Assembly: GCA_020632035.1 (NCBI GenBank)
Contig: JACKGG010000002.1
Location: 88,095-152,094, forward strand
DNA from: Candidatus Nomurabacteria bacterium
GTDB taxonomy: Bacteria > Patescibacteriota > Minisyncoccia > Phycocordibacterales > UBA918
DNA length: 64,000 nt
Direction of reading: 5' to 3'
The translations under genes were made by a program, and so were the position numbers. How positions within the stretch are numbered: position 1 is the stretch's first letter; the number at the start of each line of letters is the position of its first letter. The notes under the pieces are model-generated. The model searched no databases and was not told the DNA's origin. It saw nothing but the letters and a program-made list of their open reading frames with translations. Shown one piece after another: positions 1 through 64,000 of the stretch.

Positions 1-240
1 CACAGCTACCGGATAAAGCAAAGCGTACTTTAAGGCAGCCTGTGTATCTCCCACCTCAACAGCGTCAATAATTAGTTTGAAAAAATAGACTGCTCCTTGA
101 GAAATAATTGAAGCAACCACCACAACAAATATCACAGTCACCATCCACCATTTAAACGGCTTTGAAACATACCAAAAGAATGCAAATGGAGTTTGCGGTA
201 TAGCTTGATTTTCTGTTTGTCTAATGTCTTTGGTTTGCAT
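1..240 (-). CDS. N-terminal part of an ABC transporter (MsbA-like transmembrane domain); partial, continues off the window
   Basis: The reverse translation from ATG at 238-240 reads MQTKDIRQTENQAIPQTPFAFFWYVSKPFKWWMVTVIFVVVVASIISQGAVYFFKLIIDAV.., which resembles the N-terminal TM region of an ABC exporter. Not in the ORF track because it is truncated by the window edge. Confidence 0.35.
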   Translation of the reverse strand, partial: MQTKDIRQTENQAIPQTPFAFFWYVSKPFKWWMVTVIFVVVVASIISQGAVYFFKLIIDAVEVGDTQAALKYALLYPVAV

Positions 241-310
241 AGGTAGTATATAAGGACGTTATAGTACCTAGTTTCTTACTAATTACAAAATTTCTATCAA
301 GAATAGGTTA

Positions 311-1261
311 GTGATATACTCTAGAAATATGGAATCTTTTGCTTCTGCAGATAATAGTAGGTTTGATTATGATTTTGAGGACTTTGATGATAAGTCTTTT
401 TATAATCTACTTTTAAGACTACCCCGAGAGCTGGGAATAAGACATCTCGCTACAATAGTGGAGAGAAATATGTCGGATAACGAAGCGACCAATTACCTCG
501 AAGGGATTTTAGAAGCCAGAAAAGAAGCAGTGACCGAAACTGAAATAGGTGATGAGCAAGCTAGAGAATTATTTGAAGGGCAGTTTACAGAAATGTTACA
601 TTTGCTTGAGACCGACACACTTACGCGAGAAGGTAATTTTCTTGGGTCAGGACAGACAGCGCAGATAAAGCAATTCAATCTCACAAAGGGCGACAAAACA
701 ATACCAATGGCTATTAAGTACCTCATGACCCCTACGGCAAAAACATTAAGTGCATCTGCTGAGTATGACATGATAAAAGAAGTTGAAAGAATTCATGAAA
801 TCGAAGTTATCGAGGAGAGCGCACACCTGAAACAGATTGGTGTACCACATCCATACTTTCACCACCGAAACAGCCGTATCCAATGTTATGGAATGCAGTT
901 GATTAATGGTTCGGATTTAGAGGTGGCCATAGACGACATGAAAGACAATCGGTTTTCTTCTGAAATAGCAGAAATAGTTTCACATTTGGATGTTGATGAG
1001 TTGATGTCGGAAGTCGATATATTCTTTAAAAAAATGCACACTTATTGTTTACATGGCGACATAAAACCTAAGAACATAATGGTGGACGAAACAGGCAAGT
1101 TTTTTATAATTGATTTTGGACAATCATTATTAGTAAACGATATGACAGAAAGCACCAGAGATCAGTTTGAAAACATCATGGAAGATGAAATTAAAAAGTC
1201 CAAGGAAATACTTAGAGGATTCATAAAGCGAGCAAAACTTAGTCTGGCTCCTGAAAATTAA
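311..1261 (+). CDS. eukaryotic-like Ser/Thr protein kinase-fold protein
   Basis: Gly-rich loop FLGSGQTAQ, Lys motif MAIKYL, catalytic loop HGDIKPKN and DFG motif IIDFGQS are all visible. It is 316 aa with no extra domains. Confidence 0.5.
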   Translation: MIYSRNMESFASADNSRFDYDFEDFDDKSFYNLLLRLPRELGIRHLATIVERNMSDNEATNYLEGILEARKEAVTETEIGDEQARELFEGQFTEMLHLLETDTLTREGNFLGSGQTAQIKQFNLTKGDKTIPMAIKYLMTPTAKTLSASAEYDMIKEVERIHEIEVIEESAHLKQIGVPHPYFHHRNSRIQCYGMQLINGSDLEVAIDDMKDNRFSSEIAEIVSHLDVDELMSEVDIFFKKMHTYCLHGDIKPKNIMVDETGKFFIIDFGQSLLVNDMTESTRDQFENIMEDEIKKSKEILRGFIKRAKLSLAPEN

Positions 1262-1311
1262 TAGGAATTGCACCAGCTTGCATTTAAGTTATACTAACGC
1301 TGTCTTTAAAA

Positions 1312-1751
1312 GACCGATTAGCTCAGCTGGTAGCGGTGAATAAGTCCCCCAGACTAATTCACCATCTCCATTGTAGAGGTCTACTTTGGCAAAATAGTGT
1401 AGAATACCAGACAATCAAACCGACCGATTAGCTCAGCTGGTAGCGGTGAATAAGTCCCCCAGACTAATTCACCATCTCCATTGTAGAGGTCTACTTTGGC
1501 AAAATAGTGTAGAATACCAGACAATCAAACCGACCGATTAGCTCAGCTGGTAGCGGTGAATAAGTCCCCCAGACTAATTCACCATCTCCATTGTAGAGGT
1601 CTACTTTGGCAAAATAGTGTAGAATACCAGACAATCAAACCGACCGATTAGCTCAGCTGGTAGCGGTGAATAAGTCCCCCAGACTAATTCACCATCTCCA
1701 TTGTAGAGGTCTACTTTGGCAAAATAGTGTAGAATACCAGACAATCAAACC
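1312..1751 (+). repeat. four perfect tandem copies of a 110-bp unit made of tRNA-Val fragments
   Basis: Units start at 1312, 1422, 1532 and 1642 and are identical. Each is GACCGATTAGCTCAGCTGGTAG (tRNA-Val nt 1-22) + a 37-nt insert CGGTGAATAAGTCCCCCAGACTAATTCACCATCTCCA (inverted repeat GGTGAAT/ATTCACC) + TTGTAGAGGTC (anticodon-stem 3' half and variable loop) + 40 nt of non-tRNA sequence. Confidence 0.9.
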
Positions 1752-1824
1752 GACCGATTAGCTCAGCTGGTAGAGCGCTACATTGACATTGTAGAGGTCA
1801 CAAGTTCAAGTCTTGTATCGGTCA
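1752..1824 (+). tRNA. tRNA-Val (anticodon GAC)
   Basis: Cloverleaf GACCGAT/ATCGGTC acceptor, D-arm GCTC-AGCTGGTA-GAGC, anticodon arm CTACA-TTGACAT-TGTAG, T-arm ACAAG-TTCAAGT-CTTGT, discriminator A. CCA is not encoded. Confidence 0.85.
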
Positions 1825-1847
1825 CATTGCTTTTATTAAGAATTATC

Positions 1848-1907
1848 AGCTGGTAGCGGTGAATAAGTCCCCCAGACTAATTCACCATCTCCATTGTAGA
1901 GGTCACA
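1848..1907 (+). repeat. fifth, partial copy of the tRNA-Val-derived unit, immediately upstream of the DHH gene start
   Basis: AGCTGGTAG + the same 37-nt insert + TTGTAGAGGTCACA. Its GAGG lies 8 nt upstream of the ATG at 1912. Confidence 0.7.
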
Positions 1908-1911
1908 AATT

Positions 1912-2766
1912 ATGGAGAATCTAAAAGATATTGTTGTTATATATCACGCTCAGTGTCGCGACGGTTTCGGCTCTGCTTATGCTGCCTGGAAAAAGTTTGG
2001 TGACAATGCCTCTTACCTACCCCGCAAAAACCAAGCCGAACTACCAGCTGGTCTAGAGAACAAGGAAATATACATACTAGATTATAGTTTTTGCAAAGAA
2101 ATTCTGGAACAGCTTATAAGCAAGAACAAATCTGTCCTAGTAATCGATCATCATAAAAGCTCTGAAGAATCTGTGACGAGTTTCCCTGATAATATTTTTG
2201 ATTTGGAACATTCTGGGGCAGTCTTGTCTTGGAAATACTTTCACCCTGAGTCGCCTGTTCCTCCCCTACTCGAATACATAGAAGATCATGATCTCTGGAA
2301 TATGAAGCTCCCTCACAACCGTGAATACAATGCAGCCTTAAGAGAATATGACTCAACTTTTGAAGTCTGGGACGAGTTGGTAGAAAAACTAAAAGACGCA
2401 GATTTTTTACAAGCACACCTAAACACAGGACGTACTATTGCCCGGTTTGAAGATAAGTTAGTTGAAGATCTACTTCAGTATAAAGAGCGCGTACTGTTTG
2501 AAGGCTACGAAATATGGGCGATGAACGTCTCTAGAACATACCGCTCAATTCTAGGTAGCCATCTTGCCGAAATTAACGAAAAGGACGGTGGTGCACCCTT
2601 AGGTATCGTGTACTATCGTAATTTAGGAAAAGTTCACGTTTCCCTCAGAAGCAAAGGTGAGGTTGACGTAGGTGAAATTGCTAAAAAATACGGAGGTGGT
2701 GGGCACAAACACGCAGCTAGCATTCTGGTTGATTCATTTGCTGATCTCCCATTTACTTTTATATAA
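1912..2766 (+). CDS. DHH-family phosphoesterase (NrnA-like nanoRNase/pAp phosphatase)
   Basis: DHH motif (VIDHHKSSEE) and a DHHA1-type GGGGH motif near the C-terminus. Confidence 0.6.
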   Translation: MENLKDIVVIYHAQCRDGFGSAYAAWKKFGDNASYLPRKNQAELPAGLENKEIYILDYSFCKEILEQLISKNKSVLVIDHHKSSEESVTSFPDNIFDLEHSGAVLSWKYFHPESPVPPLLEYIEDHDLWNMKLPHNREYNAALREYDSTFEVWDELVEKLKDADFLQAHLNTGRTIARFEDKLVEDLLQYKERVLFEGYEIWAMNVSRTYRSILGSHLAEINEKDGGAPLGIVYYRNLGKVHVSLRSKGEVDVGEIAKKYGGGGHKHAASILVDSFADLPFTFI

Positions 2767-2844
2767 AAACAAAGACATAAACAAAGTTAGGCTTCTTAGA
2801 TTGACTGTCCATAGGACCTTTAATTATTACCTAGCCTTCTTTGT

Positions 2845-4083
2845 TTGCAACATTTCCTACGGTACCACACTTTTGCACTCTGGCAATATCTTCTGTATAG
2901 TAGCGCAATGATTATTTTATCGATCGAGACTTCATGCGACGAGACCGCCCTTACCTTCCTCAAGGCAGAGGGGGAATTTCCTCATGCTACCTATGAGATC
3001 TTGGGTGATGCGCTCTGGTCACAGATTGATGTCCACGCCGAATACGGTGGTGTTTTCCCTGCGCTTGCTAAACGTGAGCACGCCCGAACGATTGTACCCA
3101 TGCTTGAAAAAGCTCTCGAAGAAGCAGACGTAGAAACCGAAGAACCAGATGACGAAATTGATACCAATCTTGAAAATAAAATTCGCACCCTTCTAGACCG
3201 CGAACCCGGACTAGCTGATCTACTCTTGGATTTTCATAAGAAAAATGGAGTTCCAGAAATTAACCTGATTGCGGTAACCAACGGCCCTGGGCTCGAGCCA
3301 GCTCTTTGGGTCGGGGTAAATTTTGCTAAAGCGATCGGTCTGCTCTGGAACACATCTGTGGTTGGAATAAATCACATGGAGGGCCACATTCTGGCTAGTG
3401 TATACGATGCTGATCGTGACAATCAACTTTCCGATATTACCTTCCCTTCCATATCACTCTTAATCTCTGGCGGTCACACCGAACTGATTTTAATGAAAGA
3501 TTGGAGTAATTATGAAAAAGTGGGACAGACAAGAGACGATGCCGTAGGTGAAGCGTACGATAAAGTAGCTCGGCTAATTGGAGTCCCCTATCCGGGAGGA
3601 CCAGAAGTCGCCAGACTGGCAGGAGAAGCTAGAAAAAGAAATCTACCCGAGTTTGCCAGCCTTCCCTCTCCTATGCTGCACTCAAAAGACCTAGACTTTT
3701 CTTTCTCTGGCCTGAAGACCGCAGTCCGCTATGCAGTAGAGGGGAAAATTTTATCTGATGATGATAGATCTGCCATCGCTAGAGATTTTGAAAATGCCGT
3801 TACGGCTGTGTTGATAAAAAAGACAGTGTCTGCCATTGAAGAATACGGAGCTAAAACTTTAATCGTTGGCGGTGGGGTCAGTGCCAACACCCACATGAAG
3901 CGTATGATGGAAACGGCTCTTCTTGCTGAGTATCCTGAAGTAACTGTCTACTTCCCCCAGCCCGGACTCTCGACCGACAACAGCATAATGATCGGCTTAG
4001 CTGGGCACGCTCGAGCTAGTAGTGCACTACTCCCCACTGGGACAGATGTAATTCGGGCTGACGGAAATCGCTCTTTAGCTTAG
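2845..4083 (+). CDS. tsaD: tRNA N6-adenosine threonylcarbamoyltransferase TsaD (Kae1/TsaD family). The likely true start is the internal Met near 2908.
   Basis: ILSIETSCDETA N-terminus, GINHMEGH metal-binding motif and a GGGVSAN C-terminal motif. It carries an acidic ~50-aa insertion relative to typical TsaD. Confidence 0.8.
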   Translation: MQHFLRYHTFALWQYLLYSSAMIILSIETSCDETALTFLKAEGEFPHATYEILGDALWSQIDVHAEYGGVFPALAKREHARTIVPMLEKALEEADVETEEPDDEIDTNLENKIRTLLDREPGLADLLLDFHKKNGVPEINLIAVTNGPGLEPALWVGVNFAKAIGLLWNTSVVGINHMEGHILASVYDADRDNQLSDITFPSISLLISGGHTELILMKDWSNYEKVGQTRDDAVGEAYDKVARLIGVPYPGGPEVARLAGEARKRNLPEFASLPSPMLHSKDLDFSFSGLKTAVRYAVEGKILSDDDRSAIARDFENAVTAVLIKKTVSAIEEYGAKTLIVGGGVSANTHMKRMMETALLAEYPEVTVYFPQPGLSTDNSIMIGLAGHARASSALLPTGTDVIRADGNRSLA

Positions 4084-4136
4084 GCAGAAAAGACGGGTTT
4101 ATACTAATGTTTTTTCGTGTTAATATCGCTTGATAT

Positions 4137-6359
4137 ATGGAGGAAAAACAACAACCAAACATACCGGAGATTTTCTTGTCTCCATACAATCCAGTTAATC
4201 ACGAAAACTCACTGTACAAGATGTGGGAAGACTCTGGTTACTTTAATCCAGACAAATGTGTCGAAGATGGTATAGCTGATAGAGATGCTGAGACTTTTTC
4301 AATTGTCCTACCACCTCCTAATGTGACCGGCATCCTCCACATGGGCCACGCCGCTATGCTCGCGGTTGAAGATATTCTAGTTAGATACAATCGAATGCAA
4401 GGTAAGCGCACTCTCTGGATCCCAGGGACAGACTCAGCTGCTATTGCTACTCAATCAAAAGTTGAAAAGCTTGTCTCAAAAGAAGAAAAGAAAAGTCGGC
4501 ATGATTTAGGCCGAGAAGAATTCCTGAAGCGAGTGGATGTTTTTGTTGAAGATAGTAAGGCTACTATTGTGAATCAAATAAAAAAGATGGGTTCTAGTCT
4601 TGATTGGTCACGTTACGCTTTTACTTTAGATGACCAGCGCTACAAAGCTGTAATGACTGCCTTTGTAAATATGTACAACGACCAGCTCATCTACCGGGCC
4701 GACCGCATCGTAAACTGGGACCCAAAAGGCCAAACTACAATATCTGATGACGAAATAGTCCATGAGGAACGCCAAGGTAAGCTTTATACTTTTAAATACA
4801 ACAAGGAGTTTCCTATTACCATCGCTACTACCAGACCAGAAACCAAAGTTGGAGACACAGCGGTAGCGGTAAACCCAGACGATAAACGCTACCAAAAATA
4901 CATTGGGCAGACTTTTGATTTTGTTTTTTGCGATGTGCCGGTGAGTGTTACTGTCGTGGCTGATACGGAAGTTGATCCTGAGTTCGGTACTGGCGCGGTC
5001 GGCGTCACCCCTGCCCATAGTAAAATCGACTGGGATATAGCCGACCGATCTAATATCATCCGCCGGCCCCAAGTGATAAACGAATACGCCAAAATGACCG
5101 TGGCCGGACGACTCAATAACTTGAAGGTTGAAGCGGCTCGAGCGGAGGTGGTTAAGTGGCTTGAAGAAGAAGGCCTTTTAGAAAAAATCGAAGACACTAT
5201 TCAAAACATAGCAACGGCCGAGCGAACTGGAGGAATCGTTGAACCACTGCCCAAACTTCAGTGGTGGATTGATGTCAATAAGAAATTCACCCTCAAGCAC
5301 TCAGAAATAACCGGCATAGAAAGTGGTAGTGAAGTAACTTTGAAAGAACTGATGATCAAAGCTGTTGAAAACGGCGATACTGATATTTTTCCTGAACGCT
5401 TCAAGCGAGTATATTTTAACTGGATTGAAAATTTGAATGACTGGTGTATTTCACGCCAAATTTGGTACGGACACCGCATCCCAGCCTGGTACAAAGATGG
5501 TGAGACTAAAGTACAAATACAATCTCCAGGCGCTGATTGGGAGCAAGAATCCGATACTCTAGACACTTGGTTCTCATCTGGACTGTGGACTTTCTCTACC
5601 CTGGGTTGGCCAGAACAAACAGACGACCTAAAAACCTACCACCCAACTACAGTACTAGAAACCGGTTATGATATTATTTTCTTCTGGGTAGCTCGAATGA
5701 TTTTGATGAGTACTTACCACCTCGGACAAGTACCGTTTAAAAATGTATACTTGCACGGACTAGTCCGTGATGAAAAAGGGAAGAAAATGAGTAAATCAAT
5801 TGGCAACGTCATTGATCCACTCAACATGATTGAAAAGTTCGGTGCCGATGCAACTCGCCTGTCGCTGATAGTCGGAGCTGCTCCGGGTAATGACGTACCT
5901 CTTTCCGAAGACAAAATCCGCGCCTACAAAAAGTTTGCTAACAAGGTTTGGAATATTAGTCGATTTATCCTGACCAGCATCGATGATGCTGACTGGAGAC
6001 AAACTCCAGAACTAACCAAGAGAGATAACGAAATATTAACTGACCTTAGAAAAAACATTCTAGAAGTCACAGAAGATATTGAAAGGTTCAGTCTTTATCT
6101 TGGCGCAGAAAAAGCTTACCACTACGTTTGGCACGAGTTAGCTGATAAAGTTCTCGAGGAATCCAAAGACATTCTTAACGGGGACAATATGTCAGAAAAA
6201 TACGCAAGGCAATACGTACTAAAAGAATGTCTAGTTGCTTCACTTAAGACCCTCCACCCTTTCATGCCATTTGTCACAGAAACAATCTGGCAAGAGCTTC
6301 CAAAAGAATTGAAAGACCATGACATTCTTATGGTTGCAAAGTGGCCGATTGGTGAATAG
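4137..6359 (+). CDS. valS: valyl-tRNA synthetase (short form without the C-terminal coiled-coil)
   Basis: HIGH-type motif PPPNVTGILHMGHA and KMSKS motif (KMSKSIGNV); class I editing aaRS architecture; 740 aa. Confidence 0.9.
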   Translation: MEEKQQPNIPEIFLSPYNPVNHENSLYKMWEDSGYFNPDKCVEDGIADRDAETFSIVLPPPNVTGILHMGHAAMLAVEDILVRYNRMQGKRTLWIPGTDSAAIATQSKVEKLVSKEEKKSRHDLGREEFLKRVDVFVEDSKATIVNQIKKMGSSLDWSRYAFTLDDQRYKAVMTAFVNMYNDQLIYRADRIVNWDPKGQTTISDDEIVHEERQGKLYTFKYNKEFPITIATTRPETKVGDTAVAVNPDDKRYQKYIGQTFDFVFCDVPVSVTVVADTEVDPEFGTGAVGVTPAHSKIDWDIADRSNIIRRPQVINEYAKMTVAGRLNNLKVEAARAEVVKWLEEEGLLEKIEDTIQNIATAERTGGIVEPLPKLQWWIDVNKKFTLKHSEITGIESGSEVTLKELMIKAVENGDTDIFPERFKRVYFNWIENLNDWCISRQIWYGHRIPAWYKDGETKVQIQSPGADWEQESDTLDTWFSSGLWTFSTLGWPEQTDDLKTYHPTTVLETGYDIIFFWVARMILMSTYHLGQVPFKNVYLHGLVRDEKGKKMSKSIGNVIDPLNMIEKFGADATRLSLIVGAAPGNDVPLSEDKIRAYKKFANKVWNISRFILTSIDDADWRQTPELTKRDNEILTDLRKNILEVTEDIERFSLYLGAEKAYHYVWHELADKVLEESKDILNGDNMSEKYARQYVLKECLVASLKTLHPFMPFVTETIWQELPKELKDHDILMVAKWPIGE

Positions 6360-6417
6360 TACAAAACTTGGAAACTCCCCACTACTCCGGTAAACCTCTG
6401 GTACAATAATAAACAGC

Positions 6418-7122
6418 ATGGAGTCGACAAACTTTGCTATCGCTTTCTTAGCTGGTCTGATACCAGCTTTGTTTTGGGTGTGGTTTTGGCTGAGAGAAGA
6501 TGCAAATAAGCCAGAACCATACTTCTTAATTGCCATAGCGTTTATCGCTGGTATGGCCGTAGTACCGATTGCCCTACCTCTGCAAAAAGTCGCTGTCGAT
6601 CTATACGTTGATTTCGATGTAATGATAATCTGGGTAGCGATTGAAGAGATGATGAAATACGCAGCGGCTCTAGCATTAATTTTCTGGAACCGTGAAGTCG
6701 ACGAACCAATAGACATGGTCATTTATATGGTGGTACTGGCTTTGGGCTTTGCGGCCCTAGAAAACGCCTTGTTTATTTTTAACCCGCTCGATGCTGGCGA
6801 CTACTTTAATTCGGCTCTAACCGGAGGATTTAGATTTATGGGTGCCACCCTGCTTCATGTATTAGCCTCTGGTACGGTAGGAGTCTTCCTTGCTCTAACT
6901 TATTACCGGTCCAAATTAACCCAGGTAATAGCTGGTACATTTGGGTTATTCATGGCTATCGTATTGCACGCTTTATTCAACTTTTTTATAATGGATGCAA
7001 GTGGAGGAACCATCCTAATAGTTTTCCTCTTCGTCTGGATGGGCATCATCATCTTGTTTCTTTTATTTGAAAAAATCAAAATCCTCGAACGCAACCATAA
7101 TCTTCAACAACAATTATCATGA
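6418..7122 (+). CDS. polytopic membrane protein, PrsW/CPBP-like intramembrane protease family (putative)
   Basis: At least 6 TM helices, with EEMMKY, FxxxH-like and HALFN motifs spaced as in PrsW/CAAX-protease families. Confidence 0.4.
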   Translation: MESTNFAIAFLAGLIPALFWVWFWLREDANKPEPYFLIAIAFIAGMAVVPIALPLQKVAVDLYVDFDVMIIWVAIEEMMKYAAALALIFWNREVDEPIDMVIYMVVLALGFAALENALFIFNPLDAGDYFNSALTGGFRFMGATLLHVLASGTVGVFLALTYYRSKLTQVIAGTFGLFMAIVLHALFNFFIMDASGGTILIVFLFVWMGIIILFLLFEKIKILERNHNLQQQLS

Positions 7123-7628
7123 AAAAACCATCATTTTTAGAACGACTAACTGGCGGACAGTCTGAAGACTACGACAGAATTCTTGACGACGAACATCAAT
7201 TTGGAGACGAAGATGAGCTTGCCGTTGCTGATGAAGAAACCGATGAAAACTGGGCAGAAGAAGAGGATGCTCCAGACACTCAACAAGACGGCGAACTTCC
7301 CGTAGATATGTACCAAACAGACGACACAATCGTAATCCGAGCGTTGGTGGCTGGTGTGAGCCCGGCAGACCTAGAGATATCTATAACTAGAGATATGGTC
7401 ACAATCCGTGGCGTACGTGACGAATACCAAGAAGCGCATGACGATGGTTACTTCCATCGAGAACTATTCTGGGGAAGTTTTTCTCGCACACTTCTCCTAC
7501 CGGAAGAAGTTGCTATCGATGAGGCAGAGGCTCAGGAGAAACACGGTCTACTAGAAATCAAACTGCCAAAACTAGACAAGCATCGTACTACTCAGCTTAA
7601 AGTGAGAAGTAACGCAGGACATAAATAA
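7119..7628 (+). CDS. small heat-shock protein (Hsp20/alpha-crystallin domain) with an acidic N-terminal region
   Basis: C-terminal ~90 aa matches the ACD pattern (DMYQTDDTIVIRALVAGV..GLLEIKLPK). Overlaps the upstream gene by 4 nt. Confidence 0.75.
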   Translation: MKKPSFLERLTGGQSEDYDRILDDEHQFGDEDELAVADEETDENWAEEEDAPDTQQDGELPVDMYQTDDTIVIRALVAGVSPADLEISITRDMVTIRGVRDEYQEAHDDGYFHRELFWGSFSRTLLLPEEVAIDEAEAQEKHGLLEIKLPKLDKHRTTQLKVRSNAGHK

Positions 7629-7630
7629 AG

Positions 7631-7659
7631 TAAACCGGTCCACTTAGGACCGGTTTTAC
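7631..7659 (+). terminator. bidirectional intrinsic terminator hairpin
   Basis: AAACCGGTCC-ACTTA-GGACCGGTTTT with an A-run and a T-run on opposite sides. Confidence 0.6.
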
Positions 7660-7661
7660 AA

Positions 7662-7916
7662 CTAGTTGTGTCGTTCGGGATAAGCGTCAGGGTAGCTGAT
7701 ATATACCCTTCGATCGTCACCGGTTGTCACAGGAACTAACACTAAGCCCTGATTAACACCATAGCGAAACCTTATCATACCCTCTTCAATAATTGTTACG
7801 AATCCTGTGAACGTGACACTTCCTCTGCCAGATTTGTCGTAGATTCGCACATCACTTACATATACCTCTTGAGATACCTTTACTGCATTATCACCGACTT
7901 CCTTACAAATTGACAT
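7662..7916 (-). CDS. hypothetical small protein (84 aa)
   Basis: ORF only; no recognisable motifs. Confidence 0.3.
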   Translation of the reverse strand: MSICKEVGDNAVKVSQEVYVSDVRIYDKSGRGSVTFTGFVTIIEEGMIRFRYGVNQGLVLVPVTTGDDRRVYISYPDAYPERHN

Positions 7917-8193
7917 TGTAAGATACCTCTGACTAACTAATTTGTGATATACACGATATATGGGTTATAAAAAAAATACCCACTCCTGTTTCAACTACTG
8001 CTGGTTGTATGCGTGTACCCCACGCTGGACTATGGTGACAACCCCCGAAAAAGAACAATATTCTGCCTTTTATCATTAGGGTACGTCTACCAAATATGTC
8101 ATAACACTGTAAATCTTGGTATTTAAACATTTACGCCACCACTATGATTAAACGATCTGTATTACAGCATAAAGTATTATTCCGTTCAAGCCA

Positions 8194-8210
8194 GGAGCAG
8201 GCTCGGTCAC
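8194..8210. repeat. direct partial copy of the tRNA-Phe 3' segment (12 nt, GGAGCAGGCTCG) fused to GTCAC
   Basis: Matches the tRNA-Phe gene (antisense) at 8388-8399. The match stops inside the T-loop. It sits ~175 bp from the tRNA 3' end. Confidence 0.6.
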
Positions 8211-8312
8211 TCTCACGGCTATTTTCTTCGTAAACTCATAATATAGCTCGTTCCATTGACCTCCACTCGTCGCGTTCCTCGGCTCCGCCAGCGGACTTTA
8301 TCGCGACTCGGC

Positions 8313-8380
8313 TTCGAGCCTGCTTCCAAGCTACAAACGAAAACAGCCTATATGCGGAGCATATAGGCTGTACGTTTGTG
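8313..8380. repeat. inverted 19-nt copy of the tRNA-Phe 3' end (TTCGAGCCTGCTtCCAAGC) followed by a 48-nt perfect palindrome abutting the tRNA 3' end
   Basis: 8313-8331 reads in tRNA sense on the plus strand, opposite to the gene. The palindrome is TACAAACGAAAACAGCCTATATGC-GGAG-CATATAGGCTGTACGTTTGTG. Confidence 0.65.
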
Positions 8381-8451
8381 CTTGGGAGCAGGCTCGAACT
8401 GCTGACCCTTCGCTCTTCAGGCGAATGCTCTACCAACTGAGCTACCCAAGC
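8379..8451 (-). tRNA. tRNA-Phe (anticodon GAA)
   Basis: The reverse complement gives GCTTGGG-TA-GCTC-AGTTGGTA-GAGC-A-TTCGC-CTGAAGA-GCGAA-GGGTC-AGCAG-TTCGAGC-CTGCT-CCCAAGC-A. Confidence 0.85.
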
Positions 8452-8509
8452 AGGGTTTCATTTATTGAATAGGTGGGGGTATTGTACCGGTTTTTATAAT
8501 AATTTCAAT

Positions 8510-8815
8510 CTATTCTCCCCCACCATACTCTCCTCTCATTGCTTCATAAAACTGCTTCCATCCCGGCACTTCCTGAAGGCCGGTTTGAAAAGTGGCAAAA
8601 GATGACCCCAATGAGGTGAAATATGGCTCAATAATATAAAAGTAAACAAGAAACGGTGCGCCGATTATAATCAAAAACCAAACCACTCTAAACCAGAAAG
8701 ACCATATTGAACGACGATTTAGTTTTTTTATAATCTGATTATTTTCAGTCAACAGACGTTGATTCTCTAATAAGAGTTCCTGCAGCAACTGATGTTCATC
8801 TTTGTCGGGTACCAT
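8510..8815 (-). CDS. hypothetical membrane protein (101 aa, one TM segment)
   Basis: ORF with a hydrophobic central segment. Confidence 0.35.
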   Translation of the reverse strand: MVPDKDEHQLLQELLLENQRLLTENNQIIKKLNRRSIWSFWFRVVWFLIIIGAPFLVYFYIIEPYFTSLGSSFATFQTGLQEVPGWKQFYEAMRGEYGGGE

Positions 8816-8877
8816 ATTATGTATTATAACAAGCCGAGGTGACGAAATTTCTGTTTATGCTACTCTATTCCACATCC

Positions 8878-8930
8878 GCCCCTTTAGTTAAATGGATATA
8901 ACCGCTCACTCAGAGCGGGCATTGTAGGCT
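8878..8930 (+). repeat. pseudo-tRNA: a copy of the 5' two-thirds of tRNA-Arg (acceptor, D-arm, anticodon arm with an altered loop, start of T-stem), followed by a 27-nt hairpin
   Basis: GCCCCTTTAGTTAAATGGATATAACCGCTCAC is identical to 9062-9093, then diverges. It lacks a T-arm and 3' acceptor. The hairpin CTGAAAAAG..CTTTTTCAG is at 8931-8957. Confidence 0.7.
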
Positions 8931-9061
8931 GAAAAAGACTGGGAGACTTTTTCAGAAGGTTAACTAGCATTTTATGACGTAAGGAAATAAAATGGTGATA
9001 ACCTATACTGATCTCGTAGAGATAGATTCCGTTGGAATCGAACCTATTGGTTACAATTGAA

Positions 9062-9136
9062 TACTTAAGCCCCTTTAGTTAAATGGATATAACCGCTCAC
9101 TCCTAACGAGCAGTTGTAGGTTCGATTCCTGCAGGG
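9062..9136 (+). tRNA. tRNA-Arg (anticodon CCT)
   Basis: GCCCCTT-TA-GTTA-AATGGATA-TAAC-C-GCTCA-CTCCTAA-CGAGC-AGTT-GTAGG-TTCGATT-CCTGC-AGGGGGC-A. There is one A·C mismatch at the base of the anticodon stem. Confidence 0.75.
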
Positions 9137-9340
9137 GGCACTAAAACACAACTCAACGGTCTTTGCGTTTTTCTTGTGTACCACAATCGTTTTGGTGCGC
9201 ACATCGTTCATGTACCCCTCGGGTGCTTGGCCGGGAAACATGCCAAGGCGCACTTTTTGGCGTAATCCTTGCTTGGTGTTCTCGGAAAGAGAATCGACAT
9301 AATATTTACTTTGTCCGAAAGCCATGCTCAACATGAACTT
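9137..9340 (-). pseudogene. remnant of a large serine recombinase (end of the catalytic domain through the start of the recombinase domain), truncated at the tRNA-Arg 3' end
   Basis: ..YYVDSLSENTKQGLRQKVRLGMFPGQAPEGY.. resembles the E-helix plus the G-x-x-P-x-GY start of the large-serine-recombinase 'recombinase' domain. The catalytic N-terminus and the C-terminal ~350 aa are missing. The open frame runs on into the tRNA. Confidence 0.4.
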
Positions 9341-9454
9341 TCTTATTGAAAGGGATTTTTGGTTTGCTTCGCCATTCATTACACAATACAAAAAGTACCA
9401 CATGTATCATGTAAACACTGAAAGCTATATCCCTGGAACGATATGTTGAAACAA

Positions 9455-9988
9455 TTAGTCCTTCTCTCTATAATCATAAACATCAATTTCATCAAGATTC
9501 TTGTCCAAAAGACCGACAACTCTTGCTTCTCCGTCTAAGATACTCACTTTTACATATACATCGTTTCTTAACCTCTCTATAGGCGTACCAGCACCTTCTG
9601 GCACAAAGTATTGTTCTAAATCAGGGAACCTGACCCTTCTGCCATCTACTTCACCTCTCATCCACAAACCGTTGGAAAAATCTGGTCTAAATTTACTCAC
9701 CTCAGCAATAGACGCAATTTTATTGTTATCGACAGCCAGTCTAACGTAAACTGAGTTACCATCAGTTAGGTCATTGTTAGAAATTTCATCGTTCACTAAA
9801 GAGTCGTTTTCAATTTTGTAGCGGAGAATAACGTATTCACCTCGAAACAGATCCCTAGGGTCAACTGGCCTAGTCTCTAAAATAACTTCAGTACCCGTAG
9901 ACACTATGCGCTCTTGCACAAATATAAATCCTGCCAACACTAAGACCAGAAAAATTACCGATCCAAAGAAAACTTTATGTTTATTCAT
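9455..9988 (-). CDS. GDYXXLXY-family protein (N-terminal signal/TM)
   Basis: RGEYVILRY matches the G-[DE]-Y-x-x-L-x-Y signature. It is the last gene of a three-gene membrane operon. Confidence 0.5.
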   Translation of the reverse strand: MNKHKVFFGSVIFLVLVLAGFIFVQERIVSTGTEVILETRPVDPRDLFRGEYVILRYKIENDSLVNDEISNNDLTDGNSVYVRLAVDNNKIASIAEVSKFRPDFSNGLWMRGEVDGRRVRFPDLEQYFVPEGAGTPIERLRNDVYVKVSILDGEARVVGLLDKNLDEIDVYDYREKD

Positions 9989-10421
9989 AGTCCTGTCTGT
10001 TTACATTCTGAGGAGAAAAACCTGAATCAATATTACTAGTGGGCGGTTCAGTATTTTGCATCAAAACCATCAACTTCTGTTTATTTTTTTCTAGATACCA
10101 CGCACCAGCTATGAACATGATTCCACCAACAACAAACAATAAACCTGTATCCAGTATTCCTGAGAAGAGCGTGAAGTACTTAACAATGACATATATGAAC
10201 ATCATACGAACAGCTCCATACACCAATCTTTCTTCCTGATACTTAATAGCTTGAACAAGCACAAAAACCAAAAATCCTATGAAGAAAAGGTTGAACACGA
10301 TAGACAAAGGAATCCATCCCGATTCTCTGTATCCTGAATCAGTAACGAGTCTTGCATAAAATTCAAATGTAGTCACAAAGAGTGTCACTGTAGCAACCGA
10401 TGCACTCAGAAGTCTGAGCAC
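9981..10421 (-). CDS. integral membrane protein (DUF4401-like position in the operon)
   Basis: Four predicted TM helices. Overlaps the downstream gene by 8 nt. Confidence 0.35.
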   Translation of the reverse strand: MLRLLSASVATVTLFVTTFEFYARLVTDSGYRESGWIPLSIVFNLFFIGFLVFVLVQAIKYQEERLVYGAVRMMFIYVIVKYFTLFSGILDTGLLFVVGGIMFIAGAWYLEKNKQKLMVLMQNTEPPTSNIDSGFSPQNVNRQDYE

Positions 10422-10436
10422 CCCAGCTCCACTTCC

Positions 10437-11075
10437 CTAAACAACAGAGTTTCTGAGAGATTTCCCGACAAGGTATAGTAGTAGACAGTAGGCCGCAAAA
10501 ACGACTGTGATAGTGATGGTAAAAGACTGTTCATCTAGCCACCAGTCATCAAACCACTCAATAATACAGGTAAAAATCGCCAATCCACCCAGAACAGATG
10601 AAATGCCTACATTCTCAGGCCTCCTGAAAACAAATATAAACGGCATACTTAGGAGTAACCAGAAAAACATTAACGTCGTATAGCCAGATTCAAGGTGATA
10701 AATTTGTCCAATGAGCGAAAGAGCGCCACCTATGAGACCCACTCCGAACACGTTAGCTACGCGAGACAAAACTGATTCACTCTGCCTAACCTCAACCATG
10801 TAGTATGCAACACTAAGCGGAATTACAGGCAAAAGCAGGGCCAACAAAAGCTGGACGGTCTTACCTAGATAAGTCCAATTTGATGCGATTATTAATAAAA
10901 CACCAGCGGTTAAAACCGCTGCACCGACCAAAGAAACTATAGTGATGAGCTTTTTACCAGACTGCTCTGATGTCGATGTTTTTAGGTCTTGCAACATGTA
11001 GTTGGCTTGCTCAGGAGTAACCACCCCATTTCCTTGCCACCGACTTATTAGACCTTCAATGTCTTTCTGTTTCAT
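10437..11075 (-). CDS. membrane protein, DUF2157-like (soluble N-terminal domain + polytopic TM)
   Basis: N-terminal MKQKDIEGLISRWQGNGVVTPEQANYMLQDL, then ~5 TM helices. First gene of the operon. Confidence 0.4.
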   Translation of the reverse strand: MKQKDIEGLISRWQGNGVVTPEQANYMLQDLKTSTSEQSGKKLITIVSLVGAAVLTAGVLLIIASNWTYLGKTVQLLLALLLPVIPLSVAYYMVEVRQSESVLSRVANVFGVGLIGGALSLIGQIYHLESGYTTLMFFWLLLSMPFIFVFRRPENVGISSVLGGLAIFTCIIEWFDDWWLDEQSFTITITVVFAAYCLLLYLVGKSLRNSVV

Positions 11076-11246
11076 GGCTCAATTATACAATAAATTTAAT
11101 GTGAAAATAAGTGGGTAAACACACCTGTGTGCCAGACCGAAGCATGTTTTCTCTTCTTTTCTGAAGGGAAAAATAGATTATATGAAGCTTTTAATTTGTA
11201 AATTCTGTTCAATGTGCTATTAAAGTATTAGGCAAGCACAATAGAG

Positions 11247-11798
11247 GTGATCCAAATGATAACATTCGAAGAAGCTTTACGGGGTTCAAAAGCTTATCCA
11301 GAGATAGTCAAAGGCTTACAATTACTTTCAGTCGAACACTTTGGGTACGATGGCAAAGTTCATACCGGTCAATTAGTAGTTCCGATTATTGCAGCTATAG
11401 AGATTCGTGAAATTTTTGAGACACTATTTTTGTTTAGTGTACCAATTGAAAAAATTATCCCGATCTCAAAATATAACTGGGATGACAATGCTTCAATGGC
11501 TGACAACAATACCTCTGCATTTAATTTCCGTACCATTGATGATGGTACCAACAGACTTTCTCCTCACTCTTGCGTTGATTACGTAGCCATTGATATTAAT
11601 CCATTCACTAATCCTTGTGTAATTGGCAACAATAACTTTCCTACTAATGCAAAATACAAGCCCGAAGCTAAGGGAGCTATATACGAAGAAGGAGTAATAC
11701 TTAGCGTATTTGAAGATAAAGGCTGGACTTGGGGTGGAAGGTTTGAGAGTATCTCAGACTACCAGCACTTTGAAAAAAGATTGTCATCGTTTAAATAA
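11247..11798 (+). CDS. M15-family peptidase (VanY / D-Ala-D-Ala carboxypeptidase-like)
   Basis: SPHSCVDYVAID (S-x-H...D zinc ligands) and GWTWGGRFESISDYQHFE (the WGG...D-x-x-HFE end motif). Confidence 0.5.
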   Translation: MIQMITFEEALRGSKAYPEIVKGLQLLSVEHFGYDGKVHTGQLVVPIIAAIEIREIFETLFLFSVPIEKIIPISKYNWDDNASMADNNTSAFNFRTIDDGTNRLSPHSCVDYVAIDINPFTNPCVIGNNNFPTNAKYKPEAKGAIYEEGVILSVFEDKGWTWGGRFESISDYQHFEKRLSSFK

Positions 11799-11855
11799 GC
11801 ACACCTATACAAAGGCGAGTCATCAACTCGCCTTTTATATATTAACTACAATGTA

Positions 11856-14135
11856 TCACCTAGCTTGTTGGTATAGTTGACGCACTTCATCAGCCGATAA
11901 TTCTCTATCGTACATGCGAGCATCGTCGATTTTTCCATTCATAAACTTGTCCGGGGTACCGGCCGCAGCCCCTATTTTCAATACCGTAGAAGAATTATTA
12001 ATTTCATTAGCGCAACTCCCACTCGAATTACCCGAAGGCTCACCATCTATATAAAAAGTGGCACCATTAGTAGTAGACCAGGTTACTACCGTATGATGCC
12101 ACTCAAAAGCGGAAACTACTCCCGTAGAAGGTACATTGCAACCAGAACCACTATTAGTCTGTAAGTGAATTTTATTATTAGAATCGATAAAAATTTGATA
12201 GGTAGTAAAACTCTTTCCAAATGTTGCATAACTTCCGGAATTTGCCGTATCTAAGTACACCCAAGCAGACGTAGTCATGGCTCCATCAACATTAATATTG
12301 CCAACATCTACATAGTCATCTATTCCATCAAACTTAATAGCTTGGCCGATTTTACCGATAGCAGTGGTGTTGGTATGACCTATCCAATTACCTGTATTAG
12401 TACCACTCGAATCCGATACCTCACCGGTACTATTAGACAAATCCATATCTGAACCATCAAAAGTCCAGTGTCCGACTAGTCCAGTAGCTAAAGAACCGCT
12501 AGGTAAAGTTGTGGCGATTTTAGTTGGCACACCTTGTTGATAAAGATGTTGAACTTCAATATCTGAAAGTACACGATTGTATATTCTCATATCATCTAAG
12601 GTACCGTTAAACCTTTGACTAGCACCGGCATTGAAGGCTCCAATCAAAACATTTCCATCTTCTCCTGGATCAGGAAATCTAGTTCGATCCAGTGATGCAG
12701 TCCCCACCCTTACCCCATCCAGATAAAAAGTAGCGGTACTGTTGGTACTATCAATAACCGTATTCGTGACACAGGTGTGGTACCAACGATTTATCTGAAT
12801 ATTTAGATCTCCAAGCAGTGCGTCTGTGTATAAGTAAGCATTACCACCCCTAAATCTTAAAGTTTCGACTCCCCAGGCAGCACTAATAGAAAAGATGGAT
12901 TGAGTACCACCAATATACATCATTGAAAATATAGAGTAATCTTCCGCTGACGTAGCAGACAGAACATCTGTATTGAACCATGAACAAAGCGTACCCTCGG
13001 AATCATTTGTCATCACATCTAAAATATCCGCATCCTGTCCAAGACTAATGTAATCATTTACCCCATCGAAATCTATTGCCTGACCCACCTTACCAATAAC
13101 TGTACTTTTGGAATGATTAACCCAGTTGCCAATGTTCGAATTACCACTTTTGTCTAGAATCTCCCCTGACGCATTAGCTAAGTCCATATCCTGCCCATCA
13201 AACGTATAATGACCAAGGAGGCCGTCTGATAAAGAACCAGCTGAGTGGGTCGTGGCTATTCCCACCCCTTCACCTAACTGATATAGCCTAGCGGCTTCCT
13301 CCGAAGAAAGAACCCTATCATACACTCGTACATCGTCTATCTTTCCATCAAATGCTCTGACGGTGTTCCCAAACCCTATACTCCAGATATCTGTAGAAAA
13401 GACTACCATATCTCCCACTCCGGCTGTTTGAGTACTATAGTTTAATTCAGTACCATTTAGGTAAAGACGGATTACTTTATCTCCTGAATCATCATAGGTC
13501 ATTAAAACATGTTGCCATTCGTTAAGTGTTATTGATTCATTAGCTGCATTTGTAGATGAATGACTAGTATCATTTTGCACATAGGCTCTAAGTGATTGTT
13601 GACCCCCTTCATTATAAAGCCTAAATTGAACATGAATATTACTACAACGAGGACTAGCATTACTACAAATCGACATAATATGACCACCGTTACCCACTCC
13701 CCAGCCAGTAGGATATATCCATGCACTATAAGTAAAAGCGGATAGGTTATCGAGCTCGGTAGGACTCCCTAAATCAACCAAATCATCCACCCCATCAAAC
13801 GATAAAGCTTGGCCGATTTTACCAACAGTCACAGAGGGGGAAGATTCAGTAGAAGTACCAAGATTACCATCGTTATCACTCAGACTTCTATCACCAGTAA
13901 TAGAAGATGTGGTCACAGGTCCGTCAAACGTCCAGTGTCCAACTAGCCCATCGTCGAGTGTGAGTCCGCCGGTGTTGATGCGAAGAAGTCCGACTGTTGA
14001 TTGGTAGACACCGGCGGAGGCGGTGCCGAAGACACCGCCAAGAGGGGTCTGGGTCACCACTAGCACTAACAGCAAAATACCAAAAGTGACCTTAAAAACC
14101 TTGCTAGTAAATTTACTTGGTTCAAATTCTTCCAT
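11856..14135 (-). CDS. large secreted or surface protein with three LamG-like (concanavalin-A-like lectin/glucanase, Laminin_G_3) repeats
   Basis: N-terminal TM/signal. A ~230-aa module recurs three times (DGLVGHWTFDG .. GN[WI].GH[ST] .. IGK[IV]GQA[IL].FDG[VI]DDY ..[TL]S.W .. FY[IL]DG .. DD[VA]R[IVM]Y[DN]R.LS..E). 759 aa. Confidence 0.55.
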   Translation of the reverse strand: MEEFEPSKFTSKVFKVTFGILLLVLVVTQTPLGGVFGTASAGVYQSTVGLLRINTGGLTLDDGLVGHWTFDGPVTTSSITGDRSLSDNDGNLGTSTESSPSVTVGKIGQALSFDGVDDLVDLGSPTELDNLSAFTYSAWIYPTGWGVGNGGHIMSICSNASPRCSNIHVQFRLYNEGGQQSLRAYVQNDTSHSSTNAANESITLNEWQHVLMTYDDSGDKVIRLYLNGTELNYSTQTAGVGDMVVFSTDIWSIGFGNTVRAFDGKIDDVRVYDRVLSSEEAARLYQLGEGVGIATTHSAGSLSDGLLGHYTFDGQDMDLANASGEILDKSGNSNIGNWVNHSKSTVIGKVGQAIDFDGVNDYISLGQDADILDVMTNDSEGTLCSWFNTDVLSATSAEDYSIFSMMYIGGTQSIFSISAAWGVETLRFRGGNAYLYTDALLGDLNIQINRWYHTCVTNTVIDSTNSTATFYLDGVRVGTASLDRTRFPDPGEDGNVLIGAFNAGASQRFNGTLDDMRIYNRVLSDIEVQHLYQQGVPTKIATTLPSGSLATGLVGHWTFDGSDMDLSNSTGEVSDSSGTNTGNWIGHTNTTAIGKIGQAIKFDGIDDYVDVGNINVDGAMTTSAWVYLDTANSGSYATFGKSFTTYQIFIDSNNKIHLQTNSGSGCNVPSTGVVSAFEWHHTVVTWSTTNGATFYIDGEPSGNSSGSCANEINNSSTVLKIGAAAGTPDKFMNGKIDDARMYDRELSADEVRQLYQQAR

Positions 14136-14165
14136 ACTTGTATAAGTATTTTATCATGATTCTCT

Positions 14166-14200
14166 AAAAAGGCCGGGCCCAGGGGCCGGCCTTTTTAGAG
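14166..14200. terminator. bidirectional intrinsic terminator
   Basis: AAAAAGGCCGGGCCC-AGG-GGCCGGCCTTTTT. Confidence 0.65.
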
Positions 14201-14213
14201 TCACAAACCTATC

Positions 14214-14474
14214 TTATAGACCAAGCAGTTCCTTAACTTTTGGTTCATCGAAACCAATAACTACATCGTTACCGATCTGGATCACCGGGACGCCCATTTG
14301 ACCAGTCATATCGATCATTTCCTGGCGCTTATCTGTATCCGCGGCAACATCGTGCTCAGTGTATTCCACACCATTTTCAGAAAAAAATTCCTTAGCAGCA
14401 TGGCAAAAATGACACACCGGAGTACTATAAATCACTACTGCTCCTCCCTCTTTGTTTGTTTCTGGAGTATCCAT
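14214..14474 (-). CDS. glutaredoxin-like thiol-disulfide oxidoreductase
   Basis: CHFC active site after a beta-strand (VVIYSTPVCHFCHAAK), and a thioredoxin-fold-length of 86 aa. Confidence 0.65.
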   Translation of the reverse strand: MDTPETNKEGGAVVIYSTPVCHFCHAAKEFFSENGVEYTEHDVAADTDKRQEMIDMTGQMGVPVIQIGNDVVIGFDEPKVKELLGL

Positions 14475-14513
14475 AATTGAAAATTAAATCTTAATGTTTA
14501 ACAGTATATCAGT

Positions 14514-14894
14514 TTAACGCCAGAACTGATACCATTTACTGTCCTCATCATTAGTACTGCTAGACAACGGCATTATTTCAGTTTCGCTATCATCATCGAC
14601 AATCACTACGACTTGTTCCCCAGGCAATGCAACGTCAAATTGGCGCCGCATTTCAGCCTCTATACCCCTCTCACTTGATAAATATTCAACCTTCTCCTCT
14701 AACTCCTGCTTATGAGACTCTAGAGCAGTAGCCTGCTGCTCTGCCAGCTCTCTCCTGGCTAACATTTCCATGGCTATATCATAACGAACGTAGGCGCTCC
14801 AACCAATCAACAAAGCTACCGCCAAAATAGTCCCTTGAGTATAAGGTGAATTGATAATGCCTCTTAATTTTCTTTTTTGGTGAAAATCAAACAT
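14514..14894 (-). CDS. septum-formation initiator (FtsB/DivIC-like): N-terminal TM + coiled coil
   Basis: Single TM, a heptad-rich segment (LARRELAEQQATALESHKQELEEKVEYLSSE), and a typical size. Confidence 0.4.
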   Translation of the reverse strand: MFDFHQKRKLRGIINSPYTQGTILAVALLIGWSAYVRYDIAMEMLARRELAEQQATALESHKQELEEKVEYLSSERGIEAEMRRQFDVALPGEQVVVIVDDDSETEIMPLSSSTNDEDSKWYQFWR

Positions 14895-14960
14895 TACTAT
14901 TATTGTACCTGAAAACTATGCTCTTTTCCTATTTGTGCCAATCAGGTACAATATCGGACA

Positions 14961-15080
14961 TGAGTTTTTTATTTCATAGACGAACCAAGAAGGCTATCAA
15001 GTGGGTATGGGGAGTAATCGCCATCCTGATTGTTATCAGTATGATCTTTGCCTACTCTGGCGGTAGCGGATTGTTTTAAG
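14961..15080 (+). CDS. possible 39-aa single-TM small protein
   Basis: ATG..TAA ORF MSFLFHRRTKKAIKWVWGVIAILIVISMIFAYSGGSGLF. It is followed immediately by a REP-type terminator. Below the ORF-track size cut-off. Confidence 0.25.
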
Positions 15081-15096
15081 TCTAAAAGAAAGAAAT

Positions 15097-15123
15097 TCCC
15101 GAGGTCTAACCTCGGGTTTTTTC
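15097..15123 (+). terminator. REP-like palindrome acting as an intrinsic terminator
   Basis: TTCCCGAGGTCTAACCTCGGGTTTTTT. It has the same CCCGAGGtc..gaCCTCGGG core as the REPs flanking the RAYT at 55.3-56.3 kb. Confidence 0.6.
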
Positions 15124-15398
15124 AAGGAACAACGCGCGTCCAGGAAGTACCCTAATTTTGAGGAGAACTTATTCGACTATAAAAATGGAGATGCTGTTGG
15201 GGCGTGGCCTAGGAAAGGGGAGGAAAGCATATTCTATGATTATTTAAAGAAGTGGTTCTGTTTTACCTAATCACGCGCGTCCAGGAATTTGCCCTAGGAA
15301 AGGGGCAAATTCGGACGTACGTTCACCACAAGGGTACTTCCATTTTCACAGTCCTTTCCGTCCTTGAAAATTTGGTCGCGAATATGCCCTTCGGACAT

Positions 15399-17186
15399 TT
15401 ACTCACGCATCATTTTCATGAAAACTTCCGAAGGGATATGGACCTTTCCAAATTCGAGAGCTTTGGCCTTACCCTTCTTTTGTTTATCTCTAAGTTTATT
15501 TTTTCGAGATACATCTCCTCCATACAAGTGCGCAGTAACATCTTTACGTACTGCAGAAATTTTCTTAGTGGCAATAATCTTTCCCATCACTTTTGCTTGA
15601 ATCTTCACTGGAAATTGTTGCTTTGGTAAGGTATTGAACAGTTTTTCCGTAATCGCTTTAGCGTCTATTTCAGCTCGAGCAATACCAACCACTCGAGAAA
15701 AAGCAGGTACGGTCTCTTCAGCCACCAAAACCTCTAACTTGGTCACGGTCGCAGAACGCATTTCGGCTATTTCGTATGAGAGCGAGGCATACCCACTACT
15801 AGCATTCTTAAGACGATCGAAGAAACCGCGCATAAGTTCTCTTAAGGGCATTTCTATGGCTAACAACGTTCTTCCATCTTTAAAGACTTCGGTATCAATT
15901 ACACTTCCCTCGTGCTCATATAGTAGGGTCATTATATTGCCCATATAGTCTGGAGGGAGGATGATTTGGCCAAGTATCCAGGGCTCGCGAACAGTAACGT
16001 TTTGACCATGCTCTGGAAAGCGATTAGCAGCGTAGATATTCTCTACTTTTCCGTCTGACCAAGTGACTTCGTAAGAAATTGAAGGCGCGGTCACAATAAT
16101 ATCGATATTAAATTCTCGCCTAAGTCGCTCAGTAATTATTTCCATGTGGAGCATACCCAAGAAGCCACAGCGAAAACCCCTACCTAACACTCCAGAAGAC
16201 TCTTCTTCATAAGAAAGTGACGAGTCGGAAAGTTGCAGTCTATCAAGAGCCTGTCTTAGCTGAGTGAAGTCATCTTGATTGTCAGGAAAGATCGATGACC
16301 AGACTACTGGCTTAGCCAGCTGATACCCCACCAGTGGATCTGCTGTTCCTTTTTCACGCATTAGAGTATCTCCTACTCCAGCTACTCCCGGCTCCTTTAA
16401 TCCAGTCACTATGTAGCCAATTTCACCAGCCCCTAGTGATGCTACAGGCATTTCTTCTGGCTTAACTACTCCTACTTCAAGCGCCGTAAAAGTTCTTTTG
16501 CTAGCAGCAAATCTAAGTACATCACCTTTCTTTACTTCCCCATCAAAAACTCGCATAAAAACGATAATCCCGCGATGATTTGAATACTGAAAATCAAATA
16601 TAAGACCTCGGTAAGTATCTAATTTACTCGGGGTTGGAGGCGGAATTCGTAGTCTAATAGCTTCTAGTAGCTCTGGTACCCCAGCTCCAGTCTTACCTGA
16701 GACCAACATCATATCTTCTCTGGTACAGCCAAGAAGTCTGATTACTTCTTCTCCGACTTCATCTGGTCGCGAGTGAGGTACGTCTGTTTTGGTAAGAACA
16801 GGGATAATTGTCAAACCTAAATCTTTGGCCATCTGGAGGGTAGTTAGAGTCTGAGCCTGTATTCCTTGAGTACTGTCGACTAGAAGCAAAACCCCTTCCA
16901 CTGCCTGCAGAGCTCTTGAAACTTCGTAGGAGAAATCTATGTGACCAGGAGTATCGATTAAATTAAATTCGTATTCATCTGCTGGAGATGCCGGTGATCG
17001 GTAAACCATGCGAACTGGTTGCATTTTGATAGTGATCCCCCGCTCTCTCTCTAAGTCCATTGAATCCAAGACCTGTTCCTTCATTTTTCGAGCTTCGACA
17101 GTTTTGGTCACTTCCAACATACGGTCAGCCAAAGTGGACTTACCGTGGTCGATGTGCGCAATAATACTGAAATTTCTGATTTGCAT
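15399..17186 (-). CDS. lepA: translation elongation factor 4 (LepA)
   Basis: N-terminal GTPase IAHIDHGKSTL, DTPGHIDF, and the LepA-specific C-terminal domain; 595 aa. Confidence 0.9.
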   Translation of the reverse strand: MQIRNFSIIAHIDHGKSTLADRMLEVTKTVEARKMKEQVLDSMDLERERGITIKMQPVRMVYRSPASPADEYEFNLIDTPGHIDFSYEVSRALQAVEGVLLLVDSTQGIQAQTLTTLQMAKDLGLTIIPVLTKTDVPHSRPDEVGEEVIRLLGCTREDMMLVSGKTGAGVPELLEAIRLRIPPPTPSKLDTYRGLIFDFQYSNHRGIIVFMRVFDGEVKKGDVLRFAASKRTFTALEVGVVKPEEMPVASLGAGEIGYIVTGLKEPGVAGVGDTLMREKGTADPLVGYQLAKPVVWSSIFPDNQDDFTQLRQALDRLQLSDSSLSYEEESSGVLGRGFRCGFLGMLHMEIITERLRREFNIDIIVTAPSISYEVTWSDGKVENIYAANRFPEHGQNVTVREPWILGQIILPPDYMGNIMTLLYEHEGSVIDTEVFKDGRTLLAIEMPLRELMRGFFDRLKNASSGYASLSYEIAEMRSATVTKLEVLVAEETVPAFSRVVGIARAEIDAKAITEKLFNTLPKQQFPVKIQAKVMGKIIATKKISAVRKDVTAHLYGGDVSRKNKLRDKQKKGKAKALEFGKVHIPSEVFMKMMRE

Positions 17187-17232
17187 AGTAAATAGTTGCC
17201 CTACTCTACCTTAGTTGAGGAAAAAGGCTAGT

Positions 17233-18903
17233 CTAATTATCTTGCGGAGCTATGATGTCTGTTTTGAAAATCTTAGTGTGGAATGATCGGTATATTTCTT
17301 TTAGTTCTGGTGAATTAAAAGCCAAGTAAGTAAGCACAACAGCAATCAGACCCATAATAAAGGCCGTCAGACCCTGCAACATAATTCCCAAAAAAGTCTC
17401 TTTGTTTACCCCGTCAACAATAAACGAGAGTGTGACGTATGAAGATATTGCACCTGCAAACGAGGCCAGTATTGCCTGGGTTGTGAGCTTAATAAGAGGA
17501 CGATAGCTCACTTTGAACGTACGTCTAGAAATAGCCAGAAGAAGTACTAGCTGGATAAATTGACCAGCGATAAAAGCTAGTGCTAAGACTAGAATCTCGG
17601 ACCCTGGCACGTCATTTAACCGAAAAACATCCTTTAGTAATATCTGAAAATTAAAATTACTTACGTAAATATTTTTTAATACATAAGCGAAGGCAACAGA
17701 AGCACCTCCACCCAATAAAGCAACCAAGAGCGGTAACTTAGTTCGGCCTCCCGCATAAAAGGCTCTGATCAAAAGCAGAAGAATCGCCTGAGCAAACAGT
17801 GAAATCACGAAAATAGCTAGTACGGCCGCAGTCAAACGAGTATCACCCCAGTCAAATTCCCCGCTACCAAGCAGAACTCTGACTATCTGAGCGCGCAATA
17901 CCACGACCAAGCCAATGACTGGGACAGACCAAAATATAATATGTCTAAGAGCGGTTAGGAGCTGTAAGTTGAAACCTTCATGATCACTCTTAGAATAGAG
18001 ATAAGACAAGGTTGGGAAAGCCGCTACTGAATAACTCATACCAATTACTGCGAGGGGTACCGATTGGAGATTAAAAGCAAACTGAAAAACAGATACCGAA
18101 CCAACTGCCATACCGGAAGCAATCCCAACAAGCACCAAAAGAACAATTTGATTGACCGACAAAGTTAGAGCTCTCGGTACTGACACCGCTAGGATGCTTG
18201 ATATCAAGCGCCATTTAATACGTGGAGCAACCACAAAAGTATATTCGCTGGTGATTATAAACGGTAATTGGATCAACAAATGGCCAAATGCGCCAACTAC
18301 CACACCAACCGCTAGTCCATACATACCAATGACAGGATACAAAAAAACGATCCCTGAAATGATACCAATGTTGTATAAAAGCGGACTGAGGGCATACAAA
18401 ATAAACCGGTGATTCATTTGAGTGACAACTCCACACAAACTAGACAAGCCAAGTAAGAATGGTTGGAGCAAAAGTATCTGAAGTAACGTTACCAAAGTTT
18501 CATAATCACCGACAAAACCAGGAAACAAGTGTGGAACGTACCAAGTGGCTGTTAGAGCCAAGAGGCCAGCCACCAACACATAGACACACAAAAACAAAGT
18601 AAATACTTGACTTAATACTTCCGCACCCGCTTTTTTATCTTCTGTCTCTGTATACTTGTTTACAAATGGAAGAAGTACGTATATCGAAAGTACCGAAGCA
18701 AACAACACAAATAATAAGTCTGGTATGCGGAAAGCTGCGTAATAAAGATCTAGCTCAAAACCTGCCCCAAAAGTATGGGCCAGCAGTCGATCTCGCACGA
18801 TTGCTAATATTTGTGAACCAACTGAAAAAAGCGCAATGATATACGCGGCCTGGTGCAGACCGCGTACTTCTTGGTACACAAAATTAATCACTCGCTTTAC
18901 CAT
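17233..18903 (-). CDS. murJ: lipid II flippase MurJ (MviN family)
   Basis: About 14 TM helices. The N-terminus GSQILAIVRDRLLAHTFGAGFELDLYYAAFRIPDLLF matches the MurJ signature region. Confidence 0.7.
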   Translation of the reverse strand: MVKRVINFVYQEVRGLHQAAYIIALFSVGSQILAIVRDRLLAHTFGAGFELDLYYAAFRIPDLLFVLFASVLSIYVLLPFVNKYTETEDKKAGAEVLSQVFTLFLCVYVLVAGLLALTATWYVPHLFPGFVGDYETLVTLLQILLLQPFLLGLSSLCGVVTQMNHRFILYALSPLLYNIGIISGIVFLYPVIGMYGLAVGVVVGAFGHLLIQLPFIITSEYTFVVAPRIKWRLISSILAVSVPRALTLSVNQIVLLVLVGIASGMAVGSVSVFQFAFNLQSVPLAVIGMSYSVAAFPTLSYLYSKSDHEGFNLQLLTALRHIIFWSVPVIGLVVVLRAQIVRVLLGSGEFDWGDTRLTAAVLAIFVISLFAQAILLLLIRAFYAGGRTKLPLLVALLGGGASVAFAYVLKNIYVSNFNFQILLKDVFRLNDVPGSEILVLALAFIAGQFIQLVLLLAISRRTFKVSYRPLIKLTTQAILASFAGAISSYVTLSFIVDGVNKETFLGIMLQGLTAFIMGLIAVVLTYLAFNSPELKEIYRSFHTKIFKTDIIAPQDN

Positions 18904-18912
18904 AAAAGACTA

Positions 18913-21534
18913 TTACTCTGTCACTTCGGGTTCGGTTTCTTCTAATGTAGTGGTAATTTCTTCAAGTGGCTCTTCTGGAATAACTTCTTCGGTTCGTTCG
19001 GGTGGGTTACTAATTGTATTTATGGTAGAAATCAAATCTGTCTCTTCCGCCCTTTTGCTTGTCTCGTAGTCAACCGAATTTCCGGCAGGTGATACCTCAC
19101 TAACAGGAGTATCCAATCCTAGCTCGGGAGCGATGTTTAAGTCACCAGACTCTACTTTCTGAATAAGGTTTAATAGCTCTTTGTTCTCAGAATTAGTAAC
19201 AGCCACTATTTGCAACTGTTCCAAAGCTTCACTTTGTTTACCAGAATATAGATGAGCCAGGGCCAACAAGTAGCGGGCATTAGCGTACTGAGGGTCCAGT
19301 CTAATTGCCGTCTCCAACGCAAGAACAGCTTCATCATAGTTTTGAACTGAAGATAGCAACATACCAAGCTGGAAGTATCTGGTTGGATTTCTTGGTTCCA
19401 GGGTGATTATTGATTTTGTGGTGACAATCGCTGATTCAGTTTTCCCTTCTTTTATATCTATCTGAGCTGAAAGGAAAAGTGCCTCGGTATAGTTTGGCTT
19501 TAGTTTTAATGACTCTGTTATTTCACTTCGGGCCAAGTCTATATCACCAATCCGAGCCAACATCTGTGCCGCTATCAAGTGATAGCCAGGATTTTGTGGA
19601 TCTAATGTTGTTGCTTCCTCTAAAGCAGCTAGTGCCCTTTCCTTGGCACCACTAACTCCAGCTACAGCAAGACCACTGTACACCCCAGCCAAAATTGCAT
19701 GATTGTCTGGATTAGTGTTGTCTTGAGACAAAGCCTGGTCTACAAATATCTGTGCCTGCTCAACAATACTTAGAAAACGCTGCTGGTCTTCCTCGGTTGG
19801 ATTCTGTACGTTTAATAATGCGTTTAGATTCATAAGTTGAATCTGGGCGCGCAGACTAGCAAAACGATCGTCAGGATACATTTGGAAAGCATCTGTGGCC
19901 ACTTTTTCAAATTCTGCCACTGAAGGAGAGGTGGCCTGAGCTTCTGTGAAGCTCGCTTCAGCAACATACTGCTTACCGACAGAAAGTAGAGACACGCAAA
20001 GATTTGAGATGATAATGATAACGATTGCCATCATGAAAAAACCTCTTCTTCGGTTAGTTACTAATGGTATGGACTTATTCATTTTAGGTAAAAGCGCACT
20101 AGCCGAGACGAAGGTCAAACCAGTGAAAACTGCACCCAATAGTAGTATCGCGGCACCTGGAGTGTAGACATAAGACATGGCCCAAATGAAAAAGGCTGAG
20201 GAGAAGGATACTGCTCCAACAAAATACCAATACGGATCTTGGACATAATTTCGAGACAGGATTCGGAAACCTAAATAAACAAACCAAAGATGGAAAGCGA
20301 TTAACAATGCTCCCCCGACCAATCCAAGGTTAACAAACAGTGTTAACACAAATCCGTTACCAGCGTTAAAATCTGTATCCCAAAAAACAGTTTGGTTGAT
20401 CACTGGGTCTTTGTGTATTCGCCAAGCATCAGCAAATCTGTTTGGACCTATACCCAACAAAGGATCATCGTCAAACACTTTCCTGGCGATCCCCAGGGTA
20501 CCTTCGATCGAAGGTACCACTTCTGCATAATCAACTCGTACTATTTTACTAACAGTATTGCCAGCATAATCTCCCCCAATAACAAACACCGCACTCACTA
20601 TACAGACTATAGTGGTAGCAAATATTAATACACGCGAACTTTCGGCGCCCACTAAAGTTGAATCACTCTGAAACAAAGTGTCACGAGTTATCAGGAAAAG
20701 CAGCATCAAAAGCGCAAAGAAACCAACCACTACCCAGATATTAAAGAAATTTATCACTCCGAGCAATGACAAAGCGACTAAGATAATAACTAAAACCAAA
20801 CTCTGAAGTGAAAGACGAAGTGGTAGAAGAGCCAGGGTGATTAGGCCGAAGATCACCATCATCCCAGACAAGATGCCCAAGTCGTTGAAACCACCAATCG
20901 GTGACACTGTGATTGAACTAAAGCTACCAAAAGACAAAAAATCAGCGCCAAAAAATATTCTGGCCAGACTGTAGAGTAAGACCAAACTGGCAGACATAAC
21001 AAATAGTGAGATGGCCTTTAAAGTGATAGTTTTTGAATTTTGTAATACCAGTGTGATCGTCATAACAGAGGCGAGTGTGGCTAAGAAACCGGCAGTCTGT
21101 ACCTCAAAGGCACTGCCTCTTAGGGAGTCTAGGGTGTCGCCAGAAGAAAAACCAGACACAAAAGCAGTGACCACCACCAGCCAAAAAATGCCCAATGATA
21201 CAGGTAAGACGGTTTTAACCCTAAGCTTTCTTAAGGCCATGAAACAAGCTAGCGTCACCACCACAGCCACCACAGCCATGGATAACATCACTTTGTTAAA
21301 ACTTAAAGATGCCCACAGACCAGGAGCAAAAAAGATCGGTAATAAAAAAAGTAAAATCAAAACTGCATATCGTGACAACTTATGCAACAACTTTGACATC
21401 AGATCTTCTTTTGGTGCTGGCTGGTGTTCTACTTTTGTATGAGTAGAAGGCTTGAAGTTTGGAATAAATTGATTACCTGACATAAATATAACCCCTAAAT
21501 AATATGACTTAATATTAACACATACAAAAAACAC
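18913..21534 (-). CDS. large polytopic membrane protein with an O-antigen-ligase-like domain and C-terminal TPR repeats plus an acidic tail
   Basis: About 12 TM helices in the first 500 aa, then repeated TPR-like A/L/Y-rich 34-mers. The C-terminus is low-complexity and E/T-rich. Confidence 0.45.
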   Translation of the reverse strand: MFFVCVNIKSYYLGVIFMSGNQFIPNFKPSTHTKVEHQPAPKEDLMSKLLHKLSRYAVLILLFLLPIFFAPGLWASLSFNKVMLSMAVVAVVVTLACFMALRKLRVKTVLPVSLGIFWLVVVTAFVSGFSSGDTLDSLRGSAFEVQTAGFLATLASVMTITLVLQNSKTITLKAISLFVMSASLVLLYSLARIFFGADFLSFGSFSSITVSPIGGFNDLGILSGMMVIFGLITLALLPLRLSLQSLVLVIILVALSLLGVINFFNIWVVVGFFALLMLLFLITRDTLFQSDSTLVGAESSRVLIFATTIVCIVSAVFVIGGDYAGNTVSKIVRVDYAEVVPSIEGTLGIARKVFDDDPLLGIGPNRFADAWRIHKDPVINQTVFWDTDFNAGNGFVLTLFVNLGLVGGALLIAFHLWFVYLGFRILSRNYVQDPYWYFVGAVSFSSAFFIWAMSYVYTPGAAILLLGAVFTGLTFVSASALLPKMNKSIPLVTNRRRGFFMMAIVIIIISNLCVSLLSVGKQYVAEASFTEAQATSPSVAEFEKVATDAFQMYPDDRFASLRAQIQLMNLNALLNVQNPTEEDQQRFLSIVEQAQIFVDQALSQDNTNPDNHAILAGVYSGLAVAGVSGAKERALAALEEATTLDPQNPGYHLIAAQMLARIGDIDLARSEITESLKLKPNYTEALFLSAQIDIKEGKTESAIVTTKSIITLEPRNPTRYFQLGMLLSSVQNYDEAVLALETAIRLDPQYANARYLLALAHLYSGKQSEALEQLQIVAVTNSENKELLNLIQKVESGDLNIAPELGLDTPVSEVSPAGNSVDYETSKRAEETDLISTINTISNPPERTEEVIPEEPLEEITTTLEETEPEVTE

Positions 21535-21553
21535 CCTTGCGGGTGTTTTTTGT
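21525..21553 (-). terminator. intrinsic terminator at the rnpB 3' end
   Basis: AAAAAACACCC-TTGC-GGGTGTTTTTT. Confidence 0.6.
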
Positions 21554-21900
21554 ACACATAAGCCGGATTCTGTCAGGCCGAAGCCCGGATGATTATTTAC
21601 CTAGGATGTATATTGCTATACACCTCTTGCGACTCTCTTTGCCGGCTCAAAATCCCAGAAGGATATTGAGCCGGCAAAGCGCGGTCTTGCACGCAGGTAA
21701 GGATTTAGCCGTTTCACCCTCTTGGTTTCCCAAAAGGCTATTCCCGAAGGAACTCCTCAGCTTTCGCTTTGAACGTCTCTGCTCGCACCTCTTATACTGC
21801 TATACGACGGGTGTTACCCGCTACCATCCTCCACAAATAAATGTGGGCGTGTCCGGACTTTCCTCCTCGTATAAATACGAGGCAATCATCGTGTCTGTAC
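21552..21900 (-). ncRNA. rnpB: RNase P RNA (bacterial type), ~350 nt
   Basis: The minus strand carries a P3 hairpin CCTCGTATTTATACGAGG followed by P4 GAGGAAAGTCCGGAC. Near the 3' end it carries ACAGAATCCGGCTTATG (the P4'/P2' consensus ACAGAAUCCGGCUUA). Ends are approximate. Confidence 0.75.
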
Positions 21901-22300
21901 ATTATGCAATATTATTATAAAATTGCAACTTTAATATAAAAATAAAAGGACCCTAGTGGACTCTGCCGAGCATATTGCTACTCAGCGAGGCCCACGTTAG
22001 GGTACTTGACTTTTTCCTATGAGAAGTTGCGCTATTAAGCGTCATTCTCTTTAGCTGGCCAATAGGCTGCTTTTGTAGGGTTGTTTAGCTTGAATGCCGA
22101 TTCATAATTTTAATCAACGAACTGTCGGGTCATGACAGATCATGTTTTCCTCCCATTGTTGGTTGTTTTAAAAATGTCCTGCAGTTGCTAGTATATCGCT
22201 GGATTGAGCGAGCTAGTGGTTAAAACCCACCAGAACTTCAATTTCCCGCTCGAACTGCAGGAAAGGCATACTAGCATGTAATAGATAACTTGTCAACTAT

Positions 22301-22849
22301 TTATTTTACCAAGCTCACTTTATCTCCCACCAAAACAGAATTCCTTTCGACAAACCCTGCATTAGTTTCAATTACGAACCACGCAGGAATTGGCGACTCA
22401 AAGGAATCTGGGTATGTTTCAGGTGAAATATTTTCTTCAATGTGAACCACCTCCCCTTCCTCGGTAGCCCAAATAATATCAATAGCGTAATTCATGTCTT
22501 TCATCCAAATAGCGTGACTACCATAGGCACCAAACACAAACATTTTTACTACATTGTCGGGTAAGAACGGTGTGTTTGACAATCCTTTAATTCTTTCTGG
22601 CAAAGAGTCGGCGATTGAAGCTCTGACACTAGTGCTACCAATAGCCAAGGCAACGGTGTTCGGGTATACCAATTTCCAATCTTCTATTTTTACCTCTTCT
22701 TTTAGATCTTCTCTTTGTTCGTAGTCTCCCCTAGCCACAGCATCACGGACTGACTGTTGTTCATATTGGACAGCAAAGTATATCCAGGCGCCACCTCCAA
22801 TTAAAACCAAAACCAATATAACCATCACTATCCGTTCAGCAATTTTCAT
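22301..22849 (-). CDS. DUF192-domain protein with an N-terminal TM anchor
   Basis: C-terminal ~110 aa fit the DUF192 pattern (..FGAYGSHAIWMKDMNYAIDIIW..EGEVVHIEEN..P..PAWFVIETNAGF..GDKV). Confidence 0.45.
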   Translation of the reverse strand: MKIAERIVMVILVLVLIGGGAWIYFAVQYEQQSVRDAVARGDYEQREDLKEEVKIEDWKLVYPNTVALAIGSTSVRASIADSLPERIKGLSNTPFLPDNVVKMFVFGAYGSHAIWMKDMNYAIDIIWATEEGEVVHIEENISPETYPDSFESPIPAWFVIETNAGFVERNSVLVGDKVSLVK

Positions 22850-22869
22850 ATATTTATGAGTATAACATT

Positions 22870-24141
22870 TTACAGCATGATGAGCGTAGCCAGCCCTAAG
22901 AGGAAGAAAATACCTAGTACGTCTGTTGCAGTAGTTATAAAAATAGTGGAAGTGGCCGCTGGGTCATTACCCAATTGCTTCATAACAAGCGGTACTAAAG
23001 ATCCTGCTACTGCTGCTACTATATGCGCACCAATAAGAGCAAGAGCTACCACCAAACCGAGAATCGGCTCACCATTCCAGAGCGATGAGACAATAGCTAC
23101 AATACCTCCGATGATTATCCCGTTTATAAAGCCAGCCATAAGTTCTCGCCAGATAGCCGGCATGGCGTTTTGCAGCGAGATGGTACCCAAGGTAATACCA
23201 CGAACCATAATAGCAAATGACTGAGTGGCCGCGTTCCCTCCCATACCGGCAATGATCGGAATATAGACAGAAAGAATTGTGAGCTTATCTAACGTGCCTT
23301 GAAAAGCTAAGACAACCGAACCAGCCAAGAAACAAGTAGCTAAGTTAAGAATCAGCCATTTATATCTATTCCTCACTTTGCGGCCGACAGCGTCGAAAGG
23401 TCTTTCGGTATCAAGCACACCGGCATAATCGTATAGTGACTCAGCTGGTAAGTGGCCGAATAAAGTCCGGACAGCTTCAGCGTACACAATACCTAGCACA
23501 CTGGTATCGTGATCTAAGATAATAATTTTCTTACTATTAGTACTAACGATGTTATCAATGATTTCATTGACCTCAGACTGATAAGTCATGGTCTGAACAG
23601 GTGTAACGCACTTTTTTAGTAAGACGGTGTTTCTTTCTCTAACTATGACCGAAAGCGAGACCTCACCAATCAGTTCGCCATTATTATGAACCAAAACTTC
23701 GGGGTAATGGGCTGTTTCTTCGTAATGTTCGCCAATTATTTCAGAGGCTCTTTTAATAGTGATATTACCATCTAAAAAAAGGTAGTTAAAATTTATCAGA
23801 GACAAAGTGGCCTTAGGGTGGAAGCGTAAAAAGTAGTCGATTTTTTCCTTAACATCACCTTTTAGTCTTTGGACCACTTTGTCTCTTCGTTTTGCGTTAG
23901 TGATTCGAGCCAAGATATGCTGGGCTTGTTGCATATCCATATGGTCTAGCATCTCTACTATTTCGTGGATACTTAGTTGCTTAAGGATAGATTGTTGTAC
24001 ATAAGGCGACAATTTCTCAAATACTGCGCTCCGAGCCGGAACTCCCATTTCACGCAAAATATCCATCCTTCCGTGAGTGTTATAAGTAAGTCTCTTTACG
24101 TAATCGCTTTCACCCTTTGCCATGTATTTTAAGTATATCAA
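22870..24141 (-). CDS. mgtE: magnesium transporter MgtE
   Basis: MgtE N-domain, CBS pair, and a C-terminal 5-TM domain with GGNAATQS-like and D-rich pore motifs. Confidence 0.8.
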   Translation of the reverse strand: MIYLKYMAKGESDYVKRLTYNTHGRMDILREMGVPARSAVFEKLSPYVQQSILKQLSIHEIVEMLDHMDMQQAQHILARITNAKRRDKVVQRLKGDVKEKIDYFLRFHPKATLSLINFNYLFLDGNITIKRASEIIGEHYEETAHYPEVLVHNNGELIGEVSLSVIVRERNTVLLKKCVTPVQTMTYQSEVNEIIDNIVSTNSKKIIILDHDTSVLGIVYAEAVRTLFGHLPAESLYDYAGVLDTERPFDAVGRKVRNRYKWLILNLATCFLAGSVVLAFQGTLDKLTILSVYIPIIAGMGGNAATQSFAIMVRGITLGTISLQNAMPAIWRELMAGFINGIIIGGIVAIVSSLWNGEPILGLVVALALIGAHIVAAVAGSLVPLVMKQLGNDPAATSTIFITTATDVLGIFFLLGLATLIML

Positions 24142-24169
24142 GCAGATTTAAATAAAAGTGTGGTTGTAC

Positions 24170-24206
24170 AAATAAAACGGCGCACCTTTGGTGCGCCGTT
24201 TTATTC
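24170..24206 (-). terminator. intrinsic terminator downstream of the SurA_N-like gene
   Basis: AAATAAAACGGCGCACC-TTTG-GTGCGCCGTTTTATT. Confidence 0.6.
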
Positions 24207-24228
24207 AAAACTTAAAAAAGATTCTTAA

Positions 24229-25017
24229 TTATTCAACAATTTCAATCTCTGCCGTAGCTCTTAGTTCCGCCAAGTAAGTGTCGACTACTTCCTGTTCTTT
24301 AGAAGTTCGAATCTGTTCAGCTATTTGATCTGTTACATCTTCGAGTGCTGGCAATCCTGCCTCTTCCCCACCAGCTTGATTGTAAACATCTGAAATCTCT
24401 TCCTCAGTTACATTAATATTATTTTCACTGAAAACCTCATCTAGCAAAACCTTGATTAGTAACTCATCCTTAACGTCTTCTTGTAATTTCTCCACTCCGA
24501 TTCCAAGCGAATTCATTTTTTCATTCAAAACTTCTTCGCCGCCAAGCTCGGTCTTTATCTCCTCCAACCTTGTGTCTACTTGCTCATCAGAAATAGACAA
24601 TCCTCTCTCTGCCGCCGCCTGCTTTAGTAACTCTGTATTAACTAATACTTCTAGTGACTGTTTATGGATTTTTGCCTTAGTGTCTTCACTGGAAATATCA
24701 ACCCCTTGAGCAATAGCCATTTGGTTAAATTGTTCAATACTTATTTCTAGATTTTTGTTAAGTAAGTCTTCACCGTTTACAACCGCCACTACACGATTTG
24801 CTTCTTGATTAGCCAGGTAGGTACCAAAGAAATTTGTAGACGACCGTCCCTCTTTTTCTAATTGAAATAAAACTCCCAAAATTATCACTATTACGATAGC
24901 GATAGAAATAACATAAAATTTGACAGACAATTTACGTACTGGTTCAGAAACGGTAGTTGTTTCTGAAGAAGTCAGGGTAGACTCCGCGGATGTTGGTTTT
25001 GTTTCGTGTTCACTCAT
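24229..25017 (-). CDS. membrane-anchored SurA N-terminal-domain-like chaperone (no PPIase domain)
   Basis: Thr/Ser-rich N-terminus, one TM, then a SurA_N-type helical domain (..AVVNGEDLLNKNLEISIEQFNQMAIAQG..). Confidence 0.4.
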   Translation of the reverse strand: MSEHETKPTSAESTLTSSETTTVSEPVRKLSVKFYVISIAIVIVIILGVLFQLEKEGRSSTNFFGTYLANQEANRVVAVVNGEDLLNKNLEISIEQFNQMAIAQGVDISSEDTKAKIHKQSLEVLVNTELLKQAAAERGLSISDEQVDTRLEEIKTELGGEEVLNEKMNSLGIGVEKLQEDVKDELLIKVLLDEVFSENNINVTEEEISDVYNQAGGEEAGLPALEDVTDQIAEQIRTSKEQEVVDTYLAELRATAEIEIVE

Positions 25018-25107
25018 GATGAAATTTACTCATTATTATAATAGTCCGTTCTGTGCTCATACTAAAGACCAAAACGCATTAGCTAGAATATTACACTAGC
25101 TAGCCGA

Positions 25108-25857
25108 CTATGACAAAGCTCTCGGGTGTTGAGCACTCCAGCTAGCTAGGACAATCGCAGTTGCGGCAGCGGCGTTTAGAGACTCACATTGTGGATGAAT
25201 CGGTATAGAAATAAGCTCGTCACAGACCTCTTTGGTCTTCTCGCGGAGTCCACTTCCCTCGTTACCTAAAACAAAAACCGATGGTCTGGTGAACCTTTCC
25301 GTCACGGTCGAAGTGGTGCCCTTACCCTCGAGCCCATAGACCCAATAACCATCCTTTTGTAAGTCTCGGAGCACAGTGTTCACGTTTGAAATGGTGACTA
25401 ACGGAATTCGAAAAGCCATACCGGCCGAAACCTTAACTACCGTACCAGTAACTGGAGCTTGATTGTGTGGAGGAATTAGTACTCCCTTAATACCAAAAGC
25501 AGCCGCCGAACGAATCACAGCGCCGACATTGTGTGGGTCTTGCACTTCTCCTAGCACTAAAAGTGCGGTGTCGGGCGAGTTATTCAAAGAATCTTTGAAA
25601 TCTTTGTACGGTATAGTTAATTTTTCAGCCAAGATTCCAAGCACGATTCCTTGATGTGCGTCATTAGAAGAAATACGACGCGGCGGATTTTTTAGATTGA
25701 GAACTTTAGTGGCGACTTTATTCTTTTCCAAAAGCTTCAAAATCTTCTCCATCGAAAAATCCGCCGCTACATGAGCCTCCGCCACTACGTCCGGCCGCTC
25801 TTGCAGCACCTCTACAGCCGCGTGCTTACCAAAAATATATTCTACTTCCGCTTTCAT
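25108..25857 (-). CDS. TrmH/SpoU-family RNA 2'-O-methyltransferase (RlmB-like)
   Basis: N-terminal substrate-binding domain, LVLGNEGSGL and IPIHPQCESLNAAAATAIVL motifs. Confidence 0.75.
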   Translation of the reverse strand: MKAEVEYIFGKHAAVEVLQERPDVVAEAHVAADFSMEKILKLLEKNKVATKVLNLKNPPRRISSNDAHQGIVLGILAEKLTIPYKDFKDSLNNSPDTALLVLGEVQDPHNVGAVIRSAAAFGIKGVLIPPHNQAPVTGTVVKVSAGMAFRIPLVTISNVNTVLRDLQKDGYWVYGLEGKGTTSTVTERFTRPSVFVLGNEGSGLREKTKEVCDELISIPIHPQCESLNAAAATAIVLASWSAQHPRALS

Positions 25858-25885
25858 ATTGAGCGCATACTAGCACAAAATAAGA

Positions 25886-27292
25886 CTAGTGCGAGCTGTT
25901 AGCAATAGACTTTATGTATTCAATCAACTTATCTTGCATAGCTTGTGCCTCCCGCTTTTTAGACGACTCAAACATTACTTTAAGTGCGTACTCGGTAACA
26001 CTAGGCTTTACCCCTCCCCATACACCACCAAAATCAACCACCAAACCATCAAACCGTTTTAGATTTTTTGGTTTCATTTTTTTTATAAAAGCTTCTGTCT
26101 TGGCGAGCGCCACTTTCTTATCTTTCACTTTCACAATCACATCTTCTGTTTGCTGGTACTTCAAGTAGGGCTTCATCATCTCTCCAAATGTCTTTCCGGA
26201 CGCTTTAGCCTCGGCATAACAATCTAGTACAGAAAGTAAAGTAAAGGTAACTGAATCAGTGAAAAAATAATCTTTGAAATAAAAGTGCCCAGAATGCTCA
26301 CAAGCAAAAAGAACATCTTTCTTTCTCATGGTTTCCTTAATATAAGCGTGTCCTACTCGAGCTATCACTGGCTTACCTCCGCCGGCCTCAATTGCTTCTT
26401 GATAAGAACGACTAGTCAGCATTGTGTAGCCAATCTTTGCACCCGAGTTCTTTTTGAGCATCTGCTCAGCAATCAAGGCTCCTATCACAGCGCTGTTAAT
26501 ATACTTTCCATTTTCATCCAGGAAAGCGATTCGGTCAGAGTCTCCATCAAAAGCTACCCCAAAGTCATATTTGCCTTTCTTTAATTTTTCTCGGAGCGGT
26601 TTTTGGTGTTTAAGTAGCGTTGGGTCAGAACCTCGGTTCGGGAAGGCTCCGTCGAACTTAGGAAACATTACTTCAAATTTCATTGGTAGCTTTTCTTGAA
26701 GCAAAGGCAAAAGTACTCCTGCCATACCATTCCCAGCGTCTGCCACAATTCTGATTCCTTTTAACTTATTAGCCTTATAGCTTTTAAGTACAAACTTCTG
26801 ATAAGCCTTCAGAATTTTCTTTTGTGAAACCGTACCGCGCTTTTTACCGTCAACAAATTTACCTTTCTCTATCCGCCTGCGAAGTTTTCCTAGTCCAGAC
26901 TGCTCAGTCAGCGGGATGGCTTGAGCGTGCACCAATTTCATTCCATTAAATTCCTTTGGGCTATGTGAAGCGGTTATCATTACTCCCGGTAAGTTCATCG
27001 TGCCAGAAGCAAAGTACAGAGCTGGCGAATGCACCATGCCGACATCAACCACCGATGCGCCTGAGTCAGACGCACCCTTAAGAAAAGCTTCGTGTAGCTG
27101 AGGAGTAGATAGTCGCATATCCCTTGCTACTATAATTTTCTTGTATCCAAACTCCTCGACAAAAGCACGAGCGACGAAATAAACTAGCTCCTCATCAATT
27201 TCAGTCGGATAAATCCCCCTTATATCAGCTTCTTTAAAGGCCCGCCTATAATCTGCCTGCAATTTCATTTTCATATTGAACATATTATACAA
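25886..27292 (-). CDS. phosphohexomutase (phosphomannomutase/phosphoglucomutase family)
   Basis: Active-site serine loop TASHSPKEFNG, metal-binding DGDSDR, and a sugar-binding region. Confidence 0.75.
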   Translation of the reverse strand: MYNMFNMKMKLQADYRRAFKEADIRGIYPTEIDEELVYFVARAFVEEFGYKKIIVARDMRLSTPQLHEAFLKGASDSGASVVDVGMVHSPALYFASGTMNLPGVMITASHSPKEFNGMKLVHAQAIPLTEQSGLGKLRRRIEKGKFVDGKKRGTVSQKKILKAYQKFVLKSYKANKLKGIRIVADAGNGMAGVLLPLLQEKLPMKFEVMFPKFDGAFPNRGSDPTLLKHQKPLREKLKKGKYDFGVAFDGDSDRIAFLDENGKYINSAVIGALIAEQMLKKNSGAKIGYTMLTSRSYQEAIEAGGGKPVIARVGHAYIKETMRKKDVLFACEHSGHFYFKDYFFTDSVTFTLLSVLDCYAEAKASGKTFGEMMKPYLKYQQTEDVIVKVKDKKVALAKTEAFIKKMKPKNLKRFDGLVVDFGGVWGGVKPSVTEYALKVMFESSKKREAQAMQDKLIEYIKSIANSSH

Positions 27293-27325
27293 GACGAACG
27301 ATGAAACTATTTACCACAACAAACA

Positions 27326-27354
27326 TTGACAAAGAATCAAAATGTATTACTATA
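27326..27354 (+). promoter_or_regulatory. candidate sigma70-type promoter for the DEAD-box helicase, followed by a ~150-nt hairpin-rich leader
   Basis: TTGACA at 27326-31, then TACTAT/ACTATA 16-17 bp downstream. The leader contains the palindromes CAGACGTCTG and CACGTCTGGAG. Confidence 0.3.
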
Positions 27355-27502
27355 GCCGGACGCTTATGTTACTCGTGTAGATCTCATTAGCTACAGACGT
27401 CTGATTTTGATTACATTTTCAGGTTTCTGAATTTACAACCTGCACGTCTGGAGCAAACTATACGTTAAATACGTAACTACCCTCCATTAATAAAATAAAT
27501 AG

Positions 27503-28801
27503 ATGACAACACAAACATCTCGACGTCCTTCTGGACGCCGACCTTACTCTGGTTCAGGAAAACCTGGATCTTCATTTAATAATAATCGACGCCCCCATGG
27601 TGGCGGTCGTTCTGGTGGAAGCCGTTTTAGCGGTAGCCGATCAGGCGGTGGTAGCCGAGGCGGAAATCGTGGTGGTGGCGGTGGCCGAAAGCAACCAACC
27701 TTCGACCCTTCACAATTCATTAATAAAAATCCGATTGAAGTGAAAGAAGAAGCCTATGTGCCTAAGCATACTTTCGCTGATTTTGGACTACATGCAGATA
27801 TTGTAGCGACTGTTACCAAACAAGGTATTACTTCACCTTCTCCAATTCAGGATCAAACTATTCCTCTAGCGATGGAAGGCAAAGATATCATTGGTCTAGC
27901 CGAAACCGGTACTGGAAAAACAGCCGCTTTCCTACTTCCTCTTATCCAAAAGACTTTAGTTGAGAAAAATCAACAAACCCTTATTCTTACCCCAACACGA
28001 GAACTTGCGCTTCAAGCTGAAGCTGAGTTCCGTAAGTTTGGCGCGGCATTCAAACTCTATGCAACCTCTTGTGTCGGTGGAACTAGTATCCAACCACAAA
28101 TCCGAGCTCTGAAGAGAAACAATCACTTTATTATCGGTACACCAGGAAGAATCTTAGACTTGATTGAAAGAGGAAACCTTCGACCAGAGCGAATTACAAA
28201 TATAGTTCTAGACGAAGCTGACCGAATGTTAGACATGGGATTCATTCATGATATGCGAAGGATCTTAAGTGGAGTAACAAAGAATCGACAAACACTTTTC
28301 TTCTCGGCTACCATGACTAAAGAAGCAGAGGGTCTGGTCAATGACTTCATGCGCTCTCCAGTCACTGTCTCAGTTAAGAAAAAAGATGTGACTAACAGTA
28401 TTGCTCAAGACGTCGTCCCTTATGAGCACGTTCATAAGTTCGATACCCTACTGGCTCTCTTGGCTAAAGATGAACTCAAGCGAGTTATTATCTTCGGTTC
28501 AATGAAGCATAGTGTTGAGAAACTTTCTCAAGAATTAACCCGAAATGGTATTAAGGCTGAGTCTATTCACGGCAACAAGAGCCATGGGCAACGACAGCGT
28601 TCGCTAGGTGCTTTCAAGAGTGGAAACGCTAGAGTACTGGTAGCGACAGACGTCGCGGCTAGAGGAATTCACGTTGATAATGTGTCTCATGTAATCAACT
28701 ACGATTTGCCAAATACTTTCGAAGATTATGTTCACCGTATCGGTCGAACTGGTCGCGGAATATACAAAGGTCAAGCTTTGACTTTTGTACCTAAAAAGTA
28801 A
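27503..28801 (+). CDS. DEAD-box ATP-dependent RNA helicase with an N-terminal Gly/Arg-rich tail
   Basis: Q-motif, AETGTGKT, DEAD (VLDEADRM), SAT, and HRIGRTGR. The first ~60 aa are an RGG/SGG repeat. Confidence 0.85.
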   Translation: MTTQTSRRPSGRRPYSGSGKPGSSFNNNRRPHGGGRSGGSRFSGSRSGGGSRGGNRGGGGGRKQPTFDPSQFINKNPIEVKEEAYVPKHTFADFGLHADIVATVTKQGITSPSPIQDQTIPLAMEGKDIIGLAETGTGKTAAFLLPLIQKTLVEKNQQTLILTPTRELALQAEAEFRKFGAAFKLYATSCVGGTSIQPQIRALKRNNHFIIGTPGRILDLIERGNLRPERITNIVLDEADRMLDMGFIHDMRRILSGVTKNRQTLFFSATMTKEAEGLVNDFMRSPVTVSVKKKDVTNSIAQDVVPYEHVHKFDTLLALLAKDELKRVIIFGSMKHSVEKLSQELTRNGIKAESIHGNKSHGQRQRSLGAFKSGNARVLVATDVAARGIHVDNVSHVINYDLPNTFEDYVHRIGRTGRGIYKGQALTFVPKK

Positions 28802-28813
28802 CGTACACTTGTT

Positions 28814-28850
28814 AAAACAAAAGGGCGGTCGCATTGCGACCGCCCTTTTG
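28814..28850. terminator. bidirectional intrinsic terminator between the helicase and msrA
   Basis: AAAAGGGCGGTCGC-ATT-GCGACCGCCCTTTTG. Confidence 0.7.
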
Positions 28851-29348
28851 TTAATCTAGATAACTATCAAAATACACTGCGTGGCAGGTGTAGCCACCTG
28901 GGTTCTTCTGGAGATAATCTTGGTGGAAATCTTCAGCTGGCCAAAATCTGGTGAGGGGTTCTAGAGTGGTCACAACCTCCCCGTCCCATCTCTCAGATTC
29001 ATTCACTATTTCTATCATTTCTTCAGCGATTTTTTTCTCCTCTTCGTTACTAAAAAATATTGCTGACCGATACGAAGTGCCTTTATCGTTCCCCTGTTGA
29101 TTAAGTGTAGTCGGATTGTGTATCTGAAAAAAGAAATCAAGTATGTGTCGGTAGTCGGTTAGTTCGTCATCATACTCTATCTCAACGGCTTCAGCGTGGC
29201 CTGGGTGATTTTCGTAGGTTGGATTGTCGTTTCTGCCTCCGGTGTAGCCGGCTTCGGTCGAGATAATGCCTGGTTGGGAGCGGATGAGGTCTTCGAGTCC
29301 CCAGAAGCATCCACCTGCTAGTACTGATTTTTTAATCATGAGTTGCAA
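28851..29348 (-). CDS. msrA: peptide methionine sulfoxide reductase MsrA
   Basis: GCFWG active-site motif near the N-terminus; typical length. Confidence 0.85.
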
Positions 29349-29818
29349 TTATAGATTTTCTTCTCTCTACGAGAGCTGTACACCTTGTCGCCATCTTACT
29401 TCGTAAACTCGTAAGATTGCTGGCAAGGTCTTGCGAAATGGGGCCCGTCCCATTTCTCACCCAGAAGCATCCACCTGCTAGTACTGATTTTTTAATCATG
29501 AGTTGCAATTATAGATTTTCTTCTCTCTACGAGAGCTGTACACCTTGTCGCCATCTTACTTCGTAAACTCGTAAGATTGCTGGCAAGGTCTTGCGAAATG
29601 GGGCCCGTCCCATTTCTCACCCAGAAGCATCCACCTGCTAGTACTGATTTTTTAATCATGAGTTGCAATTATAGATTTTCTTCTCTCTACGAGAGCTGTA
29701 CACCTTGTCGCCATCTTACTTCGTAAACTCGTAAGATTGCTGGCAAGGTCTTGCGAAATGGGGCCCGTCCCATTTCTCACCCAGAAGCATCCACCTGCTA
29801 GTACTGATTTTTTAATCA
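29300..29818. repeat. three perfect 160-bp tandem units plus a 38-bp partial unit. Each contains the msrA start region and a ~106-nt hairpin-rich element.
   Basis: Units begin at 29301, 29461 and 29621, with a partial at 29781. Each unit is the msrA first 13 codons + 5' flank, followed by the element TCTCTACGAGAGCTGTACACCTTGTCGCCATCTTACTTCGTAAACTCGTAAGATTGCTGGCAAGGTCTTGCG + GAAATGGGGCCCGTCCCATTTC + TCAC. Confidence 0.9.
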
Positions 29819-29821
29819 CAA

Positions 29822-30097
29822 CTAATCTTTTAGATGTTCTGCAAAATACTTTTTAATATTCTCAATATCATCCGCTTCCAATTTGTGCTTACTCGGGTTT
29901 GCCTCCAGCCAAGCCATAGCGGCATCAAATTCAAGCTGGCTGATGCCATACTCAATCCCTGGCTCATTGAGGTCTGCTCTAAATAACTTCTCTACTTCAA
30001 TCCTTTCTTCTTCATCCAACTTCCCATAAAGATTACTCATAATTTCCTTCATCTCTTCCTTCGTGACTCGCTTTGGAGTACTATCAAAAAAACCCAT
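29822..30097 (-). CDS. hypothetical small acidic protein (91 aa)
   Basis: ORF only. Confidence 0.3.
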   Translation of the reverse strand: MGFFDSTPKRVTKEEMKEIMSNLYGKLDEEERIEVEKLFRADLNEPGIEYGISQLEFDAAMAWLEANPSKHKLEADDIENIKKYFAEHLKD

Positions 30098-30114
30098 TGT
30101 TTCATTGTATCAAA

Positions 30115-30146
30115 AGACAAAAGAAATACCCCGCATGGCGGGGTAA
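30115..30146 (-). terminator. intrinsic terminator after the CSD-protein gene
   Basis: TACCCCGC-CAT-GCGGGGTA, followed on the minus strand by TTTCTTTTGTCTTTTG. Confidence 0.55.
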
Positions 30147-30171
30147 GTTCGGCGAACAAATGGGTTTTGCA

Positions 30172-30723
30172 TTATGGAGGGAACTGGACATGTTTGGCTT
30201 CGGTCGTACCTGGTTTATGGCCAGGGCCTAACACAATAAGAACAGGAACATCTTCAGTCATGCCGGCAGGATCAATACAGCAATCACGCAAGACGGAAAC
30301 GTGAACAAAGACATCCCTGTTTCCAAAAGTGGTAACAAAGAATCCAAATCCTTTAGTTTGCGAAAACCACTTCACTGTTGCTTCTACGACTTTCCTAGAA
30401 CTACCACGGACTATTCCCAGAGCAGTTGCTGCTTCTGTTCTGAGTACTTTATCATACCTGATTATAAATCTGACATGTAATCCGTTTTGGGGGTTAATGT
30501 GCTTAGTCTCAAACGCGGCTCGGGTGACCGGAATCACATAACCAGTCCCATCCGTTTTGATTGCGCCAATTCCTTGACTACCTCCAAAACTAAATACTCC
30601 AGTTACTGGATTTCGTGGAAATTTGAATGTTCTTTTCTTTGTTTTCTTGGGTGCTTTCTTTTCCCTCTTTTCAACACTATCACCAGTTAACTGACCATTT
30701 ACACTTTTGACTTTTGAAGTCAT
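30172..30723 (-). CDS. cold-shock-domain-containing protein with a basic N-terminal tail and a C-terminal extension
   Basis: The central segment ATVKWFSQTKGFGFFVTTFGNRDVFVHVSVL matches the CSD RNP motifs. The N-terminus is Lys-rich (KREKKAPKKTKKR). Confidence 0.5.
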   Translation of the reverse strand: MTSKVKSVNGQLTGDSVEKREKKAPKKTKKRTFKFPRNPVTGVFSFGGSQGIGAIKTDGTGYVIPVTRAAFETKHINPQNGLHVRFIIRYDKVLRTEAATALGIVRGSSRKVVEATVKWFSQTKGFGFFVTTFGNRDVFVHVSVLRDCCIDPAGMTEDVPVLIVLGPGHKPGTTEAKHVQFPP

Positions 30724-31029
30724 TACAATCTCCTTCCTACTGTTGTGGACACACTCAATTCTTATGAGCCCTCACATAAAACCATATTTACAATAATAAT
30801 CAAGATAAAACAAAAGCCGCCTTATACAAGCACGGCCTTATTATTTGTCGTCCTCGGCGACATTTGAATCACTCAATACTCAACGATAAAACGGAGAACT
30901 TTCCGGGAGTCCGTTCTGTAATTTTTGCCCTTACTCCCAGTTCTGAATATGGATAATCAGGAGAAAAATTGTTTTTACTCAAGACTTTGGCACTCAAATT
31001 AGCCTTGGTTGGTTCGAAAGTTACAGGGT

Positions 31030-31608
31030 TTACAAAAGTGACAAAACCACTCTGCGATTACGACAGAAAGTAAGCCCTCCATCTACCCAATAATTTCTTT
31101 TACCACGCCCTTTTATTGATACGAGCGAGCCAACTTTAGCGCCTTTGCCCTCGACCCACTTGGGAATGAACTCCACGCGATCTCCTCCCTTCGGTAAATA
31201 ATGAGGGTCGAAGTCCACATAGTAGAACCTCAGTTTAACTCCATCCTCAGTTAAAACCATTACATAATCACATTGATCTAAAGGAGGTAGTTGGACCACT
31301 CCAGTCATTGACTCCGGATGAGTAGGTTTTGCCCAATCAGGCTTAGGGATACCGCACCCTGTTGAACTGACTCTCTTATTTTTTCTGGAGCCGGGCAACT
31401 TACCCTTAGGGCCTGACTGACCAGATGCAGGCTTTCGAGACAATTCTTGAATCGCACCTTTTTTCAGCAACTTTCGTTGAGCTTTGAAGATTCTCCAGTC
31501 CTCCAGGCTCATTTTTTCTTTGCCAACACCTTCCTGTGAGGCTATTACTTGTGCTGCCTTTCGTCTTCTTTTGCACGCAACCATTTTTATCCCCTTTATA
31601 AATAACAA
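31030..31608 (-). CDS. hypothetical basic protein (likely start at the internal Met ~31584)
   Basis: ORF; Lys/Arg-rich N-half and a beta-rich C-half. No recognisable family. Confidence 0.3.
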   Translation of the reverse strand: MLFIKGIKMVACKRRRKAAQVIASQEGVGKEKMSLEDWRIFKAQRKLLKKGAIQELSRKPASGQSGPKGKLPGSRKNKRVSSTGCGIPKPDWAKPTHPESMTGVVQLPPLDQCDYVMVLTEDGVKLRFYYVDFDPHYLPKGGDRVEFIPKWVEGKGAKVGSLVSIKGRGKRNYWVDGGLTFCRNRRVVLSLL

Positions 31609-31761
31609 AAAGTGTACACACTCACACCCATGAGCTTATTAAACATATAAGCATCATCTAAAAATACCGTCAATAATTTTCATTAACAGAACACAATATT
31701 TTTAACTGTCTCCATACATAAAAGCACTTATGCACTTCATGCATCGGTGCTTTTATTTAGC

Positions 31762-32151
31762 CTAAGCCCCTAGACCAAAGCCGTTGTAGGCCAAATAACA
31801 TCCAGCCAGTAGAGCAATGGTTAACACCCATTTAATTTTTCCTCCATCAAAGACTTTATCTGCAATACCCGATAAAAACTTGGGAAAAGCAATAAATGAG
31901 ATTCCTTTTAGTAGGGCTGCCCAACCAAAAAATGTAATCAGGCCAACCCAGCTAAACTCCCAGATGTTGTGATTAAGTATCACGGCTAAGCCACCCAAGA
32001 CACCAGCAAAACCAGTCATCAAGACGACCAGAGAAGGTGTCTTAATATCCTTCATCACACCTTCGATCAGGCTGGGTCTAAATAAAGCTACTAAAGTAAA
32101 AATGATCATCGTTAGCCCAAAAAGTTGAGCCAGAAATAGTGAAAGTTCCAT
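31762..32151 (-). CDS. small 4-TM membrane protein, unknown function
   Basis: Four hydrophobic helices; 129 aa. Confidence 0.3.
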   Translation of the reverse strand: MELSLFLAQLFGLTMIIFTLVALFRPSLIEGVMKDIKTPSLVVLMTGFAGVLGGLAVILNHNIWEFSWVGLITFFGWAALLKGISFIAFPKFLSGIADKVFDGGKIKWVLTIALLAGCYLAYNGFGLGA

Positions 32152-32393
32152 AAATATGTATTCTTAATGGATAAGCCTCACTTATAAGTATACTCCTATT
32201 TACAAAGTTGTGAATATGTCCTATTCTACGTGTTAATAAAGCTGTGTATAACTCTGTGGGTAAATATGTATAAGTAATAGGGTTATTTGTACATTACCTG
32301 TGAGTTATGCACTTATAACCCTTTACAAGCTTTGTTTACAGGAATATATTGCAAGTAGGTGTTCCGATATCAACCCTATGGAGGTGCCGTACC

Positions 32394-32588
32394 ATGGACA
32401 CTAAACCAGTCCTCTCAATGGAGGAGTACATGCAACGCCAAATAACTGGTATTCTGAATTCAGAACAAATCAAAAAAGCGTGTTGTCAAGAGCTTGGCAA
32501 CGACAGCCCAACCGATAATCAGATTGTCGAATACGGTGTCACTCACGGTTTTTCTGAGGAGTTCTCGCAACAATACGCCCACCAATAG
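32394..32588 (+). CDS. hypothetical small protein (64 aa from the ATG with a GGAGG RBS; the ORF-track version starts at an upstream TTG)
   Basis: GGAGG at 32381-85, 8 nt before the ATG at 32394; a CC pair (KKACCQELG). Confidence 0.25.
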   Translation: MDTKPVLSMEEYMQRQITGILNSEQIKKACCQELGNDSPTDNQIVEYGVTHGFSEEFSQQYAHQ

Positions 32589-32682
32589 AATGGGCTGAAT
32601 ATCAGCAAAACACCTTGCAGGCCTCAACATAAGGCCTGTTTGTTTTTATACTAAAAATCGTTCGTTATGCTATCTTATTTAT

Positions 32683-33057
32683 ATGACAGACAGAAAAGTA
32701 CTCATAATTGAGGATGACGAGGCTTTGCGAAATCTGTATTCTACAATCCTAGAAAATGCCGATATAAAAGTTTTGTCAGCTAGCAGAGGAAAGGAAGGTG
32801 TGGATATGGCGCTTAAGCACCACCCCGATGTAATTTTAATGGATGTAATGTTGCCTGATTTTTCAGGGCACGATGCCATGAAGAAGATTCGCCTCGATAG
32901 TTGGGGCAAAAAAGCTACTGTCATTTTTCTTACTAATCGTAGCGACGCCGAAAGTATTGTCAACGCTGTAGAAAAAGGTAGCGAGGAATATATAATAAAA
33001 TCTCATGTATCAAACAAAGAACTTCTCAACAAAGTACGAAGTGTGATGTTTTCTTAA
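32683..33057 (+). CDS. stand-alone response-regulator receiver domain (CheY-like)
   Basis: Acidic pocket (IIEDDE), phospho-acceptor Asp in ILMDVMLPD, T/S and K motifs in register. No output domain. Confidence 0.7.
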   Translation: MTDRKVLIIEDDEALRNLYSTILENADIKVLSASRGKEGVDMALKHHPDVILMDVMLPDFSGHDAMKKIRLDSWGKKATVIFLTNRSDAESIVNAVEKGSEEYIIKSHVSNKELLNKVRSVMFS

Positions 33058-33142
33058 TCTCAGGTTGAGTTAGTAAAATATCAATAGCGCCTGTATTCCG
33101 TATACTTCTCTAAGCTATTTGTACCTAAGTAACTTTTCTAGT

Positions 33143-33859
33143 TTATACTTTTTCTATCTCCGCAACCACCGCCATATGGTCGCTAACACCACTAACCAAC
33201 CGGACGTTACTTACCTCATATTGTTTCGTTGTAAACAATCCGTCTACCATGTAGGGCAGCGGCCCGGCCTTATGTATATTTCCGTCTATACTAGTTAGGT
33301 ACTTAAGTGGAACATTGTCTTTTAGCTGTTCTGTTATCTTTGTAAAAATCTCTCTTCCTCTAGGGGCGTTAAAATCACCACAAAGAACTAACTCCTTACT
33401 ACTATTCAGTATATCTAGCATGTTTTTCAAAGCGTCTCTTTGATATTGAGTCACCTCCCCTTTTTCAGTAACTGGCAAGTGCGTTGTTACTATATTATAG
33501 TTCAAGCCACTTATTTCAATGCTTGCTTGTAAAATAAAATATTGTGAGGATAAGATTCTGTCTAACTCTAACATTTCAACTTTTACTGGAGCAGGTTTTT
33601 CTAGCTGGCCAAAGATAAGATGTCTATTTTCATCAATAATGGATTTTGCAAAAATCCCGATTCCTTTAGTCAAATCATTATCAGCATATTTTCTCATGGG
33701 AGCAAATACAGAATCCATATGCAACAAATCTTCAAAAAATTTGATGTCATGATCATAAAGTTCTTGCAGACAAATAACGTCCGGTTTCTCTTTTTCGAGA
33801 AGATTTTTAATTTTATCTAAGTGTTTACTTCCTTCAATGTTGACTGAGACAAATTTCAT
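33143..33859 (-). CDS. endonuclease/exonuclease/phosphatase (EEP) family protein
   Basis: N-terminal E in VNIEG, ICLQEL, GDFNAP and C-terminal SDHMAV motifs. Confidence 0.65.
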   Translation of the reverse strand: MKFVSVNIEGSKHLDKIKNLLEKEKPDVICLQELYDHDIKFFEDLLHMDSVFAPMRKYADNDLTKGIGIFAKSIIDENRHLIFGQLEKPAPVKVEMLELDRILSSQYFILQASIEISGLNYNIVTTHLPVTEKGEVTQYQRDALKNMLDILNSSKELVLCGDFNAPRGREIFTKITEQLKDNVPLKYLTSIDGNIHKAGPLPYMVDGLFTTKQYEVSNVRLVSGVSDHMAVVAEIEKV

Positions 33860-33871
33860 TTTGAAGATAAT

Positions 33872-34141
33872 TTAGTTGGTTAGTTTTTTATACTTAAAAT
33901 AGATTATCACCACCACAAAAGCAGTAAACAACTTTATCGAATTACCAATAATTAAAGGTATGCTATTGATAATTATTCCGTAATACAGCCATAATCCGCC
34001 AATGATAAATATAGATAAAAAAGTCCAGACTGAAACATCTGCTACGCTTTTAGTACGGACGCTCTTAACTGCTTGAAAAAGAGGATTGAATTCTAAAACT
34101 GTAGATACAATAAGTATGAGTTCAAACGAGATTAGCTCCAC
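33872..34141 (-). CDS. small 3-TM membrane protein
   Basis: ORF, hydrophobic. Confidence 0.3.
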   Translation of the reverse strand: MELISFELILIVSTVLEFNPLFQAVKSVRTKSVADVSVWTFLSIFIIGGLWLYYGIIINSIPLIIGNSIKLFTAFVVVIIYFKYKKLTN

Positions 34142-34160
34142 TTTCTGATTATATCACTGA

Positions 34161-34913
34161 TTAATATTTAGAATATATTAAGTATTTAGGAAAAATAGTA
34201 AGATTTCTGGCCCCTGTGGCTGTAACCAAAAGCATATCTTCTAGGCGTATACCACCGATATCTTTATAATATAATCCTGGTTCTATGGTTATCACGTCCC
34301 CCTCCTCGAGCACATCTTCACTACTTCTACTTAAAGTTGGTGCTTCATGAATATTGATACCCACACCATGACCAACACTATGTACAAAGCCTTCCGCAAA
34401 AGGAAATTCTTTCCCCTTACCAGAAGTTATGTACCCTAATTCGGCAAAAAGATTTTCCACTGCTGTCTGTATGTCCGCACATATTACTTTTGGTTTTATC
34501 ATAGAAATTGCTAATTCTTGAGCCTGTAGAACGGCATTGTACATATTCTTTAACCTTTCTTCTGGTTCTCCAATACAAACTGTGCGACTCATATCGGCGT
34601 AGTATCCCGTCTCTTTTGATCGAGGAAAAATATCTATGACAATCGGAGCGCCTTTTTCAAGTAAGCCACTACCCCTCTCATGTGGTTCAAAACTTTTAAT
34701 ACCGCCCGCAACAATGTGACCTTCCGGCGACTCACAGTTATGTTGTGCTAACACCACGTCAATAATCTCATGGGCTTCTTCAGCAGTAGGGTCGCTAGCC
34801 GTCTGTATATAATCTATGACACTTTTCATTGCTGCCTCGGTGGCCTTTTGTACACCTTCAATTTTCCTTATCTGTTCAGGTGTTTTCTTTCTTAGTGAGG
34901 TTGGTTTGTTCAT
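34161..34913 (-). CDS. M24-family metallopeptidase (Xaa-Pro aminopeptidase/prolidase-like catalytic domain only)
   Basis: Pita-bread fold motifs HSVGHGVGINIHE, GDVITIEPGLY and a terminal E in IRLEDM. Confidence 0.7.
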   Translation of the reverse strand: MNKPTSLRKKTPEQIRKIEGVQKATEAAMKSVIDYIQTASDPTAEEAHEIIDVVLAQHNCESPEGHIVAGGIKSFEPHERGSGLLEKGAPIVIDIFPRSKETGYYADMSRTVCIGEPEERLKNMYNAVLQAQELAISMIKPKVICADIQTAVENLFAELGYITSGKGKEFPFAEGFVHSVGHGVGINIHEAPTLSRSSEDVLEEGDVITIEPGLYYKDIGGIRLEDMLLVTATGARNLTIFPKYLIYSKY

Positions 34914-34967
34914 TTCGTGGAAATTATTATGATAATATCCGCATAATTAAAGAGCACGCCAAACTGC

Positions 34968-35384
34968 TTACACCAGGTTAGGATGATCTGTATTACTTGC
35001 GTCAACTTCGGCTGGTATAGTGTAATTAATACTCTCCTCAGTGCCCCTTATCTTACCCAGACTGACAAATTCTTTTACTTCTAAATCCTTGGCTAAATAT
35101 ACGAAAATATCAAGGCCATTGATTGTTTTGAAATCTTCATAACGAACATATTTTTCACCATCAACCTCTATCAGCCTGGTTGTGCCGGAAACTGGATGTC
35201 CACTAGTACCGATTACTTCTGCTGGCTTGCTTTCTAGGATTTCAGTCTCTATCGTGCCTTCTGTTATTGGACTCGCTTCATCTACTACAATATCTATAAA
35301 AAGTGGCGATATTGTGTAATACGCGAACGCCTGCGCAAACAATAGTATTAATGAGCTCAGTAGGTAGTAAAATTTATTTTTCAT
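34968..35384 (-). CDS. hypothetical secreted protein (signal peptide)
   Basis: N-terminal hydrophobic signal; no motifs. Confidence 0.3.
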   Translation of the reverse strand: MKNKFYYLLSSLILLFAQAFAYYTISPLFIDIVVDEASPITEGTIETEILESKPAEVIGTSGHPVSGTTRLIEVDGEKYVRYEDFKTINGLDIFVYLAKDLEVKEFVSLGKIRGTEESINYTIPAEVDASNTDHPNLV

Positions 35385-35476
35385 TCTTTAAGTATAACAA
35401 GTGTATTTAAAGTTCAAATATATATCTTAATACACTCACTAATTTGTGAATTTTAGACATATGTCACTTTTATTAA

Positions 35477-35695
35477 GTGAGGAGTGTTTTAAATAATATG
35501 GAAAAAATAACCTTAAAACTTTTTTGGTCTTGTATGATTATCTGCGCCAGTATAATAATAGCCGGCATATGGCTTGGAGAGTTTGCACCAGAAGCTTTAT
35601 TTAAAACAGCAGCCACTTTCTTTATAGTTGGTCTGGCCAACTTCCTGCTCTGGGGACCAACCGTTACTTATCGTTTACTTGGTAAGTTGTCTTAG
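35477..35695 (+). CDS. small 2-TM membrane protein
   Basis: ORF, hydrophobic. Confidence 0.3.
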   Translation: MRSVLNNMEKITLKLFWSCMIICASIIIAGIWLGEFAPEALFKTAATFFIVGLANFLLWGPTVTYRLLGKLS

Positions 35696-35752
35696 CTTAA
35701 TATATCTTCATTAGAAGAATGAAAAGAGACTTATTAATATACTTTATAAATT

Positions 35753-35781
35753 AAAAAAACATCCTGCAGGATGTTTTTTAG
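35753..35781. terminator. bidirectional intrinsic terminator
   Basis: AAAAAAACATCCTGCAGGATGTTTTTT. Confidence 0.65.
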
Positions 35782-36043
35782 CGTTCCTTAGCTTTACTAC
35801 GCTTGGTTTTTATCGTCAGTACTTTCTTTTTTTGTTTCGTTCGATTGAGTGACTGGTGCTTGTGTAGCGTTATTGTTCTGGTCTTTTTTCTCTTCTTTCA
35901 TATCTATAAAGATTAGCTACTAAACCGCGGCCTAGTCAGTATACTCTTATCTACATTAATAGATACTCTTCGTGTTTAATTTTAAATTTTTTAGAGTATG
36001 TACAAAAAAGTCCAAACTACGTATTCTGTCTTTAAAATTAAAA

Positions 36044-36610
36044 CTATTCTTTACTAATTACTCGAAGCCTATGTAGGTACACAACTATCAAAAACAGAAA
36101 CAAAACCCCCGACAAAAAAGGAAATGTGACAAATCCAAACACTTCTATAATTTTTTTAGAGCAATCAGCCGTCCCATCGGCTAGACATGGCATCAGTCCC
36201 GATTCGTACAAGTCTTGAGGCAAGGCCTGTAGAACATATTGATATACAGCAACCACGAGACCAAAAATAGATAGTACCGTACCATAGACTGAGGAATGCT
36301 TCGCGTCCTTTAGTTTAAATGCAGCTAATACTAAGAGGACCTGCGGGTACAAAGCTACACGCTGAAGCCAGCAGAGTGAACACGGCACAAAGCCTAGTAC
36401 CTCTGAGTAAAGCAGCGAGGTCGATACTCCTCCAATCGTGACCAGTATAATAATCCCCCAAACATAATGGGCCAGGAACTTACAGTAGAGTTTTTGATCA
36501 TTAAAAAAATAATCAAAAATGAAAACAAAAGTGACCGCAAGCAGTGCCAGTCCAGCCACTGAGTACCAGAAGCTTATTAAGTGCGTGTTAAAAAGTAGCC
36601 AACTTATCAT
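36044..36610 (-). CDS. DsbB/BdbC-family disulfide-bond-formation membrane protein
   Basis: 4-TM topology with the first-loop motif GFVPCSLCWLQRVALYP (the C-x-x-C-W-x-QR signature of BdbC/DsbB), and a second Cys pair (C..DGTADC). Confidence 0.55.
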   Translation of the reverse strand: MISWLLFNTHLISFWYSVAGLALLAVTFVFIFDYFFNDQKLYCKFLAHYVWGIIILVTIGGVSTSLLYSEVLGFVPCSLCWLQRVALYPQVLLVLAAFKLKDAKHSSVYGTVLSIFGLVVAVYQYVLQALPQDLYESGLMPCLADGTADCSKKIIEVFGFVTFPFLSGVLFLFLIVVYLHRLRVISKE

Positions 36611-36679
36611 ATTTGTTCAAGCATATCACAAAGCGAACTAATTTTTAACTACTAATTACGTGGCTCTATTGGGGAGTCA

Positions 36680-37240
36680 CTAGCCAAACTTTACACTTTT
36701 TGATTTTATTTCTTTCAGATACTGATGATACCGTGCTTCAGTTAGATTCAATTTGTAGTTTAAACGGTTAAAAATAATTTTATAAACTTTTCCAAATTTA
36801 CCATTTATAGTGGCTCGCACTTGAAACGCACAGGTTTTCCCAGCCGGTATTTTTGCATACAGCAGAGTACCGATAGTAACCTGGGACACCCCTTCTCCGC
36901 GGATTTTTAAATTGGCGTTTGCGATAGAGCCAGCAGCCGTTCCTTCAATAATATACATGAAGCCAGCAGTCTTTTTGCCCGAAGCGATAGAAACTGGGAC
37001 AAAAACGTCTCCCTGCTTAGCGGTAATCTCTATCTCCATATAAAACTTTCCGATTGCTTTGTCTTCAGCGTTCTTTCTCCTAACCTTTTCAAATCGCGCT
37101 TGATTCTTTTTTAATTTTACACTTATATAGTCATCCTTCCCCTCTAGTTTCTCCGCTTGAGCCAATTTTATCCGCAGTATCTTTATCTCCGAGTTCAATT
37201 CCTTTAATAGTTTTTTCTCCTCTGCCGTTAATTTTTTCAT
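36680..37240 (-). CDS. hypothetical protein with an N-terminal coiled coil
   Basis: ORF only. Confidence 0.3.
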   Translation of the reverse strand: MKKLTAEEKKLLKELNSEIKILRIKLAQAEKLEGKDDYISVKLKKNQARFEKVRRKNAEDKAIGKFYMEIEITAKQGDVFVPVSIASGKKTAGFMYIIEGTAAGSIANANLKIRGEGVSQVTIGTLLYAKIPAGKTCAFQVRATINGKFGKVYKIIFNRLNYKLNLTEARYHQYLKEIKSKSVKFG

Positions 37241-37399
37241 TAATTAATTATAAAACATTGAATTAACCATTTTACTAACTCTGGGAATAAGGCAGCATAT
37301 CATTAGTGATATAAAAAAGGTTGTTAACTGCTTCTGTAATGATGTTAGAACTTTTGTTTCTAAATAAAAAACCACCTCCATGTGGCTTCATGAAGGTGG

Positions 37400-37858
37400 C
37401 TACCAGTCTTTGCGTTCAAATTGTTCTGGGCGAGCGCCGAACTTGAGTCTTACGGCAGGTATCACACCATAATTTTCAATATCATCACCAAAAGGTCCTG
37501 ACAAAATGTAGTCACCAACCCTTACTACAACCAGGAGCACGAATGCTAAAGGTGCTAGTAAAAAAGATAATGTAAACACCGTCAGCACAAATGACCAAAA
37601 AGTATTCAGACCAAGTGAGTACCACCGAGTCACAAAGTCCATACGGATTTTGAATGGAATAACGCTACGCACAAATGGGAACAGGCTGAGCAAACCAACT
37701 ACTGAGAGTTGAAGCGCTTTTAACAACGACAAATTTGAATCGTCATCTCTTAGTGAAATAATTACTATACTAATTGATGTCACTCCACCCAGCACAAGCC
37801 ACCACCAAGACGAAAGTAATTGTACATACTGAAAGAACACTGCAGATATAGTTTCCAT
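37400..37858 (-). CDS. hypothetical 4-TM membrane protein
   Basis: ORF, hydrophobic. Confidence 0.3.
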   Translation of the reverse strand: METISAVFFQYVQLLSSWWWLVLGGVTSISIVIISLRDDDSNLSLLKALQLSVVGLLSLFPFVRSVIPFKIRMDFVTRWYSLGLNTFWSFVLTVFTLSFLLAPLAFVLLVVVRVGDYILSGPFGDDIENYGVIPAVRLKFGARPEQFERKDW

Positions 37859-37983
37859 TTCATTCTCCTGTAGAAATTATGAATCAATCTCAATTCTCAG
37901 GTTACCACAAGTAAATAAAAAAATCATGCGTAAGACATGATTTTTTACATACGTTGCTGGCAGTTTGGGACGAAGTCGAACTT

Positions 37984-38481
37984 TTATTTCTGAGAATCTA
38001 GAAGTTCTTTAGTCAGTCCAACCAATTTTTCTCTATCAGCCATAGGACCACCGGCAGAAGAAATCCATCCTTCATACTCATCAAACCAGTGCTCGACATC
38101 TGATAAACATTGCTTCCATTCACCTTTCTTCATATGTTCAGTACCATGCATTGGCACTAATTTAATGTGAGCATGGTCTATACCAGTCCCCTCCATAATT
38201 AAACCAACGCGACCCACATCTTCATAAAAATTCTCTAAAACTAGAGAAACTTTTTTTGCTGCAACTATAAAATCCTTTAAGGCCACGTCATCCATCTTTA
38301 AAATATCACTACCGTGGTGAATTTTAGGAACAACAAGACTAAAGCCATTTGTGTTTGGGTCTATTGATAAAAAAGCTACATGTTTTTCATCTTGCCAAAA
38401 AATTGCATCCGAATCATTTTTTGCCACAATTTCACAGAATACACATCTATCATCTTCAGTCCTCGGATTATATTGACCCAT
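37984..38481 (-). CDS. HIT-family (histidine triad) hydrolase
   Basis: C-x-x-C zinc motif (CVFCEI) and the histidine triad DHAHIKLVPM. Confidence 0.6.
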   Translation of the reverse strand: MGQYNPRTEDDRCVFCEIVAKNDSDAIFWQDEKHVAFLSIDPNTNGFSLVVPKIHHGSDILKMDDVALKDFIVAAKKVSLVLENFYEDVGRVGLIMEGTGIDHAHIKLVPMHGTEHMKKGEWKQCLSDVEHWFDEYEGWISSAGGPMADREKLVGLTKELLDSQK

Positions 38482-38507
38482 ATCTGATTATTATACATGG
38501 ATTCAAT

Positions 38508-38583
38508 CAGGGACTCGAACTTTTATAGGTTTCTATATATAGCTCAAATGAATTTTCTGCCGGACAGGGACTCGGTCACGAAT
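38508..38583. repeat. direct partial copies of the tRNA-Gln 3' segment (13 nt at 38508-20; 18 nt at 38557-74), the second fused to GTCACGAAT
   Basis: CTGCCGGACAGGGACTCG is identical to 38735-38752 of the tRNA-Gln gene (antisense). The match ends in the T-loop. Confidence 0.65.
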
Positions 38584-38663
38584 AAATTTTCTACGAAAAT
38601 TTTTCTCGACCCCGACTCGCCGACAAGCCCTCCCTTCGGTCGTCTTGTATACCGGCTCCGTCT

Positions 38664-38718
38664 TTCGAGTCCCTGCGGTCAGGTAATTTAGTAAAACCCC
38701 AATGCATACGCATTGGGG
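38664..38718. repeat. inverted 12-nt copy of the tRNA-Gln T-arm (TTCGAGTCCCTG) plus a hairpin (CCCCAATGC-ATA-CGCATTGGGG) abutting the tRNA 3' end
   Basis: It reads in tRNA sense on the plus strand, whereas the gene is on the minus strand. Same layout as the Phe and CAT loci. Confidence 0.6.
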
Positions 38719-38733
38719 TCAAACTAAATTATG

Positions 38734-38804
38734 CTGCCGGACAGGGACTCGAACCCCGATAGACGGCACCAAAAACCGTAGTCCTACCATTAGACGATCC
38801 GGCA
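38734..38804 (-). tRNA. tRNA-Gln (anticodon TTG)
   Basis: The reverse complement gives TGCCGGA-TC-GTCT-AATGGTA-GGAC-T-ACGGT-TTTTGGT-GCCGT-CTAT-CGGGG-TTCGAGT-CCCTG-TCCGGCA-G. Confidence 0.8.
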
Positions 38805-38909
38805 AGGGATCTGTTCCTTTCTGTAACTGGTTTTATAGATTCAAACTCAGTTACTTTGGTGGGGCTAGAATAACATAAAAGTATTAAGTATTGAAGTGGT
38901 TTATTGACC

Positions 38910-40583
38910 TTAGTCAGCCTCATAAGATGCTTTTACAAAAGCTGTAAAAAGTGGGTGTGGGTCCAGCGGACGAGCTTGAAGCTCAGGATGAAACTGCACT
39001 CCTACAAAAAATGGATGGTCCTCAACTGGAAGCTCAGCAATTTCCATTAATCTGCCATCTGGTGACTTACCTGAGAAGCGAAGACCCCTAGCTTCTAGCT
39101 TTTCTATGTAGTTTGGATTAACTTCATAACGGTGACGATGGCGCTCGACTATTTCTTTTGCACGATAGGCTTTAGAAGCAATTGAACCGCTGGAAAGCAC
39201 TGCCGGATAAGCGCCGAGGCGCATGGTACCTCCCATGTTGTTTTCCGCAATATTTTCTCTTTGTTCATCCATCACACCTATTACCAAGTGATCTGCTTTA
39301 GGGTTAATCTCTTCGGTACTAGCATTTTTAATCTTAACTACATTTTTGGCAAATTCTAGAACAGCAAGTTGCATACCATAACAAATTCCAAAATAAGGAA
39401 TCTTGTTCTTACGTACGTACTCGATTACATTCAACTTCCCTTCAATACCTGTTATGCCAAATCCGCCTGGTACCAAAACCCCGTCGTATTTCTTCAAATT
39501 CTTAAGATTCTTTTTGTCTTCAAAGTGTTGTGAAGGTAAGTATGATATCTCCGGGGTAAGCTTGAGCTTATAGGCTGAAAACTTAATTGCTTCTAAGACC
39601 GACAAATATACGTCGGACAATACAAAGTCTCCCGAGCTAAAATACTTACCAACCACAGCAATTTTCACCACGTCGTGCCCCCCTTTTGAGCCGCTTACAA
39701 ATTTTTTCCAAGCCTTGAGATCAGCCTTCTTTCTGGTTGGTAAACCCAATGTTTCAAGCAATCGAGTTGACAGTTGGTCCTCCTCATAATGTAGAGGAAT
39801 ATCATAAATACTATCCACATCTGGAGCCGAAATAACATTTTCTACTTTTACATCGCAAAATTTAGCAATTTTTTCTTTACGTTTCCTATCGACAGCAACT
39901 TTACTCCTAGCGATGATTATGTCTGGTCTTACTCCCGTCGAACCCAATGTCCTAACCGCGTGCTGAGTTGGCTTGGTTTTCATTTCCCCAATAGAGCCTG
40001 GGACCGGTAAATAACTGGCCATAACAACAGCCACATCGCCCGGATGATCACTCTTCAGGCTACGAATAGCTTCTATAAACAAAATATTTTCGTACTCACC
40101 CACAGTTCCACCGATTTCAATCAAAACAATATCAGCCTTGGCTACTTTTGCGGCTTTTTTAATACGACTTATTACTTCGTTGGGTATATCTGGTACTACT
40201 TGAACATTTTTCCCTCCGTATTCTAAGTTACGTTCTTTTTGGATAACGGCCTGGTACACACTACCAGTAGTCATATAGTTGATAGAAGGCAGGTCAGTGT
40301 TTAGGAAACGCTCATAATTACCCATATCTTGGTCAGTCTCAAGACCATCTTTCAAAACAAAAACCTCTCCGTGCTCGGTTGGATTCATAGTGCCAGCATC
40401 AACATTAATGTATGGATCAACTTTCATTGCGGTCACTTTGTGTCCACGCGACTGCAGGAGGTTGGCAATTGAAGACGAAGCGACTCCCTTTCCTACCCCG
40501 CTCATAACTCCACCCACAATGAAGATGTACTTCGTAGCCGGCTGTTTAGCAGTCGTCTTTTTTTGTTTTGGTTTCTTAGTCAT
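38910..40583 (-). CDS. pyrG: CTP synthase (with a Lys-rich N-terminal extension)
   Basis: Synthetase domain (GGVMSGVGKG), glutamine amidotransferase GICYGMQ, and ERHRHRYEVN. Confidence 0.9.
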   Translation of the reverse strand: MTKKPKQKKTTAKQPATKYIFIVGGVMSGVGKGVASSSIANLLQSRGHKVTAMKVDPYINVDAGTMNPTEHGEVFVLKDGLETDQDMGNYERFLNTDLPSINYMTTGSVYQAVIQKERNLEYGGKNVQVVPDIPNEVISRIKKAAKVAKADIVLIEIGGTVGEYENILFIEAIRSLKSDHPGDVAVVMASYLPVPGSIGEMKTKPTQHAVRTLGSTGVRPDIIIARSKVAVDRKRKEKIAKFCDVKVENVISAPDVDSIYDIPLHYEEDQLSTRLLETLGLPTRKKADLKAWKKFVSGSKGGHDVVKIAVVGKYFSSGDFVLSDVYLSVLEAIKFSAYKLKLTPEISYLPSQHFEDKKNLKNLKKYDGVLVPGGFGITGIEGKLNVIEYVRKNKIPYFGICYGMQLAVLEFAKNVVKIKNASTEEINPKADHLVIGVMDEQRENIAENNMGGTMRLGAYPAVLSSGSIASKAYRAKEIVERHRHRYEVNPNYIEKLEARGLRFSGKSPDGRLMEIAELPVEDHPFFVGVQFHPELQARPLDPHPLFTAFVKASYEAD

Positions 40584-40593
40584 GAATTGGAAG

Positions 40594-41514
40594 TTAGGTT
40601 CGTAAGTAGCGGGCTACGGCAAAAGTACTGGAAACTAGTCCAAGCACAACGCCAATTCCTACTAGCATTCCAAATATTTCGCCAAAGTTTGCGACATAGT
40701 AGTTAAACAAGTTCAGGTCAAAGAAGGCTTCAGTACGTGGACCAAGCCAAACTAGTAGTGGGTAAAATAGTAGTAAGGTTAGAACACCAGAAATAAATCC
40801 ATACATAATACCTTGAAGCATAAATGGCCCCCGAATAAACATATTACCGGCTCCAACCAAACGCATGATGGAAATTTCTTCTCGTGAAGTATAAATGGCT
40901 AAGCGTATAGTATTAAACGTAATCAGTACCGCTGCTATAAGCAAGACGCCCATAATAATAAGACTAGCTCGTTTGGTGGCGTTGATGATATTGGTAAGAG
41001 TATCGATCGAGTCTTTGTTCCTGTCAAAGTTGATCTCATCGATCACTTGTACTTGGGGTTGTTCTAGATCGCGTTGTTCTTCCAGGAAGCGAGCAATATT
41101 TTGGTACTGGTATGTCTCATTAGCTTGAATGGCTATATTGGCCCCAAGCGGATTCTCGTCTAGTTCTTCAAGGGCTTGGAGGGAAATTTCGTTGTCTTGG
41201 TTGCGTTCTCTATATTGTTTAAGGGCGTCCTCTTTTGAAATGAAAGTCACCTTAGATACGTCTGGCAAAGCCTCAACGGCTTGGAAGATTCGCTGAACCT
41301 CTTCCTCTGGAGCATCTGGTACAAAATAAACGTTTATGTCTACTTTTGATTGCAGTATGGAAAGGGACGTACCAAGTAATTGGTTTATAAAAACAGTGGC
41401 ACCAATCACAAACAGAGCAATTGTTAGAACAAAAATAGAAGCGAGAGAAACATAAGCGTTTCGCCAAAATCCGACAAAACCAGCTTTTACTACTCTACGA
41501 ATTGCAGTTACCAT
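40594..41514 (-). CDS. ftsX: cell-division ABC transporter permease FtsX
   Basis: N-terminal TM, a large periplasmic loop and 3 C-terminal TMs. It is immediately downstream of ftsE. Confidence 0.7.
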   Translation of the reverse strand: MVTAIRRVVKAGFVGFWRNAYVSLASIFVLTIALFVIGATVFINQLLGTSLSILQSKVDINVYFVPDAPEEEVQRIFQAVEALPDVSKVTFISKEDALKQYRERNQDNEISLQALEELDENPLGANIAIQANETYQYQNIARFLEEQRDLEQPQVQVIDEINFDRNKDSIDTLTNIINATKRASLIIMGVLLIAAVLITFNTIRLAIYTSREEISIMRLVGAGNMFIRGPFMLQGIMYGFISGVLTLLLFYPLLVWLGPRTEAFFDLNLFNYYVANFGEIFGMLVGIGVVLGLVSSTFAVARYLRT

Positions 41515-41520
41515 AATTTA

Positions 41521-42204
41521 TTATAAAACGTATTTACCTGATGTGTCATCTCTAACAATTCGCCCGTCGTCCATAGTAATGACTCTTCTTTCAATCTCAT
41601 CTATCACCCCCTTGTTGTGTGTAGTCATTATAACAGTTGTGCCGAGATCATTAATCTTTCTTAAAATCTGCACTACTTCATAAGTAGCAATTGGGTCGAG
41701 GTTTCCGGTCGGCTCGTCGGCAATTATGATGTCTGGTTGGTTAACAATTGCTCTGGCTATAGCGACTCTTTGCTTTTCTCCCCCGGAAAGCTCGTTGGGG
41801 AAATTCCAGGCTTTGTCGTCTAAGTCTACCAGAGAAAGTGCGTATGGTACGTTTTCGGCTATCTCTGCATCGGTCCGACCATTGGCCTCCATAGCAAAGG
41901 CTACGTTTTCGTAAGCAGTTTTATGAGGAAGGAGTTTGAAATCTTGAAAAATAGTTCCAATCTTACGTCGATAGTTTGGTAGCTTAGTGCGAGGAATCCG
42001 ATGGATATCTAACGATTCAAAAAAAACCTGACCCTGGGAAGGTTTGTCTTCAGCGATGATCATCTTTAGGAGAGTTGTTTTACCAGCTCCAGAATGACCG
42101 ACGATCGAAACAAACTCCTTGGGAGCAACTTGAAAAGTTACCTCTTGCAAGGCGGCCGATCGGCCGTCGTTATACATCTTAGAAACGTTATCAAAGTAGA
42201 TCAT
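41521..42204 (-). CDS. ftsE: cell-division ATP-binding protein FtsE
   Basis: Walker A GHSGAGKTT, signature LSGGEKQR, Walker B IIIADEPTGNLD; 227 aa. Confidence 0.85.
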   Translation of the reverse strand: MIYFDNVSKMYNDGRSAALQEVTFQVAPKEFVSIVGHSGAGKTTLLKMIIAEDKPSQGQVFFESLDIHRIPRTKLPNYRRKIGTIFQDFKLLPHKTAYENVAFAMEANGRTDAEIAENVPYALSLVDLDDKAWNFPNELSGGEKQRVAIARAIVNQPDIIIADEPTGNLDPIATYEVVQILRKINDLGTTVIMTTHNKGVIDEIERRVITMDDGRIVRDDTSGKYVL

Positions 42205-42258
42205 ACTCGACAGTATATCACGTCGAAGCTGAGCAATAAAATATTTATTAATAACAGC

Positions 42259-43143
42259 TTAACTAGCCGTATTGACTCCCATTGAATCTATAAAAGGTTG
42301 AATATCACCAGCTAAAACCTTATCGACATTCCTCACTTCTAGATCATTTCGGTGATCTTTCACTAACTGGTATGGATGAAGTACGTAAGAGCGAATCTGA
42401 CTCCCCCACTCAATTTTAAGAGTTTTTTCTATCGATAATCCCTGAAGTTCTCTTTTACGTTGAGCTTCGTGAAAAGCAAAAATCTTACCAGCTAAAAGAG
42501 ACATGCCCTTTTCGCGATTTTGCTGTTGAGAGCGCTCGGAAGAAATATTCACAGAAATGTTTGTCGGCCGGTGCACAATCCGTACAGCGGTCTCGCGCTT
42601 GTTTACATTTTGACCACCAGCTCCACCAGAGCGAGCAAAGGATATCTCCAAGTCATCTTCGTTTAATTCTACCGCACTAACATCTTCCAATTTCGGCGAA
42701 ACTTCAACCAACACAAAAGATGTCTGACGTTTACCGTTGCTGTTAAAAGGAGATATCCTCACCAGGCGGTGAACACCGGATTCATTTTGTAAAGTTCCGT
42801 AAGCATTTTTCCCTTGTATTTCAAAAGTAATATTACGATAACCATTTTCATCGTTGGTGTTGCTGTCTATTATAATTACTCCCCAGTTTTTTCCCTCGGC
42901 GTACTTTTGATACATCTCCACCAACATCCGAGCAAAATCTTCGGCGTCGTCACCCCCAGCCCCGGCCACAATGGTGAAGACGGCATCATTTCGATCGTAC
43001 TTACCTTTCCCTTCAGATTGATCCTTCAACTCCTGCAATTCTTTTATCATCGCTTGAGCTACCTGAGAATCATTCCAAAAATCCGGCCTAAGCATGGCCG
43101 CCTCGATTTCTTGTATACGTGATCGATTATCGATTTTATTCAT
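42259..43143 (-). CDS. prfB: peptide chain release factor 2 (short N-terminus, no visible frameshift site)
   Basis: SPF tripeptide (RISPFNS) and GGQ motif ([22 protein letters not shown]); 294 aa. Confidence 0.8.
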
Positions 43144-43633
43144 AAGGAATAACTGTCTCTTTTATTACTGGGATCGGAGCCGGGGAAATTGCCATAAGCC
43201 ATTGTTTACAGTCTTCATATTTGTCAAAAGTCCACCGACTTAGGAAATCATCAATCTGGTACTCTTGCGATGGGCCACTCCAAGGATCGTGTATTTTAAG
43301 CACAAAATCATTGGCACCTACCACCACCCCATAATGATCTTCATTTTCACCAACTTCCAGGAAGCGTACAATCGGGGGGATTCTTAGCGAGAGCAGGTGG
43401 CGTATGTCAGAGATTTCGGAACCTTCATTTTCATAGCAGTATAGACCAAGCCTAACTGCTATTTCATACATGCGAGATCGCCACGTACCCACATCTTCGT
43501 TTGTCTTTAGTTTTTCTACTAATAGTTTTTCTGGGTAATAAGCGCCGTAATATGCCAATACCATCTGTAGTGTAGTTGGACCACAAGTGTATGGTTTAGC
43601 TTGCTTATAGTACGGTACGTTTAATTCCTTCAT
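43136..43633 (-). CDS. C39-like peptidase-domain protein (Peptidase_C39_2-like)
   Basis: N-terminal [23 protein letters not shown] contains the catalytic-Cys context of C39-like domains. Confidence 0.45.
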
Positions 43634-43696
43634 AATAATAATTATATCAACAAAAACGGAGTGTTCCTTTCTGGAAACACTCCTTGGAGCATATTT

Positions 43697-44197
43697 CTAC
43701 ATATCTTTGCACCATAACACAGTGTAGCCGGTTGTTTCCAGCACACCGGGATCGGTTAGGGGTCTGTACCCAAGCGATACGTAGAAACCAGAGTTTCGCT
43801 TTGAAGGACTGTTTGTTAAAAACAACCTAAGTGATTGTCCTTTTACTTTCCAGAGTTCGACAGCTCTCCTTTCCAGATATTCCATTGTGATCCTGCCATA
43901 TCCACAACTACGACAATCTCTATGAGTTACGACATTGTTTATCATAGCCCTTGTGGTCACTAGATCTGGTATCAAATTTGCCTGAGCAGTAGAAACCAAA
44001 GCTCCAGTCTCTAGTAACTTAGTAAAAACGAGCAGGGTATGCGTGTCCTTACACAAGTATTGAAATAAGGCTGGCTGAATCGTAAAATTTGAGTGTAATT
44101 GACCCATCAGCTCCTGATACTGTTCAATGGTGTTTATCCAAAAAACGATTTTGTGCTGATTGTCTGAAACAATCGTTTGACTATCAAGAAATTGCAT
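43697..44197 (-). CDS. GNAT-family N-acetyltransferase
   Basis: Acetyl-CoA-binding region VVTHRDCRSCGYGRITMEYLE (the R-x-x-G-x-G/A motif) in a ~165-aa protein. Confidence 0.45.
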   Translation of the reverse strand: MQFLDSQTIVSDNQHKIVFWINTIEQYQELMGQLHSNFTIQPALFQYLCKDTHTLLVFTKLLETGALVSTAQANLIPDLVTTRAMINNVVTHRDCRSCGYGRITMEYLERRAVELWKVKGQSLRLFLTNSPSKRNSGFYVSLGYRPLTDPGVLETTGYTVLWCKDM

Positions 44198-44291
44198 TGA
44201 AAGAGCTCCTTTTAAAGTTACTAAATCAAAGACTATACTAGGTAATCAAGAAACACAAGGACCAGGCTTTCCCAGCCCTTGTTTCATTTCA

Positions 44292-44365
44292 GAGCCAACA
44301 CACAGAATCGAACTGTGGACCTCGTCCTTACCATGGACGCGCTCTACCGACTGAGCTATGTTGGC
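44292..44365 (-). tRNA. tRNA-Thr (anticodon GGT)
   Basis: The reverse complement gives GCCAACA-TA-GCTC-AGTCGGTA-GAGC-G-CGTCC-ATGGTAA-GGACG-AGGTC-CACAG-TTCGATT-CTGTG-TGTTGGC-T. Confidence 0.85.
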
Positions 44366-44593
44366 AATACGGAAAACAGGATACCAAATAATACTTAAAA
44401 GTCCTAGTCTTTTATATTATTAGTCATAATTAAACCAGTCAAAACAATTGCAAAATTGCTGCAAAACGGCTATACTCTTGCCACTTACGTTTTTGAGTAT
44501 AATCTATACGTAAATACGCGGTCGTAAGAGAAATCTTTCTACCGCCACATTCGGAAAGAATGTAAAAGTAAAATTTTCTATTTTTCCTCATTT

Positions 44594-44667
44594 GCGGTCG
44601 TAGCTCAGCTGGTTAGAGCGTCCGCCTGTCACGCGGAAGGCCGAGGGTTCGAGTCCCTTCGACCGCG
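44594..44667 (+). tRNA. tRNA-Asp (anticodon GTC)
   Basis: GCGGTCG-TA-GCTC-AGCTGGTTA-GAGC-G-TCCGC-CTGTCAC-GCGGA-AGGCC-GAGGG-TTCGAGT-CCCTT-CGACCGC-G. Confidence 0.9.
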
Positions 44668-44675
44668 CAGTTTAT

Positions 44676-44706
44676 AAAAACCTCAATCTTCTAGATTGAG
44701 GTTTTT
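44676..44706 (+). terminator. intrinsic terminator after tRNA-Asp
   Basis: AAAAACCTCAATCT-TCTAG-ATTGAGGTTTTT. Confidence 0.75.
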
Positions 44707-44727
44707 ATTTATCATCAGTATACAAAG

Positions 44728-44964
44728 CTATTTGTTCTTCCTCTTTACAACATCTCTAAAGGCAACAATAAACCAAACCGTATTCAAAACCATAAACGGA
44801 TAGCTGGTAATCAAATGCGCATAAATAATTAGAATAAATGCTCCGAATGTGTTTACAGCATCATAAGAAAAGGAATCTTTTGACCATTTACCGAACTGAT
44901 TGAGAACAAAAGCAACCAATATGCTACCCGCGCCAAGCAGACCTAAAAGTGTGAAGTTGTCCAT
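44728..44964 (-). CDS. small 2-TM membrane protein
   Basis: ORF, hydrophobic. Confidence 0.3.
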   Translation of the reverse strand: MDNFTLLGLLGAGSILVAFVLNQFGKWSKDSFSYDAVNTFGAFILIIYAHLITSYPFMVLNTVWFIVAFRDVVKRKNK

Positions 44965-44970
44965 AAATTG

Positions 44971-45044
44971 TGTCGATGGGAGGAATTGAACCTCCGACCT
45001 TAGCTTTATGAGTGCTACGCTCTAACCAACTGAGCTACATCGAC
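44971..45044 (-). tRNA. tRNA with a CAT anticodon (elongator Met or Ile2/lysidine type)
   Basis: The reverse complement gives GTCGATG-TA-GCTC-AGTTGGTTA-GAGC-G-TAGCA-CTCATAA-AGCTA-AGGTC-GGAGG-TTCAATT-CCTCC-CATCGAC-A. Confidence 0.8.
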
Positions 45045-45094
45045 ATGTGTATGTGGGGCTAGAGTACACTATTTTGTTCATTGCTTCAACACTT

Positions 45095-45790
45095 TTATGC
45101 TAGTTTTCCACCAAACTTTTCTAGTATATATTCAGCCTTCTTAATATCTTCCGGGTAGCCAATTGGTAGCCATTTTTTTTGCTCAATTATTTTAACTTTT
45201 TTAAAACTGGCACACTGAGTCAACATATCAGTTGCATACAGCTCACCAGCATCAGAAACAGCAACATCATTTTCAAACAACGCCAAATCAGTAACAAAAC
45301 CTCCGGTGTTGACTAAGTTAGATGTTGGCTCTTTTGGTTTCTCAACAATAGCTTTCAGGGTGCCATCTTCATTTTTTTCCAATACACCAAACAACTCTGG
45401 GGTTTCAGAATATACTGCCAAAATTGAATACGGCTCCTGTACCGCCTCAACCAAAGCTTCAGCTCCGTGTATATCATCTCCATTAAGCACAATGAACTTA
45501 CCAGTTAATAAATTTTTTGTACATAAGAGAGCGTTACCAGTTCCTCCCGCTGGATTATCTTGATGAACATAAGTTACTTTACGTCCGTAAAACTCTTCGC
45601 CACAATGAGCTCTGATTTGCTCCTCTAGATAATTGGTCACAATAACCAATTCTGTAATATTAGCTGGAAGAGCCTCAACAATGTGATCTAGGATTGGTTT
45701 TCCACAAACTTTGATTAATGGTTTAGGTATAGTTTTGGTCAAAGGGAGCATTCTCGTTCCCTTTCCAGCAGCTAATATTACACATTGCAT
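45095..45790 (-). CDS. sugar-phosphate nucleotidyltransferase (NTP_transferase family)
   Basis: N-terminal ILAAGKGTRMLPLT..PKPL nucleotide-binding loop; 231 aa. Confidence 0.65.
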   Translation of the reverse strand: MQCVILAAGKGTRMLPLTKTIPKPLIKVCGKPILDHIVEALPANITELVIVTNYLEEQIRAHCGEEFYGRKVTYVHQDNPAGGTGNALLCTKNLLTGKFIVLNGDDIHGAEALVEAVQEPYSILAVYSETPELFGVLEKNEDGTLKAIVEKPKEPTSNLVNTGGFVTDLALFENDVAVSDAGELYATDMLTQCASFKKVKIIEQKKWLPIGYPEDIKKAEYILEKFGGKLA

Positions 45791-45813
45791 AAGTATTACT
45801 ATTACTAAATTGT

Positions 45814-46677
45814 TTATCTATCGCAATACTCCACCATTACTTTCTTCAGCTCTGGATAATCAACAGCGTAGGTAAGGATTGCTCTTAAGTAGTTTTCTGG
45901 GTCACCTGTAGTTATCCATTTACCGTCTTCTACTTCTTTTGCCAAAAATCTTCCTCCTTCTTGAATATAGTTTCTAATAGCGTCAATGATCCACAACTCG
46001 TTTCCTTTACCGCAAGCTGTTCGAGCAAGAATGTCTACAATTTCACGATTTAGAATCATTCGACCAAAGTCTGCATGACGTGAAGGTGCTTCTTCTTTGG
46101 CTGGTTTTTCAACAATGTCTTCGAGCTCAATTCCATCTCCTCGGTATTTAACTATTCCGTATTTATCTACCACATCTTCAGACACTTCTTGAACACCAAT
46201 CATCGGAGACTTTTCTAGTTTATAGAGATCAACCAACTGCTTAGTGAAAGACACTTTACTCTTCACCAAATCATCTCCAAAGGCATAAATAAATGGTTCG
46301 TCACCAATCAAAGTTGAAGCTGATAAAAGTGGAGTGCCGTTCCCATATGGACCTTTCTGACGCACATAAATAAAATTAGCCATTTCAGATAATTTTTGTA
46401 CTTCTTTAAGAATTTCTACTTTTCCTGTTTTTTCTAGACTTTGCTCTAGTTCAAAAGATCGGTCAAAATGATCCTCAAGTGCTTTCTTGTCCCAGCGCGT
46501 AACCATTATGATGTCTTTAATCCCGGCTTCCACCAGCTCTTCCACCAAATACTGAACTATCGGTTTATTTATAATCGGCAACATTTCTTTTGGTTGAGCT
46601 TTAGTGGCCGGTAATAATCTAGTTCCTGAGCCGGCTACTGCTATGACTGCTTTTGTTATTTCCATATATGCGGGCAT
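45814..46677 (-). CDS. galU: UTP--glucose-1-phosphate uridylyltransferase
   Basis: VIAVAGSGTRLLPATKAQPKEMLPI and the VQEV.E..VDKYGIV motifs; 287 aa. Confidence 0.8.
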   Translation of the reverse strand: MPAYMEITKAVIAVAGSGTRLLPATKAQPKEMLPIINKPIVQYLVEELVEAGIKDIIMVTRWDKKALEDHFDRSFELEQSLEKTGKVEILKEVQKLSEMANFIYVRQKGPYGNGTPLLSASTLIGDEPFIYAFGDDLVKSKVSFTKQLVDLYKLEKSPMIGVQEVSEDVVDKYGIVKYRGDGIELEDIVEKPAKEEAPSRHADFGRMILNREIVDILARTACGKGNELWIIDAIRNYIQEGGRFLAKEVEDGKWITTGDPENYLRAILTYAVDYPELKKVMVEYCDR

Positions 46678-46877
46678 TATAACATCATATATTTATAATT
46701 ATAAACTGACCCCTACAGTTCTATAGCAGAGAAAAGGGCAGCTATAATAAAGAAAAGACTGAGTATAAAGCCAATTATTTTCTTATTGCAGAATGAGAAA
46801 GTCTAGGAGACTTATGAAGGCTTATTAAGGGTATTTTGAAGAATGAAAAATACCTAATGAGTGGACAGGTTCTGTAA

Positions 46878-46899
46878 GGACCGGAATCGAGTCACGAAT
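46878..46899. repeat. direct partial copy of the tRNA-CAT(47054..47124) T-arm (CCGGAATCGA) fused to GTCACGAAT
   Basis: Identical to 47063-47072 of the tRNA gene (antisense). The break falls in the T-loop. GTCACGAAT is the same 9-mer as at the tRNA-Gln locus. Confidence 0.55.
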
Positions 46900-46991
46900 C
46901 ACTAAGTATATTTATTCGGATTGCTCCAAATCTACAAGTGTTCTTGACCCCGCCTCAGCCTATTTCGTCTCCCAGACGAAGGCTTCCGGCC

Positions 46992-47050
46992 GTTCGATTC
47001 CTCCCGCTGGAATAAAAACAAAACCAGCATGAAGCTGGTTTTGTTTTTAT
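46992..47050. repeat. inverted partial copy of the tRNA-CAT 3' end (GTTCGATTCC-TCCCGC) plus a bidirectional terminator hairpin abutting the tRNA 3' end
   Basis: In tRNA sense on the plus strand. The hairpin is AAAACCAGC-ATGA-GCTGGTTTT with a T-run. Confidence 0.55.
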
Positions 47051-47053
47051 TTG

Positions 47054-47124
47054 TTGCGGGGCCCGGAATCGAACCGGGGTCTGGAGGTTATGAGCCTCCC
47101 GAGGTACCTCTCCTCTACCCCGCT
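47054..47124 (-). tRNA. tRNA with a CAT anticodon and an A1·A72 mismatch (initiator-like acceptor end; could also be Ile2)
   Basis: The reverse complement gives AGCGGGG-TA-GAGG-AGAGGTA-CCTC-G-GGAGG-CTCATAA-CCTCC-AGAC-CCCGG-TTCGATT-CCGGG-CCCCGCA-A. Position 1 A does not pair with 72 A. Confidence 0.7.
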
Positions 47125-47310
47125 ATGTATTTAACTTTACTTTTTCTGCAACGTTGGAGCAATCTCTCCTCATCTCTACGAGATCTGTACACCTTGTCGC
47201 CATTTTATTTCGTAAACTCACAAAATTGCTGGCAAGGTCTTGCGGAAGCGTCCCACGCTTCCTCACCCCGCTATGTATTTAACTTTACTTTTTCTGCAAC
47301 GTTGGAGTAC
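47117..47310. repeat. the same ~106-nt element as in the 29.3-kb array, flanked by a 43-bp perfect direct repeat that includes the first 8 nt of the tRNA-CAT 5' end
   Basis: DR CCCCGCTATGTATTTAACTTTACTTTTTCTGCAACGTTGGAG at 47117-47159 and 47266-47308. The element at 47161-47265 has the same 5' core as the 29-kb copy, then a different hairpin, GGAAGCGTCCCACGCTTCC, and the same TCAC end. Confidence 0.85.
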
Positions 47311-47345
47311 GTGTGAAAATACACTATTTTTAGTGAGTTGGCAAC

Positions 47346-47969
47346 CTAAGATACCCCAAACTCATTGAAAACACGCTTGTAACGGGCGATGGTTTCCTCA
47401 ACTATTCTCTTGGTTAAAACGAAATCAGCACCCTGATGAGCAATCTTGTTACGCACAATATGAGCTTCCCATGCGTCGTTAATAGTAGCTAATTGATTTG
47501 AAGAAATCCCCTTAAGTCGCTCGCCTAATGAATTCCCTACATATCCTCGCTTCTTCAGAATATCATCAAGGATGATGTCTGCCTCGATAATAGCCAGGCG
47601 CCAGTCATTGGGATTGTCTGACGTGGAGTGAGTAATAACATCTTGCAAGCGACTGTTTCGAGCATTTCCTCTGAACTGCTCGTCATACAATTGTTCAGCA
47701 TCTCTTAATTCTTGAGTGATGAGATCAGAGTAAAGACTTCTTCGTACTGACGCAAAGACATAAAGCACTACCAATATAATGGTCACCAAATATGACAAAA
47801 CCACAAAAACTGTCCAGAGTGAACTGAAAAACCCTAGTATTCCTCCCCCCGAGAGTGATCCGGCCCCACCAAACATTCCACCAATTACAGCAAAAATATC
47901 GAAACCAAAAGAAGGCACGACTGAGGCATCTGCTGCTGTTGTACTTGCAACGTATGTAACTGGTTCCAT
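47346..47969 (-). CDS. hypothetical membrane-anchored protein
   Basis: Gly-rich N-terminus, one TM, then a helical soluble domain. No family recognised. Confidence 0.3.
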   Translation of the reverse strand: MEPVTYVASTTAADASVVPSFGFDIFAVIGGMFGGAGSLSGGGILGFFSSLWTVFVVLSYLVTIILVVLYVFASVRRSLYSDLITQELRDAEQLYDEQFRGNARNSRLQDVITHSTSDNPNDWRLAIIEADIILDDILKKRGYVGNSLGERLKGISSNQLATINDAWEAHIVRNKIAHQGADFVLTKRIVEETIARYKRVFNEFGVS

Positions 47970-47975
47970 AGAGCG

Positions 47976-49391
47976 TTATTTGCGCTCGTCGTACATTGAT
48001 TTTCCAATCTCAAACAGACGAGCATCGCCACCGTGTGGTCCAATATATTGTACCCCAACTGGCAACGACTTTCCGTCTCGTTCCACTGTACCCACGGGAA
48101 AGGTGATGGCAGGCACTCCAGTTAGGTTTACTGGCACAGTAAAGATGTCTTGTTTATACATAGCTAACGGCTCGGACTTCTCGCCTAATTTAAACGCCGG
48201 TGTTGGAGCAGTTGGAGTGAGGATGAAATCGACTTTTTTAAATGTGCTAGCTAGTTCTTCTCGCATTTTCTTCCGAGCTAATTCGGCTTTGCCATAATAG
48301 GCGTCATAATACCCAGACGAAAGAACGTGGGTGCCAAGGAGAATCCTCCGCTTCACTTCGGCACCAAAACCTTTAGCGCGTGATTTTTCATAAACTGCTA
48401 GCAGATCGTCTCCGTCAACCGACAATCCATAACGGATCCCGTCGTAGCGAGCTAAGTTTGAAGAGACTTCGGCTGGCATAACGACGTAGTAGGCAGCTAG
48501 ACCTTGTTCAAAGAGAGGTAAGTCAATGTCTACCACCTCATGTCCGGCTTCCTTAAGTAATTGGACGTGTTCTTCAAAAGCTTTTAGTACATCAGGATCC
48601 ACTCCCTCAGCTAGGAAATGCTTCGGTACACCAAAAGTATATTTGTCTTTATTTTTTACCTCTTCATAGGTATCAGGTGAAATTGTTGTAGCGTCCATCG
48701 GATCTTTTCCAGCCATAATATTATGAAGGGTCTCAGCGTCCGCTACCAAGTTGGTCAGTGGGCCGGCCTGGTCTAGCGAAGAACCCATAGCCATTAGTCC
48801 ATAGCGAGAGACAGCGCCATAAGTAGGCTTAAACCCTACCAGTCCGCAGTAGCTAGCTGGCTGGCGGATCGATCCGCCGGTGTCGGTACCAATCGCAGCT
48901 GGGACAGCGCCCATAGCGACCGCTGCAGCCGACCCACCCGAAGAACCTCCAGGTACCCTAGAAGTATCAACCGGGTTCTTGGTTGGACCAAAGGCTGAGT
49001 TTTCGGTCGACCCACCCATGGCAAATTCATCCATATTGGTTGCACCGACAAAAATAGCTCCTGCCTCCTTAAGTTTCTTTACAATCGTGGCGTCGTAGAC
49101 GGCGGTATAGTTCTCCAGTATTTTTGATGCTCCAGTAGTTTTTTTTCCTTTTAGGAGAATATTGTTCTTCAGAGCAATTGGTACACCGAGTAAGGCCGGT
49201 GTATCGACCCCCTTTTCTTTATACAGTGCGGTAGCTTTTTCAGCTTCTTCTATAGCGTCTTCATAAACTGCTAAGAAAGCGTGAATCTCTCCGTCTTTCT
49301 CTTTTATGGTGGCTAGGGTAGCTTTGACTATTTCAGTTGGCGTAGTCTCACCAGAAATAAACTTGGCTCTCAGTTCGGTAATAGTATTCAT
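47976..49391 (-). CDS. gatA: Glu-tRNA(Gln)/Asp-tRNA(Asn) amidotransferase subunit A
   Basis: Amidase signature GGSSGGSAAAVA with the Ser-cisSer-Lys context. gatC is immediately upstream. Confidence 0.9.
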   Translation of the reverse strand: MNTITELRAKFISGETTPTEIVKATLATIKEKDGEIHAFLAVYEDAIEEAEKATALYKEKGVDTPALLGVPIALKNNILLKGKKTTGASKILENYTAVYDATIVKKLKEAGAIFVGATNMDEFAMGGSTENSAFGPTKNPVDTSRVPGGSSGGSAAAVAMGAVPAAIGTDTGGSIRQPASYCGLVGFKPTYGAVSRYGLMAMGSSLDQAGPLTNLVADAETLHNIMAGKDPMDATTISPDTYEEVKNKDKYTFGVPKHFLAEGVDPDVLKAFEEHVQLLKEAGHEVVDIDLPLFEQGLAAYYVVMPAEVSSNLARYDGIRYGLSVDGDDLLAVYEKSRAKGFGAEVKRRILLGTHVLSSGYYDAYYGKAELARKKMREELASTFKKVDFILTPTAPTPAFKLGEKSEPLAMYKQDIFTVPVNLTGVPAITFPVGTVERDGKSLPVGVQYIGPHGGDARLFEIGKSMYDERK

Positions 49392-49392
49392 A

Positions 49393-49689
49393 TTATTCTT
49401 CAGTTTGGAGAATCTTTTTTACCTGTAAAAATCTACCGTCAGTGGCGGGCATTTCGGCCAGAATATCCTTGGTGTACTGGTCGGCTTTGTTAGTCACTTC
49501 ATCTTTACGAAAGACGTTATGTACCGCCCCCACCGCTGGAGCTGTGTCCACATCATCGGACACAATATCGCTAACCACACTGACATAAGAAACGATTGAA
49601 GATAGCTCTCCTTCAAGACTAACTTTTTCCTCTTCGGTTAATTCTATGCGCGCTAGCAATGATAAATGCTCAATATCTTCTCTTTTCAT
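49393..49689 (-). CDS. gatC: amidotransferase subunit C
   Basis: A 98-aa GatC-like protein (MKREDIEHLSLLARIELTEEEK..) preceding gatA with a 1-nt spacer. Confidence 0.7.
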   Translation of the reverse strand: MKREDIEHLSLLARIELTEEEKVSLEGELSSIVSYVSVVSDIVSDDVDTAPAVGAVHNVFRKDEVTNKADQYTKDILAEMPATDGRFLQVKKILQTEE

Positions 49690-49714
49690 AGGTCATAGCA
49701 TACCATTTGAGTTG

Positions 49715-52357
<2,643 letters not shown>

Positions 52358-52368
<11 letters not shown>

Positions 52369-53113
52369 AGATATTATATAAATACGTATCCACTACTACT
52401 TCCTGTTGCTGTCGTTGATTACCGGTATACCAGGTTACCCTTGATTCGACCCTAACCTCATTGTCATTTGCACCCTTTTCTAATTTAATTACTCTGGTGT
52501 AAGGAGTACTTTCGTTAGGAGGACCATTGTTCTGACCATTAATGTTGTAGGTGTACCTGGATCTGGGTCCGTTTGGGGTTGGATCAAATTTTATTTGACA
52601 AGTTTCACCAGTACACTCTCCTTTATTTACAACCTTTGGATTATTTGTGTTGGCCACAATAAGTCCACAGCCATTATTTGAAAAACATTGTTTATAAGTT
52701 CCACCTCCATCGTCAGTAAACTTATCCCAGCCTATGTAGGGCTCAGAACTATCTACATAAAAATTTTCTAAAAGGAAATCATCACGCGCTTTTTGAGCTA
52801 ATTCTGCTCCTTCCTGGGCTAGGAAATAAGCCACGACTTGCTCACTAGCGAAGCTGGTGCTACGGGCAGTAGAAGAGCTTATGGTCATAGGGCCAATTAT
52901 TATGATTAGTAGAATCGTGATGGCGACCAGAGTCTCGACTAGGCTAAACCCCTGACACTGACTTTTTAGCGGCACAGACTGTTTGCTGTGTTGTTTAGAT
53001 AGCGATACTGAAAGAGAATTAATATATGAATTTACTTTAGCTTTTGTCACTGACAACAGCTTAAAAGTTGGTGTGGTAATCATGCCAGATTGTGAAGATT
53101 GTTTGTATTTCAT
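52358..53113 (-). CDS. type IV minor pilin-like protein with an unusually long (~55 aa) leader
   Basis: QGFSLVETLVAITILLIIIIG prepilin cleavage/methylation motif. Confidence 0.5.
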
Positions 53114-53787
53114 ATATCAAGAGTTCGTTGCGTTACAGTAGTCTGTATTCTATAGGTTTTAGTCGGTAACGTGTCACTTTTTTCATGTGCTTCAATAAAG
53201 ATTGTAACACTTGGTTGATCTACATATCCGTCTAGGTTTCCTAGTGCATCAGCAAGCCTATCGCTTCCAGACACAAAAAACTCTGCATCATCAATTTCAA
53301 TCCCTGAAGAGATAATAGATTGTGCTTTCTGAGATCCTATTCTACGATATATACTTTTTTCATCTTTATCAAAATAATAAAGAATTCGTTTTCCTGTATC
53401 GCCAGTTATGCTCTCCCCCGATTCAATAAAAGCCACTCCATTAAAAACAGTATTTTCACCCTTTCCAAAAGGACAATTCTTTGTATCATTAACTTCAAGG
53501 ATTGAGTCTAAATCTTTATCTCCATTGTAAATATTTTTATTACCAGTAGCACTATTTTTATTGTCACAGTAATAATTAGTACCCGTACGTATCTCCCTAG
53601 TCATACTATCTAGAGCAAAAGACAGGTTGGTCATGACGCTTTGCTCGGCTTGGAGCTGGAGGTTGGTGGCAATGAGTGAAAGTAAGGCGCCTACAGCAAT
53701 AGTGACCACTACCGAAAAAACAGCCAACGAAACAATCATTTCGATTAGAGTGAAGCCTTGTTGTCTTTGGTGGATTTTTTTCATAAT
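53110..53787 (-). CDS. type IV minor pilin-like protein (start taken at MKKIHQRQQGFTLIEM, not the upstream Met of the ORF track)
   Basis: GFTLIEMIVSLAVFSVVV prepilin motif 9 aa after the proposed start. This removes a 50-nt overlap with the upstream gene. Confidence 0.55.
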   Translation of the reverse strand: MMKKIHQRQQGFTLIEMIVSLAVFSVVVTIAVGALLSLIATNLQLQAEQSVMTNLSFALDSMTREIRTGTNYYCDNKNSATGNKNIYNGDKDLDSILEVNDTKNCPFGKGENTVFNGVAFIESGESITGDTGKRILYYFDKDEKSIYRRIGSQKAQSIISSGIEIDDAEFFVSGSDRLADALGNLDGYVDQPSVTIFIEAHEKSDTLPTKTYRIQTTVTQRTLDI

Positions 53788-53788
53788 T

Positions 53789-54436
53789 TTAAGGACTGCA
53801 AGGAAGCACGGAAATCTGACCAGTCTTAGTAAACTCAATGGTTCTTACTTCCCCACAACTAGTACCAGCTCTACCCCTAACTCCAACCTTTATAAAGAGC
53901 GTATCTGCATCTAACGATGCTCCAAATCTATTATAAAACTTTGCGTCAAAATTTGGGCGTTGGAAAACAATTGATACTTCTTCGGGTGATGAAAAAATGG
54001 TTCCATCATGTGTTATATTTTTTACCTCAAATCGGGTATCTAGTATCCCTGGTACTCCGAATTCATTGGCAGAATCATACACCACACTGTTATCAGCTCT
54101 AAAAGTCCTATACACTCCGTTATACAACAGATCAGTCTGTGATTTTTTACTAAAACTTAACCCCAGTGCCGAGCGGAAATCTTGACCAGCGGTCGTGTCA
54201 CCGCTGGCACTGATGGCCGTCAGCTGTACCTCGCGCGCAGCTAGAGCTATGTCATAAGCTTGACCTCGAAGCAAAACTGCACTATTGAAGGTGCTCTGGC
54301 TAACAATAATAGTGGTTGAGATAATGACCATAATGCTGATACTAACCATCAGCTCTACCAAGCCAAAACCACCCTGCGAGCCGGTCTTTCCGGCTTGGTT
54401 GGTCTTACTATATAAAGCTGAAAAGTTCCAAAGCAT
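53789..54436 (-). CDS. type IV minor pilin-like protein
   Basis: GGFGLVELMVSISIMVII prepilin motif. Confidence 0.55.
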   Translation of the reverse strand: MLWNFSALYSKTNQAGKTGSQGGFGLVELMVSISIMVIISTTIIVSQSTFNSAVLLRGQAYDIALAAREVQLTAISASGDTTAGQDFRSALGLSFSKKSQTDLLYNGVYRTFRADNSVVYDSANEFGVPGILDTRFEVKNITHDGTIFSSPEEVSIVFQRPNFDAKFYNRFGASLDADTLFIKVGVRGRAGTSCGEVRTIEFTKTGQISVLPCSP

Positions 54437-55250
54437 TGAAATGTGTAAATAAAATAATCAGACAGCTTGCCACCAGAAATGGCGCAAACGGAACCGCACT
54501 CTTCATTGTAAGGTCAATCCCAAGTAAATGTAAGCGGTCTTTTCCCCTACTCCACTTGGCGACCCCTATTATAAGGAGACTAATCGCCGCCCCCACCCAA
54601 AAAGCTAAGACAACAAAGGAAAAGACCGCCCCCGGGCCGACCAGAAGCCCAAGTGGAAAAGCCAGCTTTACATCACCAAAACCAAGCCATCGGCCTTTAG
54701 AAATAACCCACAAAAATAAGAAAAAGGCTGAGCCTAAAATCGCCGCGCCAAAAGTCCATGCTAATCGGTTTTGGTCGCCACCGAAAACAAAATACTCATA
54801 TGCAAGCAATACTATCGCCGAGACACTAAGCGCTAGCGTTAGGCCATCTGGGATAATAAAGTGATACAAATCGTAGACAGTGATAACTACTAGTATCGAA
54901 CAAATAGTCCAGAAGATTAAAATCTGCCACAAGTCAGTGGTAATGGTAAGTACCAGAGAAAACAAAGCTCCAGTCAAAAACTCCACCAAGAAATACCTTG
55001 GGGTCACCCTGCAACTACAAGTCCGGCAACGAGCACGTAAAACGACATAGGACATAAGCGGGAAAAGTTCAAACCACCGCAAGCGAGTACCGCACGACAT
55101 ACAGTGCGAATGCCCAGACAAAGACTTACCCGTGTGAAAGCGATAAATATAGACATTAAGAAAACTACCAATAATGATCCCAAAACCAAAAGCCACCACG
55201 TACCAGAAAGACATAGGCACCAAGAGTGAGTCGAGAGTGTAACTTAACAT
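54408..55250 (-). CDS. pilD: prepilin peptidase / N-methyltransferase (A24 family)
   Basis: N-terminal C-x-x-C...C-x-x-C zinc cluster (CMSCGTRL..CRTCSCRV), polytopic TM, and catalytic Asp context. Confidence 0.8.
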   Translation of the reverse strand: MLSYTLDSLLVPMSFWYVVAFGFGIIIGSFLNVYIYRFHTGKSLSGHSHCMSCGTRLRWFELFPLMSYVVLRARCRTCSCRVTPRYFLVEFLTGALFSLVLTITTDLWQILIFWTICSILVVITVYDLYHFIIPDGLTLALSVSAIVLLAYEYFVFGGDQNRLAWTFGAAILGSAFFLFLWVISKGRWLGFGDVKLAFPLGLLVGPGAVFSFVVLAFWVGAAISLLIIGVAKWSRGKDRLHLLGIDLTMKSAVPFAPFLVASCLIILFTHFNALELFSFI

Positions 55251-55325
55251 CAGATAATTATACCTAATAATAGAGACAGAAAATCACCTTGCAAACAAAA
55301 AACGCCAGCAGACGCTTTTTACTTT

Positions 55326-55465
55326 GTCCCGAGGACCGAATTGTTATTTTTGTCCCGAGGTCGGTCCTCGGGACAAACAGACCTCGGGCAAAGTGGCATT
55401 AGAGAACATCAGGACAAAGCTTCATCCTATGCCCCGCTATCCCGAGGTCCGACCTCGGGATAGGT
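55326..55465. repeat. cluster of REP-type palindromes (GTCCCGAGGtcgGtCCTCGGGAC family) 3' of the RAYT gene
   Basis: Copies or half-copies at 55326-38, 55352-75, 55376-88 and 55438-65. Confidence 0.8.
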
Positions 55466-56130
55466 TTGCGCTTGAGTAGTCAAGCCAATGAGTGATCTGA
55501 TCATTGAAAGAATTTTCCTCCAGAAAGTATTGAGGAAAACTATCTTTAGAGAGAACATTAGACACAACTCTATTCACTCCCTGATAATCAAGGTAGCTTG
55601 AATATTTATATTCCTGCAAGTGTTTCAAAGCTTCATTTCTATTTTTAATACCAGTCTCTTTCCACTCTGGCTCAATTAATTTGATTGGATTTAGATGAAT
55701 GTACGAAAATAAATATTTTAGATATTCATCTGTATCAGCTCGCTTAGCTTTGTATCTACCTTCAAATAAGACACCTGTGCGATCATGTTTCTTATTAAAG
55801 TACATGGAGTATCCAGTTGAAAGTTTTTTCATAAACTGACTAATTCCTCCTTCGTTTACTTCTTTTATTAAAATATGAAAATGATTGGGCATTAATACGT
55901 AAGCACCAATGTCAACAAGGACCTTATTTCTATCAATTAAAAATAAATCGTCATATTTTTTACCTGCTTTATATTCATCCTTTATTGAAACAGGATTTGT
56001 ACTGTTGCATAAATACAGCAATGCCATAAAACGGTCATAGTCTGACTTTGTTTTGTATATTACCCTTTTCTCTGTACCTCGATTATAAATGTGGTAATAC
56101 TCATCGACAGCAATAGAGTTATCTTTCAAC
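55437..56130 (-). mobile_element. REP-associated tyrosine transposase (RAYT, IS200/IS605-like Y1 HuH transposase). The start is probably the internal Met (MLKDNS..), because the upstream part of the ORF reads through a REP palindrome.
   Basis: YHIYNRG, HuH motif MPNHFHILI, and a catalytic-Tyr region (RYKAKRADTDEYLKYLFSYIHLNP). REP palindromes flank it on both sides. Confidence 0.7.
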
Positions 56131-56149
56131 ATACAATTAATATACCACA

Positions 56150-56257
56150 CTGTCCCGAGGACCGACCTCGGGACAGATAAACATTTACTTACAAACAACA
56201 CAAAAAGTGGCCAGAAAGCGCTTTTTGATATTGTCCCGAGGTCGGACCTCGGGACAG
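56150..56257. repeat. two REP palindromes 5' of the RAYT gene
   Basis: CTGTCCCGAGGACCGACCTCGGGACAG (56150-77) and TTGTCCCGAGGTCGGACCTCGGGACAG (56231-57). Confidence 0.8.
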
Positions 56258-56312
56258 ATTTTCATTACTTATATTATAACTTAGCTATAAATCAAGTATT
56301 TTAACTTACAAA

Positions 56313-56340
56313 CAAAAAACCGCCCGAGGGCGGTTTTTGT
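56313..56340 (-). terminator. intrinsic terminator after the major pilin gene
   Basis: AAAAACCGCCC-TCG-GGCGGTTTTTTG on the minus strand. Confidence 0.7.
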
Positions 56341-56354
56341 TTGTAATGCATTTT

Positions 56355-56822
56355 CTACGATGCTGGACAAGATGTTCCACCAGAACCATTCGCCGCATAC
56401 GCAGCCAAAGGAAGGGTACGATTCCCTCCAAAACCTGTACTGTCTACACAGAAGAACCCACCTCCAGTCAGTGGGGTTGATGCTGCCCATTCATCCACCA
56501 AATCGTTACAATTGTAAGTAGTCGTTGTTTGCTGGGCTCCATCAAGCACTTCTGATGCTGCAGGTGTATTGGCTTGCACTGCTAAAGCCAAAGCGTCTAG
56601 AGCTGCATGGCCACATTGACCATCATAAGAGAAATTATTATTATTATATCTTAACTCCATTTGGTTTCTGATACTATTCATACTTCCTTTTGCAGAAGCA
56701 TCTCTTCCATTGTCTCGTGCGTCATTTAGAGAGGCAAGCACTACAGCTGCCAATATACCAATAATCGCGATTACTACGAGGAGTTCGATAAGTGTGAAAC
56801 CTCGTTGAAATATCTTTTTCAT
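56355..56822 (-). CDS. type IV major pilin (PilA-like)
   Basis: MKKIFQRGFTLIELLVVIAIIGILAAVVL is a canonical type IVa prepilin N-terminus. It has its own strong terminator and a C-terminal Cys pair. Confidence 0.7.
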   Translation of the reverse strand: MKKIFQRGFTLIELLVVIAIIGILAAVVLASLNDARDNGRDASAKGSMNSIRNQMELRYNNNNFSYDGQCGHAALDALALAVQANTPAASEVLDGAQQTTTTYNCNDLVDEWAASTPLTGGGFFCVDSTGFGGNRTLPLAAYAANGSGGTSCPAS

Positions 56823-57185
56823 AATTTTTTGTTAAATTTAAATTTAATACTCATTTCAGATATCAGCTGCGTATCTGAAATGTGTTTGCCTACGTTGTTC
56901 TAGGCTTATTACTATTATAGAACGTTGTCAGAAGAAAAAATTGACACCTGGGGAAAAGATACTTGTTTGTGTGCACCTCTACTCATTCATATAATAAACC
57001 ACTCACACCCGACATATTTCTCACTACTCCGATGAAAACCATTTTTCTACAAACATTCTCTCTGCATATACTCAAAATATGTCAGGTGTGAGTGGCTATG
57101 GCGTTTCACTTTTTATCAGAGCATTAGAAATAGGTTAATCGACATGGGCCATAAAATTGTTAAGTTCAGCCATGTTACAAAGACC

Positions 57186-57215
57186 GGCGCCCGAAGGGCG
57201 CCGGTCTTTACATAA
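57186..57215 (-). terminator. intrinsic terminator after pilC
   Basis: AAAGACCGGCGCCC-TTCG-GGCGCCGGTCTTTG on the minus strand. Confidence 0.65.
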
Positions 57216-57227
57216 ATATCTTTCAGC

Positions 57228-58445
57228 TTAGAAAGCGCTAGAAAGATTGTAGATAGGCATCAATACAGAAGCCAAAAGTACTCCCACGCCAAGGCCAAGC
57301 AATACAATCATCGCTGGCTCGATGAGGCCAATTAAGGTGTCAACAGCGTTGTTTACTTCTCTGCGATAGAAGTTTGAGAGAGTTTTAAGAATTTTACCTA
57401 AACTTCCGGTTTCTTCTCCTACTTTAGCCATTTGCGCTAATACACCAGGTATCTCTGGGTACTCAGCGATAGCATCAGCAAACGAACGACCACCGGTCAC
57501 CTCTACCAGGGCAGATTCGATAATTTCTTTGTAGACGGTGTTGTCTACTACGTCGGCAGTTACTTCGAGTGCTTGTACGATAGTAATACCACTATCGAGC
57601 ATGGTCGACATGTTGTCGCAAATACGAGTTAGTAGAAGCTTTCGTTGTAGGTCACCTAAGTATGGAATAGAGATCATGAACTCATCGACTGCTCTCTTAC
57701 CAACGTCTGTTTTTGAAAACCTCCATAAGGCTACTCCACCACCAGCGACAGCAATTAGGATTAGTCCGATATAAGTGGTCATAAAGTCTGATAGACCAAT
57801 GACGATCTTGGTATAGATGGGAAGCTCTTGGCCTGAGTCTGTAAGGATCTTGGCGACACTTGGTATAACTAGGGTAAGCATCATACCCATAACTACAAAG
57901 AAAATAGATATAACAAAAGCTGGGTAGACTAAGGCATTTCGAGCTTTAGAAATAACTTCGTATTGACGGTCTAGATAATCGGCCAGGTAGTCGAAAGACT
58001 TCTCCAGAGAACCAGATTCTTCTCCAGCCCGCACTAGATTTACGTAAAAAGAAGAGAAGATATCTGGATGAGCGGCTAGAGCTCGAGAGATAGAACTACC
58101 ACCTTGCAGATCTTCAACGATTTTGTTCATGGCATTTTGGAGCTGTGGATTTTCTATTTCGGCCGAAAGTAAGCGAAAAATCCGCAGTGGAGAAACTTGA
58201 GCTTGGAAAAGTGTAGCAATCTGCCGAGAGAGGATAACAATGTCTTTGTTAGAGACAGACTGCATAAATGAAAACTCAATATTAAGGAGTCCTGCTAGCC
58301 CTTGTTTGCTACCAGTTTCGTCAATAGAAAGAATGGTGTAGCCGCGCTTTTGTACGGCCGAGATAGCAGCATCTACAGTCGGAGCCTCGACCGTCCCCTC
58401 ACGCTGGATGTTGTTGCCGTCGATTGCTTTGTAGTTAAAGAGCAT
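57228..58445 (-). CDS. pilC: type IV pilus platform protein PilC (GspF family)
   Basis: Two GspF repeats with 3 TM segments; 405 aa. Confidence 0.85.
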   Translation of the reverse strand: MLFNYKAIDGNNIQREGTVEAPTVDAAISAVQKRGYTILSIDETGSKQGLAGLLNIEFSFMQSVSNKDIVILSRQIATLFQAQVSPLRIFRLLSAEIENPQLQNAMNKIVEDLQGGSSISRALAAHPDIFSSFYVNLVRAGEESGSLEKSFDYLADYLDRQYEVISKARNALVYPAFVISIFFVVMGMMLTLVIPSVAKILTDSGQELPIYTKIVIGLSDFMTTYIGLILIAVAGGGVALWRFSKTDVGKRAVDEFMISIPYLGDLQRKLLLTRICDNMSTMLDSGITIVQALEVTADVVDNTVYKEIIESALVEVTGGRSFADAIAEYPEIPGVLAQMAKVGEETGSLGKILKTLSNFYRREVNNAVDTLIGLIEPAMIVLLGLGVGVLLASVLMPIYNLSSAF

Positions 58446-58454
58446 AAAATTTTA

Positions 58455-59522
58455 TTAAATAAGTCTTTCTAATCCCTTAGGGTTGTTTGAATAAGTGAAA
58501 GCGTTCTCAACAGTAATGTCACCATTTTGTACCAAGCGGGCTAGTGAACGGTTCATATCTATCATACCTTGTTCTAGCCCAGTCTCAATCACTGACGGTA
58601 TCTCATGAATACGATTTTCCCGAATCAAATTGCTGACAGCATTGTTATTAATAAGAAGCTCATAGGCTGGTACTAGTCCACCAGTAATATGTGGGATGAG
58701 GCGTTGTGAAAAGATGGCAATCAGTGAGCCGGCTAGTTGAACCCGAATTTGGTCTTGCTGATCACCTGGGAAAGAGTCCACAATACGGTTAATGGTCTGA
58801 GCGGCATCGTTGGTGTGTAGAGTCGAGTACACCAAGTGTCCAGTCTCAGCTGCCGTAACAGCGGCAGCTATAGTCTCGGTGTTTCGCATCTCACCCACCA
58901 AAATAACATCCACATCTTGGCGCAAAGAGGCAGTCAAAGCAGTCTGAAAATCGCTAGTGTCAATGCCGATTTCACGTTGGTCGATGAGAGCTTTTTCTTC
59001 TTGATAAACATACTCAATAGGATCCTCAATGGTCACGATGTGTTCTGACCTAGTTTTGTTGATAGTGTTTACCATGGCCGCCAAGGTGGTCGACTTACCT
59101 TGACCAACTGGCCCTACACAGAGAAAGAAACCTTGTGAGCGTTGGGTAAAACTTTCTAAAATTGGTGGAAGGTTGAGCTCTTCATAATTTCGTATGACAT
59201 TAGGAATAAGTCTCAAAGCAATACCCATTCGCCCTCGTTGGTGAAAGGCATTGCCACGGAAGCGCACTCCTTCGGTATTTTCGTAGGAAAAGTCAACTTC
59301 GTTGAGTTCAGTAAAACGAGCGTATTGATCCTCTCGCATCAAGATCTTAACAAAAGCATTTACATCTGAGTCGGTTAGAATCGGTTTTTTAATTAGTGGT
59401 ATAAGTGTACCTGACACGCGAATCAGTGGGTGTGCCCCAACAGAAAAGTGTAGGTCTGATGCTTTCTCTTGAAGGATCAGTTCTATTAGTGCGTTAAGTT
59501 CCTTTTTGTAATCTACTGCCAT
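58455..59522 (-). CDS. pilT: type IV pilus retraction ATPase PilT
   Basis: Walker A GPVGQGKST, Asp box, and His box (GHLVYSTLHTNDAAQTINRIVD); 355 aa. Confidence 0.85.
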   Translation of the reverse strand: MAVDYKKELNALIELILQEKASDLHFSVGAHPLIRVSGTLIPLIKKPILTDSDVNAFVKILMREDQYARFTELNEVDFSYENTEGVRFRGNAFHQRGRMGIALRLIPNVIRNYEELNLPPILESFTQRSQGFFLCVGPVGQGKSTTLAAMVNTINKTRSEHIVTIEDPIEYVYQEEKALIDQREIGIDTSDFQTALTASLRQDVDVILVGEMRNTETIAAAVTAAETGHLVYSTLHTNDAAQTINRIVDSFPGDQQDQIRVQLAGSLIAIFSQRLIPHITGGLVPAYELLINNNAVSNLIRENRIHEIPSVIETGLEQGMIDMNRSLARLVQNGDITVENAFTYSNNPKGLERLI

Positions 59523-59527
59523 AAAAT

Positions 59528-59893
59528 TTATTTAGAAAGTTCTTCAACTTTTTTAACTACGTCGCTTGGTACGGACTCTGCCTTAATTATATACCCTACC
59601 GCCCCGGCATCCATAGCTTCTTTAATGTCTTCTGGCTGGCCTTGGTTTGACAAAACTATGCACTTGGCTTTCAAGCTTGGAAACTGCGTGTTGATTTCTT
59701 TTATGAGTTCCACGCCGGTCATGGCTGGCATGACCATATCAAGTAGAATTATGTCTAATTCTTGATTGTTTTGGATAACCCGCAAAGCATTTACAGCACT
59801 GTCAGCAACCTCAACCTCATAGCCACAAGAGGTAAATTTAGTTGCATACATATCACGCAAAAATGCGTCATCATCAATTAGAAGTAACTTCAT
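59528..59893 (-). CDS. CheY-like response-regulator receiver embedded in the pilus operon (PilH/PilG-like)
   Basis: LLIDDD, the phospho-acceptor in ILLDMVMP, and a conserved K; 121 aa. Confidence 0.65.
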   Translation of the reverse strand: MKLLLIDDDAFLRDMYATKFTSCGYEVEVADSAVNALRVIQNNQELDIILLDMVMPAMTGVELIKEINTQFPSLKAKCIVLSNQGQPEDIKEAMDAGAVGYIIKAESVPSDVVKKVEELSK

Positions 59894-60003
59894 CCCGTTA
59901 TAAATCGGAAGTTATCCTTCCAATTTTATTATTAGATCTAATAAATAAGAATCGACCAGTTTTGGTTTTGGACGTATAGAGGCAATAGCAACTTTCGTAA
60001 TTT

Positions 60004-61839
60004 CTAACGGGATTCATCACTTCCCATTATAGCCTCTCCCACCTCAATCTCTTGCAGGTTATCGACAGTGTCGTAATCTGGAAAAGTCTCATCTTCTGTG
60101 ACGTCGCTCCCTAGAGTAGTGCTGAAGGCGTTCATTTCTTCAAGTGGTATCTCGTGATTCAAGGCTTTTATGATTGCGTCTTCCTGGATTGTGACAAAAC
60201 CGTTCTTGCGCGCCGATTGGAAGAATTCTTCTTCCGAGGCATTTTTTAAAATTAACTCTTGCATCTCTTCGTCTATTTCAAGCACCTCTGTTACCGCTGT
60301 TCGACCACGATATCCGGTCGCACAAGTGGCTGTGATCTCTGGGTGTAACACAGTACGGCTTTCGGGTATTTGCTTGTGATACTTTGTCGGGAGTGATTTA
60401 AAAGTTTTTTCAATACGTAATTTTGTGCTCACATCTATTTCTTTTTCGATACCTGTGCCGGAACAAAGGGTACGAGCTAGTCTCTGAGCGATAGCCATTT
60501 TCAGAGTCGGAGCAATCAAGTACGGATCAACACCCATGTCGATAAGACGCGGTATCACTCCAATCGCATTGTTAGTGTGAATGGTAGACAGTACCAAGTG
60601 CCCAGTAAGAGCGGCCTGGATGGCCAATTGAGCTGTTTCAGTGTCTCGGATCTCTCCCACCATGATGATGTCTGGGTCCTGACGAAGCGCAGCTCTGAGA
60701 CCCTTTGCAAAAGTGTATCCAATCTCCGGTCGGACCTGAGACTGACTGACGTTATCCATATTGTACTCAACCGGATCCTCTAGCGACATTACGTTTTTGG
60801 TCAGAGTGTCAACTTCCTGAATCATCCCGCGTAGAGTAGTAGACTTACCTGAACCTGTCGGACCAGAGATCAAAATAATCCCGTACGGTTCTTTAACCAC
60901 TTTCTTTATGATCTCCATGTTGGCTTTTGAGATACCACTTTCTACCAAGGTACGAACACCTTTGCTAGTATCCAAAATACGCATAACGACCTTCTCACCG
61001 TGGTTAGTAGGAAGAACCGAGACTCGAAAGTCGATCTTTCGGTCATCGAAAGTGGCTGAGAAACGTCCGTCTTGTGGTTTACGACGTTCATCTAGACGCA
61101 TAGAAGAAAGGATCTTCACTCTAGCGACTACTGCCATGTGGACGTTTTTAGGAAGCTCAAGACTTTTTGCTAAATTACCGTCTACTCGAAATCTGACTCC
61201 GACTTTTTTAGGAGTAGGTTCAATATGAATATCGGAAGCTCCGCCATCTACTGCATAACGCAAAATAGTAGCCACGATTTTAGTTACCGGAGCATCTTCT
61301 TCGATGTGCTCGTATGACTGCTGTGAACCTTCAGCAGACTCCTCTAAGCTAGCAGCGATTTCTGCATCCAGCTCAGTCTCTAAAGTCTCTAGCGCTTGCC
61401 CCACATCTCCTTCTAAGTTGGCATACAAAGCTTGTACTTTTGCAATATCAGCAAAAAGCATATACGACAAACGAAAAGGTAAATTGTGCTTAGTGCTGAT
61501 GTAGTTTAGTGCCTCGCGCATTTGGAGATCATCTGGGTTATTGACTCCAATCACCAAAACATCATCCTCGATTTTGAGAGGTACCATCTTGTAGTAAGTA
61601 GCAGATTCTTCTGAGACGTAATTCAATAAATCTTGAGGGACAGTAAAACCATCTGGTAACTCAAAAGCTGGAACTTGATAAAAGTCAGCCATAAAATTAC
61701 GGACAGCTTCTTTAGTCATTCCTAATTCTTGGAAAACTACCTCGTAGCTCTTCCCTGTCTCTGCAACCATAGCCTCAGCCTTAGTAATGAAGGCTTCGTC
61801 GACACTACCGCTTTCTCTTAAGGCTTGTAGTGGGTCCAT
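60004..61839 (-). CDS. pilB: type IV pilus assembly ATPase PilB (GspE family)
   Basis: N-terminal GSPII-type domain, Walker A GPTGSGKST, Asp and His boxes; 611 aa. Confidence 0.85.
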   Translation of the reverse strand: MDPLQALRESGSVDEAFITKAEAMVAETGKSYEVVFQELGMTKEAVRNFMADFYQVPAFELPDGFTVPQDLLNYVSEESATYYKMVPLKIEDDVLVIGVNNPDDLQMREALNYISTKHNLPFRLSYMLFADIAKVQALYANLEGDVGQALETLETELDAEIAASLEESAEGSQQSYEHIEEDAPVTKIVATILRYAVDGGASDIHIEPTPKKVGVRFRVDGNLAKSLELPKNVHMAVVARVKILSSMRLDERRKPQDGRFSATFDDRKIDFRVSVLPTNHGEKVVMRILDTSKGVRTLVESGISKANMEIIKKVVKEPYGIILISGPTGSGKSTTLRGMIQEVDTLTKNVMSLEDPVEYNMDNVSQSQVRPEIGYTFAKGLRAALRQDPDIIMVGEIRDTETAQLAIQAALTGHLVLSTIHTNNAIGVIPRLIDMGVDPYLIAPTLKMAIAQRLARTLCSGTGIEKEIDVSTKLRIEKTFKSLPTKYHKQIPESRTVLHPEITATCATGYRGRTAVTEVLEIDEEMQELILKNASEEEFFQSARKNGFVTIQEDAIIKALNHEIPLEEMNAFSTTLGSDVTEDETFPDYDTVDNLQEIEVGEAIMGSDESR

Positions 61840-61842
61840 AGT

Positions 61843-62148
61843 TTATCTTGTATCTACATCAGCAAATGGGTCTTCTCTACCAATAGTAGTTTCTACGATA
61901 GGAGTTGAGTAACTAACTAGATAGCGGAACCGAGCGTCATCAAAAATATCTATATCCAGGGCAATCTTTTTCAAAATAGCATCTCGCTCAATAAAGACGC
62001 GTGTTCTTTCTAGCATTGTCTGCATAGTCTGATCACTAACATCATACTCAGAAACAGAATTAGTGTATTGTGTGTATAGATAGAATCCACCAAATGCAAT
62101 AGTGATAAGGCCAAGTACTACAGAAATGTTTGTTGCTGTTTTTCCCAT
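61843..62148 (-). CDS. small single-TM protein inside the pilus assembly operon
   Basis: Hydrophobic N-terminus; sits where a PilP-like component would be. No sequence support beyond that. Confidence 0.3.
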   Translation of the reverse strand: MGKTATNISVVLGLITIAFGGFYLYTQYTNSVSEYDVSDQTMQTMLERTRVFIERDAILKKIALDIDIFDDARFRYLVSYSTPIVETTIGREDPFADVDTR

Positions 62149-62152
62149 ACGA

Positions 62153-62746
62153 TTATTCTTGATTATCTATTGCACTAATAAGTGAATCATCATTGTATGC
62201 ATATGTCACTAGAGTAATGTCAGCTGAGAGGAATCCTCCGTCTAGTTGGGTGATATTCATTCCATGCAACTCGAGCGGATAGTTGTTATGTTCAATGAGC
62301 TTAAACAAATCTTTTATCTGTGTGTAAGTTCCCTCAACAACGAGTTGGAAAGAATAAGGGGTTGGTCCTTCATCACTTTGAGGTAAAGGATTTGATGAAC
62401 GTCGGCTATTATTAGCCACAGAATCTTGTGACAATCCATTGATGTAAATAACACCAGCCTCTTCTGAAATTATCTGCAGATCACGCACTACTGCTATGGT
62501 GTCGACTTCATCCGGCATATAATCTCGCAATCGAGTACGATCGTCTGTAGATATGCTATTGAGCTGTACGGTGAGTGATTTTAATTTGTTATTTACGTTA
62601 GAAACTTCTCCTAACTTACTTATGTAAGTTTCTGTATCAGCCTGGACGACCTTAATGTCTTCAAAAATTGGCTGAATGTAAGTGATTATAATTGCGACCG
62701 AAACTATAACCATCCCGATTTGGGTAAAAAGACCTTGTGGAATCAT
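62153..62746 (-). CDS. pilO: PilO-like pilus assembly protein (N-terminal TM + coiled coil)
   Basis: Topology and its position between the pilN-like gene and pilB; 4-nt overlap with the upstream gene. Confidence 0.45.
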   Translation of the reverse strand: MIPQGLFTQIGMVIVSVAIIITYIQPIFEDIKVVQADTETYISKLGEVSNVNNKLKSLTVQLNSISTDDRTRLRDYMPDEVDTIAVVRDLQIISEEAGVIYINGLSQDSVANNSRRSSNPLPQSDEGPTPYSFQLVVEGTYTQIKDLFKLIEHNNYPLELHGMNITQLDGGFLSADITLVTYAYNDDSLISAIDNQE

Positions 62747-63432
62747 ATATCAAGTTGATTATTTTCTTCAACAACCGCTTCTCCTGGACTTGATTGGGTA
62801 ATGTTTTCTAAATTCACTTCGTACGGCACCGCCTCAACAGGGACCTCGAGCTCTGCAGTAAAGGTAACCAGAGGTTCATCACTAGAAGCACCTGGTGATA
62901 CCGTGTTACCGCTGGCTACGCCTGAATTACTTAGTTGCTTTATTGTTACTGAAGAAATGGCCGGGGCACTTCGATATCCGTCATCTCTTTGGAAGATAGT
63001 TGAGTCAAAGGTGTCTGTCTCAATAGCGACTGTAAGTAAGAATGCGTCGTCGAGTTGTCTCTCTATACCTAGAGTTTTGATTTTTACAGTATCAATAGTA
63101 GCTGCTTCTAATGCGTTGAATATAGAAACCACAGACACGCTACTGTTTACTCGACCTACTGCCTGCCTCAAACGAGAATCAAAATCTTGAACTCGACGCA
63201 TATCTGCCTCGTTAAAGTTTGCTATTTCGGTATCTAGTTCGGTCAGAGCTTTAGTTCTATTGAGTTCAATGTGCTTGCTGTAAAGGAACGCTCCACCGGC
63301 TCCAATTAAAGTAGCAAACATTAAGGTGTAGCTTATAAATGTAAAAATGTATACCTGTTTAGAAGCCGAGTTTCGCACTCGCTTAGCTGGACCTCGCTTA
63401 GGAATAAATGAACTGTTTGAAGGATCTTCCAT
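62743..63432 (-). CDS. pilN: PilN-like pilus assembly protein (short cytoplasmic N-terminus, TM, periplasmic coiled coil)
   Basis: Topology, and its position immediately after the pilM-like gene. Confidence 0.45.
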   Translation of the reverse strand: MEDPSNSSFIPKRGPAKRVRNSASKQVYIFTFISYTLMFATLIGAGGAFLYSKHIELNRTKALTELDTEIANFNEADMRRVQDFDSRLRQAVGRVNSSVSVVSIFNALEAATIDTVKIKTLGIERQLDDAFLLTVAIETDTFDSTIFQRDDGYRSAPAISSVTIKQLSNSGVASGNTVSPGASSDEPLVTFTAELEVPVEAVPYEVNLENITQSSPGEAVVEENNQLDI

Positions 63433-63485
63433 ATTTATTATTATACGCGTGCAAAATTAAAAAAGGCGAATAGACTGTGGACACT

Positions 63486-64000
63486 CTATTCGTAAGCACG
63501 AAGCGCCGCACCCAAAGCTACTGCAAACGAGGGGCCAATTTCTTTCATGGTGTCCTCCATAAAAGCTGGATAAGCGACTTTTGAAAAAGGGTTGGCAATA
63601 GAAACATCCCTACCTAAGACAGATTTTAGTTGAGCATCTATACCTGGAAACAGAGCCCCTCCCCCAGTCAAATAAACTGAACCAATGGTGACTCCAGTTT
63701 TTTGTTCATACTCTTTGATCACCTGGTTGAATTCACGAAATGCTCGTTCGTAGCTTTCATCGTGACATCTTTTTATTTTAGAAAATTCTTCTGAATTTCG
63801 GTCAATAGAACATTTTAGTGATTCTGCTTTTTCGAAATCAACTTCCAGAGCCTCTGAGATTTTGTTGGTAGCAATTACTCCCCCAGATCGAATACGGTAC
63901 ATGCGCATCAGGAGTCCCTTTCTTGAAATATAGAGCTTGGAAGATACTGCCCCAACATCTACGATGGCAACATCTTCTTCTTCACTATTATAAATTGCTC
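63486..64000 (-). CDS. pilM: PilM-like actin-fold pilus assembly ATPase; partial, the N-terminus lies beyond the window edge
   Basis: C-terminal actin-like motifs (VYLTGGGALFPGIDAQL..). The frame stays open to the window end. Confidence 0.65.
   Translation of the reverse strand, partial: AIYNSEEEDVAIVDVGAVSSKLYISRKGLLMRMYRIRSGGVIATNKISEALEVDFEKAESLKCSIDRNSEEFSKIKRCHDESYERAFREFNQVIKEYEQKTGVTIGSVYLTGGGALFPGIDAQLKSVLGRDVSIANPFSKVAYPAFMEDTMKEIGPSFAVALGAALRAYE

Follow-up and report, generated by a model that had tools for sequence, protein, structure and literature searches.

The perfect tandem array directly upstream of tRNA-Val(GAC) in the 64,000-nt stretch of DNA analysed here (the window) is probably a genuine, copy-number-unstable amplification of an older junction between a tRNA fragment and the remnant of a structured element, E. 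The E family is absent from Rfam 15, widespread in Patescibacteria and repeatedly found beside partial duplications of gene starts. The Val locus comprises the following features:

1312–1421, plus strand: Val unit 1, consisting of tRNA-Val nt 1–22, hairpin, ATCTCC, tRNA-Val nt 37–48 and a 40-nt tail
1335–1363, minus strand, every 110 nt and again at 1858–1886: Val hairpin GGTGAA..TTCACC (covariance-model match, homology with the relative L013, fold)
1386–1415, plus strand: promoter-like TTGGCA-18-GACAAT, one per Val unit, 9/12 consensus match
1422–1531, plus strand: Val unit 2, same sequence as unit 1
1532–1641, plus strand: Val unit 3, same sequence as unit 1
1642–1751, plus strand: Val unit 4, same sequence as unit 1
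1752–1825, plus strand: intact tRNA-Val(GAC) (ARAGORN, Rfam)
1846–1908, plus strand: downstream pseudo-tRNA-Val piece, abutting the DHH start
1912–2766, plus strand: DHH/DHHA1 phosphoesterase gene (NrnA-like)

Tandem Repeats Finder delimited the array at 1312–1773, with a period of 110, 4.2 copies, 100% matches, 0 indels and a score of 924. As assembled, it consists of four full units (1312–1751), and its last 22 nt belong to the intact tRNA-Val(GAC), of which they form the 5' end; ARAGORN located this gene at 1752–1825 and Rfam at 1752–1824 (71 bits). These results bear out the perfect array of identical 110-bp units directly 5' of the intact tRNA gene that a preliminary description had reported, but not its count of 4.5 copies: the extra copy is not contiguous, since the 3' part of the tRNA and a 20-nt spacer intervene. 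The 462-nt stretch at 100% identity is far past chance expectation. The array has the hallmarks of a minisatellite, namely identical head-to-tail units, a bounding partial unit and a unit number that varies among otherwise identical genomes. Its neighbours are a Bud32-like kinase gene and the DHH gene.

Within the first unit, tRNA nt 1–22 (1312–1333) are followed by a C and the 29-nt hairpin GGTGAATAAGTCCCCCAGACTAATTCACC (1334–1363), by ATCTCC (1364–1369), by ATTGTAGAGGTC (1370–1381), which corresponds to tRNA nt 37–48, and by the 40-nt tail (1382–1421). The unit had been described as a chimera of tRNA-Val pieces; this is accurate for the segments nt 1–22 and 37–48, between which a real hairpin is found, but the hairpin itself is not tRNA-derived. 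The central 59 nt (TCAGCTGGTAG...GAGGTC) recur a fifth time at 1846–1904, with 100% identity to the unit core; this copy is followed by ACAA, corresponding to tRNA nt 49–52, and diverges from the unit there. The partial copy previously noted near the DHH gene is thus present, but its GAGG ends 9 nt, and the identical stretch 7 nt, before the ATG, and not 8 nt as stated. The period-110 array is nested inside a period-193 repeat. Several schemes for a single order of events at this locus were compatible with the sequence and none was compelling. Only 1752–1825 was called as a tRNA by ARAGORN and Rfam (RF00005), with 0 calls in the Val units or the downstream copy even at an E-value of ≤5, in agreement with the earlier proposal that the units cannot make a tRNA. 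The units are identical and no variable segment of the kind found in CRISPR or TIGR guide arrays was detected in them. The 47-aa minus-strand ORFs in the array were rejected as coding sequences, being repeat artefacts.

The array is one of at least four loci of like architecture within the window, the others of which the preliminary description had not noted. A duplicated gene start, a structured insert and then the intact gene are common to Val, msrA, tRNA-Met and tRNA-Arg. The features outside the Val locus are:

8188–8336, minus strand: degenerate composite element past tRNA-Phe and its terminator
8878–9068, plus strand: single-unit version at tRNA-Arg(CCT), with a copy of tRNA nt 1–34, an E variant and a tail
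29300–29818, minus strand: msrA array, perfect, 160 bp × 3.2
38555–38692, minus strand: composite element past tRNA-Gln, like the tRNA-Phe composite
46791–46886, plus strand: further E copy (40.1 bits, E-value 1.9e-7)
47117–47307, minus strand: single-unit version at tRNA-Met, with 43-nt perfect direct repeats at 47117–47159 and 47265–47307

Each msrA unit joins the first 39 nt of msrA to an E element and a 25-nt tail with TATAAT, and the intact msrA continues below 29339. The 55–58-aa ORFs that run through these units were discarded as repeat artefacts. At tRNA-Met, E occupies 47167–47268 (99 bits) between the 43-nt direct repeats. The tRNA-Arg(CCT) copy comprises nt 1–34 and is degenerate on to about nt 52; it is followed by the E variant at 8927–9028 and by the intact tRNA at 9069–9141. 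In covariance-model terms the msrA and Met inserts scored 91–99 bits and the Arg insert 55.7 bits. The tRNA-Phe composite is bounded by one inverted and one direct copy of the tRNA 3' end, and in the tRNA-Gln composite an 18-nt direct copy ends at the discriminator base.

The E family was defined by covariance model R1 (GGGUGAG-P1-GCAAGACCUU-P2/P3-AAGGUGUAC-NG-P4, with a GUA loop). Its members are ~100 nt long, with three hairpins round an invariant junction, hairpins close to both ends and an invariant left junction (..RGG/UGAG). More than 100 copies were found in Patescibacteria MAGs, mostly adjoining tRNA genes (at least 119 matches in a pattern scan, and 109 covariance-model matches in 688 kb), and as far as sampled E is confined to this phylum. 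In the E alignment, 94.2% of stem cells were paired vs. 72.5% in shuffles, and the covariation score was 0.531 vs. 0.150 for shuffled alignments (reached by 0 of 500 shuffles) and 0.06–0.13 in slid controls. G-U and A-C counts in the stems were 45 vs. 30 (RNA vs. DNA strand comparison). E and the neighbouring tRNA shared orientation in 23 of 26 cases. The duplications flanking E, where present, were of variable length (17–70 nt); they began 0–3 nt upstream of tRNA nt 1 in 6–7 of nine tRNA cases, and those at msrA and a GH1 (glycoside hydrolase family 1) gene began at the start codon or close to it. At Val, Arg, Met and msrA, the gene fragment equals the live gene within each genome, yet differs between genomes.

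No Rfam 15 family matched the Val unit, E or the composite elements in gathering and E-value scans of the window and 19 E-bearing loci; the only matches were to tRNAs, RNase P and, by chance, long-hairpin 'miRNA' models at tRNA-terminator palindromes. In the same sequences there was no match to the group I intron (RF00028) at E-values of ≤1–5, the host tRNA being intact, nor to the Rfam small self-cleaving ribozymes (hammerhead, twister, twister-sister, pistol, hatchet, HDV-like). An alignment of 73 E copies contained no terminal inverted repeats of the kind that a MITE would have, and no description of E was found in the literature by keyword or sequence-string search. Protein coding through E was rejected, as the reading frame differs between the window and locus L099. 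A viral origin was likewise rejected, all 12 IMG/VR pattern matches having failed the covariance model.

On the minus strand, the Val hairpin matches the 5' module of E (GGUGAR and P1 with a UGGGR loop). The covariance model gave 19.8 bits at 1282–1364 on this strand (E-value 0.008 window-wide) and 8.9 bits at the other Val units. At the same position, the relative L013 has a full-length E in antisense orientation, which scores 60.8 bits and lies between GCTGGTAGCGGT and CCTTTCCATTGTAGAGGTC, as well as a solo hairpin copy downstream of tRNA-Val. We regard the Val hairpin as most likely representing the 5' module of an antisense, internally deleted E copy, its status as a remnant being suggested by the full-length element in L013; this assignment draws on weak scores in the window (19.8 and 8.9 bits) and one relative. 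Further, the hairpin is nearly palindromic, so that the window by itself does not settle which way it points. The 48-nt core of the unit folds at −16.1 kcal/mol (z = −3.8).

In other assemblies of the same organism, the DHH protein and the intergenic sequence were identical except for the number of Val units: one in L002, two in L003 (GCA_020428885.1), at least two with an N gap in L001, and four in the window. This spread across independent assemblies favours active copy-number change, one of the explanations offered earlier for the perfect identity of the units. A similar profile was observed at msrA, with one unit in L006, L007 and L008, at least two in L009 and three in the window. Variation between assemblies of the same sequence is also what a narrow artefact would produce, whereby one or two units exist in the genome and the repeat loop was walked extra times during assembly, at Val and likewise at msrA. 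The N gap of scaffold L001 sits inside the array, contigs L004, L005, L009 and L010 terminate in repeats, and Logan contigs break within the 59-nt repeat. In the k141 assembly of one sample each array has a single unit, and another sample yields several units at both loci, which could reflect assembler behaviour instead of biology. However, unit-unit junctions recur in three or more assemblies that are independent of one another (the window, L003, L001/L009), SNPs between the units of a three-unit msrA array in the relative L149 exclude loop-walking, and 1.7 copies are present at tRNA-Met in L071. A one-unit module is, moreover, kept across species, and we consider the artefact unlikely. No perfect array of at least three copies was found in 882 kb of other E-bearing loci, short-read assemblies tending to collapse or break such arrays.

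The unit was also present in related genomes (L136 and L013), showing that it is not an invention of the assembly. The L136 Val locus contains a single unit that shares the hairpin and ATCTCC, with one stem pair altered on both sides (T-A to A-T); the tRNA-derived piece carries its own species' tRNA change (GAGGCC vs. GAGGTC), and the unit tail is unrelated to that of the window. A metagenome scan with the Val hairpin module returned one locus, L136, so that conservation of the module is documented in few lineages. In L011 and L015 the site is empty, tRNA-Val lying 2–3 nt from the DHH start with no unit, and sites at msrA are empty in L150, L151 and L152 but filled in L149 and L099. The one-unit state is thus directly supported by other assemblies and by another species, and an empty ancestral state by more distant relatives.

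For the tandem amplification that we favour, the basal state would have been tRNA-Val nt 1–22, an 88-nt insert and the tRNA-Val gene. The insert would comprise the antisense, internally deleted E remnant, tRNA-Val nt 36/37–48 and a 40-nt promoter-like flank that would set the transcription start at tRNA nt 1. An origin of this state in plain tandem duplication of the upstream region together with the gene start was rejected, the sequence left of the first copy never matching the insert end. Because 22-nt direct repeats would bracket the insert, whole 110-bp units could be gained or lost by unequal homologous recombination or slippage, which we infer to be the mechanism; from two units on, 110 nt of homology would ease further change and keep the units identical. 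Repeated expansion and contraction, or gene conversion, has presumably kept the fragment identical to the live tRNA. The array is most likely a by-product that multiplies a promoter and a decoy tRNA start, with no designed battery of small RNAs.

The tail had been described as 40 unrelated nt; it looks like a tRNA promoter (TTGGCA-18-GACAAT), the −10 of which ends 6 nt before tRNA nt 1, and it may function as one. The suggestion that the tRNA fragment serves as the ribosome-binding site of the DHH gene fared less well. An SD-like motif precedes only four of the 37 window genes, vs. 7/37 in a control region, the GAGG is paired in a predicted 5-bp mini-hairpin, and relatives start DHH 2–3 nt past the tRNA 3' end with no SD. 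As the genome seldom uses Shine-Dalgarno sites (4/37 genes), this role is doubtful; the genome appears to be largely leaderless.

The promoter-like site in each unit, aimed at tRNA nt 1, would also fit a selected function, in which the units are transcribed from promoters of their own into small structured RNAs, each a tRNA 5' fragment plus hairpin, or serve as multiplied promoters or decoys tuning the expression of tRNA-Val and DHH, with copy number as a dosage switch. In line with this, the predicted fold of the unit is more stable than those of shuffled sequences (z = −2.9 to −3.8), its tRNA-derived flanks track the live tRNA, and E is mostly co-oriented with the neighbouring tRNA (23/26). 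The hairpin and ATCTCC are conserved between species with one compensatory pair and the tail is not, which hints at a function beyond that of a by-product. On the other hand, the unit has no terminator (0 terminator-like sites in 1150–2000), one unit or none suffices in relatives, and like amplification at the unrelated msrA suggests a structural and not a gene-specific cause. Selection for such a role therefore seems to us a minor possibility.

The coincidence of the repeats with tRNA ends (Val and Arg start at nt 1, Gln ends at the discriminator), the order of repeat, insert and repeat, and the composites past tRNA genes, whose span from T loop to 3' terminus is typical of integrase targets, would suit integration scars, left by a small non-autonomous element that carried a tRNA 5' copy and integrated repeatedly by tandem accretion. 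This is very improbable, considering that Pfam scans of 58 window ORFs revealed no integrase or recombinase, that the same E core occurs at unrelated targets with different repeats, protein-coding starts (msrA, GH1) included, that the repeat length varies between 17 and 70 nt, and that the 12 pattern-matched IMG/VR viral contigs contain no E copy by covariance model.

Alternatively, E itself might be an active self-propagating element, either a single-stranded DNA hairpin element moved by an HUH/Y1 transposase, hairpin-bounded and mobilized in trans in a PATE- or REP-like manner, or a reverse-transcribed RNA, possibly a small ribozyme, whose reverse transcriptase runs off RNA 5' ends and jumps templates. 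The invariant left junction and the hairpins near both ends of E are consistent with such an element. Duplications start near tRNA nt 1 or start codons in an apparently leaderless genome, and in the RNA variant they would begin at transcript starts because the reverse transcriptase would run off RNA 5' ends. Further, the window encodes a RAYT-like Y1 transposase (55437–56201) with flanking REP palindromes, a second Y1 gene lies ~850 nt from an msrA-linked E in L153, and a single contig has near-identical E bodies next to different tRNAs (L076 and L081). However, targets are not duplicated in IS200/IS605-type insertion, the RAYT's REP palindromes bear no relation to E, and of about 110 further E loci only two have a RAYT homologue nearby. 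The window showed no reverse transcriptase, and the G-U and A-C counts (45 vs. 30) single out no RNA strand. Within a genome, E copies have diverged with compensatory changes, and the insertions at Arg, Met and msrA have orthologues across genera, which indicates that the copies are old and maintained and do not stem from recent bursts. Current activity of E is thus quite unlikely.

A bolder proposal, to which we give a low probability, is that E represents a new self-propagating structured class, a template-jumped ribozyme-like RNA or an HUH-moved single-stranded DNA hairpin, that may release unit-length RNAs. E would then insert behind runs of G close to where highly expressed transcripts begin, the gene start would be rebuilt from the transcript's own 5' end, and the resulting promoter-bearing units would expand and contract as perfect arrays.

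If an unstable amplification at E junctions is the correct explanation, the tiny CPR genomes, usually deemed streamlined, hold an abundant structured repeat family missing from Rfam 15. This family would remodel tRNA genes, and some protein genes, at their starts and ends and would give rise to unstable perfect arrays. Short-read assemblies would break or collapse at these arrays, and the pseudo-tRNA pieces would confuse annotation. The starts of the duplications and the within-genome identity of the fragments would offer a testable handle on transcription-linked duplication or concerted evolution. Being ~100 nt long and built of three helices with an invariant junction, and covarying very strongly, E would also be a good candidate for biochemistry, where self-cleavage, protein binding and HUH nicking are of interest.

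Among known systems, the tRNA genes of Patescibacteria can contain group I introns, owing to which whole genes or pieces of them are missed or mis-called (PMC13011429). The same paper is silent on fragments, duplications and tandem arrays (PMC13011429). E resembles these introns as a structured insertion tied to tRNA genes in the same phylum. It differs from them in its length (~100 nt vs. at least 200 nt), in showing no group I model match and in leaving a functional, uninterrupted tRNA beside the insert. TIGR units yield 36-nt RNAs with two variable spacers and adjoin a Nop-domain tas gene (PMC12045711). The Val array shares with TIGR and CRISPR arrays a tandem arrangement of structured units in CPR bacteria. 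Unlike those of TIGR arrays, the Val units are 110 nt long, identical and devoid of spacers, and lie beside kinase-like and DHH genes.

Integrase-borne elements leave att duplications at tRNA genes, and tandem accretion of integrative and cis-mobilisable elements is known. As at these integration sites, a partial tRNA copy flanks the insert, the boundaries fall at tRNA ends and the duplicate keeps the gene intact; in contrast, E-type loci duplicate the 5' end as often as the 3' end, protein-gene starts are also hit, the inserts are only about 90–150 nt with no recombinase, and the repeat length is variable.

REP/BIME, BOX and Correia repeats are ~100 nt, non-coding, multi-copy and modular, with hairpins that covary between copies; BIME-2 clusters and boxB modules are at times amplified in tandem, with strain-variable copy number. 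E is likewise short, non-coding and multi-copy with covarying hairpins, and the window contains a RAYT accompanied by REPs of its own. It departs from these families in having no terminal inverted repeats and a fixed ..RGG/UGAG left junction, in lying mainly at tRNA genes and in being flanked in many cases by a 17–70-nt duplicate of the target gene start.

Finally, the Borg elements of Methanoperedens contain perfect tandem repeats, bounded by partial repeats and often located at gene starts, that are read as signs of rapid turnover. The Val and msrA arrays are also perfect, bounded by partial repeats and placed at gene starts in a metagenome-derived genome. They differ from the Borg repeats in that they occur in another organism, that the unit combines a gene-start fragment with a structured element, and that a dispersed parent family exists.

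The tandem array upstream of the intact tRNA-Val(GAC) gene is confirmed. Tandem Repeats Finder returned positions 1312-1773 with a period of 110, 4.2 copies, 100% matches and 0 indels (score 924). ARAGORN and Rfam placed one tRNA-Val(GAC) only, at 1752-1825, so that the '0.2' copy is the first 22 nt of the live tRNA-Val. Read against these results and the sequence itself, the preliminary description of the array was accurate except for small distances. A fifth, non-contiguous copy of the unit's central 59 nt, 100% identical, lies at 1846-1904; it is extended by ACAA, as in the tRNA, and ends 3 nt ahead of the DHH ATG (1912).

Composition of the Val unit, in order
Part 1: tRNA-Val nt 1-22
Part 2: C, then a 29-nt hairpin, GGTGAATAAGTC CCCCA GACTAATTCACC
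Part 3: ATCTCC
Part 4: ATTGTAGAGGTC, corresponding to tRNA-Val nt 37-48
Part 5: 40 further nt (tail)

The design is found again elsewhere in the window. One further perfect array (29300-29818, minus strand; period 160, 3.2 copies by Tandem Repeats Finder) is made of the first 39 nt of msrA and a 121-nt insert. Its leftmost partial copy starts 5 nt past the upstream gene's stop codon and carries GTG, versus ATG in later copies, and the array tail has TATAAT 8 nt ahead of the ATG. Single-unit versions occur at tRNA-Met (47117-47307, minus), where two perfect 43-nt repeats, each combining tRNA nt 1-8 with the 35 nt upstream of it, surround a 105-nt insert, and at tRNA-Arg (8878-9068, plus; tRNA at 9069-9141). 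In the latter, an insert separates the tRNA from a copy of its nt 1-34 placed 191 nt upstream, a copy that continues in degenerate form to about nt 52. Loci L071 (Met) and L078 (Arg-TCT; from a Kaiserbacteria MAG) have orthologous arrangements. One core is common to the msrA, Met and Arg inserts; it belongs to a structured element family of Patescibacteria named E here, with R1 as its covariance model.

tRNA-Met and the E copies scored by R1 in the window
47053-47124, minus, tRNA-Met
47167-47268, minus, E at the tRNA-Met insert (99 bits)
Within the msrA inserts, minus, three E copies (91 bits each)
8927-9028, plus, E at the tRNA-Arg insert (55.7 bits)
46791-46886, plus, new E copy (40 bits)

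GTDB species genomes contain at least 119 stretches that fit the pattern GCAAGACCTT-N28-48-AAGGTGTAC. Among the matches listed, nearly all come from records that either name Patescibacteria, Paceibacteria, Kaiser-, Zambryski-, Taylor-, Nomura-, Campbell- or Lloydbacteria in the title or are 'Saccharibacteria'-labelled MAGs. About ten matches, from unrelated bacteria, fell within coding DNA and did not pass the covariance model. R1 detected 109 E copies in 688 kb of pattern-matched loci, and tRNA clusters often have two or three of them within 1 kb. Neither Rfam 15, searched at permissive thresholds with the window and 19 E loci, nor the literature search yielded a matching family or a description of E.

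Alignment of 73 copies gave GGGUGAG-P1-GCAAGACCUU-P2/P3-AAGGUGUAC-N-G-P4, with a GUA loop on P4, and RNAalifold found double-sided changes in 22 of its 30 pairs. On this structure 94.2% of cells were paired (72.5% in shuffles) and 442 showed double-sided changes (132 in shuffles). The covariation score, 0.531 vs. 0.150, was reached by none of 500 shuffles and fell to 0.06-0.13 when partners were slid by 1-3 columns. Because the search pattern imposed the invariant base of P2, support for the structure comes from P1, P3 and P4. G-U outnumbered A-C in the stems by 45 to 30, which favours neither an RNA nor a DNA structure.

Flanks were usable in about 70 E copies. G precedes UGAG in nearly all copies, which sets the junction between ..RGG and UGAG. 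About 12 of the 70 have a 17-70-nt direct repeat whose first copy stops precisely at this junction and whose second, 0-85 nt past P4, forms the beginning of an intact gene: tRNA-Asn, tRNA-Val (locus L114), tRNA-Met (L071), msrA (L099) or a glycoside hydrolase of family 1 (GH1; L020 and L098). No description of this association with gene-start duplications was found in the literature. At tRNA targets the duplicate begins in most cases 0-3 nt upstream of tRNA nt 1, the offset being 0 for Val and Arg in the window and for locus L107, -1 for Arg in L078, -2 in L044 and -3 in L114. That the duplicated pieces begin near predicted transcript starts would be the most suggestive clue to mechanism. About 11 further copies belong to a tRNA-end composite and follow a same-strand tRNA at a distance of 110-250 nt. 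Adjacent tRNA and E share orientation in 23 cases and oppose each other in 3, which favours a transcription-linked role.

Degenerate composites of this kind, with the tRNA 3' end copied at their two edges, once inverted and once in direct orientation, follow two tRNA terminators in the window:

8188-8336, minus, composite past tRNA-Phe
38555-38692, minus, composite past tRNA-Gln, its direct copy ending exactly at the discriminator base

Composites were also seen in loci L067, L076, L078, L081 and L130. The tRNA end, terminator and inverted 3'-end copy together make up a palindrome ~100 nt long, followed by a structured body, often with E, that closes in ..CGTGAC(C), and lastly by the direct tRNA copy, from T loop to discriminator. 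In locus L039 (minus, ~3500-3900), two tandem E copies are immediately preceded by short tandem repeats in which the tRNA D-arm-like motif GTAGTTGGTAGTGA occurs several times.

Read on the minus strand, the hairpin of the Val unit aligns with the 5' module of E (GGUGAA, 6-bp P1, UGGGG loop, ..CA) and lacks P2/P3. Its covariance-model scores, 19.8 bits in unit 1 (E-value 0.008 window-wide) and 8.9 in the others, are weak on their own; the identification depends on L013, the closest relative found (DHH 72% identical). There, a full antisense E (60.8 bits) sits between the same flanks, GCTGGTAGCGGT ... CTCACC CTTTCC ATTGTAGAGGTC, and a pseudo-tRNA-Val downstream of tRNA-Val bears, again at position 22/37, the solo hairpin GGTAAAAAGTCATCCCATGATTTTTTACC. 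A JGI contig from a third lineage, L136, has one Val unit followed by tRNA-Val and a terminator; the unit reads tRNA nt 1-22, CGGTGAAACAGTCCCCCGGACTATTTCACC, ATCTCC, ATTGTAGAGGCC and an unrelated 24-nt tail. Compared with that of the window, this unit has both members of one stem pair changed (T-A to A-T) and retains the internal mismatch, and its tRNA-derived piece has the substitution of L136's own tRNA (GGCC, not GGTC). In L011/L012 and L015/L016 (DHH 68-70% identical) there is no unit, and tRNA-Val lies 2-3 nt from the DHH start codon. The module therefore predates this species and is missing from deeper relatives. The preliminary description had made an assembly artefact conceivable; the unit in L136 and the full E in L013 show conservation in relatives, and the unit is no invention of assembly.

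Contigs of the same organism share an identical DHH protein and identical intergenic sequence except for unit number: one Val unit in L002 (k141 assembly), two in L003 (GCA_020428885.1), at least two in L001, which has an N gap, and four in the window. Two Logan contigs begin within the 59-nt repeat of the Val locus. For msrA, the count is one unit in each of L006, L007 and L008 and three in the window; L009 breaks off within a second one. Val and msrA counts agree within each sample; the variation may reflect strain differences or assembler behaviour, which these counts do not tell apart. Narrow assembly inflation of the arrays is nevertheless countered by unit-to-unit junctions in at least three independent assemblies and by L149, a related species (MsrA 87% identical) with a three-unit msrA-E array. 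Since a few SNPs separate its units and the first has a nested second E, that array cannot have arisen from loop-walking. In the equally close L150, L151 and L152 (MsrA 86%) the msrA site is empty, the stop codon of the upstream 92-aa gene being followed after 7-10 nt by the msrA ATG; L153 has E beside msrA with a decayed duplicate. No perfect array of at least three copies and period of at least 40 occurs in 882 kb of other loci, most of them short-read MAGs, in which an array of this kind would probably be collapsed or broken. The sole other perfect repeat of such a period there is a 54-nt x 2.1 tandem repeat in L077 (4845-4955), ~10 nt downstream of an E copy (4734-4836, covariance model).

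Fragments are identical to the live gene beside them: 22/22 and 12/12 for Val in both the window and L136, 34/34 (window) and 46/46 (L078) for Arg, 43/43 (window) and 54/54 (L071) for Met, and 39/39 (window) and 35/35 (L099) for msrA. These pieces differ between genomes. At Arg, Met and msrA, E is orthologous from genus to genus, with common tails and, at Arg, the same P2 variant. The simplest account of this apparent concerted evolution would be repeated expansion and contraction, or gene conversion, between repeats, and the process that keeps fragment and live gene identical would also be what makes perfect arrays.

We consider it fairly probable that E disrupted one tRNA-Val copy beside a retained live copy, giving a basal [22][88][22-tRNA] module, and that unequal recombination or slippage between the direct repeats later produced the array, which would still be unstable. 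Among the window genes no integrase or RT was seen, which speaks against integrase-type accretion and against active propagation of E by an RT. Propagation by an HUH enzyme has a candidate, as the window encodes a RAYT-like Y1 transposase with REP palindromes of its own on either side; these palindromes, however, are unrelated to E, and a Y1 homologue lies near only 2 of ~110 other E loci (L102 and L118). The Y1 ORF (55437-56201, minus, 254 aa) matches Y1_Tnp / REP-associated tyrosine transposase, with the HUH motif NHFHIL, and has five copies of the palindrome TGTCCCGAGGTCGGTCCTCGGGACA on its flanks (55316-56257), a REP-RAYT layout in a CPR genome. A different Y1 gene lies near the msrA-linked E of L153.

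Selection for a small-RNA or promoter array is a further, less likely reading. Each Val unit tail holds a promoter-like TTGGCA-18-GACAAT (9/12 consensus match only) ending 6 nt ahead of tRNA nt 1. A TATAAT-like hexamer stands 7-10 nt ahead of the start codon in many of 37 Pfam-supported window genes, and an SD-like motif at -18 to -4 in 4 of the 37 (7/37 in the control region), which suggests that leaderless mRNAs predominate in this genome. The preliminary interpretation, which held in part, had cast the tRNA-derived fragment as the ribosome-binding region of DHH. Since SD-like motifs are rare and the GAGG 9 nt ahead of the ATG is paired in an AUCUC/GAGGU mini-hairpin, a purpose-built RBS there is unlikely.

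The surroundings are ordinary 'Candidatus Nomurabacteria' chromosome, and the window has genes for a Bud32-like kinase, DHH, TsaD, a class I aminoacyl-tRNA synthetase, LepA, MurJ, MgtE, CTP synthase, RF, a ligase and a type IV pilus cluster. A 759-aa protein with three Laminin_G_3 domains (11856-14135, minus) is encoded by DNA with three diverged internal repeats (61-nt blocks, 64-75% identical, ~730 nt apart). The Bud32-like atypical kinase (311-1261; weak TIGR03724 and Pkinase matches) adjoins DHH and TsaD (1912-4083), a KEOPS-like neighbourhood in a bacterium, TsaD being the Kae1 homologue. In L011 (9925-10003) and L015 (9924-10003), where the tRNA-Val 3' end nearly abuts DHH, tRNA 3' processing would yield an essentially leaderless DHH mRNA, a layout like mitochondrial tRNA punctuation. 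The array rests on the structured, widespread E family, lacking from Rfam 15; the Val array, taken alone, exemplifies a known process, tandem amplification mediated by repeats.

Follow-up and report, generated by a model that had tools for sequence, protein, structure and literature searches.

A small, structured and protein-less unit is located behind tRNA genes and is widespread in Patescibacteria (CPR bacteria), and no match to it was found in Rfam 15, nor any description in the papers searched. It was recognised in the tail of a tRNA-Phe gene of Candidatus Nomurabacteria bacterium, within a stretch of 64,000 nucleotides (GenBank assembly GCA_020632035.1, contig JACKGG010000002.1, positions 88,095 to 152,094) that is referred to here as the window. 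Its copies constitute a family with tRNA-specific segments, a fixed junction at C56 of the T-loop, empty and occupied alleles, and tandem and cargo-carrying arrays, and they share a covarying three-arm fold on the tRNA-sense strand. On balance, and with considerable reserve, the unit is regarded as a non-autonomous insertion that is specific for the tRNA T-loop, replaces the tRNA's 3' end and is moved in trans.

The Tail of tRNA-Phe

The tRNA-Phe gene lies on the minus strand, so that its 3' side is found at lower coordinates. The features of the gene and its tail are listed below; the boundaries of the unit at 8206 and 8396 were drawn from homology with relatives.

8451..8379, minus strand: tRNA-Phe(GAA), intact (ARAGORN, end 8378; Rfam tRNA, 68.9 bits)
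8206..8396, minus strand: whole unit, 191 nt, from T-loop C56 to GTGAC (our delimitation)
8333..8378, minus strand: two-tier terminator hairpin, the tip of the long arm
8313..8331, minus strand: inverted copy (a prime) of tRNA nt 54-72, matching 8380-8398 at 18/19 positions
8262..8312, minus strand: junction and arm P2, with AAGCCGAG, a UCGCG...CGCGA helix with an inner hairpin, then CGAGUGGA
8206..8261, minus strand: arm P3, the conserved right end of the unit, ending in GTGAC (8210..8206)
8194..8205, minus strand: distal direct copy of tRNA C56-C67, 12 nt, CGAGCCTGCTCC on the tRNA strand

The first segment of the unit, a, comprises the last 19 nt of tRNA-Phe (8396..8378, running from C56 to the base just after the discriminator). 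The hairpin touching it is composed of an outer 7-bp stem (8333-8339/8372-8378) and a perfect inner 13-bp stem (8343-8355/8359-8371) closed by a 3-nt loop, with an asymmetric internal loop within the two tiers. The preliminary description, made from the sequence alone, had reported a perfect 48-nt palindrome at this position; a palindrome does touch the tRNA's 3' end, but it is not a perfect one, being divided into the two stems by the internal loop. The G+C-rich hairpin at 8371..8343, followed on the tRNA strand by TTTTCGTTTGT, reads as an intrinsic terminator, and its hairpin and U-run account for one part of the tail only. The inverted copy of tRNA nt 54-72 announced by the same description was recovered at 8313-8331; it reads GCTTGGAAGCAGGCTCGAA on the tRNA strand (8331..8313), with one mismatch to the reverse complement of the tRNA segment. 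In helix P1 it provides the 5' strand, its possible partners being the 3' half of tRNA-Phe and the distal direct copy. The roughly 100 nt between the inverted copy and GTGAC form two hairpin arms, of which P3 possesses a GGUCA...UGAC base, a purine-rich 5x5 internal loop (AUGGA/GAGAG) and an upper hairpin. The latter corresponds to the hairpin noticed earlier; it lies at about 8218-8251, is imperfect, and its pairs covary in relatives.

At the far end of the tail, GGAGCAGGCTCG at 8194-8205 is identical to 8385-8396 on the plus strand (tRNA C56-C67), and is followed on that strand by GTCAC (8206-8210) and then by TCTCAC, which confirms the 12-nt copy of T-stem and acceptor joined to GTCAC-TCTCAC as first described. 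In relatives the distal copy extends over the full 19 nt (CGAGCCTGCTCCCAAGCAC), versus 12 nt in the window, and the window copy is read as the displaced, older 3' end of tRNA-Phe, truncated or decayed after 12 nt. No integrase-type open reading frame was found in the 173 nt between tRNA-Phe and the distal repeat. By our own arithmetic, the probability is about 1e-3 for an exact tRNA 12-mer within 300 nt and about 1e-6 for an inverted copy of 19 nt that has one mismatch; chance is excluded because the layout recurs at two other tRNA genes of the window and in more than 100 other genomes.

Related Units in the Window

When all eight tRNA genes of the window were subjected to a k-mer check, the same layout was found behind tRNA-Gln and one tRNA-Met, so that 3/8 are occupied. 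In both cases the inverted copy lies about 50-70 nt downstream of the tRNA, and the direct copy about 170-200 nt downstream.

38557..38749, minus strand: unit behind tRNA-Gln(TTG) (38733-38804), nhmmer E = 1e-19
46881..47070, minus strand: unit behind tRNA-Met(CAT) (47053-47124), nhmmer E = 1e-13

The Gln unit consists of a terminator, an inverted copy (38664-38683), a domain of what is called here subfamily A, GTGAC (38575-38579) and an 18-nt direct copy (38557-38574). The Met unit presents a terminator, a degenerate inverted copy and a subfamily-A domain with a long P3, and terminates at its right end in GTGAC (46891-46895) and a 10-nt direct copy (46881-46890). The two-tier terminator design of the Phe tail is repeated behind both genes. 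The blocks common to the Gln and Met units are ...TCGAAAG-NCG-GAGC...GCGAG-NC-GGGGTCRAGAA...ATTCGTGAC, followed directly by the remainder of the T-loop of the respective tRNA.

Distribution in Patescibacteria

A strict motif pattern was built from the blocks conserved between the Gln and Met units and was scanned against a one-genome-per-species collection and against viral contigs. It gave 110 matches in the species-representative genomes, compared with about 0.5 expected by chance (our estimate), and 0 matches in the viral contigs. Nearly all of the 110 fall in metagenome-assembled genomes (MAGs) of Patescibacteria, including Paceibacterota, Kaiser-, Moranii-, Taylor-, Yanofsky- and Nomurabacteria, 'Saccharibacteria' and others. 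Similarly, blastn searches with the Gln module against phage and plasmid collections returned no match. A same-strand tRNA was detected by ARAGORN 75-250 nt upstream (mostly 75-145) in 72/110 matches; many of the remaining matches are cut at the edge of the locus, and a few have a matching repeat with no called tRNA. The upstream isotypes include Val, Asp, Pro, Gly, Leu, Ser, Glu, Tyr and Gln, as well as Trp, Cys, His, Lys, Arg, Ile, Phe and Ala. A single domain family serves every tRNA isotype, an observation that was counted against reading the unit as an insertion.

The bases after GTGAC repeat the upstream tRNA from C56 onwards, and the exact length of the repeat peaks at 19-20 nt, that is, one base past the discriminator; some repeats are longer (21-63 nt) and extend into the trailer. 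The duplication of junction type beginning in the T-loop, as proposed for the Phe tail, is a property of the family, in which the repeat always starts at C56, immediately after GTGAC. The distal copy decays freely across the family. The commonest state is the minimal form of about 170-200 bp. The 'island' of about 175 bp, which had seemed a puzzling remnant, is the normal and complete size of a conserved structured unit. A terminator is present between tRNA and module in 34/73 units, all three window units included, and absent from 39/73. Another same-strand tRNA follows downstream in 14/73 units, and some units lie inside tRNA operons.

When the Phe, Gln and Met tails were searched on both strands against Rfam 15 at E values up to 10, only tRNA reached the gathering score. 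No description of the unit was found in the full-text literature searched, and the nearest paper, by Nakagawa et al. (PMC13011429), reports group I introns at position 35/36 of Patescibacteria tRNAs. Such tRNA introns were rejected as an identity for the units, which are located at the T-loop. Introns of groups I and II in general, retrons and T-boxes were likewise rejected owing to the wrong size, the absence of an adjacent reverse transcriptase (RT) gene and the absence of an Rfam match.

Folding and Covariation

The fold of subfamily A was evaluated on an alignment (A3) of 106 distinct copies, with slid pairing partners as the control. Paired cells amounted to 86.8%, compared with 33-46% for slid partners, cells changed on both sides to 782 (111-224 slid), and the covariation score to 0.426 (0.06-0.10 slid). 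Helix P1 is formed by tRNA 56-65 and the upstream inverted strand; it is followed by the junction strand AAA, by P2a/b/c with a G-GA/GA internal loop, by the junction strand GGG and by P3, which has the invariant base GUCG(A)GAA / UUC(G)UGAC. The sequence of the P3 base is invariant across phylum-level lineages. The P2a and P2b helices covary in the 106 copies, the three pairs of P2a being found as GCC/GGC (30), GGC/GCC (29), GAC/GTC (17), AGC/GCT (6) and GTC/GAC (6). Positions 57/58 of P1 are Watson-Crick paired in 77 copies and form tandem G.A pairs in 27 (of 107), and GNNA-type loops are visible in the alignment.

In 107/107 copies the better fold is obtained with the tRNA-sense strand (-44.4 kcal/mol, versus -35.8 for the complement), and G.U pairs number 240 on the tRNA-sense strand compared with 55 on the complement. 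The stronger folding and the G.U excess indicate that the fold belongs to that strand, as RNA or single-stranded DNA. The Phe unit on its own (191 nt, from C56 to GTGAC) forms a closed three-arm junction with abutting ends, at -83.6 kcal/mol and z = -8.1 against dinucleotide shuffles (circular/linear fold). The Gln and Met stretches, which were started a few bases inside the T-loop and not at C56, gave z values of -6.6 and -7.1, respectively.

A Second Subfamily and Other Forms

The Phe copy was missed by the subfamily-A nhmmer profile. The possibility that it is a degenerate subfamily-A copy was rejected, as alignment, profile search and pairing place it well within a second subfamily (B). 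A metagenome scan with the 3' end of tRNA-Phe yielded 80 loci. In about 50 of them a direct copy lies downstream at a distance of 150-290 nt (mostly 150-200), and neither a direct nor an inverted copy is present in about 16. Whole-length alignment to the window tail was obtained for seven tails (L143, L169, L146, L149, L201, L189 and L132), and two more (L190 and L202) were added through a subfamily-B profile search. The common sequence of subfamily B is TCGAAGCCGAGUCGCG...CGCGACGAGUGGAGGUYAAUGGA...GAGAGUGAC|CGAGCCUGCUCCCAAGCAC. In the corresponding alignment of 8 sequences (A4), paired cells reached 91.5%, compared with 34-38% for slid partners, with changes on both sides at 10 pairs; the compensatory changes in P2b were UA/CG, CG/UA and GC/AU. 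The 5' strand of subfamily B consists of a copy of the acceptor 5' strand and a copy of the T-stem 5' strand. Additionally, a third form with the junction GTCAGGA|C56 was found in L165 and L176, and intermediate forms also exist.

Empty and Occupied Alleles, Arrays and Cargo

The comparison of tRNA-Phe flanks for an empty and an occupied site, which had been suggested as a check, was carried out on relatives with the same tRNA-Phe 3' end, not on the window's own strain, and both allele types were found. The flanks of loci L198, L165 and L176 are 96-97% identical; L198 is empty, and L165 and L176 are occupied. L198 presents tRNA-Phe, then a terminator, then the downstream gene. L165 contains 197 extra bp, with 29 nt duplicated (from C56 to 11 nt past the tRNA), and the native terminator and the gene follow the distal copy. 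The proximal terminator of L165 has the same outer stem as the native one and a different inner stem, and this difference, despite 96% flank identity to the empty allele, points to imported DNA and not to a local duplication. In L176 two modules are fused. L194 and L152 provided another, more distant case of empty and occupied alleles.

Two to three modules are present at 22/110 loci. Arrays of the type tRNA-module-copy-module-copy were found at L115 and L028, and of the type tRNA-module-tRNA-module at L070, L083 and L110, and the L106 array has a 202-aa helix-turn-helix (HTH) gene between its modules. At some loci, 1-2.7 kb of accessory genes lie between tRNA and module; the domains of the cargo open reading frames were HTH, DUF3800 and similar, with no recombinase domain among them. 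Adjacent modules of the same genome sometimes have an identity of 87-91% that is confined to the domain. Regarding strain-level variation at the tRNA-Phe locus itself, one MAG contig (L002) is 100% identical to the window over 2559 bp and has another terminator, with most of the domain absent. Short-read contigs of the window population stop inside the module or in the tRNA T-arm. The strain contigs covering the Gln locus all carry the module, with no empty allele among them.

Partner of the Inverted Strand and Position of the Crossover

Thirty-six sites within positions 56-65 differ between tRNA and distal copy, and the inverted strand pairs with the tRNA only at 14 of them and with the distal copy only at 3. 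The inverted copy thus does follow the 3' half of its tRNA, with which, according to the preliminary description, it can pair. At several loci it exceeds the direct copy in length (19 versus 12 nt for Phe in the window, 17 versus 9 nt at L031). In the second module of L115 the inverted strand is a 21/21 complement of the preceding copy, non-tRNA bases included, and at L106 the inverted strand of each module fits the copy after it. The 14-to-3 count favours a putative strand exchange in the T-loop, and locus L106 favours one that would have taken place at the 3' edge of the repeat. The match of the inverted strand to the proximal copy, together with the self-contained fold from C56 to GTGAC, supports the reading of a unit inserted between T55 and C56. 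As the repeats reach 63 nt, a target-site duplication of a fixed 19 bp was rejected. Repeats of 23-63 nt, which run into the trailer, fit recombination over a variable shared stretch and not a fixed staggered cut.

Search for a Mobilising Enzyme

Clustering of all surrounding open reading frames gave no recurrent recombinase or transposase family near the 110 modules. The recurrent neighbours, identified by eye, were housekeeping genes (L19, RluD, IF-2, FtsE, RbfA and SmpB). No integrase was found beside any of the 190 loci examined, the neighbours of which were partly identified by eye. The window contains a Y1_Tnp gene at 55437-56132 that is flanked by REP-like hairpins of its own, which are unrelated to the units, and no Y1 homolog was found in the 1.29 Mb around the modules. 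The open reading frame at 9065-9403, considered as a possible recombinase fragment, gave no Pfam hit. The integrase that the preliminary description had associated with the T-loop duplication was thus not encountered, neither at the Phe tail nor, by inspection of the neighbours by eye, as a recurrent neighbour of the 110 related loci. As no transposase or recombinase was linked to the units, their mobility rests on presence and absence and on the arrays, and not on a demonstrated reaction. A circle or other excised form of the unit was not seen.

Comparison with Known Systems

The units resemble the tRNA-targeting integrative elements with T-loop sublocation (P4-type tyrosine integrases) and their derivatives that lack an integrase, the cis-mobilizable elements (CIME), in their insertion in a tRNA gene with the 3' end restored, the direct repeat starting in the T-loop, the tandem accretion at one tRNA and the occasional cargo genes. 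A direct repeat flanking an intact tRNA and both empty and occupied alleles were found, as such elements would have them, with no integrase. The units differ from these elements in having no cis integrase at any examined locus, in their usual size of about 170-200 bp, in the strand-specific covarying domain that abuts the junction, in the use of all isotypes and in the internal inverted copy of the tRNA. A likeness to integron cassettes and attC sites is found in the small size with or without an open reading frame, the lack of an own recombinase, the arrays at a fixed docking site and a strand-specific fold, so that the putative recombination site may be defined by a folded single strand and not by sequence alone. 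Unlike attC, the units have no R''/R' boxes (RYYYAAC / GTTRRRY), the junction being GTGAC|CGANTCC and the T-loop GTTCGAR, which does not fit GTTRRRY. No intI/attI platform was seen in the loci, docking takes place at the T-loop, sequence conservation is strong, and a three-arm junction takes the place of the single bulged hairpin.

The palindrome-associated elements (PATE) and REP elements of the IS200/IS605 type, moved by Y1 HUH transposases, are similarly non-autonomous and strand-specific, with hairpins at both ends. The first base of the unit opens the long arm and the last one closes P3, which corresponds to the subterminal hairpins of those elements; insertion 3' of a short conserved sequence, here T-loop ...GGTT|C, is a further likeness, and the window does contain a Y1_Tnp gene. 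IS200/IS605 elements, however, make no flanking repeat, whereas the tRNA segment of the unit produces one, and no guide pairing for a cleavage site was identified in the units. Unlike those of a MITE (a derivative of DDE transposons), the ends of the unit (CGANTCC... and ...GTGAC) are not inverted repeats, and the repeat length is 19-63 nt and not fixed. With R2 (HDV-like ribozyme) and the retrozymes (hammerheads) the units share the location of an element in an RNA gene, a boundary at the helical junction of a compact fold, a flanking target sequence that provides one strand, and a hammerhead-like three-helix topology with the break between two helices. In contrast to these, the units have no reverse transcriptase, and their AAA/GGG junction core matches no self-cleaving class of Rfam.

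Origin of the Units

In the favoured reading as an insertion moved in trans, the unit would be made up, on the tRNA strand (8396 to 8206 in the Phe tail), of its own tRNA copy from C56 to the 3' end, a trailer that usually includes an intrinsic terminator, an inverted copy of the tRNA segment, and the conserved two-hairpin domain of about 100 nt ending in GTGAC. Insertion would take place between T55 and C56 of the original tRNA gene, which stays intact because a 3' end and a terminator come with the unit; the original 3' end, now displaced, would become the direct repeat after GTGAC and be free to decay. Excision and integration may proceed by way of a single-stranded intermediate (ssDNA or RNA) that is folded and is opened exactly where P3 meets P1, the reaction probably being performed by an enzyme supplied in trans, with the conserved domain as a putative recognition or recombination module. 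Candidate chemistries would be a structure-specific tyrosine recombinase (the case of integron attC and of CTX-phage-type integration), a Y1 HUH enzyme like that of IS200/IS605 and REP elements, or RNA self-cleavage and ligation. It is possible, and we advance it tentatively, that the units are a previously unrecognised mobile class of 170-200-nt protein-less cassettes that dock at the T-loop and are opened and rejoined at the three-way junction; they might then rely on an RNA chemistry of their own or on an enzyme, either of the host or supplied in trans, that has folded single strands as its substrate.

The main rival, which we consider rather unlikely, is a functional non-coding RNA linked to the tRNA and transcribed with it or after it, with spread as a secondary matter. 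Its fold would mimic the acceptor and T-stem (tRNA 56-73 and its complement), with the T-loop replaced by the conserved three-way-junction domain, and it could serve as a ribozyme cutting GUGAC|C56, a processing signal, a decoy for a tRNA-binding enzyme or toxin, or a source of a defined 3' tRNA fragment. The strong covariation and the G.U asymmetry on the tRNA-sense strand agree with an RNA, as do the tandem G.A pairs at 57/58 in 27/107 copies, the GNNA-type loops, and the subfamily-B 5' strand that copies the acceptor 5' and T-stem 5' strands. The 39/73 units with no terminator and the 14/73 that are followed by another same-strand tRNA point the same way; since a terminator between tRNA and domain is lacking in about half of the units, and some lie within tRNA operons, such units are probably transcribed. 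The invariance of the P3 base across phylum-level lineages is a further point, and such extreme conservation of the domain in distant lineages would also fit a host function. Nevertheless, a strong terminator separates tRNA and module in 34/73 units, among them all three of the window, occupancy is patchy and polymorphic (3/8 tRNAs; empty alleles at 96-97% identity), cargo genes lie between modules in arrays, the distal copy decays freely, and no ribozyme or other RNA family of Rfam was matched.

Integrases that target tRNA genes leave, as their textbook signature, direct repeats of the tRNA 3' end beginning in the T-loop, and the units might accordingly be scars of classical integrase islands or prophages, attL/attR pairs left after internal deletion (CIME-like) in which the hairpins would be incidental terminators or arm sites. 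Although such repeats are present, and 1-2.7 kb of accessory genes separate tRNA and module at some loci, this origin is improbable: deletion scars would not have in common a 100-nt domain with one-strand compensatory changes in more than 100 species and at every isotype, most often the units are found in their minimal form of about 170-200 bp, and there was no integrase beside the 190 loci examined (partly by eye) and no phage, plasmid or viral-contig match. Still less credit is given to a local origin with no mobility, in which the tRNA 3' region would have been duplicated in tandem and the inverted copy would have been made, and then perfected, by template switching within the quasi-palindrome of the terminator, with the other tails ascribed to independent origin or gene conversion. 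It would account for the single long imperfect palindrome, centred on the terminator loop, that extends from T54 across the trailer as far as the inverted copy, for the perfect 21/21 palindrome of L115 with its non-tRNA bases, for repeats that sometimes enter the trailer, and for neighbouring modules that are 87-91% identical in the domain only. The conserved domain, however, cannot arise de novo at each tRNA, and the inner stem of the proximal L165 terminator differs from the native one. Finally, the hairpin at 8343-8371 with its T-run is a good intrinsic terminator, but the idea of a terminator with nothing more than chance similarity has practically no probability left, as it is refuted by the direct match of 12 nt and the inverted one of 18/19, by the covariation and by a family that exceeds 100 copies.

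Significance

Patescibacteria have tiny genomes and few recognised mobile elements. Units at a large share of tRNA genes, as in the window (3/8), would amount to a major unannotated component of these genomes. They break short-read assemblies at tRNA genes, create hypervariable loci and can carry accessory genes. There is a substantial chance that the units represent a new kind of element altogether, beyond a variant of site-specific insertion elements. If they move through a folded single strand with no enzyme of their own, this would be a new way of targeting tRNA genes, and if they are functional RNAs, they would constitute a widespread new RNA class that mimics the acceptor and T-arm of the neighbouring tRNA. 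Should the reading as a mobile class of their own be true, an integron-like or viroid-like system capable of carrying cargo would be established on tRNA genes and pervasive in Patescibacteria.

Variant modules at tRNA genes

The tRNA-Phe locus was found in more than one form. In contig JAGQMB010000077.1 (L002, GCA_020428885.1), which is otherwise 100% identical to the window, positions 2520-2614 carry a different allele of the tRNA-Phe tail, in which the two-hairpin domain is mostly absent, the terminator (AAATCCCGCTACGGCGGGATTT) differs from that of the window, and CTGCTTGG runs straight into the final 24 nt of the tRNA-Phe module of the window. A third form of the module was represented by the metagenomic tRNA-Phe loci L165 and L176, whose right end reads …GCGACCGTCAGGA before C56 of the T-loop, instead of GTGAC before C56. 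The second module of L176 starts exactly at the end of CAGG, the remnant of the first module's inverted strand, so that one module is either nested in the other or fused to it.

Modules of adjacent tRNA genes share 87-91% identity in the domain at three loci from other genomes, L070 (Leu/Val), L083 (two tRNA-Arg) and L110 (Cys/Leu), while their tRNA-specific strands are unlike, as is the P0 hairpin in L070 and L110. The likeness of the domains could reflect local hopping with retargeting or gene conversion; for the two Arg genes of L083, the tRNA and its module could also have been duplicated together.

At the tRNA-Gln locus of the window, a second, shorter copy of the T-arm lies 36 nt past the direct copy of the module:
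38508-38520, GTTCGAGTCCCTG, including G53-T55
It is not preceded by GTGAC and may be left over from another event or an earlier one. The corresponding locus in a metagenome-assembled genome (L122, GCA_020632025.1, JACKGK010000005.1) is 99.95% identical downstream, and its positions 1-420, upstream of tRNA-Gln position ~67, are quite unlike the window. In this segment the tRNA-like GAGGTTCAGAACCGTAGTGGGCAGC occurs together with two GTGACCGA(G/A)G motifs and a partial ORF of 72 aa without a Pfam match, and no tRNA was called in it by ARAGORN. The segment is either an artefact of the contig end or a further element at tRNA-Gln.

Partial tRNA copies at tRNA-Val and tRNA-Arg

Exact tandem repeats were found immediately upstream of tRNA-Val(GAC), within the region 1312-1905:
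1312, 1422, 1532 and 1642, starts of four 110-bp repeats
1752-1825, tRNA-Val(GAC)
~1841-1905, additional partial copy, downstream of the tRNA
Each unit consists of tRNA-Val nt 1-22, 36 nt of foreign sequence, nt 36-48 of the tRNA and 40 further nt, and ARAGORN called a tRNA in the last unit only. The 5' half of tRNA-Val looks like a site of serial rearrangement or integration, distinct from the T-loop modules.

Partial copies also accompany tRNA-Arg(CCT), in the region 8878-9403:
8878-8911, 190 nt upstream, the tRNA's first 34 nt repeated in direct orientation as far as the anticodon loop
9034-9046, inverted T-arm fragment
9069-9141, plus strand, tRNA-Arg(CCT)
9065-9403, minus strand, 112-aa ORF overlapping the tRNA
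The ORF was considered as recombinase-like and dropped after a Pfam search without a match.

A Y1_Tnp gene with REP-like hairpins

An IS200/RAYT-like gene, situated amid type IV pilus genes, is flanked by hairpins of the sequence CCCGAGGNCNNNCCTCGGG, none being expected by chance:
55437-56132, minus strand, Y1_Tnp gene
55354, 55441, 56154 and 56235, four REP-like hairpins (region 55354-56253)
15098-15116, fifth REP-like hairpin
Together, the gene and its hairpins form a Patescibacteria example of the REP/RAYT type of arrangement.

Follow-up and report, generated by a model that had tools for sequence, protein, structure and literature searches.

The 11-nt sequence TTCGTAAACTC, originally predicted to be a recurrent hairpin loop, is the apical loop of hairpin P3 in a structured, non-coding repeat element of ~95 nt. 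The repeat occurs at many targets and in both orientations, starts precisely at UGAG/UGAA, is bracketed by duplications, is present in some relatives and absent from others, forms perfect arrays and contains covarying helices. We read it, with a probability of roughly 0.55, as a lineage-specific, non-autonomous mobile insertion element of Kaiserbacteria-like Patescibacteria. The DNA analyzed here (the window, 64 kb) is from a Patescibacteria genome whose msrA and ValRS have their closest named relatives in “Candidatus Kaiserbacteria”. The window pyrG is 100% identical to one in the MAG GCA_020428885.1 (contigs L003 and L165), but ValRS there is 93% identical, and this bin therefore either mixes close strains or is not the source genome.

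The 11-mer and the repeat that contains it

Exact matches to the 11-mer were found five times in the window, all on the + strand (8227-8237, 29400-29410, 29560-29570, 29720-29730, and 47209-47219), as compared to 0.05 expected from shuffles, and 0 of 100 window shuffles reached five copies. The claim that the sequence recurs too often for chance is thereby borne out. When two mismatches were allowed, 28 matches were counted versus 22 expected, which is not above chance. An exact form in 100-fold excess combined with a two-mismatch count at chance argues against a frequent-oligonucleotide skew within the window. The three central matches sit in identical units of the msrA array, so the number of independent loci is three.

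The different complementary stems initially assigned to these loci held up unevenly. The msrA stem (ATCTTAC/GTAAGAT) is a perfect 7 bp, and the tRNA-Met stem (ATTTTAT/ACAAAAT) pairs at 6 of 7 positions on the + strand and at 7 of 7, with one G.U, on the - strand. Two double compensatory changes separate this pair of stems, and their covariation is real. In contrast, the stem in the tRNA-Phe tail (CTATTTT/AATATAG) contains an internal T.T mismatch and an asymmetric 14-nt loop, and RNAfold retains just GCUAU/AUAGC (5 bp), making it the weakest of the three. The 26 nt surrounding the loop are 81-85% identical across the three loci (repeat family D6). The loci are therefore homologous copies of one repeat, and a chance null is the wrong comparison. 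The candidate RNA motif thus stands as a real and structurally constrained hairpin (covariation, 10 distinct copies) but not as an autonomous motif; instead of an 11-mer that recurs with independently evolved stems, it is the P3 loop of a four-helix repeat, and the loop itself varies among copies.

On the minus strand the 11-mer reads GAGUUUACGAA, and the element is laid out as 5'-UGAG, P1 (loop UGGGA), GCAAG, P2 enclosing P3, GUACAG, and P4 (loop GUA)-3'. P1 has a variable stem. The P3 stem is also variable (7-8 bp) and carries a 10-13-nt loop framed by G...GA, while P4 has 5 bp and reads CUC-GUA-GAG in the three copies (msrA, tRNA-Met, and tRNA-Arg) on which our covariance model, R1, was built. 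Over 75 nt, the msrA and tRNA-Met loci share 91% identity (D4), and all three copies adopt a common fold when read on the strand of the adjacent gene (z ~ -3.3 to -3.7). These copies are the only strong R1 matches in the window, and the 11-mer is embedded in 72-nt matches of 90-99 bits. In related metagenome contigs, R1 scored 58-86 bits in L138 and L164, with weaker but significant covariance-model matches (25-58 bits) in L139 and L164. This structure-aware search of the window and related contigs places copies beside tRNA genes, beside msrA, and in tandem arrays.

Thirteen copies, 10 of them distinct, were aligned from the window and contigs L138, L139, and L164 (four organisms). Standard pairs fill 96.5% of the paired alignment cells, and 14 of 18 pairs have changed on both sides; none of 500 shuffles scored as high, and slid registers were 38-53% paired. 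The alignment was fitted to the model, which somewhat inflates these pairing figures, although the signal is strong in all three helices. Wobble pairs are few (three), all are G.U on the element-sense strand, and A.C is absent. This pattern is a weak indication that the element-sense strand is the one that matters, and the minus strand (the sense strand of the neighboring genes), rather than the + strand on which the motif was first read, is likely functional on the basis of these three G.U pairs.

The P3 loop takes the forms GAGUUUACGAA, GGAGUUUACGAG, GACGUAAGGAA, GACGAAGGAA, GAAUACUUGGA, GAGGUACGAA, CGAGCAAAGCGAA, and GAAGAAUGAA, which share only the G...GA frame and, in most copies, GAA. 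A 4-bp hairpin replaces P3 in one copy. The loops of P1 (UGGGA) and P4 (GUA) are conserved at least as well as the P3 loop frame. The copies encode no protein, and terminal inverted repeats are absent when the 5' end, UGAGAAAUGGG, is compared with the reverse complement of the 3' end, CUCUCUACGAGAG.

Copies, flanking duplications, and empty sites

The msrA array (29300-29818, - strand) was delimited by TRF as 160 nt x 3.2 at 100% identity. Its first element copy spans 29363-29459 (R1 99.3 bits, with the common fold, P3 loop at 29400-29410, and a UGAG start following target GGG), and the identical second and third copies span 29523-29619 (P3 loop 29560-29570) and 29683-29779 (P3 loop 29720-29730). 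Each unit comprises the element, a 24-nt promoter-like spacer with TATAAT, and the first 39-40 nt of msrA, and the upstream-most msrA copy retains the native GTG start. Short-read assemblies of the same organism contain one unit, and the count of 3.2 in the window is therefore provisional.

Two further strong copies lie upstream of tRNA genes. The copy at 47172-47265 (- strand, R1 98.5 bits, P3 loop 47209-47219) precedes tRNA-Met (47053-47124) and is flanked by a perfect 43-nt direct repeat (47117-47159 and 47265-47307; D10). The copy at 8930-9023 (+ strand, R1 89.9 bits) precedes tRNA-Arg (9069-9141), carries GACGUAAGGAA in place of the 11-mer as its P3 loop, and itself follows an orphan copy of tRNA-Arg nt 1-51 (8878-8928; D11). 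As a separate observation, just five positions (35, 36, 38, 41, and 45) set this orphan apart from the functional gene, and with these changes its anticodon arm forms a perfect 6-bp hairpin, CCGCUC-ACUCA-GAGCGG, which does not resemble random decay. A diverged copy with the P3 loop GAAGAAUGAA lies antisense to tRNA-Met at 46794-46881 (+ strand, R2 27 bits, E = 3e-4), where its P4 adjoins a 10-nt copy of the tRNA-Met T-arm (46881-46890).

Among the relatives, L138 carries four copies upstream of msrA and one in the opposite orientation at the msrA 3' end, one copy being nested in P4 of another. L164, which was reached through a single match of element-translated peptides in a protein database, has one copy antisense within tRNA-Ile, and L139 has copies downstream of tRNA-Gln and tRNA-Asp. 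The targets thus comprise both ends of msrA as well as tRNA-Met, Arg, Ile, Gln, and Asp at their 5' or 3' ends, and copies are found in either orientation. The msrA homologues with N-terminal extensions (P0047, P0086, and P0013) were considered as carriers and set aside, these extensions being native upstream sequence.

A direct repeat of the neighboring gene end brackets every well-defined copy, and the intact copy is always the functional gene, with the orphan fragment on the opposite side of the element. The duplication measures 43 nt at tRNA-Met (promoter region plus the first 5 nt), 39-40 nt at msrA in both the window and L138 (starting at base 2 of the start codon), and 44-51 nt at tRNA-Arg (nt 1-51). 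For the antisense insertions it measures 33 nt at the msrA 3' end in L138 and 38 nt at tRNA-Ile in L164 (anticodon loop to 3' end). The same sites are empty elsewhere: msrA in L139, L159, and L169, tRNA-Gln in L159, tRNA-Phe in L166, and tRNA-Arg and tRNA-Val in L167. The native upstream flank in L167 is matched in the window by the sequence to the left of the orphan tRNA-Arg fragment. Long gene-end duplications, empty orthologous sites, and this flank match together show insertion and not an ancestral structure.

The junctions show several regularities. UGAG/UGAA begins the element in 12 copies and is preceded by G in 10 of the 12, often as part of a GG or GGG run, while the four preceding bases vary (TGGG, GGGG, AGGC, AGAA, CAAG, GAGG, TTCG, and CGAG). 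The duplication starts exactly at tRNA +1 for tRNA-Arg and tRNA-Val, and 1-2 nt past the discriminator in the antisense tRNA-Ile insertion. At tRNA-Met the duplication starts at 47307, the predicted transcription start, with the last base of the -10 box TATTTT at 47316. The tRNA-Arg insertion point falls exactly at the T-stem/T-loop boundary (53|54).

tRNA tails and the surrounding window

Related structures follow tRNA-Phe, Gln, and Met in the window and tRNA-Phe, Gln, and Asp in L165, L167, and L139. All of these tails share a plan in which a terminator hairpin is followed by an antisense copy of the tRNA 3' end, a structured body, and a direct tRNA copy. The antisense copy stops at position 54 every time (...UCGAA). 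The direct copy starts in the T-loop (position 54-60) and reaches the discriminator or, in some cases, extends past it through the terminator; it measures 18 nt for tRNA-Gln, 12 nt for tRNA-Phe, and 10 nt for tRNA-Met in the window, ~40 nt in L167, and ~60 nt (diverged) in L139. We infer that the tails, with both an antisense and a direct copy of the T-loop-to-3'-end segment, are older or related insertions of the same system. The same modules are found in tails and in the msrA array, in agreement with the original prediction that the 11-mer links the tRNA tails to the amplified element.

The tRNA-Phe tail (8190-8377, - strand) has a weak, local covariance-model match (9 bits). It consists of the terminator hairpin (8333-8377), an antisense copy of nt 54-73 (8313-8332), a body, a P2/P3-like hairpin carrying the 11-mer (~8216-8249), GUGAC, and a direct copy of nt 56-67 (8194-8205). 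Given the weak match, we base its assignment to the core family on the similarity over 26 nt (D6) and on the architecture that they share, and we regard this tail as a probable diverged or mosaic relative of the element family. In the tRNA-Gln tail (38557-38732, - strand), the terminator is followed by an antisense T-arm copy (38664-38681), a body, a P4-like uuuucGUAgaaaa (38587-38599), UUCGUGAC, and an 18-nt direct copy of nt 56-73 (38557-38574). A second, shorter tRNA-Gln T-arm remnant, GTTCGAGTCCCTG, lies ~40 nt past the first direct copy (38508-38520) and suggests serial insertions at this site. The tRNA-Met tail (46891-47052, - strand) contains the terminator, an antisense T-arm copy (46992-47008), a P1-like hairpin with a UGGGA loop, and UUCGUGAC (46891-46898). 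The tail body in L139 is a clear P1-P4 family member whose antisense segment falls exactly between P1 and P2. In both its tRNA-Gln and tRNA-Asp tails this segment is GGGACUCGAA, and P4 lies directly against UUCGAGUCCC in the duplicated 3' portion of the tRNA. In L139, the acceptor sequence of the orphan tRNA-Gln 3' copy is that of a different allele, the one carried by the window organism, so that the insertion is either old or derived from a different lineage.

tRNA-Val is accompanied by an array as well. A perfect array of 110 nt x 4.2 (1312-1773) precedes the gene, each unit consisting of nt 1-22, a 12-bp hairpin replacing the anticodon arm, nt 37-48, and 40 nt; L165 has two units (1066-1500) and L167 none. 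Just downstream of tRNA-Val, the window (1846-1908) and L165 contain a related piece, CUGGUAG-hairpin-(A/C)UCUCC-AUUGUAGAGGUCACAA. Its hairpin in L167 (7330-7450) differs in sequence and is still complementary, giving the piece the look of conserved sequence and not junk. A T-box leader was considered for this downstream hairpin and rejected. Counting R-type copies, tails, and the tRNA-Val array, five of the eight tRNA genes in the 64-kb window, as well as msrA, carry insertions or arrays. Short-read contigs of the window organism break at the tRNA and element loci.

A Pfam scan of ~66 ORFs in the window returned housekeeping functions throughout, except for one Y1/IS200-like protein, and no integrase, reverse transcriptase, or DDE transposase. 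The Y1 protein (254 aa, 55437-56201, - strand) is RAYT-like, and its gene lies among four copies of the palindrome GTCCCGAGG-N-CCTCGGGAC that flank it (55341-56257; D7/D8) in a REP/RAYT-like unit; these palindromes are unrelated in sequence to the repeat element. A 238-aa Exo_endo_phos (ExoIII/AP-endonuclease-like) protein at 33143-33859 is probably a housekeeping Xth; this fold also supplies the endonuclease of non-LTR retroelements. A gathering-threshold scan of the window with Rfam 15 recovered only RNase P and tRNAs, the RNase P RNA (bacterial class A, 21547-21901) being divergent at 106 bits versus a 100-bit threshold. The L138 array region, scanned in E-value mode, yielded nothing beyond chance matches below the threshold.

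Collections were searched with strict patterns. The 14-base pattern AGCN8GAGTTTACGAA matched at least 120 stretches of viral contigs, and among the matches listed these were chance occurrences without hairpin context. GGCGACAAGGTGTACAG gave 14 chance matches in viral contigs, none of which fitted the covariance model, GGNGANNNNNNNTACNGNTCTCGTAGAGA gave one chance match in GTDB representative genomes (in Porphyromonas pyrG), and AGCAN7GAGTTTACGAAN7GGNGA gave 11 chance matches in coding regions of JGI metagenomes. With patterns this strict, the absence holds for near-identical copies and not for the whole family, which on this basis appears narrow. blastn of the element against phages and plasmids returned nothing, and we found no description of such elements in the literature.

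Likeness to known elements and possible modes of insertion

Comparison with described systems suggests that the repeat works most like a MITE-type non-autonomous element, with a tRNA footprint resembling integrase insertion at a T-loop. Like Correia/NEMIS, RUP, and ERIC, it is ~100 nt long, non-coding, strongly folded, multi-copy, lineage-specific, and located beside genes; such elements can also bring promoter- or terminator-like signals and are polymorphic between strains. Unlike MITEs, it has no terminal inverted repeats, its duplications are variable and long (18 to ~60 nt or more) rather than a fixed 2-9 bp, it is strongly biased toward tRNA gene ends, it forms tandem arrays of element plus target, and no partner IS was identified. 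The short, fixed target-site duplication of a DDE-type MITE is not seen at any measured site (33, 38, 39-40, 43, and 44-51 nt). At tRNA genes the resemblance is to integrative elements. The attB of mycobacteriophage Ms6 lies in the T-loop of tRNA-Ala (PMC1762012), and dusA-specific integrases target the 5' end of a protein gene (PMC4482086). Both types leave a direct repeat that extends from the T-loop to the 3' end of the tRNA, or that covers a gene 5' end, with the gene restored and an orphan left behind, and such a T-loop-to-3'-end repeat flanks the tail inserts here. In contrast to these integrative elements, our repeat is 0.1-0.2 kb without an integrase or cargo (the tail inserts are 150-250 nt and non-coding), also inserts antisense and at anticodon-loop, acceptor, and coding positions, and leaves an additional antisense tRNA 3' copy in the tails.

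Other systems were compared as well. IS200/IS605 hairpin elements and REP/RAYT are likewise hairpin-rich without inverted terminal repeats, and a Y1 protein is present in the window. These systems insert without duplication beside a fixed tetra- or pentanucleotide, whereas the copies here, compared with IS200/IS605 (PATE) and REP, have long duplications, no constant 4-5-nt target, and flanks that are merely G-biased. For an IS110-type bridge RNA or seekRNA, no adjacent recombinase was found, and a target-complementary segment exists only in the tail-type copies. A CRISPR array was rejected, as whole 160-nt units are 100% identical, including the msrA-derived segment, with no differing spacers. 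A hammerhead, HDV, or hatchet ribozyme setting the UGAG end was dropped for want of any model match or core motif, an integron attC was considered and rejected, and a TnpB/IscB guide RNA was discarded, there being no nuclease gene and the duplicated “guide” adjoining its own target.

In the mobile-element reading, a conserved fold that includes the loops of P1 and P4 and the frame of the P3 loop would be recognized, as RNA or single-stranded DNA, by machinery that mobilizes the element in trans. Arrays would most simply grow by unequal recombination between the duplicated target copies, and spread between lineages would proceed by transformation and homologous recombination within a conserved gene segment. 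Such inter-lineage recombination would explain why duplications often end at a gene boundary and why a spacer looks like an msrA promoter from a different lineage. In the msrA units, the spacer that follows P4 (29340-29362, ...AUCUAUAAUUGCAACUCAUG) does resemble the native TATAAT promoter region of msrA in L169 (1-90, ...UUUUAUAAUGCUACACUUACGUAUAUG), which suggests that spacer and gene end may form a longer DNA segment carried over from another lineage. Against mobility, none of the copies is associated with a transposase, integrase, or reverse transcriptase, the duplications are variable and far above normal target-site duplications in length, and the sample is small (~13 copies from four organisms). 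To our knowledge, no described transposition chemistry fits such long and variable duplications.

A retro origin is ranked second and is unlikely. Here, element RNA with a UGAG 5' end would be reverse-transcribed with template switching onto cellular tRNA or mRNA at G-runs and RNA ends, snap-back priming from terminator hairpins would yield the antisense tRNA copy, and the chimeric, possibly concatemeric cDNA would integrate at the gene by homologous recombination. SINE-like retroelements and template switching share with our element a precise 5' end, flanking duplications of variable length, tRNA association, RNA-end chimeras, and concatemers. The G preceding UGAG/UGAA in 10 of 12 copies resembles template switching, duplication boundaries coincide with RNA ends (tRNA-Arg/Val +1, the tRNA-Ile 3' end, and the predicted tRNA-Met start), the arrays are perfect and concatemer-like, and every tail places a terminator hairpin before an antisense copy that stops at 54. 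However, the gene-boundary coincidences are explained equally by inter-lineage transfer with recombination within conserved gene sequence, and the L169-like spacer looks DNA-derived; the latter leads us to downgrade these coincidences as evidence of an RNA intermediate. In addition, the boundary of the msrA 3' insertion in L138 is not a plausible RNA end, CCA is never copied, no A-rich or LINE-like tail was seen, some boundaries fit DNA recombination better, and no reverse transcriptase was seen in the window; we know of no reverse-transcriptase partner for the element.

The remaining alternatives appear improbable to differing degrees. A host-beneficial module (a small RNA, or a cis-acting cassette that provides promoters ahead of genes and, 3' of tRNAs, terminators or processing signals), spread by ordinary recombination and transformation, would account for the strong structural conservation, the intact gene beside every copy, the TATAAT-like boxes just upstream of the restored msrA and tRNA-Arg starts, and the terminator hairpins directly after the tRNA, and the window contains a type IV pilus/competence-like cluster. 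We nonetheless consider it improbable, as the corresponding sites in close relatives are free of the element and show ordinary promoters and terminators, copies occur in both orientations, nested (L138), and in redundant arrays, and a sigma-70 scan found no promoter in the msrA array. Self-guided insertion, for which the odds are similarly poor, would use the P1-P2 segment of tail-type copies as a guide complementary to the tRNA T-loop/T-stem, with P4 marking the joining point and an enzyme acting in trans, in the manner of group II intron EBS-IBS pairing or a bridge RNA. The L139 tRNA-Gln and tRNA-Asp tails fit this arrangement, the antisense segment co-varies with four T-arm sequences (Phe, the second Phe allele of L165, Gln/Asp, and Met), and the tRNA-Arg insertion falls at 53|54. 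Yet the msrA, tRNA-Met 5', and tRNA-Ile copies have an invariant GCAAG at that position with no target complementarity, which limits the model to tail-type copies; the antisense copy could also be a by-product of insertion, and no candidate enzyme is known. Chance recurrence, oligonucleotide skew, or an assembly artefact can be dismissed with near certainty for the motif itself: the two-mismatch count near expectation and the array copy number that differs between assemblies might favor it, but the exact motif is 100-fold over expectation, lies inside the 90-99-bit matches, and belongs to an element present in independent ENA, JGI, and Logan assemblies.

Patescibacteria have tiny genomes with few recognized mobile elements. 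A small structured repeat with an insertion mode unlike those described is of more interest than a simple motif. It may represent a new kind of enzyme-less, ~95-nt mobile RNA/DNA module, integrating distinctively at tRNA T-loops and other gene ends, duplicating 18 to ~60 nt or more, targeted either by P1-P2 guide pairing with the T-loop or by reverse-transcriptase template switching onto cellular RNAs, and mobilized in trans by a Patescibacteria enzyme; we offer this as a tentative proposal against which the odds still lie. On a practical level, short-read assemblies of such genomes end at tRNA loci because of these repeats, and the leftover gene fragments mislead annotation. The covarying fold, which has no Rfam entry, together with the long target duplications and the T-loop complementarity of some copies, points to an undescribed insertion chemistry or targeting logic. 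Identification of the partner enzyme could uncover a recombinase or reverse transcriptase with a new activity, and perhaps a new programmable insertion tool. Should guide pairing or template switching prove to be at work, the element would be a bacterial counterpart of SINE-like or guide-programmed insertion.

Follow-up and report, generated by a model that had tools for sequence, protein, structure and literature searches.

The 160-bp repeat array at msrA, in the 64,000-nt stretch of a Candidatus Nomurabacteria genome analysed here (the window), is probably the tandem amplification of one insertion of a non-autonomous, interspersed structured element. The element was inserted directly after a G-run at msrA nt 38-40, and with it the 39 bp that separate the start codon from this site were duplicated as a direct repeat. 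As a result of this duplication, msrA remains complete on the downstream side of the element, and the copy left beside ORF91 forms a pseudo-start of 13 codons. Comparison with other genomes gives good support to the view that the element is a member of a mobile, multi-copy interspersed family common in tiny-genome Parcubacteria.

Structure of the Array at msrA

Tandem Repeats Finder detected a repeat at 29300-29818 with a period of 160, 3.2 copies, 100% matches and zero indels, and repeat finding gave three 199-nt copies in register at a spacing of 160 nt. The array thus consists of 3.24 perfect 160-bp units, which confirmed a preliminary description of three perfect units. That description had placed a copy of the msrA start region in each unit, and the first 13 msrA codons were indeed included in every one. 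The unit itself is best divided into a 39-bp segment that repeats msrA nt 2-40 and an insert of 121 nt, the element, with three hairpins (hp1 to hp3). Four copies of the 39-bp segment (29300-29338, 29460-29498, 29620-29658 and 29780-29818) alternate with the inserts. The features are as follows.

28851-29339, minus strand: msrA, intact coding sequence, 162 aa, PMSR domain (ORF list and exact-protein look-up with Pfam PMSR)
29300-29338, minus strand: T1, 39-bp target copy, msrA nt 2-40, within the functional gene
29339-29459, plus strand: element copy 1, 121 nt, "E+" orientation, ending ...TCTCA
29363-29375, within element copy 1: hp1
29382-29429, within element copy 1: hp2, loop UUCGUAAACUC
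29435-29456, within element copy 1: hp3
29460-29498, minus strand: T2, pseudo-start copy of msrA nt 2-40
29499-29619, plus strand: element copy 2, identical to copy 1
29620-29658, minus strand: T3, msrA pseudo-start copy
29659-29779, plus strand: element copy 3, identical to copy 1
29780-29819, minus strand: T4 and the G of GTG, ancestral msrA start, 2 nt past the ORF91 stop
29822-30097, minus strand: ORF91, conserved upstream partner of msrA

T1 falls within the first 40 nt of msrA, whose homologues in Kaiserbacteria/Parcubacteria showed 87% identity, and ends with TTCTGGG in the GCFWG codons. The ATG of T2 is completed by the last base of the element. A change of CATG to CACA at 29816-29819 had been attributed to a mutated last partial unit. 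On the gene strand, however, the ORF91 stop TAG (29824-22) is followed by TT and GTG (29819-17). CACA is thus the junction with native upstream DNA and not a mutation, and relatives share this tight ORF91-msrA junction.

Conserved Hairpins of the Element

Three hairpins had been described in the element, and their existence was supported by both folding and covariation. Folding gave z = -3.9 for the plus strand and -3.7 for the minus strand. In 111 distinct homologues, 94.6% of cells were paired and double-sided changes were found in 29 of 30 pairs; the covariation score was 0.536, compared with 0.150 for shuffles and 0.05-0.09 for slid controls. Compensatory changes were already visible in a three-sequence comparison of element copies. 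These results indicate that all three hairpins covary strongly and that, judging from the aligned copies, the structure is under selection.

Neither wobble-pair counts nor folding energies picked one strand for a putative RNA, as both strands fold equally well. One hp2 pair showed a conserved U.G wobble on the E+ strand, present in 93 of 111 copies, whereas counts outside this pair favoured the opposite strand (78 A.C vs 45 G.U). The hp3 loop was also considered for target recognition, through pairing of UCCCA with TGGGR, and was rejected because a G-run also precedes copies whose loop sequence is unrelated.

Empty Site and Unit Number

The empty site was found in L011, L010 and L007, in which the stop of the ORF91 orthologue is followed by 7-9 nt and the msrA ATG, with no element. 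ORF91 was 76% identical to its orthologue in L011, and the T4 junction of the window matched all three empty sites. A simple tandem duplication of an ancestral intergenic region was rejected because the relatives have no spacer at this place and, in the window, the ORF91 stop is directly adjoined by the distal fragment of msrA.

The count of three units at msrA rests on short-read assembly, which does not resolve how many 160-bp units are present. Among other contigs of this species, three independent ones (L001-L003) had one unit each, and a fourth (L004) enters a second element copy and ends there, giving at least two units. Several contigs break at the repeat, and the neighbouring tRNA-Val array likewise differs in unit number between assemblies. 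The single units in L001-L003, the contig breaks and the tRNA-Val array, together with the 100% identity of the units, would be in line with the count of three being an assembly artefact in which a de Bruijn loop was traversed an arbitrary number of times. We consider this possible but doubtful, because L004 independently needs at least two units, the insertion itself (target copy, element, target copy; [T][E][T]) is present in all same-species assemblies, and homologous arrays elsewhere carry substitutions between units. The array in L006 (period 155, 99% identity) has such substitutions, which a collapsed assembly loop cannot yield, so this array is real. The array in L019 has 2 units.

The array probably arose by slippage between units. 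We propose that [T][E][T] would expand and contract by slipped-strand or unequal recombination between its direct repeats, leading to the 3-unit array here and to one or at least two units elsewhere, and keeping the T copies identical.

Distribution and Targets of the Element Family

The family was searched by a pattern scan, with the pattern built on the base of hp2, and by a covariance model. The strict pattern found 91 loci in Parcubacteria MAGs and the covariance model found 114 copies in these loci. With nhmmer, 115 of 138 hits were full length, and the partial hits missed only the sequence-variable hp3. The element is non-coding and ~105-150 nt long, its ORFs being limited to read-through pseudo-ORFs, and within the window its density was ~1 copy per 10-15 kb.

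An already-catalogued repeat family, which had been raised as a possible origin, was not found in any of the sources searched. Rfam gave no match at the gathering score anywhere on the element, and at E <= 10 the sole match in 29200-29900 was a chance FTX_2 outside the element core. The hp2-base pattern had zero matches among viral contigs, blastn against phage records did not find the element, and literature searches returned no description of the family. A first pattern, CTACGAGANCNGTAYANNTTRTCNCCAT, had zero matches in genome contigs or in metagenome contigs.

The recurrent targets were the 5' parts of msrA, tRNAs, 5S rRNA and P-loop kinase genes; those read beyond the window comprised tRNA-Cys, -Pro, -Glu and -Ser, 5S rRNA, and the N-termini of P-loop kinase and GH1 genes. 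A tRNA gene lay within 200 nt of 29 of the 114 copies. The site at msrA nt ~40 was also targeted in L006, L023, L038 and L077, and L006 has a further copy at the msrA 3' end with a duplication of 33-34 bp. One sense copy lies ~90 nt downstream of a helicase stop codon, and only 2 of 109 copies were inside long ORFs. At many unrelated targets the same architecture was seen: a gene 5' fragment, G|TGAG-hp3-hp2-hp1, an A/T-rich end and the intact gene.

A mobile or recombinogenic module, a cis-regulatory msrA leader and a small RNA gene had been suggested earlier. The first is well supported by the interspersed copies, by their own flanking duplications at unrelated sites and by the empty msrA site in relatives. 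A private msrA leader or riboswitch is ruled out, because the identical element family also sits at tRNA, 5S rRNA and other unrelated genes.

Other Copies in the Window

Two further loci and one weak family member were found in the window.

8878-8929, plus strand: pseudo 5' part of tRNA-Arg, nt 1-34 identical to the gene
8922-9068, minus strand: third locus, element copy with compensatory changes in hp2 and hp3, diverged, 102 bits
46788-46884, minus strand: weak, diverged family member, 28 bits, E = 4e-4
47117-47159, minus strand: 43-bp target copy joined to tRNA-Met (47053-47124)
47160-47264, plus strand: second locus, element copy, 117 bits, before initiator tRNA-Met
47265-47307, minus strand: second, identical copy of the 43-bp target on the distal side, a pseudo 5' end of tRNA-Met

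At tRNA-Met, the 43-bp target copy consists of 35 nt of upstream sequence and tRNA nt 1-8 (AGCGGGGT). At the third locus, the element lies between the pseudo 5' part and the real tRNA-Arg (9069-9141), with a flanking duplication of ~34-52 bp (34 identical nt). The anticodon-loop region of this pseudo copy is altered and is followed by TTGTAGG and the element. In the pseudo copies of both tRNA-Arg and tRNA-Cys, the element-proximal part was far more diverged than the remainder, which is not predicted by duplication and uniform decay.

The tRNA-Met copies are orthologous in six species, with a common upstream gene and 71-89% mutual identity (most pairs at least 74%), and they retain their hairpins through compensatory changes. 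Such conservation would fit a host function, or else gene conversion in which active copies act as donors. Because duplications have stayed perfect at insertions of this age, the T copies must evolve in concert, and a "target duplication" without mismatches does not prove that a staggered cut was made recently.

Ends of the Element and Flanking Duplications

Exact flanking direct repeats of at least 15 nt were found at 26 of 109 copies (24%) compared with 0.49% of 2260 matched control positions, and those of at least 30 nt at 12 copies compared with 0.13% of controls. At three quarters of copies a flanking duplication was undetectable. Duplication lengths varied from 15 to 52 bp and were mostly 33-43 bp.

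The two ends of the element differ. At the foot of hp3, TGAG was present in 97 of 105 copies, and of 89 distinct copies, 88 had G as the preceding base (G|TGAG). This end shares microhomology of 1-6 nt with the target, which often reads GGGGT or GGGGTG where the element starts with TGAG. The far end is not conserved and ranges in length from 9 to > 120 nt. No terminal inverted repeats were seen across the ends read in ~100 copies; all that was noted was a chance 4-nt match, TGAG/CTCA, in the msrA copy. At protein-gene targets, microhomology at the second junction was ATG or ATGAT, with GG(T) at the other junction. In L023 the actual start, ATGTTG, is supplied by the element, and the 3' copy in L006 has an ATG that is absent from its target. 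We also considered a rule in which the duplication starts at the transcription start. This fits tRNA-Met, L023 and L034 but fails at operonic targets (the window, L006, L048) and at L084, where the -10 region is duplicated too.

For target duplications of ~40 bases without inverted ends, no described bacterial element offers a match. Integration through a long, variable staggered break or through microhomology-primed copying would generate the 15-52 bp duplications. Only insertions whose duplication restores the gene would survive, and the variable end of the element would assist through a -10-like box that points outward and, in many cases, an ATG; such a filter would leave copies at gene 5' edges or between genes.

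Since the hp3 end is sharp, with target microhomology and a nearly invariant G at -1, and the opposite end is variable, we considered RNA-mediated, SINE-like retroposition. An E+ transcript would end past hp3 in ...CUCAC(C), a nicked target ...GG(G) would anneal to it and prime reverse transcription, and a second nick 15-52 nt off would give the variable duplication. The variable far end would reflect variable RNA 5' ends or carried-over donor flank. The variable duplication length, the absence of inverted ends, the conserved E+ U.G wobble in hp2 and the occasional resemblance of the variable end to a donor gene start (L023, L006 3' copy) are consistent with this. However, there is no A-tail and no 5'-truncation series, nearly all matches being full length; the remaining wobbles favour the other strand; and no reverse transcriptase or endonuclease gene lies near any copy examined. 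To our knowledge, no LINE-like retrotransposition is known in bacteria. We regard retroposition as unlikely.

DNA transposition by a trans-acting enzyme, making long, loosely measured staggered cuts as in IS1549/IS1634 and aimed at a G-run adjacent to the hp3 end, is equally improbable. Long variable direct repeats are documented for IS1549 and IS1634, nearly all copies of the element are compact full-length units, and the duplications cluster at ~33-43 bp. Against this, the far end is unconserved, terminal inverted repeats are absent, and no transposase gene and no longer autonomous relative was seen in 640 kb of loci.

Search for a Mobilising Enzyme

The neighbourhood search covered 8-kb loci around the copies. 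No transposase, integrase or reverse transcriptase was present beside any copy in ~640 kb of loci and the window. Clustering of 666 neighbouring ORFs gave only housekeeping/syntenic genes with no recurrent neighbour, and a search for an autonomous partner through duplications 0.2-6 kb apart gave only such genes and arrays. Pfam scans of 20 window ORFs found no mobilising enzyme. The ORF at 9065-9403 beside tRNA-Arg, which looked recombinase-like by eye, was rejected because it had no Pfam or PDB match. As no mobilising enzyme gene lies beside the copies, we infer the mobility of the element from its architecture only.

We also weighed spread that needs no dedicated enzyme, in which the element and its flank would be copied into new sites either by fork-stall microhomology template switching or by homology-facilitated illegitimate recombination after DNA uptake. 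Homologous recombination would then carry them from one species to the orthologous sites of its relatives. Microhomology at both junctions (ATG/ATGAT at protein-gene targets) and the filling of identical sites in many species are in line with this, and the differences between pseudo-start and real start, in L023 as in the window, fall precisely at the positions expected to distinguish donor from resident sequence. The window also encodes type IV pilus/secretion ATPases (T2SSE, T2SSF), which are compatible with competence. On the other hand, at least 12 unrelated target types and > 100 structure-selected copies are hard to reach through rare double template switches, and the near-invariant G|TGAG end implies specific recognition. 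Such spread appears very unlikely.

A new class of bacterial mobile element is a tentative possibility. It would be a small structured RNA/DNA module that integrates beside a G-run through target-primed (retro-)copying, or through some other mechanism leading to a break with a stagger of ~40 bp. Since it would duplicate the 5' end of the gene it enters and provide a promoter, it could settle in essential genes of Parcubacteria (initiator tRNA, 5S rRNA, msrA) without lethal effect.

Promoter-Like Box and Possible Host Function

The variable A/T-rich end contains ATTATA at 29348-53; read on the gene strand this is TATAAT, and 8 nt separate it from the ATG. Such a box occurs at this position in each unit, similar boxes precede the tRNA copies, and the box is compatible with a putative outward promoter. 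A consensus promoter scan of 29250-29900 called no sigma-70-type promoter and no terminator.

We asked whether the element is primarily a host module, that is, a small RNA gene or a promoter/insulator cassette, with the array tuning msrA by copy number. This reading is compatible with a mobile origin, and the two are not mutually exclusive. The compensatory evolution among orthologous tRNA-Met copies, the TATAAT-like boxes and the difference in copy number among assemblies are consistent with it. In addition, each pseudo-ORF terminates at a TAA that overlaps the following ATG, so that translational coupling from ORF91 could persist. However, the targets (msrA, tRNAs, 5S rRNA, kinases, the site downstream of the helicase) have no functional theme, orientation relative to neighbouring genes was near random overall (31 vs 23), no promoter or terminator was called, and the open frame through the element is lost in L006. 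A primary role as a host module is thus not probable.

Comparison with Known Systems

REP/BIME/REPIN sequences are mobilised by RAYT, an HUH Y1 transposase. The element resembles them in being short, hairpin-forming, non-coding, multi-copy and mostly intergenic, without an enzyme beside most copies, and in persisting vertically with conserved structure. Nevertheless, REPs are single palindromes of ~20-40 nt, often in inverted pairs, with no target duplication, whereas the element has three distinct hairpins in ~105 nt and a variable end, long duplications and insertions at gene 5' ends. No RAYT was seen in the loci read around copies. Bacterial MITEs (Correia/NEMIS, RUP, ERIC, Nezha) are likewise non-autonomous, interspersed, 100-200 nt long and near or inside genes, and may carry outward promoters. 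Their terminal inverted repeats match a parent IS and their duplications are fixed at 2-10 bp. The element departs from MITEs on both counts, with no inverted ends, one variable end and 15-52 bp duplications, and no transposase or long-range duplication pair that could mark a parent IS was found in the 8-kb loci around copies.

Long variable direct repeats of 8-514 bp, for which there is no mechanistic model, have been reported on insertion of IS1549/IS1634 (PMC2266710). The element shares such repeats with the IS1634 family; however, those elements are autonomous, 1.5-2 kb long, with a DDE transposase and inverted ends, whereas the element is ~0.1 kb, non-coding and has neither. Like eukaryotic SINEs, which are mobilised by target-primed reverse transcription of LINEs, it is small and non-coding, with a defined end that could anneal to a nicked target and a variable other end, and it shares with SINEs variable target duplications, possible carry-over of flanking sequence and association with tRNA genes. 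Unlike eukaryotic SINEs, it showed no A-tail, internal promoter, 5'-truncation series or partner reverse transcriptase.

The array resembles MIRU-type mycobacterial VNTRs in consisting of tandem units between operon genes, with small ORFs overlapping the stop and start codons of neighbours. MIRU units are 50-160 bp long and vary in number among strains, as the units here may do. MIRUs, however, are not composed of an interspersed structured element and a duplicated gene start. Integrative elements at tRNA genes and Cas1-Cas2 also duplicate 30-50 bp of target and regenerate the gene or repeat, so that several rounds build up [repeat][insert][repeat] arrays. The att sequence used by integrases is fixed and carried on the element, and Cas1-Cas2 duplicates a fixed repeat beside a leader, whereas here the duplicated sequence differs per site and the insert is constant. 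A group I/II intron or self-cleaving ribozyme was rejected because there was no Rfam match, ~105 nt is too small and the target is duplicated. Any likeness of the G|GUGAG end to a 5' splice site is superficial.

Genomes of candidate-phyla-radiation bacteria are thought to be small, streamlined and poor in mobile DNA. The present family occupies the 5' ends of housekeeping, tRNA and 5S rRNA genes, and dozens of genomes of Parcubacteria carry it. Should it transpose, its signature (30-50 bp duplications, G|TGAG, no inverted ends) is explained by no described bacterial element, and the responsible enzyme would represent a new integration activity. The family also breaks short-read assemblies, and its pseudo-starts and pseudo-tRNA fragments mislead gene callers. 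Its variable-number arrays could act as strain markers, and a covariance model is now available for an RNA/DNA structure missing from Rfam.

The msrA array consists of alternating target and element copies

Perfect tandem 160-bp units had been described at msrA, and this was borne out: the unit is repeated head to tail in 3.24 in-register copies, with zero mismatches in this assembly. The features are as follows.

28851-29339, minus strand: msrA, 162 aa, PMSR domain
29300-29818: array of 160-bp units
29819-29817, minus strand: GTG codon, after the ORF91 stop TAG and TT
29824-29822, minus strand (gene direction): stop codon TAG of ORF91, the conserved gene upstream of msrA, then TT

In the gene direction, the GTG is followed by three repeats of a 39-nt msrA segment plus a 121-nt insert, after which the same 39 nt continues as the remainder of msrA. 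As assembled, the array therefore alternates four copies of a 39-bp target with three identical copies of an element. The GTG two bases past the ORF91 stop is the former msrA start codon, and the distal CACA, previously read as a mutated unit, is instead the native junction with upstream DNA. Each pseudo-start (29332-29819, minus strand) opens a 55-58-aa ORF through the element, and its TAA stop overlaps the next ATG (ATGATTAA). Owing to this overlap, translational coupling of ORF91 and msrA could outlast insertion. The same frame is closed in L006, an msrA locus of a different species, and given this, the open frame in the window may be chance.

Related species retain an empty site

Homologues of msrA put the window within Patescibacteria, among Candidatus Kaiserbacteria and Parcubacteria. 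Contigs of the same species in other assemblies were identified by exact-protein look-up. Target-element-target was present once in each of three of them (L001-L003). In the fourth (L004), the second target runs into a further element copy in which the contig ends, indicating at least two units in an independent sample. In five loci of related species (L007-L011), the ORF91 orthologue (76% identity in L011) is followed 7-9 nt on by the msrA ATG, and the element is absent. This junction is the empty site, and it confirms that the element and one target copy were added to an ancestrally tight ORF91-msrA junction.

The element belongs to a structured, interspersed family

A repeat search detected a 75-nt core at 47173-47247, 91% identical to the msrA-array insert, and a reverse-complement relative at 8969-9023. 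The window holds the following further copies.

47160-47264: element at initiator tRNA-Met, with a perfect 43-bp direct repeat on both sides (47117-47159, 47265-47307)
8922-9068: element at tRNA-Arg, between a pseudo 5' part and the intact tRNA-Arg
46788-46884, opposite orientation: weak, diverged member of the family scoring 28 bits, in the galU/tRNA-Met spacer

The 43-bp repeat comprises 35 nt of upstream sequence and the first 8 nt of initiator tRNA-Met; in the pseudo tRNA-Arg (8878-8929), nt 1-34 are identical to the gene. When the msrA, tRNA-Met and tRNA-Arg copies are aligned, compensatory changes appear in two of the element's three hairpins (hp1-hp3), namely hp2 and hp3. A covariance model, R1, was built from these three copies and recovered them, together with the weak fourth locus at 46788-46884. 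Near the latter, a separate hp3-like hairpin (TTTCGTCTCCCAGACGAA, 46964-46985) is followed by T-arm-like sequence. Beside tRNA-Phe (8378-8451), two extra partial copies of its 3' end, one direct and one inverted, lie within 8190-8330 and bracket a degenerate stretch with the hp2 loop motif TTCGTAAACTC; from its sequence, this region looks like an old, decayed insertion on the tRNA-Phe 3' side. The ORF at 9065-9403 (minus strand, 112 aa), which overlaps tRNA-Arg, appeared recombinase-like by eye and was set aside, with no Pfam or PDB sequence match.

A first strict pattern gave no matches in two collections, of genome contigs and metagenome contigs. A pattern on the hp2 base gave 91 stretches in the genome contigs, all but a few named Kaiser-, Nomura-, Zambryski-, Yonath-, Pacei- or Parcubacteria. 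Since the family was collected with this single strict pattern, the hp2 base appears more conserved than it is. A search of 80 of the 91 loci, L006 and the window with R1 yielded 114 copies. Among 111 distinct sequences, in an alignment fitted to R1, standard pairs occupied 94.6% of cells, both-sided changes occurred at 29 of 30 pairs, and the covariation score was 0.536, compared with 0.150 for shuffles and 0.05-0.09 for slid partners. Both strands folded far better than shuffles. These results show that the element is interspersed and under structural constraint. At one hp2 pair, 93 of 111 copies have a U.G wobble on the strand read from hp1 towards hp3, whereas the remaining wobble-type cells favour the opposite strand (78 vs 45). 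These opposed signals do not single out either strand as the functional one. Since orthologous copies show compensatory evolution, the element may also serve the host, for example as a putative outward promoter or small RNA, although a consensus scan of the msrA array called neither promoter nor terminator.

Insertions carry long flanking duplications and one defined end

Flanks of real copies were compared, with identical geometry, with those of 2260 control positions drawn at random from these loci. Exact flank repeats of at least 15 nt were found at 26 of 109 copies (24%) and 0.49% of controls, and those of at least 30 nt at 12 of 109 (11%) and 0.13%. Long duplications are thus far above chance, and at well-preserved sites they measure 25-52 bp, mostly 33-43 bp. 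We suggest that integration itself would generate them. An IS1549/IS1634-type transposase is a possible agent, as it would produce long variable repeats (PMC2266710), but the element lacks inverted ends and no such partner was seen in the loci around copies.

On the gene-sense strand, TGAG at the foot of hp3 opens the element in 97 of 105 copies. Of 89 distinct copies, 88 have G immediately before it and 63 have G at -2, so the G|TGAG junction is near-invariant. At half of the well-preserved sites the target sequence goes on with T or TG, giving 1-3 more bases common to target and element end. The opposite end, after hp1, is A/T-rich and variable in length, and has -10-like boxes. At protein-gene targets it usually finishes in ATG. 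In L023, another msrA locus, the element provides the present start (ATGTTG), and the copy at the 3' end of msrA in L006 has an ATG where the target has none. One possible route is target-primed reverse transcription of an RNA whose end lies just beyond hp3. This fits an end that is defined and shares microhomology with the target, a far end and a duplication that both vary, and flanking sequence that is carried over. However, truncated copies are absent, and no reverse transcriptase was found in the loci around copies.

In the pseudo-tRNA copies (window 8878-8929; L040, before tRNA-Cys), the first 32-37 nt match the gene and the anticodon-loop region, on the element side, is heavily altered. 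Simple decay does not explain this non-uniform divergence.

The same targets are occupied recurrently

The msrA site at nt ~40 (TGG-GG of the catalytic GCFWG motif) is filled in the window, L006, L023, L038 and L077, and nt 8 of initiator tRNA-Met in the window, L019, L045, L052, L053 and L031. Because the upstream gene is the same in all six, the tRNA-Met insertion is an old, orthologous one. Pairwise identity among its element copies is 71-89% (most pairs at least 74%); two species retain a perfect duplication, whereas it has decayed in the rest. The element is also found at tRNA-Arg, -Cys, -Pro, -Glu, -Ser and -Thr, at 5S rRNA (Rfam-confirmed in L070), and at the N-termini of two P-loop kinases and one GH1 protein. 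A tRNA gene lies within 200 nt of 29 of 114 copies, and only 2 of 109 are embedded in a long ORF. A third possible mechanism is template switching without an enzyme, or illegitimate recombination facilitated by homology. It fits the microhomologies and the spread among orthologous sites, but is at odds with how many targets there are and with the selected structure.

With respect to neighbouring genes, copies as a whole were oriented almost at random (31 vs 23). The consistent orientation at gene 5' ends is therefore best explained by the survival of those insertions in which the variable end points towards the restored gene; selection would retain only insertions that restore the gene. A subfamily (L025, L013, L046, L063, L021, L061 and others) carries one more hairpin, of 5 bp (ACCTC..GAGGT), which overlaps the GGTGAG end. 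In both loci examined, L046 and L061, it lies in sense orientation ~90 nt past a gene stop codon, in L046 downstream of a DEAD-box helicase.

Arrays arise repeatedly

L006 has msrB, not ORF91, upstream of msrA, and its own array at the same msrA position. Two units occur at tRNA-Met in L019.

L006, 9442-10040 and 10452-10622: array and 3' copy
L006 array, first: older pseudo-start, differing at 3 of 40 positions
L006 array, second: element abutted by an element of another subfamily, no target copy between
L006 array, third: 2.5 units of 155 bp, 99% identity, substitutions between units
1312-1751, 1752-1825, 1846-1904: tRNA-Val region, with a second perfect tandem array, 110 nt x4, directly before tRNA-Val

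The element at the L006 msrA 3' end has a 33-34-bp duplication and provides the last codon and stop. Each tRNA-Val unit contains tRNA-Val nt 1-22, a hairpin (GGTGAATAAGTCCCCCAGACTAATTCACC) in place of the anticodon-loop region, tRNA nt 37-48 and an extended -10 box (GTGTAGAAT); the hairpin resembles the G|GTGA-hp3 end of the element, and the unit opens with this element-like GGTGA-hairpin. One further fragment lies downstream of tRNA-Val. In two other assemblies of the species the unit number is different: L111 has two fewer units, and L110 also differs. Arrays are a regular by-product of the target-element-target architecture. They can be accounted for by slipped-strand or unequal recombination between direct repeats, as can the concerted evolution by which target copies are identical at old insertions. 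Slippage would amplify the retained insertions.

Comparison with known repeats

The preliminary description had considered an already-catalogued repeat family, and we found no match in Rfam, phage records or viral contigs and no description in the literature searched. In size and genomic habit the family is similar to small repeats of the REP/MITE type, but it departs from their defining features: it has no terminal inverted repeats, and its duplications are neither short nor of fixed length. A different hairpin repeat family is present at 55341-56257, where a 254-aa ORF (55437-56201) is flanked by a perfect GC-rich palindrome in four copies (TGTCCCGAGGTCGGTCCTCGGGACA). The window also contains RNase P RNA class A at 21547-21901, scoring 106.4 bits, barely above the Rfam gathering score of 100.
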